This document shows, piece after piece, positions 1 to 22,369 of a DNA stretch of 22,369 nucleotides; position 1 is the first letter of the stretch, and each line of letters starts with the position of its first letter. Under the pieces are notes generated by a model. The model was not told where the DNA came from. It did not search any database and saw nothing but the letters and a program-made list of their open reading frames with translations. The position numbers were made by a program, and so were the translations under genes. Source of the DNA: Oopsacas minuta (Eukaryota > Animalia > Porifera); NCBI GenBank assembly GCA_024704765.1, contig JAKMXF010000049.1, positions 13,882 to 36,250 on the forward strand, read 5' to 3'.

Positions 1-1484
1 TATCATGCCAGCTCTGTACTTTCTGAGTGCCCTCCAGCCTTCTTGACGGAGCTTTTCAGTATTTCGCGCTTTCCTACAGTACTCATCGCCCGCATAGAAG
101 TATTAAACTGGAGTCTTACCGTACGTGTCTACTCGGTCCAGGCAGTCAGCATGAAATGGATCCAGTTTACAATGGCTGCAACTCACAGTGCAGTTGCCAT
201 CATCTATTACACAGACTGGACAGAGAGGATAGTCAGTGAAGTAGGTGTCAGATGCGTAGGGAATAGGAAATGACGGTGGTAGAGGTGGGTGGGATGGATC
301 AGAGGGTATCGGCTCGGGCTGGCAAGAGGTAATGTTAATATAAAGTGTAGCTTGTGTTCCGATCAGCGAGGGTACAGGAAAGTTGTAGGAATCGTCATCA
401 GGATCGTAGGCAAACACAGATGAAGTTGGTCTTAGGGTCGTCAGGAGATCGTTCGTATTAGTGTCGTCCGCTGGCGTGTCCCCCTGCTCCTGAGAGGGAG
501 CGAAAGATGGGTAGGTACTGAAATCGTGGGAAGAGCAAAGCTGCGGTAGAGCAGTATCAGTGAGTGTGGCGCTCGCTGCAATATCTATTTCATCAGTAGG
601 TTCCTGTAGGGAAAGAGAGGTTAACAACATAAGTGTATGCGGAGTATGAGCATACTCGGTAACCTGTCTGGTAGCTAGCGCCTGTTCCAGTTGGTCCTCA
701 TCATCAAGGGTGTTAAGTACCTCGCTTGGCAGTAGCATATCCACACTGAGGTCAGGTGGCGTTCTCCCAATGTGTCCAAAGAGTGTTGCCTTAATACCCG
801 AGTGGTATGCGTTATTCTTGCTATACTGAACAAATTGTAACTCACTTCACCACTCATTGGTCTCTTTACCCGTATCCATGAGACGGGCGAATAATTGCTT
901 CTTGAAATCACCATCAGATCGCTCCACACATCCTTGGTCCTGTGAGTGTTTTAGCCTCCCTGCACCAGGTGTGTACTTGTCCAGAGTCTGCGCACGGCAG
1001 TGAATAGATGCTTGTTAACGAACCCTCTCCCATTATCCGTGTACAAGATGTGTGGGGGGGGGCCATCCTCACAGAAGATCTGCACCAGATGTTCAGCCAC
1101 CTCGACCGCTCGCTTGGATTTGAGAGGCCTCAGGATGGCGAACTTGCTGAAGCAGTCCTGATAGTTGAGGATGTACTGATAGTCTTTGTCTGGGCATATC
1201 TGCATACCCACAAGGTCAGCCTGCCCATGCAGCCCAACATTCTCGGCCATGATAGGTCTGTGGATGACTTTCAGTGTAGATTTCCTATCCTTGTTAATAG
1301 GAAAATGGCACAAAGGCGTACGAAGAGGACAATGAAATACTCGTATATCTTGTCTCGTCCCCCATGACTAAGCTCTTGATGTGCGACCACTAACCTATTC
1401 CACAGGCCTTCCTCAGCCACTACGCGTAACTTTCTCCGTGTAGTCCCCCGGAACTCACCCCCTTTCACGCATAGGACCTTTACA
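1..1484 (-). pseudogene. Degenerate rve/DDE integrase of Ginger2/TDD (KRBA2/SCAND3-like) type, with an acidic/Pro-rich linker and a Cys/His finger downstream; truncated by the gap at 1485 and the window edge
   Basis: Stitched minus-strand frames give AHQELSHGGRDK (Zn-binding region), GQADLVGM (D), YQDCFSKF, ILYTDNGRGF (D) and, after a 1-nt deletion near 960, GRLKHSQDQGCVERS (E). There is an in-frame TGA near 847. The 103-744 ORF carries CPVC..CSHC..FHADC, and the frame continues past the TAA at 103-105. Confidence 0.85.
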
Positions 1485-1485
1485 N
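1485..1485. other. Single N, probable assembly gap placeholder
   Basis: The sequence switches abruptly from Transib coding sequence to integrase coding sequence exactly at the N. Confidence 0.8.
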
Positions 1486-3269
1486 GGATTGAAGAATAAG
1501 GAGATAGGTGTCTGTACAAAGGTTACCCAATTTTCTGTATTGATTTTTCTGTCTGAATTTATGATTCTCAGAATGACAGATAATTGTGTGTGCAATTTAC
1601 AAAGTGAGTCCCTATGATCAATCTTAACCAAAGACATTAAGATTCAATAAACTTGGAATCATTTGAAAAAGCTCTTCGAGCCACATCACCAGTGGAAGTA
1701 GTACCTCCTTTGGGATCTGGTTGGTCAATTCTTAAACCTGTTACTTCTTGAACTATGGTTCGCACATCCATCATTGAGTCTTTAATTTCTTTTGATGATG
1801 GTGACCATGTGAGCTTGTTACAATTCAGGTGGTACACAAGTAATTAAACCATCTAAAAATGCACATATAGGAATGTAAGGGAGAAGCAGGTAGAATATCT
1901 ATTGTTGATGATGGTTGGTGAGTCAGGTTAAATCTTTGATTTGTTGGTAATGAAAGAAAGCATCAATGTCTTCCAGTTCTCCAAATAATTCGATGGCGTC
2001 TGAAATGTTTCTATTGATGGAATAGCCTTGCAAAATTAAATCACGATCTTTTAGTTCTTTCTGCGTTGCAGTACATAGTTGGCACCTCGCACCTCCTGCT
2101 CCTGAGAGAATACTTGCCATTTTACCATTAAGCATTGATCGGACAACATCGACAAATATATGTTTATCATCGGCAAAATAGAAACCTTGGTCCTTCATTT
2201 GATCTGTTTCGGGATTAATGATATCTTTCATAAATTGGTGAATATTGTCATGATTTTTTGTGGCAGCAAGAAGGAAATTTGGACTTTGGGAGAATGGAGA
2301 ATTCGATCAGTTGTTTTTCCAAAGTTCCTTTCCACTAGAATTGACAATGTGTATTGCTTTGAAGCAAAATAGGATGAACGATTGGTAGACTTATTCGTAT
2401 TTGGTTAATTATATATGGTATGCTTTCTAGATCCATCTAAGCCATCAGCAATCTGAAATCGAAGAGGAAAATCATCATTTGAAGGGGACGGTAGAGTGGA
2501 CATAATTCTACAAAATGTATGGTAGACAAATTGAGCGTATGGCGCACACACACACCAACTGGGGCTGTAGGATTCGGGTATGGTTGAATCATACTTCGTA
2601 GTACTAAATTATTTCTATGATCAGCCACCCTCTGATATGTAGGAAAGTGAATTTCATTAGATAACAAAAGTTGTCGGAGTAGAGTATACTTCCTCTTGCC
2701 AATCTCTAGTAGATCCAAAAGAAATAATGCCTTGTCCACATTCAATTCTTTGCTTTTAGATGCACGCCCGAATTGACCAGAGAATTTTTCCTGCACAATT
2801 AATTTAGATACCCTTGCAACTTCTCGATTGTCTTCTTCATTGCACAACAATTGCAAAGCAAGAGCTACAATTGTAATTTCAGAATTTTTTTCGATTACCG
2901 AGATGGACCTGATAGACTCAAGGACACTAGAGATGCGGGAACGCTGATGTTGCAATGAAAGATTGATAAGTTCTTTCTTTTGGCGCACCGACTTAGTTTT
3001 TTTGGGGGCTTGTGAAGCTATAAATAATGAGCAAATTTCAGAATGCCACCAATCCCCATGCAAAGATTCAAGTGATATTTTTGAAGTTCTAATCATATCT
3101 CGTATTCTACGTAGAATCAATTCCAGTTTAGCCTGCTTGGCATCGTCTAATTCATGAAGATCGCTAAGATAACCGAGAGTTGTTTGGACGCAATTGCCAT
3201 TTGCTTTCAGGATTCTCGCTAAATCGAGACGGGATTCGGGGAAGTTATCGGAACAAGTGGTTCAGCCAT
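1486..3269 (-). pseudogene. Transib/RAG1-like DDE transposase pseudogene (N-terminus to just before the HxxLAH motif)
   Basis: Stitched frames: ATG at 3269; NBD-like RQKKELINLSLQHQRSRISSV; LDLLEIGKRKYTLLRQLL..FPTYQRV; IADGLDGS (first catalytic D, 2435-2437); LWKNN*SNSPFS; RSMLNGK (second catalytic D changed to N, AAT at 2127-2129); CQLC; SPLHSY; IDQPDPKGGTTSTGDVARRAF; VILRIINSDRKIN. At least 5 frameshifts plus in-frame stops. Confidence 0.9.
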
Positions 3270-3958
3270 TGATCACGGATAAATTATCTATGAGAAAATA
3301 AAGATGTATGATTGAAAACATAAGTAGACGTATATACACACGTATATATGTTTAATTTTGTGCAGTAATTTCCAAGAAGTATTAGGATTAGACTGGTAAT
3401 CAATTACATAGTTACAGATATCACTTTAGGAATTTCCATAGCAACGATTACAAACAATGAAATGCGACCAAAAAATCAAAGTTGCGCATTGTTTCGGGGC
3501 CTGTCATCTTCATATAACATAGCATAAATTGTAAACAACAACCGGTATTATTTTCGCTTGGACGTTCCTTCACTTTTTTCAGACACTTTCAAAATTTTAT
3601 GCATGGAATAATGGGATTCATTTTTTACCCTGGGTACAACAATCCTTCACATGAAAAGTACACAGTTTAGAATATATCTGATACAAAATTTGAAATCAGC
3701 ATGCAAAATTGTCTAGAATAGATGAAACAATAGATCGCTAATATATTCTATAAAGAACCAGAATCAATGTGCAAATCTTTTATATTTTGAATTTTCCGAA
3801 ACGATAATTTCAGGATCAAAAACCACAAAGTTTCGATTCAAATTTACATAACTAATAGGCTCCCAAATGATTCGAAAATTGGAATGGGTGCTACTTGAAT
3901 GTTTAGAAACACAATGAAAGCATGAAGGAATGAAAGCATTACTAGAAAAAATTTCTTA

Positions 3959-3982
3959 ATTCTTTACTACTAAGCCACTGTG
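3959..3982 (-). repeat. 5' terminal inverted repeat of Transib copy A: heptamer + 8-bp spacer + 9-mer
   Basis: Minus strand reads CACAGTG gcttagta GTAAAGAAT. Confidence 0.8.
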
Positions 3983-4437
3983 TGGAAGACGATCTACGTT
4001 GTACGCTGTTAAAACTACACCTTCGATTAACAATCTGGTCAGGAAAAACAGTGCCAAGTATCACACTAGCTGACTAATATATTCAAAGCGATTAAGTATT
4101 GCACATATTATACATTCTCTTTGCGTAGTTAGTATATCGTATTGTAGGCATTATCATGACCATAGTGTGTTGTTAAAAATAAAATTTTCATACCTAGTTC
4201 AATATTTTTGGGATGCTTAGAAATACAAGGGGAAATTCTTGATTGGTACCCCGAAAGAACAAATGGTTCAAATAAGGTTAAGAGCCACTGATATAGAGTT
4301 ACCTCAAGCAACATTGCTTAGGGTTAATTGACTGGACAGCCAAGATTCCAAACCAAGAATTAAAACACCCTGTAAAATGAATGATCATTTCTACAAAGAC
4401 TCTCTATATATATATAAGTACAAGTTAAGAACGTTTC

Positions 4438-7400
4438 TCAAATAGTTGAATATTGCTTCAAGAATATCTCTACACAATCAGAAAGTTCTTCACCAAAACA
4501 CATCCAAACTTGCACCAGATCGTATTTAGAGATGATATATATGCTTCCAACTAAACTTTTATAGATGTCAGATAGTACCTTCTGAGATTCATGCACTGTA
4601 TCTTCAATAAATATCTTACCAGAAATGCATTGTGAAACCAGAGACAATTGCTTTTGAAAGAATGCCTGCTCATTAATATTTTTAACGAAATGAATGAATA
4701 CGTCAATACCTGTATGTAACTGTGGATTAGTTAGTAATATTTCTTTATGGAATTCATGTTTAATACATATTCTTGCGAGGTTAATATTCAGGAGTACGCA
4801 AGTTTTTATGATATGTAGGTCTTTAGGCAGGTAATAATCAGGTGCATGAGTCATTAAGTAAGAAGCAATCAAATAATTTACTATTGCATCGCCTAGGAAC
4901 ATTAGTCTGTGATAACTTGGTGTAAATGAGTTCATAATATATGAATCATGAGTCAGTGCTTGTACAAGAGTATAAATATCTTTCTGACTCATTTCATAGA
5001 AATAGTTGAGTTTTTCCACAGCGAATAATATATGAGTGTTATGAAAATATTTTAAATAGTTCTTATAGGTTTCCAAACTCCAGTAATTTGGCCGATAATA
5101 CTTCGAATAAATATAGTTAATACAATGTTTTCCCTGTAGATAAAAATAAAATGGGTTTTCTTTAAAGTGATCTGGATCATATACATAGTTAGTAGAAATA
5201 TTCTCAATTAATTCTGGCTCAATCTCTCGGATTACAGACAAAGAATCGAATCGGTAGAGGAACACTATAAGGCTAGATAAGCCACTATTAGAGATAATTA
5301 CAGCTAATAAAGCTTCAAAAGAATCTGCAATAGACTTGTCACTTAGTTCTTGATGTGTGTAAATAGAGGGTGAGAGGGTTTTTATAGGGCTATCAAACGT
5401 AGAAAAGTCAATATCACAGGCACGAGTGTCTTTGCTAACAGTATCATTTAATTGCATGGTCTCTTTAATATTTGTGACAATAAATCCAGGAGGATACCAG
5501 TTAGTTCTAGGATTAAACTCTCGACCAGATATATATTGAGGGAGGTGTATCTCTTGTTCAAGAGAAAGTTTGAAAAGGAGACTATTTTTTACACGATTAG
5601 ATAAAATGCATGATAATACGCCTTGATTTTCATTTGGAAACATCAAAAATAAATGATTCACAACTATAAAGCCTAAACAAACATCGCCGAAGAATTCCTG
5701 TCTCTCCAAGTTAAATCCCTCCTCAGTCCTTTTCAAAGTTAATGCAGTAAGACACGATAATATGGGAAGCTTTAGTTTCAATTTATCGCATAATTCTTGT
5801 GTGAGTAGAAATGCTTCAATTCTACGACATACCGAAGGTATAGCTTGATACTCGGGTGTTAGTGTCCCAAGGAGAGGAACTGGCGATAAGAGCTCTGGAA
5901 AAGAAAGAGATTCCTGGTTTTGCTTATCCATTTTCGTTTGTAATCCTAAATTTGATTCATATCTTTTCAATCTATTCAGTATTATGTTGGGGAAAGGTTC
6001 CAGTATTAATGAAACTTGGTTGGTGTTTGTTAGCTGTACATGGTGGAATTTCTTGAAATATTCTGTATAACTAGATGCATTAGATTTATCTGGTGGCAGA
6101 GAGTCTATATGTATCAGTGGATCTGAATCAATTACGTGGAAATAATTTGTCTTATCAGTAAAGCTGTTTGAAGTGTAATTTTTCTTAACAATCATCCCTA
6201 TATAATAATTAGCATCTTGATTTTCCCTGAATCTTTCAGTCAAAAAAGGCCAGTTTTTCAAAGTTTTCAGTATCTTAAAATCAATACTTGTGGTGTAGGA
6301 ACATATGCCAGATCTGTTTACACAATTAATTTGCGTCGGCACGATTAAATATCTTTTATCCGACTGACTGTAGTCATATTCAACCGAACCCTTATTCCCC
6401 AGGGTAAATCGAAACATTGTAGAGTTAAAAAGGTGCACATCTTGGAGTTCAGATTCTGATAAAGTAACCGTGAGTGGTTCTAGGAACTCAACTGTTGATT
6501 TGACATAGTTTATTCGTTTGTTATTGTTATTCAATACTATACTTGGGAACTTGTGAAGATTGAGCATACTTTCGGAAAGAAGAGCGAACGATTTTATTGA
6601 ACGACTTATGTTAGAATTATGTCCATCTTCTGTTAGATAATAAGATTGCATATATATCTTCTGATTTGATTGAATTGGACTGCCCAAACAATCTGCTACC
6701 TTTATTTGGTATAATTGAATCTCTTGCTCATCTGGATGTCGACTAAAAGACATATAATTTTCGCACTGTTTGATCCATCTTATTTTTGGTGTCATATTTT
6801 CATTCAGTTCTCCCTTTTCATATAATTCTTTACAAACTTCACATGCTGCAAGTCTTTTAGCGCTTAGTTTTGAATTTGACCACATATCAGATAAACTAAT
6901 ATAATTTACCATAAATGAGGATTTAGGTAACAATATATCGTATTTATATTCAAAATGCAGATCACCAGTGAAATAACTGACCTCCTTTCTAGATTCACAT
7001 TTGTAAATTGGTTTATAGTTGGTGTACAAATCAGAATCTCTCGCACCAACTAGAAACTGACAATACCTTTCTAATATAGGTATTGCATTTAACGTGGTGA
7101 GGGGTCCACATAAATTGTTCCTGTACATATCTGTATCACAATTATCTGAATCTATATGCAAGTCTATTGGTATAAAGTCACTTAAAATTATTTCTCTATA
7201 AAGAATTCCAAATTTCACATACGATTGTATTTCAGATGAGACTTTGTGTTGTTCATCTTGTTTAGATAAACATAAATATATGCCACCGTTATCTCTAATT
7301 ATGCTTTGAGATAGAGTGAAGAATGCGAAATCCGTTATTCGATTGAACACTATAACTGCATCGCAGATAGGTAGATCGACGGTATTTAACAGATCGTCAT

Positions 7401-8994
7401 CTGTGATGAGAAGATTAAGTTCTTTAACTCGAAACTTTTCAATTATGGTGTAATAATCGCCTTGTGTAGAGTGATAGAGAGAGCAGTAGGAATCGGGGCT
7501 CAAGAGGTGTTCTACCTTGAAGCATTCATAATCACGATATTGATTAGAAAGTACCTTCAAATATTCAGAAATTATGTACGCCGTTGTCTTGTTGTTAATG
7601 ATGATAATTGCATTGAATCGTTTTTCATAGCACCGTAGTTTTAATTCATTAATAAAAATAGAAAATTTTGTAGAAATATCATTCATCGTTGGTTCTTTGA
7701 TTTTCAGAATTTGATATGTGTAATATTGAAGAATTGACGTCAGGTTTATAATAGCTGATACAATAATTTGGTTTTGGAAATCTGTGTAAACATGCTTTAA
7801 CATTTGTAAATAATTCATGCATATAGTAAAACTACCCCAATATCCAATTTCTCTTATTATGGAATATATATCTGTTGAAATTGAAATCAACATATCTAAA
7901 TCAAAAATTATTAATCGAGGACTATAAATACTTCCATTGACTTTTTTTGAATTAAGTTCATTTAATAGCTCTTGTCTTATTGAAATTGAATGAGAGTTAA
8001 TTCCTCTCAAAAATGATATATACTCGTTCAATTTCTCTTCTAAATAGAGATGTAATCCACTCGCATCTTCCTTTGAATAAGGTAGGATTAGATATATTGG
8101 CTGTTTCAGGGATCTACTAGATTCTAATAGTTTCTGGCTAGTTATTATTCGTGAATTAAATTGTGATGATAAGTTTAATAAATAGTCTCGTACTATTTTA
8201 CTGTTTGGATTTGAAATGACACCTTTGAACAGGCAAAAGGATAAGCCCAATATTCGTGGGATCACCCTCTTAGGAATATCAATTTTGGCTTGTTTATACA
8301 AATCTATTATTCTATTATTTTCATCAGTATAGTTGTAATAAACATCATCAAATACAATCAAATTAAAGTCTGATATAAATAAGTGAGACTTAAGAAGGTC
8401 GTATAGTACTTGTTGTGTCGTAATAAAAACATGTGCCATCTCCATTACGTTCTCAAACCTCTCTAAGTTCCAACTTAAGACTGATCCTGATATTATCATT
8501 GTTTTTAACATCTTCGGCAAATACTCACACAAGTAATAATGATAATGGCTGAGTAATTTTGGTGTACAAACAACTACTGAGCGACGAAAATTACTTCTAT
8601 CCAAAGGTGAACAACAATCCAATTTATCTTGGAAAAATCGCCCTAAAATTTCTTGACACAAGGCTCTGATTACTAATACTGTGGTAAACATTCGTTTTAC
8701 AAATCTGTCTAGAAATAAGATAGAATTCGATGTTAGAATCTCTTCAACGAGTAAAGTTTGATGATAACTCTGATCAGTAGCTGTATTTTCCACATGTCTA
8801 TGCAATTTCGAAGCTTTAAGATCTATGTTTTGCGGAATAATTTCGTCTAAATTGTTCAGGTTATTCTCGAATTCATCAGGGCTAGATAACCGATCCATTG
8901 ATATCAATCCGCCAGATTTCTCGAATACCTTGATATCTGAATGTATTTCAGCCTCCCAATCTTCTGTGGGTGAAAAACATGGAACATTTTCCAT
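4438..8994 (-). CDS. DICER1: Dicer-family endoribonuclease, 1518 aa, single exon: degenerate DExH helicase, DUF283, platform, PAZ, RNase IIIa (intact), RNase IIIb (catalytically altered), no C-terminal dsRBD
   Basis: Uninterrupted ORF. The first ATG is at 8994 (the ORF track starts at a GTG at 9036; in-frame TGA at 9058-9060). Motifs: DFNLIVFDD, PRILGLS, NAIPILERYC..LP..AKRLAACEVCKELYEKGELNE (DUF283), SYTEYFKKFHHVQLTNTNQ (PAZ), FPEL..AIPSVCRRIE (connector), GFNLERQEFFGD, FNPRTNWYPPG, DKSIADSFEALL (RNase IIIa), QALTHDSY..YHRLMFLGDAI, KVLSDIYKSLVGSIY (RNase IIIb). The symbol marks the family; orthology is not established. Confidence 0.96.
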   Translation of the reverse strand: MENVPCFSPTEDWEAEIHSDIKVFEKSGGLISMDRLSSPDEFENNLNNLDEIIPQNIDLKASKLHRHVENTATDQSYHQTLLVEEILTSNSILFLDRFVKRMFTTVLVIRALCQEILGRFFQDKLDCCSPLDRSNFRRSVVVCTPKLLSHYHYYLCEYLPKMLKTMIISGSVLSWNLERFENVMEMAHVFITTQQVLYDLLKSHLFISDFNLIVFDDVYYNYTDENNRIIDLYKQAKIDIPKRVIPRILGLSFCLFKGVISNPNSKIVRDYLLNLSSQFNSRIITSQKLLESSRSLKQPIYLILPYSKEDASGLHLYLEEKLNEYISFLRGINSHSISIRQELLNELNSKKVNGSIYSPRLIIFDLDMLISISTDIYSIIREIGYWGSFTICMNYLQMLKHVYTDFQNQIIVSAIINLTSILQYYTYQILKIKEPTMNDISTKFSIFINELKLRCYEKRFNAIIIINNKTTAYIISEYLKVLSNQYRDYECFKVEHLLSPDSYCSLYHSTQGDYYTIIEKFRVKELNLLITDDDLLNTVDLPICDAVIVFNRITDFAFFTLSQSIIRDNGGIYLCLSKQDEQHKVSSEIQSYVKFGILYREIILSDFIPIDLHIDSDNCDTDMYRNNLCGPLTTLNAIPILERYCQFLVGARDSDLYTNYKPIYKCESRKEVSYFTGDLHFEYKYDILLPKSSFMVNYISLSDMWSNSKLSAKRLAACEVCKELYEKGELNENMTPKIRWIKQCENYMSFSRHPDEQEIQLYQIKVADCLGSPIQSNQKIYMQSYYLTEDGHNSNISRSIKSFALLSESMLNLHKFPSIVLNNNNKRINYVKSTVEFLEPLTVTLSESELQDVHLFNSTMFRFTLGNKGSVEYDYSQSDKRYLIVPTQINCVNRSGICSYTTSIDFKILKTLKNWPFLTERFRENQDANYYIGMIVKKNYTSNSFTDKTNYFHVIDSDPLIHIDSLPPDKSNASSYTEYFKKFHHVQLTNTNQVSLILEPFPNIILNRLKRYESNLGLQTKMDKQNQESLSFPELLSPVPLLGTLTPEYQAIPSVCRRIEAFLLTQELCDKLKLKLPILSCLTALTLKRTEEGFNLERQEFFGDVCLGFIVVNHLFLMFPNENQGVLSCILSNRVKNSLLFKLSLEQEIHLPQYISGREFNPRTNWYPPGFIVTNIKETMQLNDTVSKDTRACDIDFSTFDSPIKTLSPSIYTHQELSDKSIADSFEALLAVIISNSGLSSLIVFLYRFDSLSVIREIEPELIENISTNYVYDPDHFKENPFYFYLQGKHCINYIYSKYYRPNYWSLETYKNYLKYFHNTHILFAVEKLNYFYEMSQKDIYTLVQALTHDSYIMNSFTPSYHRLMFLGDAIVNYLIASYLMTHAPDYYLPKDLHIIKTCVLLNINLARICIKHEFHKEILLTNPQLHTGIDVFIHFVKNINEQAFFQKQLSLVSQCISGKIFIEDTVHESQKVLSDIYKSLVGSIYIISKYDLVQVWMCFGEELSDCVEIFLKQYSTI

Positions 8995-9150
8995 TACTTT
9001 AACTGCTCGGACAATTTGTTCTATAAATACTAACACCGTTATGAGAACTTGCTTTATTCAGTAATAACATTAAAGTTATCAAGGGTGTGAATATTGACAA
9101 AATTGTGCCATCAATGGTTACAAAGTAGAAATAATTGGTCTAAGACCACT

Positions 9151-9267
9151 TATGGCCGGCCATATCTGATTTCAGGGCCAGGTAAAACGTTACAGGACAT
9201 CGATATAAAATTTTGGTTGTAGAGTTAATTAATTCTATTAATTCTGCAGCGAAGTGTCCGCCATTCA
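9151..9267 (-). promoter_or_regulatory. Possible Dicer proximal promoter/5' UTR elements
   Basis: Perfect 14-bp palindrome TATGGCCGGCCATA at 9151-9164 and a YY1-like AATGGCGG on the sense (minus) strand near 9258-9266, 160-270 bp upstream of the ATG. Supported only by position and motif resemblance. Confidence 0.2.
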
Positions 9268-9555
9268 TATGTATTCAGTCGAAACCGGTTTCTTACTACC
9301 TCTCTGATCTGCAGGAAAACTTAGCAAGAATTAATTGATGGAAATGTATATAATTCCTACATTATTTACAATCTGAGGATGAAAAAATAGTAACAAAAAT
9401 CACAAATCACCGTCTGTGCCGAAGTAATTTTCCCTTAGGCAACAGGATTCAAAGTTTTGGTATACCACATGTTTGTTGAGAGAAAGTCTCTACCTATATT
9501 TAAAAATTTGAAAAATTTGTTTACTTATATTCTTAAATCAACAATATATAAATAA

Positions 9556-9732
9556 ATGGGAAACTTGAAAATGTGAAATTCGGATTCAGTGCTCTCAAAT
9601 ATCCATGTATAGCCGTTAAGAGCAAGTCCCTAAGTATATTTTGATATTTCAATTATTTGTTCATTGTATATTTATAAAATAGTAATAAATTTACTCATGA
9701 GAAACTTGAAAATACGAAATTCGGAATCAGCG
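9556..9732 (+). repeat. Two diverged 36-bp direct repeats 141 bp apart
   Basis: ATGGGAAACTTGAAAATGTGAAATTCGGATTCAGTG (9556-9591) and ATGAGAAACTTGAAAATACGAAATTCGGAATCAGCG (9697-9732). Confidence 0.7.
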
Positions 9733-9967
9733 TACTTGATTATCCTTATATGTCTGTTGAGCCCATGATAAAATGTTGAAACCTAATCTTTAGCATTCTT
9801 TTGAAATTTATATAGAAATGTATGGAAATATGATTAATCACATAAAAGGTGTGAAAATATACACATCAGAATTGTAAATGTCAGGTGCACAACTAGATGT
9901 CACTACGAGTATTCATGGCAAATTTCGAGTATTAATCTAAGAATGTGTTATAGGAGAGCGAAAACAT

Positions 9968-10675
9968 CAGGGCCGGATTAGTTTATATGCCAAATATACC
10001 ATGGCCTAGGGCCTCACAGCCCCCACCAATTCGACGAAAAAATAGCTTAGCATAGCAGCTCAATCCCCACACTGCATTTGTTGTTTGCTCACAAAGTGTA
10101 GTCATTTTGAATGCAAACGCCACAAAAATCAATCTTAGTTGAATGACAAGGGAGTTAATATGAAAACATCGAAACAATGTCTATATCCAGTATATTCGAT
10201 TTTTAAGCTTTATTTCTGAGTTCCACCAAGCCTAGCAGTGAATAAAGTTATCTTATATATTAAAACTCAATGGTTTTTATTGTTGTTTTAAAATTTCCAC
10301 TTGATTAGTTAATTCAATTCAAAATGAAAGGGGCCGAAGTGTGCTGCTATGACATTTGCCAATGTGGTTTATGATTATAGACTTATACAGGGCCGTAGGA
10401 GCCGGTGCGGCAGGTGCGGGCGCTCGCCGCACCAATAATTTTTACTTCCTACGTCCCTGTTACAGTATATTTTCTAAATGTATAATACATGATGCTCAAT
10501 ATATGGTATTTTGTCAATTACATATAGGCTTTCAGTTGATATATATTAAGCGAGGCCAGTGAGGGAGGTATAAGCCTCTTTAAATGCTTGCTAATTTGAG
10601 CAGGAATTATAGAGAGGGCCTCATAGTATACTTGCCTTAGGGGCTAGGGCCCCATTGAGTGCTAATCCAAATCTG
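9968..10675. mobile_element. Old CAGGG-ended MITE (hAT-like)
   Basis: Left end CAGGGCCGGATTAG; decayed right end CTAATCCAAATCTG; GCCTAGGGCC-type subterminal motifs at both ends; no matching TSD. Confidence 0.4.
10388..10459. mobile_element. 72-bp mini-MITE nested in the 9968 element
   Basis: CAGGGCCGTAGGA ... TCCTACGTCCCTG (12/13 inverted match) around a GC-rich core; no TSD seen. Confidence 0.6.
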
Positions 10676-10677
10676 TC

Positions 10678-11100
10678 CTTAGATGCCTAGAAGAACGCCA
10701 ATAATGCATTCATCAACTCAAAGTGAATAAATGAAATGACATATAGATACTTTTATACCTAATGTCAAAAGATTGTCATTCAAATGTTGGCTCGTTGTGA
10801 GTTACGGTATAGACCATGGATGACAAATTTGTATGAATATTCAATTATAACTCGAGAATCATTAAAATTACGTCAAAATCAGAATAATCAATTTATACCA
10901 TTTACCCGACTTCTCATACCTTTGTAATACATGTTGATATGATATCTCGCACCAATGTGACGATGCTCGCATATGGTCATTTTCAAGATTACTTTTGAAT
11001 AACAAATTTTTGAGATTTGGTATAAATGTATCTATAGATCATTTCATTTATTCACTTTAAGTTGATAATGCAATATTTAACGTTCTACGAGGCATCGAAG
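10678..11100. repeat. ~420-bp foldback (long imperfect inverted repeat)
   Basis: ATCAACTCAAAGTGAATAAATGAAATGACATATAGATACTTTTATACC pairs with GGTATAAATGTATCTATAGATCATTTCATTTATTCACTTTAAGTTGAT. Pairing extends outward to CTTAGATGCC/GGCATCGAAG and inward for roughly 25 bp more. Confidence 0.85.
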
Positions 11101-11451
11101 AATAACATGTTTTGCTAAATTATTGCTTACTGGACACAGTTTTTGACGCATTCCTGAAATTTTTAGTATTCATGCTTTAAAATTGATGTTCTATAAAGAT
11201 GCAAAACATTTATTCAAGCAATAATGTACCTTTTCTACACTCTAGAAAGCATGTATATGTCACCGTCAATTGAGTCTCAGCTGAGTATCCGGCAAATTGA
11301 GTAATGTTATTCTTATATAATTTGCTACTAATGATATTATGGGTTAACTGAAATGCAAATAGATTTGTGTATTCACTATTCAACATACATACCAAAGCTA
11401 CTTAGGTGCTATTAGGGTGTTAGGCCAATAGTAACACTTGTGCTATCACAC

Positions 11452-11484
11452 CACAGTGGTTCAAAATGGAAGTTAGTAAAGAAT
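11452..11484 (+). repeat. 3' terminal inverted repeat of copy C: heptamer + 17-bp spacer + 9-mer
   Basis: CACAGTG gttcaaaatggaagtta GTAAAGAAT. Confidence 0.8.
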
Positions 11485-11762
11485 AGGTATTCTAGTTCTA
11501 GTACCAGATAGCCATATGCAATGCAATATTTGCGAATAGGTTATCGTATCCGAGAAATCGAATGGGTAATCAAATTTATTCTATGGCATTAGATTTCTGG
11601 ATATGACATCATCACATATTTGATGACGTCATATTCTACAAATTATTTAATAAAACTCATAGAAAATTACACTTCGTAATAAAAATCTCCTACTCTGTGT
11701 GTATACTATTACCCTGTATAGTATTTGGATAAGAGTGATATAGATTTAACATTTTCATGAAT

Positions 11763-12409
11763 CTAAGAATTAATTATAAATGATTCAACAATTTCGTCTA
11801 TGGAAGAATCTAGTAATCTATTTTCGGTATTATCCCTACAACACTTTGCTCTTTTGTGTGGCCGTGTTCCCCACACCTTTCACAAACTAAACTTGAACGA
11901 AATTGATCCAATACAAGGCAGGGGTGGCGCTAGGGAGGGGGCGGGGGGACTACAGCCCCCGTCGGGGAAGGAATTAGAAGAAATTTGACAAGAATATGAA
12001 TTCTAAAGTTATTTAGTGTAGTATTCTGGGATTTATATCACAAAATTAGACCTCCCATTGGGGACCTAAGCCCCCTTATTGGGGATTTCCTGGCGTCACC
12101 CCTGATACAGGGTCACTTTCAGAGGCCAGTCTCACGAAAATGTCCATTGCATTATCTTCAAATGAAGACTTCCTTGCAAGATTCTCCTAGTACTTTCTTA
12201 GTAACTTGTTGCATGCCTCGGATCCCTCTTCAGACAAACTTTTCAGACCTCGCCCAAGGTTGAACTCTTTCAAATTTCATCTGAGTGAGCTAATACCCTG
12301 TGTAACGTTGGGGTAATACTCATCCAAGCTAAGGAATCAACAATCAAGAGATATGTATCGGTGCATAGATCACCAAAGACCACGGTGTTAATGATCCTGC
12401 CTGAATTGA
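11763..12409 (-). pseudogene. C-terminal part of a Transib/RAG1-like transposase (not in the ORF track), interrupted by a hAT MITE
   Basis: Manual translation: NSGRIINTVVFGDLCTDTYLLIVDSLAWMSITPTLHRVLAHSDEI*..KSLSEEGSEACNKLLRKY*ENLARKSSFEDNAMDIFVRLASESDPV, then after removing the MITE LDQFRSSLVCERCGEHGHTK/RAKCC..IVESFIINS*. The catalytic E (GAG) is at 12217-12219. Confidence 0.9.
11919..12104. mobile_element. 186-bp hAT-type MITE with 8-bp TSD
   Basis: TIRs CAGGGGTGGCGCTAGG / CCTGGCGTCACCCCTG; flanks ATACAAGG (11911-11918) and ATACAGGG (12105-12112). Removing it restores the transposase reading frame. Confidence 0.9.
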
Positions 12410-12410
12410 N
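12410..12410. other. Single N, probable assembly gap placeholder
   Basis: Transib coding sequence stops exactly at the N and unrelated sequence follows. Confidence 0.8.
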
Positions 12411-12469
12411 AGCCATTTAAAACCTGTTAAATTATTAACAAACATTGACCAATCAAAAGTGGAGCGAAA

Positions 12470-12571
12470 TGTCGTGGAACGTTTTGTCGTGGAACGTTTT
12501 GTCGCTGGAACATTTTGTCTGGAACATTTTGTCGTGGAACATTTTGTCGTGGAACGTTTTGTCGGACTTCC
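12470..12571 (-). repeat. Six ~15-bp tandem repeats, probably the terminal array of a MULE-type element
   Basis: The unit (G/A)TTTTGTCGTGGAAC occurs six times with small indels. The minus strand starts GGAAGTCCGACAAAACG at 12571, resembling the GGGATACGGACAAATG end and repeats of the MULE at 18208. Confidence 0.6.
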
Positions 12572-13059
12572 AAGAATCGATTGCCTTTCTGATTGATGGT
12601 TGACAGAGAAAAAATCAAGTGCTTCCTAGTTAATTATTTAGAAATCGAAATAGTTGCTAGAAATTAGTAAATATAGCAGTATAATATGAATTGCTAAAAT
12701 TTTGAAAATCTCAAAATTAACAGGTTGCTCTATTAAAAATGATTTATGTTCATTTGGTGGAGGCTGGATTTAGTTCTAAATTAAAGATAATATATTGACA
12801 AATCACCCTTACACTTGATATTACCTGGCTACGACTGGCCACAGTGAGTTTGAAGTTATGACATTTGATTACAAAGTATAGAATTTTCTCAAGAAAATTA
12901 TTCTTCTTAGGTTTCAGACTGCTGAATTTAATGGTAATATTTTTGAAAGCATAGGGATGATGAAAAATTCGCCCCAAAGCCTATGGTGGATAGTAATATA
13001 TTCGTAGATAGATCTCTTTCTGCTTTCATAGAAAGTATTGAAATAATTAATTCGATCAA

Positions 13060-13790
13060 CATAGAAATACCAGATATATCTACTCGAGGAGACATTATAC
13101 AAATTGAAGGATTTAGTTATCCGAAGGATTCTATTGGCTGTAGTTCTCAAGAAGAATGGTTTTTTAGATTTCCCTGGTTGGAATATTCATCATCCTTGGT
13201 GCTGTATTTTGCTTTCTCTGCTGTCAATTTCTATGACAAGGCACAAAAGAAAATATCTTCACAAACATTGGATTTAAAAATTGGAAATCGGAAGTAGAAA
13301 AAGCAAAGGACTGCCTAAACATGCTGATTCTCGTGTTCATATTACTGCAATGGCGATTTGGCGGGAAAAAGAGCTTAGGGAATCATCCCAAACAGGAGTA
13401 TCCACATTGGTTTCTGCTGATGTTCTTGAAAGAAAGAAATAATATATACGATCCATTGCTGAAATTGTTCAATTTTTAGCAGTCAATGAATTAGATCTAC
13501 TTGGAAATTTTGAAATTGATGAAAAATACGAAGTATGGATTGTTCAGGAACTTGTTTGAATATCCACTTAAAAAGGACCCGAAGCTGAAATCATACACGA
13601 ATTCCTAAAATTGCTCATTGCTTTTCTCCTGATATTCTTAATAATGTGATAGAAATTCTATAGGGAAGAAATTATTTTTGAAAGCTTAGATGCTGATGTC
13701 CATGCATGTTTACTTTACTAGATGGCACTAGAGATCGTAACAAATATAGAAAATGCATCAATTGGAATTCGTTATGTTAGGGATTGAAGT
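13060..13790 (+). pseudogene. hAT transposase remnant of ZMYM1 type (TTF zinc finger + DUF4371 region)
   Basis: YPK..WFFRFPWLEYS, AVFCFLC..F, GFKNWK, KGLPKHADSRVH..AM..W, IVQFLAVNEL, GLFRNLFEY.LKKDPKL, FSPDILNNVIEIL, NIENASIGIRYV; multiple stops and frameshifts. Confidence 0.85.
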
Positions 13791-13841
13791 ATTTGAATCT
13801 TTAATTAGTGTAGCAAAAAATCTTTCTTCAGATGCCAACAC

Positions 13842-13925
13842 CAGGGACGTCGCAATGGGGGGGCAGGGGGCAATGCCCCACTTGGTAAATCTCGTGCCTC
13901 GGGGCATGCCACCGGACCCCTTGGC
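13842..13925 (+). mobile_element. Orphan left end of a CAGGG-type MITE
   Basis: CAGGGACGTCGCAATGGGGGGGCAGGGGGCAATGCCCC has the same architecture as the other CAG-ended MITE ends here; no partner end found. Confidence 0.4.
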
Positions 13926-14364
13926 TTAAATTGCAAACTGGAAAATTTCGGCTCACGCAATTTATATATATAATATGTGTGTGTGCAAGTAGAAAATATA
14001 TAATGGTTAGCATTCAAATTGCTGAAACATAACAAACAACAAACTAATTTCTGAATGAAGACATAGATTGTTGTTAGAATAACAAATGAATTTTCATAAG
14101 ACTGATATTAGTAATAATAAACAACTCACAATATAGACATTTCAATGAAATCTAATTTACCATAGGAAAGATTCCGAACTCAGGCGTAGGACAGATTCAG
14201 CTTTCCCAGCTCAGCTCTACACTAGAACAAAGTTTGTCCATATTAGTTGTACCTATAATTAAATCACAGAGAATTTCTTAAATCAAGTAGTTATTCAAAT
14301 TCAGGTAATCTACAATCGAAAAAATACGGTTAGGAATCGAACCCAGGTCAGCAAGCTGTTGAAC

Positions 14365-14388
14365 TACTAGCGCGCTTCGCTTGCTAGG
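14365..14388. repeat. GC-rich hairpin motif, copy 1 (Helitron/Helentron-like terminus or SINE part)
   Basis: 24-bp exact match TACTAGCGCGCTTCGCTTGCTAGG to 16476-16499; both copies are preceded by TAGGACAGATTC. Confidence 0.6.
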
Positions 14389-14531
14389 TCGCTGTGCGAC
14401 AGCTTGGCCTCAGATTAGTTTAAGTATACACAGGTACGTCGCCAGGATTTTTCACCTAGAAGGGGGGGCACGAAGTTTCCAAGGGACAGGATGATGGGCA
14501 AGGTGCTTCACGGGTTTAGCAGGAGCATACC

Positions 14532-14927
14532 CAGTAGCGGATCAATAAATTTTTAGTTGGTTAGTACCATCCAGCTGGGCAGTTGCGTCCTGTGGCTTTG
14601 ATATATGGGAGGGACAAATTCAATCTGATTGTCAACAAGTTCTACGTAGATGTTTCCTACCAGGTTAAATGTGCACACCCCAGATTTCAAAGTATGTGGG
14701 CCTGTAAACAATCAGTAAGGTCGAAGAGCCAAACAATTGAAAGAAATAACGTATGGCCTGCAATTGCCCCAGAAAGTTTTTTTTTCTGGCCGAGTAATGA
14801 TATGTAGCTCGGAGAATATTTGGGGGGCCCCAGTCACATATGCACTACGCTACTGCAGCTGGAGGTCTGGGGTGTTGTAGGTTTTCCAGTCGTGACGGGG
14901 CGTAGCCCTTGGACAATAAGCTATAAT
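14532..14927 (+). mobile_element. Left part of a MITE of the same family as 20903-21536, split by a nested insertion
   Basis: CAGTAGCGGATC end. After removing 14580-14855, CATCCAGCTGG..GTTGTAG..GCCCTTGGACAATAAGC is colinear with CATCCAGTTGG..GTTGTAG..GCCTCTGGACGATAAGC of the 20903 element. Confidence 0.6.
14580..14855. mobile_element. 276-bp hAT-type MITE with 8-bp TSD, nested
   Basis: Ends CAGTTGCGTCCTG / CACTACGCTACTG (10/13); flanks CAGCTGGG (14572-14579) and CAGCTGGA (14856-14863). Confidence 0.75.
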
Positions 14928-15160
14928 AGCCACTATATTAATTACCTTTGTACTGCCACGTAGGATTGAATCTTGAAACAATTCTCAGTTATATTTTAAG
15001 AATAAATAGTGAAATCTTTAAACAAACAAAGAGAAGTTATCAATAATTATTATATCAATGGAAACATCGACCGGAAAAATCGTACGATAATCCTTGATAA
15101 TATAATTTGTATGGTTAATTCTACTTTTTACTGTGCCGGCTCTACTTTAGTATAGTGGCC
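14928..15160. mobile_element. Possible 233-bp MITE
   Basis: AGCCACTATATTAA / TTAGTATAGTGGCC inverted match (12/14); no clear TSD. Confidence 0.4.
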
Positions 15161-15412
15161 CATTATTGAAATAGGTGCCGATATTTTTTAACTTAAGGGA
15201 TGCTGGCCAAGTACGCCAAAACGGACTGGAGAAAACACTGCATTTGCTCAGGGTATAAACCCTCAAAAATATTACCTAGTTAGGTAGATCAATACCAGTT
15301 ATATCACTTATTTATGGGTTAGATTACATTATATTGAGGGTAAGATGCGCGAAGCTGTATGTCGTTAGTCAGTATTTTGAATCATATTTGCTACAATTGT
15401 TTTGTTGTTTTT

Positions 15413-16229
15413 ATGGAATATTCTATTGTTGAAGGGAAAATATTGTTAAATGTTCAAGTTCGAGAATCTCCAAATTCAATCTTTCTCAAGTGTGCATTAT
15501 TTCGGACATATAGCTGTGAGTTCTTCGGCAAAATAGGCAAAATAACATCTGTTTGAAGTGACAAATCTACATAATCACTCTGTGGAATCTCATAATAAAA
15601 AGAAATTATCCTTTGTAACCTAATAAAGCAGAAGGCAGAAACTACGATTTGCGAACGCAAACTTAGAGAAAAATTTAATGAATGCTGCCGAGATTCTATT
15701 AGTGAATCTTCTGTGCCTCTGAAGAAATTTGAAAGCAGTATGTTTAAGAGAAGGAGGAAAATTCAACCGAAATTACCCTCATCCGCACAAAATTTGGAGT
15801 AATGTTACTTGAATCAGGAGGATGTAACTTTAATCTTTGGATCAGATAGCATGGTAAACAAGCTCCCAGATTTTACTCATATTCAGTTTGATGGCACCTT
15901 GAAACTCATCCCTCGAATATTCTTACAACTCTTCATGATATTTATTTAATTTAATGGTCATATACTTCCAGCACCACACATCCTAATGACCAGAAAACTG
16001 GGCAATTATACACAGCTGTACTCTCTATATCTCACGCCTTACTGGATTCTTTTTAAAGTGAGGATGAGCTCGATGATGATCAGTGCCATGTATGATTACT
16101 AGCCAGATCAGAAAACTTTGCCCTTTTACATGACCATTGTATACAATCTTGTGACAACCATTTATTTGAACTTCAGGCCGACTGTCCAATTTGCAGGAGC
16201 TAAATAAATTGAATATTGAAAGTTTGCCA
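15413..16229 (+). pseudogene. Internally deleted MULE transposase remnant followed by a C3HC4-type RING finger remnant
   Basis: FLKCALFRTYSC..LHNH (FLYWCH/WRKY-like), LREKFNECCR, SMFKRRRKIQPKLP, IQFDGTLKLIPRIFLQLFMIF, GHILPAPHILMTRK. Then at 16084-16229: CHV*LLARSENFALLHDHCIQSCDNHLFELQADCPICRS*I..ILKV. Confidence 0.8.
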
Positions 16230-16475
16230 ATTACAGTCAATTCAGATTTCTTTTTCACTCTTTTTCACTAATTTACATCTTCAACTTCACTACTTAACGT
16301 AATTTATTCATCTCCTTGTGTGTTTCGTTTTACTCTCCATTAAACTTATATATTTTTTCCATTAAGTATTTTATCTAGTATATTATTAAGAAATTTAGGA
16401 CAGATTCCGGTAATATCGTTGTACAGAATCAGGCGATTCGCTGAGCTCTTTCTCTCTATATTATCTCATTGTACA

Positions 16476-16515
16476 TACTAGCGCGCTTCGCTTGCTAGGC
16501 CGCTCGCGAAGAGCG
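16476..16515. repeat. GC-rich double hairpin, copy 2
   Basis: CTAGC-gcgcttcgctt-GCTAG followed by CGCTC-gcgaa-GAGCG; a related motif GAGCGAAGCGAGC occurs at 21393. Confidence 0.6.
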
Positions 16516-17457
16516 AAAGTATAATTGTGCTTTGTGGCTATTTTAGCTTAAGTATGAATCAGCTAAATTTATTAGTGCTTTTTGTCGCTATGCGAGGGGA
16601 TATACCCTACTTCATATCTCAATTTGAAAAAATAGAGGATATTGTAATTTTTATTATGCATGGTCCATCTAAATAGATTTAACGGACTTCTGTGATAGTA
16701 CTGTAGATGTGACGTGGCTTTTGGTTGCTGATCTCGACACTTCGCGCCCCGAAACTTATGAAATTCTCAAAAAGACACGAAATTAGGGACAATGTGATTT
16801 TCTATACAGCCATGTTGACGCAACAATCCCAAAGTTTACATTTAGTCAAAATCATGATGTCAGGACATTTGACATATTGAGGGGTAGCTGTAATTCAAAT
16901 TTCAAACTTCTATCATGTGTATTGGCTGAGCAGTGATTAACTATGTAATTTTTGAAATCCGAAAAGGTGACAATGACGTCATAGTTTCGTCAAAGGTGTG
17001 AATTTTCGTCCAAGACTAAAATTGTCCGAGCCAGGCCCAAAATACTCCAGTATGCCAATTAAGCCCTGAAATATTACATTTCTGTTTCAGTTGCATTTAA
17101 AGATATTCATTCCTGAGGGAGGCTTCTTTCCGCAATTTCCTCATTAAATATAATATCATCTTTGTTGTAAATGAACGATCATCCTGTAGCGACACTTCTA
17201 GGACTACTCAATTTGTCACTTGACTGCTTAGCTATTGCGAATTCATTGAAAATTTATTTAATATGCAAATTGATAACATTTGAATAATCAATGATGATGC
17301 GATCTTTATCTAACGTGGCACTTAAGGAAAGAACCCTGATTGAATCTAATCTTGTTTTGTTACATTAGATGCAGTAAATTTATTAACAAATTTAGCAATT
17401 CTAGGACCATGCTTCATGCTAGCATTCATACAAATAATTGTTTAGTAATCTTTACAG

Positions 17458-17504
17458 TTTCAGTTAACACCAATAATTTCAGTTAACACCAATAATTTCA
17501 GTTA
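17458..17504 (+). repeat. 19-bp tandem repeat, ~2.5 copies
   Basis: TTTCAGTTAACACCAATAA twice, then TTTCAGTTA. Confidence 0.9.
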
Positions 17505-18519
17505 GCAGCACTAGGTCTGACCAACATTTGCAACAAGAAGTTGTATTACGATATTTTCATAATTCCACTATTTCGTGTTTACGCATTATGTATAACATCG
17601 ATACTTGGGATGTAGTACCAAGGACGCGACTAGGCCAAACCACGGTGAGGAATGCATAGGCTGAACTTTGATCTTCCATACTGTTTTACTAAATATTCAA
17701 TACTATTTGGTCTAAATGCAAGTAAATCTTTTGATAAATTAATTTATGTGGAGAATTTCGTCATAACTGACTCATAATGAGCTTGATTTCCTTTTTAATC
17801 ATGGATGACATGGATTTCGTATAGATGACTGTGTTAAATTATTCAGGTGTCCAGTACAGTAACTGTGCAAGTTATTCACTATAAGTCTATTACTAACACA
17901 TATAAAAGTGATATCCACGGATGAGTATGGTTCTTTAAAGCCTATTTTGGACATATTTCGAGCCCGTATCTGCCCATGTTATATAAAAGGATGTTTCTTA
18001 TATCCTTGCATGGAATTATAGTGTCATGTAAGTGTTTCCAACAAATAGATGAAATGTTGATGAAATTCTGACACATTCTTCTGTTGACATGCAGAGGTAT
18101 TTAAATATATTCTACGCATCCTGGCCATAACTGAAATATATTGATGATAAAGCTCTACACTTGAGACTAATGTATCTGCCAAAGGCAACTTCCTATCCAT
18201 GAATAATGGGATACGGACAAATGACTACATGGACAAATGGTTACATAGACAAATGACTACATGATAGTTGGGGAAATGGACACATAGACAACAAGGAACT
18301 TCAAGGGTGTCCTCTATTATTGAATTTATTGAAAGAATACTTATTAATTAGTTCATCTAAGTTGCTTCAGGTAACAATTCCACATAATAATGGATTGTTT
18401 CCATATAACACTTAACAAATAGACAAGACTAAAAATAGGCAGTTTGGCACAAAATATATATACGTATACGTATACGTATATTCTATTTGCATATCTCTAA
18501 ATTTGTTGGTATTATTTTG

Positions 18520-19922
18520 ATGGCTGAGCCAAATACAGAACCAAGTCAGTTCAGGTTGATCAGATCGTCAACTATCCGAAAGGAGCGTTATAAACTTGTC
18601 GAAGGCGGTTTTATCTGTAATAAACAGAGAGTAATTGGGGATGTTACACACTGGCAATGCGAGAAAACAAGGATATGTAAAGCAAGGCTCCATACTAAAA
18701 TGAATGAAATTGTAAAGCGTACTGGAGAGCATCTTCATAGCCAGACATATTGGCTGTCAATTGCTTAGAAGTGAAGGATAGAATGAAACGTAAAGCTCGT
18801 CAAACACATGACACAACTCGTCATATTCTTGGAGACGAATTGGAAATAATTACTTGTACAACGGCTGCAAAACTACCAAAACTTGATAGCATGAAGCGTA
18901 CCATTCGTAGAGAAAGGCAGGTACGAGATATAGCCGTTCAACCAGAAAGTCTTCATGCCTTGCCATTTCTCATGAGTTTACGATAACCGCTAAGAGGAAA
19001 ACTTTTTGTTATATGATTCCGGTTCTGAACTAACCAGAATTCTAATATTTGGGACCCAGAAGAACTGTGATATGTTAACATCATCCAATATTTGGCTATC
19101 AGATGGAACTTTCAAAACAGCACCTCAACTTTTCGCTCAAGTATATACAATACACGCGTTACGTGGAAGTCCAAACCCTCTACAAGATGGCCATCTTTAC
19201 CTTCCCTCTTTATGCTATTACCTAATAAGACCGAAGCAACATACACTCAAAGTGGGAACATATCAGAATCCTTTGTCCTACAGCATCTCCAACAAGCATG
19301 ACTAGGGATTTTGAAAAGGCCGCAATCAATGCCTTTCAGATGGAATGGCCAACAACTACAGTAAAAGGCTGTTTCTTTCATTTCGCCCAAAATGTTTGGC
19401 GCAAAATTCAGGAATTAGGACTCCAAACAGACTATNTCCTGCACTTGCTTTTGCGCCTCCACTTGAAGTTCAAGAACTCTTCCCACAAGTAATAGAACAA
19501 CTGGATATACCAGCTTCTCTTGAACTTGCATTGTATTTTGAGAATACCTACATAGGTCGAACAGTGTCCGGAGGAACACAGTTAGCACCATTATTTCCCA
19601 TTGGGATGTGGAATCATCATCACGCTGTACCTCAGGGGATACCTCGTACACACAATGCTGTAGAAGCATTACACAGAGCCTATAATGTTACTATTGGTTG
19701 CCGCCATCCGAATATATGGAAATGGATTATCGCAACAGACGAGAACAAGGATTGGTTGAAGTAAAGCAGGATAAATTTTTAGCGGGGGATAAGCCATCTA
19801 AAAGGACAAAGAATTCTGCTAATGAGGAGGGATTGGCCAATCTTGTTCTTAGTTACTTTCACCGATCCCAAATGGAATACCTCCAAAGGACTGCACTCAG
19901 ATTCACTTTTGGAACAAATTAG
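18520..19922 (+). pseudogene. FLYWCH-MULE transposase pseudogene
   Basis: FICNK..HWQCEK..CKARL..GEHLH (FLYWCH), WLSDGTFKTAP (D), RDFEKA (D), GCFFHFAQ (CxxH), PRTHNAVEALH (E); about six frameshifts and a gap at 19436. Confidence 0.92.
19436..19436. other. Single N, assembly gap placeholder
   Basis: GLQTDY joins directly to PALAF across the N, whereas MULE transposases normally have a short helix between these motifs, so sequence is missing. Confidence 0.75.
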
Positions 19923-20902
19923 GACGAATTATAGGATATACTACTATGATATTCTATCTTTACTTATGCTCATTACTTCGTCTTTTGTTATTTGACTTAT
20001 TATTAAATTTACCAGAATGTATATACACAGCACTTTAAATCAGTAGAAAACATGTATCTATATCACAAAGTACCGAAATTGTAATATTCTTCATGTAGTC
20101 ATTTGTCCGTATCCCATGAAATAATACAGTTTTGATTCTCCTAACGGTTACTAGGTTATGAAGGAACCTACCATATATGGTCAATCTCGAAAAATGACGC
20201 AATAACTTAGTAACAGTAGATTTAGGAATCAAAACTGTATTATTCATGAATAGGAAGTCGCCTATTGCTATCAAATGTACAGCTCTATCATCAATATCTC
20301 TTCAGTTATGGCTAGAATCTGTAAAAATACATTTGCATAGCAACAGAGGAATATGCCAAAATTCATCAAAATTTCATCAAAATTTCATCATCATTTCATC
20401 TATTTGTTGGAAACACTTAAAAGTCACTATAATTCCATGCTGCAAGGATGGGAGATCCATCTGTTATATAAACATGGTCAAAACAGGCTCGAAATATGGC
20501 CAAAATAGTCCAAAAAAGGGTATTACACAATCAAATGATGACAAATCATAAATTTGAGAAGCTATATTCATGCTTGGATATCTTATATACATGTGTTAGT
20601 AATAGCTTAATAGTGAATAACTTGCACAGTTGCTGTGCTAGGCACCTCAATGATGTAACACAGTCATCATCCATGGTTTAAAAGGAAATTGCGCCAGTTA
20701 TGAGTCAGTTATAAAGAAATTCCCAATATTAAGAAATCGTCCTTGTATTCTTGTAGTCCTTGGTAGTACTATAATTAGTCTAATTTTTCTAGTAAACCAT
20801 TATCATTGCATGACTATAATTTGACAATTACAATATATAAATTTCTTGACCAGCTTTAGGTGATCAAATTTAAATTAGTTTGGGGGCCTGTAGTGCCGAA
20901 GA

Positions 20903-21536
20903 CAGTGGCGGATCCAGAAATTGCTGGTGAGGTGGGGGGGTAATCATCCAGTTGGGGTATGGAGGGCGTTGTAGCACCCTATTGGGTTCCAGGGACGAAG
21001 CCTCTGGACGATAAGCCCTATTCGCTACAAAATTCGTTGCCATTCTACTGTCAGGTAACTTCGAATCTCGAAATTATTTCTCTTAACGGCGTAACAGACA
21101 TTTGGCATGGAATGATTTCGATTGACTATGTAAGTGTATTATCTCATTGTGTATATGAATATGTTATATAATTTGTATTACTTGTATACATTTGCACATG
21201 CACAAGGTAATTTTCAAATAAATTATCAACTTATAAATTTTGTTTCAACTTGGACAAACTTTCATGAGCATATCAAGTGTCGTCTTGCTAATAATACTTA
21301 TACAGACCCACAGTTACAGTTCAAGCCACTTTCATCCTTAGAATACAATATCTGAAATTATGGTAATATAGTATGATCTTCAGGGAAGATACGAGCGAAG
21401 CGAGCCGAAATTTACGGTTTAGAATTTGGCCAAATAATAATTCTATATATTGGCATGAATTTCCAATTCCACTATGATTTCATATCATGTAAATTACTCT
21501 TGGTGGGGGGATATATCCCCCTTAGATCCGCCACTG
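20903..21536. mobile_element. 634-bp CAG-ended MITE (hAT-like)
   Basis: 12-bp perfect TIR CAGTGGCGGATC / GATCCGCCACTG; flanks GCCGAAGA and GCCAAGTA (5/8, possibly a decayed TSD). Confidence 0.8.
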
Positions 21537-21720
21537 GCCAAGTATACCAATCTCGCAACGACAAAAGCACTATAAAACATAAAGCTTTTTCTACATAGTT
21601 ATTGATCAGTCCTGATGCAGAACGGCCCAGCAACCGAAGTGAGCTAGTTGTCAAATAATGAAGCTGGGTGGAGTTCCTACAAAGGCTGAGAGAAGAGCGT
21701 AACCTAATTATTATATAGAG

Positions 21721-21770
21721 CAGGGGTTCTGAACCGGGGGGATATTTCCCCCTGGGGAAAATTTCTGCAA
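21721..21770 (+). mobile_element. Orphan left end of a CAGGGG-type MITE
   Basis: CAGGGGTTCTGAACCGGGGGGATATTTCCCCCTGGGG; no partner end in the window. Confidence 0.35.
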
Positions 21771-21929
21771 TTCTGGGAGGAAAAGTGAGGATCTAGGAAG
21801 CTAAAATATTTCTCAGAAAAATTAGACTATACCGTAAAATGTAAATTCTTCCAAGATTTGAAATCTTGATGGATAGAAAACAATGCTAACTTGAATAATA
21901 CTAACCTAAAAATGTAAATGAATGTGGAA

Positions 21930-22369
21930 CACAGTGGCTTAAAATGGGAGTTTGTAAAGAATGGGTATTTTCATTTGAAATAGACAAATATAATGTATTA
22001 TCAGCATATAGGTTATCATATGCTAGGAATCATTTGGTGCATTCAAAATTTTTATAAGGTTTCTATATGTATCATATTCTGACGTCATAGCTTTATGCTG
22101 AATTTTGTTTTTCTTTAATATCTGATTGAAGAACAATGTTAGCCCTATAAATTGTATAATTTGGGTATAGTATATCATATCCACGGAAGCAATTACACTG
22201 TTAGAATTTCAAAATTACTCATAATTTTTATAAAATGATGTCATACACAATTTTTTCATAATTTTTGGTTTTGTGTTCATACTTCTAAATGCGTTTTTAG
22301 AATTTATTCATATCTTTTTTGCTAATATATATATCAATTCTAACAATTTCTGGATAAAAACAATAAGCA
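21930..22369 (-). mobile_element. RAG1-like/Transib element, copy B (3' end; runs off the window)
   Basis: CACAGTG gcttaaaatgggagttt GTAAAGAAT at 21930-21962; colinear similarity to 11452 onward (ATAGGTTATC.TAT at 22008 and 11537); first 12 bp identical to the copy A end. Confidence 0.75.

What the first reader, a model, noticed from the sequence alone, without database searches (positions are those of the whole stretch)
4438..5720. Half-active Dicer: RNase IIIa intact, RNase IIIb with both catalytic glutamates replaced
Seen: RNase IIIa keeps E (5695-5697), D (5683-5685), D (5323-5325) and E (5314-5316). RNase IIIb reads YHRL-M-FLGD (ATG at 4900-4902) and KVL-S-DIY-K-S (AAA at 4558-4560), versus human YQRL-E-FLGD and KAM-G-DIF-E-S. 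Established: these positions match human DICER1 E1705, G1809 and E1813, metal-binding-site tumour hotspots where substitution abolishes 5p-arm cleavage and leaves 3p cleavage. The E-to-M change needs two base changes, and the 1518-codon frame is intact while every neighbouring ORF has decayed, which argues against sequencing error or a dead gene. Inference: a naturally evolved single-strand-nicking Dicer or a regulatory/scaffolding paralog, implying a non-canonical small-RNA pathway.
Basis: partly seen in the sequence, partly recalled or inferred. Interest (0 to 1): 0.88.

Follow-up and report, generated by a model that had tools for sequence, protein, structure and literature searches.

The report
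Glass-sponge Dicer with one dead blade
Glass sponges keep, under strong purifying selection, an extra Dicer gene whose second cutting site and ATP motor have lost their key residues while the first cutting site is intact, so it most likely cuts only one strand of double-stranded RNA, as cancer-mutant human DICER1 does.

Summary
The minus-strand ORF 4438-8994 (1518 aa from the first ATG) encodes a full-length Dicer of the glass sponge Oopsacas minuta (contig JAKMXF010000049).

- **Catalytic sites.** RNase IIIa keeps E/D/D/E. RNase IIIb reads M/D/D/K at the positions of human E1705/D1709/D1810/E1813.
- **Not an error or a dead gene.** Read-derived contigs agree at both codons. Seven relatives from seven other assemblies (37-57% identical overall) all carry M (or N) and K there.
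- **Selection.** dN/dS is 0.15-0.18 for the whole gene. RNase IIIb has the lowest values of any domain (0.09-0.10), lower than in the canonical sister paralog (0.18-0.22).
- **Rarity.** Of 260 Dicer-family proteins with a fully aligned IIIb tetrad, 249 have EDDE. The 11 exceptions are all this family.
The helicase ATPase motifs I, II and VI are also destroyed. The helicase, platform-PAZ and RNase III folds are retained in AlphaFold models.
- **Origin.** The family is monophyletic and sister to an intronless canonical Dicer with which it coexists in at least three species.

The best reading is an ATP-independent, end-measuring Dicer that cuts only the 3' arm, using IIIa. Expression and activity are untested, and I found no description of this in the literature. 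It is a new variant of a known kind.

The parts
4438..8994 (-). Complete intronless CDS, 1518 codons plus stop, of the Dicer paralog (P0001)
   Evidence: ORF list and translation. Pfam Dicer_dimer plus 2x Ribonuclease_3. Same gene called on GCA_024704765.1 JAKMXF010000049.1.
8770..8994 (-). N-terminal extension (residues 1-75), predicted disordered, with a family-specific acidic-Trp motif (EDW, residues 10-17, 8944-8967)
   Evidence: pLDDT below 50 for residues 1-75. Motif conserved in all 8 family members and absent from the canonical paralogs.
7165..8769 (-). Dicer/RIG-I-type helicase fold (residues about 76-610) with destroyed ATPase motifs: motif I remnant 8683-8712, motif II remnant (DDVY in place of DEAH) 8335-8352, motif VI remnant 7291-7314
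   Evidence: Alignment with canonical paralogs that keep GTGKT, DEAH and QSRGRAR. AF2 model matches Dicer helicase structures 9mx5, 7w0a, 7zpk at E 1e-25 to 1e-29. No Pfam helicase hit.
6784..7086 (-). Dicer dimerisation domain (DUF283), residues 637-737
   Evidence: Pfam PF03368, E 4e-14. dN/dS 0.08-0.12 in group A.
5875..6783 (-). Platform-PAZ-connector cassette, residues 738-1040
   Evidence: Contiguous alignment with canonical paralogs that have a PAZ hit. Sub-threshold PAZ hits in P0002 and P0008. The model aligns to whole Dicers over about 900 columns and to the human platform-PAZ-connector structure 4ngb.
5245..5742 (-). RNase IIIa with the intact catalytic tetrad E1100, D1104, D1224, E1227
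   Evidence: EDDE in 8 of 8 family members and in every other aligned Dicer.
4468..4974 (-). RNase IIIb pseudo-catalytic domain: M1365 (4900-4902), D1369, S1475, D1476, K1479 (4558-4560)
   Evidence: The tetrad is MDDK, MEDK or NDDK only in this family, out of 260 proteins. Lowest dN/dS of all domains.

Best explanation
This is a functional, selected Dicer paralog confined, as far as found, to glass sponges (Hexactinellida). It arose by duplication of an intronless canonical Dicer. It then lost the two metal-binding glutamates of RNase IIIb and the ATPase motifs of the helicase, while keeping every fold and the complete RNase IIIa active site.

Proposed mechanism (inferred, not shown):
- The platform-PAZ cassette anchors an RNA duplex end, with no ATP-driven threading.
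- The IIIa/IIIb pair clamps the helix about two turns away.
- Only IIIa cuts. In characterised Dicers IIIa cleaves the 3' arm, the strand whose 3' end sits in PAZ.
- IIIb acts as a non-cutting structural and RNA-holding half.
- The product would be a nicked duplex or hairpin that yields a 3p-type small RNA and leaves the 5' strand uncut. That is the behaviour of human DICER1 IIIb hotspot mutants and of enzyme-pseudoenzyme RNase III pairs.

Shown here: the substitutions, their conservation, purifying selection, fold retention and the single origin. Inferred: IIIa activity, the single-strand cut, and the pathway.
For: Both codons are real. The substitutions are fixed in 8 species-level sequences from 8 assemblies, 37-57% identical overall.

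Whole-gene dN/dS (Nei-Gojobori 1986) is 0.15-0.18 at unsaturated dS of 0.55-0.93, equal to the canonical paralog in the same three assemblies (0.15-0.17). IIIb has the lowest dN/dS of the domains (0.09-0.10 in group A, 0.16-0.22 in group B), against 0.18-0.22 for canonical IIIb.

The IIIa tetrad EDDE is invariant in 8 of 8 members, although only 35% of IIIa columns are invariant within the family.

The glutamate replaced by K is the one that bridges both Mg ions and is functionally essential in bacterial RNase III (E110 in Aquifex, E117 in E. coli; PMC3867540). E1705 and E1813 are DICER1 hotspot sites, and hotspot mutation (shown directly for D1709N) removes 5p miRNAs while 3p miRNAs persist (PMC4674484).

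The helicase, DUF283, platform-PAZ and RNase III folds are retained in the models. The family is monophyletic at 100/99 support and forms a 100/100-supported clade with the canonical intronless Dicers. Both paralogs occur in three assemblies.
Against: No transcript, small-RNA or protein evidence: the runs found look like DNA (even depth, contigs that break at repeats).

IIIa activity is inferred from conservation only. One residue that is K in 100% of other Dicers' IIIa (position 1108) is lost in 7 of 8 members, with unknown effect.

IIIb differs from other Dicers at many more conserved positions (D1373, G1391, T1394, D1395, R1397, P1471, D1488), so its RNA grip may also differ.

Confidence: 0.5

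Rival explanations
1. A fully non-catalytic Dicer: a dsRNA- or small-RNA-binding scaffold, for example an Argonaute-loading factor, an end sensor, or a decoy that regulates the canonical Dicers. Neither RNase III site would be used.
For: Two of three enzymatic modules are already dead. IIIb, the dead domain, has the lowest dN/dS, as expected if binding rather than cutting is selected. Loss of the otherwise universal IIIa K1108. A conserved N-terminal acidic-Trp motif could be a partner-docking site. Noncatalytic RNase III proteins exist (PMC3867540).
Against: All four IIIa metal ligands are invariant across 8 members, while the equivalent IIIb positions were free to change. A pure scaffold has no obvious need for an intact metal site.
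Confidence: 0.3
2. The intact single RNase III site works on a different substrate, nicking DNA or RNA-DNA hybrids. From my own knowledge, caspase-truncated C. elegans DCR-1, which keeps one intact RNase III domain, was reported to do this.
For: Only the general architecture (one live and one dead RNase III domain) and the transposon-rich setting. No direct evidence.
Against: PAZ, platform and the helicase clamp, all dsRNA-handling parts, are retained and under constraint. No nuclear or DNA-binding feature was found.
Confidence: 0.07
3. IIIb is still active through unconventional chemistry or relocated acidic residues, so the enzyme dices normally.
For: D1369 (E in three members) and D1476 are retained. 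A few acidic residues are family-typical in IIIb, at 1417, 1442, 1492 and 1503.
Against: The Mg-bridging glutamate is replaced by lysine in 8 of 8 members, and the other glutamate by M or N. The bridging glutamate is described as functionally essential (PMC3867540), and hotspot changes in this cleft lost IIIb cleavage in human DICER1 (PMC4674484). None of the gained acidic positions is adjacent in sequence to the site, and D1350 and D1392 are shared with the EDDE paralogs.
Confidence: 0.05
4. Pseudogene, retrocopy in decay, or assembly or sequencing error.
For: Intronless and surrounded by repeats. No expression evidence.
Against: An intact 1518-codon frame (chance about 1e-52). Intact frames in seven other assemblies. 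dN/dS of 0.15-0.35. Reads agree. Single-exon genes are reported as numerous in the related glass-sponge genome of Aphrocallistes vastus (PMC10282587), and the canonical sister paralog is intronless too.
Confidence: 0.02

Closest known systems
Human DICER1 RNase IIIb hotspot mutants (E1705, D1709, D1810, E1813)
   Same: The same two glutamate positions are hit. These mutants lose IIIb cleavage and 5p miRNAs while 3p miRNAs persist (PMC4674484).
   Different: Those are somatic tumour mutations in an otherwise normal miRNA Dicer. Here the changes are germline, fixed, conserved across species under purifying selection, sit in a separate paralog, and come with a dead helicase ATPase and other IIIb changes.
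Trypanosome editosome RNase III pairs (catalytic KREN1-3 with degenerate KREPB4-8)
   Same: One catalytic and one degenerate RNase III domain are proposed to form a dimer that cuts one strand and spares the other (PMC5648035; PMC3867540).
   Different: There the pair is made in trans between separate small proteins with zinc-finger and PUF motifs, inside a mitochondrial complex. Here the pair is in cis, inside a full Dicer with PAZ and helicase. The two are not related beyond the RNase III domain.
E. coli RNase III heterodimers with one dead subunit
   Same: Artificial heterodimers with one functional subunit nick dsRNA (cited in PMC3867540 and PMC5648035). The glutamate replaced by K here is E117 of the E. 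coli enzyme, which those reviews call functionally essential. From my own knowledge, E117K (rnc70) binds dsRNA but does not cut it.
   Different: An engineered bacterial class 1 enzyme, not a natural Dicer.
Intronless canonical hexactinellid Dicer (P0009-P0011, P0027, P0028, P0209, P0210)
   Same: Sister clade (100/100 support), similar length (1508-1589 aa), intronless, same domain order, no C-terminal dsRBD, and present in the same assemblies.
   Different: It keeps EDDE in both RNase III domains and intact helicase motifs I, II and VI. It is 23-28% identical overall.
Drosophila Dcr-1 and mammalian Dicer (ATP-independent helicase)
   Same: From my own knowledge, and PMC10328071 for the mammalian enzyme, the helicase serves as a non-hydrolysing clamp for hairpin substrates. 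Human and mouse Dicer are the best sequence and structure matches.
   Different: Those enzymes keep both nuclease sites. Here motifs I, II and VI are all replaced, not merely unused.

Membership tests
Dicer (class 3 RNase III) | Two tandem RNase III domains in one chain that form an intramolecular dimer | tested here: met
   Pfam Ribonuclease_3 twice. phmmer to human Dicer IIIa and IIIb at E 5e-39. Model aligned to Dicer structures over about 900 columns.
Dicer (class 3 RNase III) | Dicer dimerisation domain (DUF283) between the helicase and PAZ | tested here: met
   PF03368, E 4e-14, above the gathering score.
Dicer (class 3 RNase III) | Platform-PAZ-connector cassette | tested here: met
   Met by fold only: the model matches 4ngb and whole Dicers, and the alignment with PAZ-positive paralogs is contiguous. 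Pfam PAZ is below threshold or absent. End-binding pocket residues were not assessed.
Dicer (class 3 RNase III) | N-terminal DExD/H (RIG-I-like) helicase with ATPase motifs | tested here: not met
   The fold is present, but motifs I, II and VI are replaced in all 8 members. This feature is not universal among accepted Dicers.
Dicer (class 3 RNase III) | Catalytic E-D-D-E tetrad in both RNase III domains | tested here: not met
   IIIa is EDDE. IIIb is MDDK. 249 of 260 surveyed Dicer-family proteins have EDDE in IIIb, and the 11 exceptions are this family. By descent it is a Dicer (tree), but not a canonical two-cut enzyme.
Dicer (class 3 RNase III) | Produces about 21-25 nt duplexes with 2-nt 3' overhangs | not testable with these tools
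   Needs biochemistry or small-RNA sequencing.
Enzyme-pseudoenzyme RNase III pairs (single-strand cutters) | One RNase III domain with catalytic residues paired with one that lacks them | tested here: met
   IIIa EDDE against IIIb MDDK within one chain, conserved in 8 of 8 members.
Enzyme-pseudoenzyme RNase III pairs (single-strand cutters) | Cleavage of only one strand of the bound duplex | not testable with these tools
   Inferred from DICER1 hotspot data and the heterodimer literature.

The most novel reading that the evidence does not exclude
Glass sponges have evolved and kept, across the eight sequences found, a natural 'nickase' Dicer. It would be an ATP-independent, end-measuring enzyme that cuts only the 3' arm. 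That would define a strand-selective small-RNA route, either 3p-only maturation of hairpins or nicks whose 3'-OH primes the helicase-RdRP fusion enzymes that earlier notes of this scan report in the same genome. It would be the first natural counterpart of the DICER1 tumour hotspot state.
Probability: 0.45. Interest if true: 0.85.

Novelty: new variant of a known kind. Interest (0 to 1): 0.72.

Why it matters
Dicer is treated as an obligate two-cut enzyme. Loss of the IIIb site is known as a cancer-driving defect, not as a natural design. A conserved paralog with exactly that defect, under purifying selection strongest in the 'dead' domain, shows that a one-bladed Dicer can be an adaptive state.

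- It offers a natural system for asking what single-strand dicing is good for: strand selection, or priming of RNA-dependent RNA polymerases.
- It offers a natural reference point for thinking about the 3p-biased output of DICER1 mutants.
- It adds a new element to the poorly known RNA-silencing machinery of an early-branching animal lineage.

The two glass-sponge genome papers I checked do not mention Dicer or RNAi at all.

Tried and rejected
- **RNA evidence.** Two run searches returned only four runs of one sample plus one relative. All are kept as contigs, of unknown kind, with DNA-like even depth. No expression statement is possible.
- **Organism B (run X5).** It holds a copy a few percent different. 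No difference is listed at the two codons, but 204 differences were not shown, so this is not counted as confirmation.
- **Platform-PAZ by sequence.** Search of residues 620-1060 against PDB found only the DUF283 part, so PAZ rests on the fold model.
- **Compensating acidic residues.** Checked by sequence only.
- **Literature.** Searches for a natural Dicer with an inactive RNase III domain, for Dicer in Hexactinellida or sponges, and in Dicer reviews found nothing. The library lacks most subscription journals.
- **Bacterial-type promoter and terminator scan**: irrelevant for an animal gene.
- **Canonical intronless paralog in O. minuta.** Not found. The word-based search also missed known family members, so absence is not shown.
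- **Earlier-findings look-ups** by sequence and by words were blank.

Full report
**What is there.** The window's only long ORF lies on the minus strand at 4438-9036. From the first ATG (8994) it encodes 1518 residues. Pfam finds a Dicer dimerisation domain and two RNase III domains, but no helicase or PAZ hit. The exact protein is called on GCA_024704765.1, contig JAKMXF010000049.1. The genome paper gives that accession series to the glass sponge Oopsacas minuta (PMC10280926). This checks the 'glass sponge' label in earlier notes of the scan.

**The observation.**
- In ATG numbering, RNase IIIa has E1100, D1104, D1224 and E1227.
- RNase IIIb has M1365 (ATG, 4900-4902), D1369, S1475, D1476 and K1479 (AAA, 4558-4560).
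- phmmer against PDB chains aligns both domains to human Dicer (E 5e-39). M1365 falls on E1705, S1475 on G1809 and K1479 on E1813.
- Logan contigs of three runs of one sample cover 4112-9532 with two differences: 7024 (synonymous) and 8071 (K308N). Neither touches the two codons. That sample is probably the assembly's own, so the stronger confirmation comes from relatives.

**Relatives.** The protein search found seven proteins of 1505-1534 aa (P0002-P0008), 47-68% identical over the RNase III region and 37-57% overall.
- Each comes from a different ENA assembly, and each is a single uninterrupted ORF.
- All have M (N in P0008) at the first glutamate and K at the last. All have S or A at the glycine. 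Three also have E for D1369.
- All keep EDDE in IIIa.
- A neighbour gene of one relative has Oopsacas minuta proteins as its only named matches, at about 40% identity. That is consistent with these contigs coming from other sponges related to glass sponges.
- None of the family carries a name or an NCBI or UniRef accession in the collection.

**A canonical sister.** A second group (P0009-P0011, P0027, P0028, P0209, P0210) is also intronless and 1508-1589 aa long.
- It has the full Pfam set (DEAD/ResIII, Helicase_C, Dicer_dimer, PAZ, 2x RNase III) and EDDE in both nuclease domains.
- Three assemblies hold one gene of each kind, so the two are paralogs that coexist.
- In a maximum-likelihood tree of 50 Dicers, the two groups form one clade (100/100 support). 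The half-dead family is monophyletic (100/99) on a long stem. The loss therefore happened once, after a duplication.
- No member of the canonical group was found from O. minuta. The search method cannot prove absence. Earlier notes report a separate 16-intron Dicer in this genome, which I did not check.

**Selection.** I used Nei-Gojobori estimates on a codon alignment.

| Group | Whole-gene dN/dS | IIIb dN/dS |
|---|---|---|
| Half-dead, group A (P0002-4; dS 0.55-0.93) | 0.15-0.18 | 0.09-0.10 |
| Half-dead, group B (P0005-7) | 0.32-0.35 | 0.16-0.22 |
| Canonical paralog, same three assemblies as group A | 0.15-0.17 | 0.18-0.22 |

- IIIb has the lowest dN/dS of the family's domains, equalled only by DUF283 in group A.
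- In those species pairs the half-dead gene's dN (0.10-0.14) is, if anything, lower than the canonical one's (0.12-0.16).
- This rules out a pseudogene. It also shows that the non-cutting domain is needed.

**Rarity.** An exhaustive phmmer search of 1.84 billion cluster representatives gave 1827 hits. I aligned the best 150, plus the hits of the two word-based searches, to domain HMMs. Of 260 proteins with a complete IIIb tetrad, 249 are EDDE. The 11 others are all this family: the 8 members plus 3 near-copies of P0006. IIIa is EDDE wherever it is fully aligned. Only the top of the hit list was surveyed.

**More than two residues.** The helicase ATPase is also gone in all eight members. Motif I (GTGKT in the sister) reads KRM, RKL or similar. 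Motif II DEAH reads DDVY or similar. Motif VI QSRGRAR has lost its arginines.
- The folds remain. The AlphaFold model of residues 620-1518 (pLDDT 78.7, pTM 0.76) aligns to human, mouse and fly Dicers over about 900 columns and to the human platform-PAZ-connector cassette.
- The model of residues 1-640 (pLDDT 74.4) has a Dicer/RIG-I-type helicase at about 76-610 and a disordered first 75 residues.
- IIIb differs from other Dicers at several further near-universal positions: D1373, G1391, T1394, D1395, R1397, P1471 and D1488.
- No acidic residue specific to the family appears next to the site in sequence. A 3D check was not possible.

**How it most likely works.** In RNase III, the glutamate equivalent to K1479 coordinates both Mg ions and is functionally essential (PMC3867540). 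In human DICER1, E1705 and E1813 are among the hotspot sites of the IIIb metal-binding cleft. Hotspot mutants lose IIIb cleavage and 5p miRNAs while 3p miRNAs persist (PMC4674484). So IIIb here is very probably unable to cut.

The four IIIa ligands have stayed invariant over the same time in which the IIIb ones changed. That argues that IIIa still binds metal and cuts. A dead ATPase with a retained clamp and PAZ suggests end-anchored, ATP-independent handling of hairpins or duplex ends, not processive threading.

The model is therefore a measuring Dicer that nicks the 3' arm only. Precedents for one-live, one-dead RNase III pairs that spare one strand are the trypanosome editosome endonucleases and engineered E. 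coli heterodimers (PMC5648035; PMC3867540). I put this at about 0.5.

Rivals:
- a purely non-catalytic scaffold or loading factor, about 0.3;
- a different substrate, about 0.07;
- residual IIIb activity, about 0.05;
- an artefact or pseudogene, about 0.02.

**What is missing.** There is no evidence of transcription, of the protein, or of any small-RNA class. All functional statements are inference from sequence, conservation and the behaviour of mutants of other enzymes.

**Novelty.** Searches of the held literature found no natural Dicer with an inactivated RNase III site and no treatment of hexactinellid Dicers. The O. minuta and A. vastus genome papers do not contain the words Dicer, RNAi or Argonaute. 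By descent and architecture it is a Dicer, so this is a new variant of a known kind.

Noticed in passing
window 8944-8967 (residues 10-17), and the same position in P0002-P0008: A conserved acidic-tryptophan motif (EDW followed by acidic residues), then a conserved Ser-Pro-acidic stretch, in the disordered 75-residue N-terminal extension. It is present in all 8 half-dead Dicers and absent from the canonical paralogs. It may be a partner-docking site.
   Followed up: partly
window 5671-5673 (IIIa residue 1108) and 4876-4878 (IIIb residue 1373): At pseudo-symmetric positions four residues after the GD of each signature motif, other Dicers have K (100%) in IIIa and D (98%) in IIIb. Seven family members have lost both. 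P0008 keeps K and has E. This looks like a co-varying pair across the IIIa-IIIb interface.
   Followed up: partly
window 3700-4290 and 9216-9600: Word depth in the read contigs jumps from about 50 over the gene to hundreds and up to about 10,000, with many variant contigs. The single-copy Dicer gene is embedded between high-copy repeats. Earlier notes describe Transib/RAG-like transposon features across this window.
   Followed up: no
window 954-1313 (minus strand): A 120-aa ORF with a retroviral-type integrase core (rve, E 3e-8). This is a transposon remnant in the GC-richer left end of the window.
   Followed up: no
window 7024 and 8071: All three runs of the sample differ from the assembly at these two bases: Y657 synonymous and K308N. 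This is either an allele or a polishing difference.
   Followed up: partly
L001 and L002 (ERZ25072730, two contigs): The identical 1533-aa protein P0002 lies on two contigs of one assembly. The near flanks match and the far flanks differ, so these are haplotigs or a recent segmental duplication.
   Followed up: no
P0009-P0011 and P0001-P0008, IIIa: Both hexactinellid intronless groups have Q where 95% of other Dicers have E (human E1340 by my count, four residues before S1344). This is a clade trait, not linked to the IIIb loss.
   Followed up: partly
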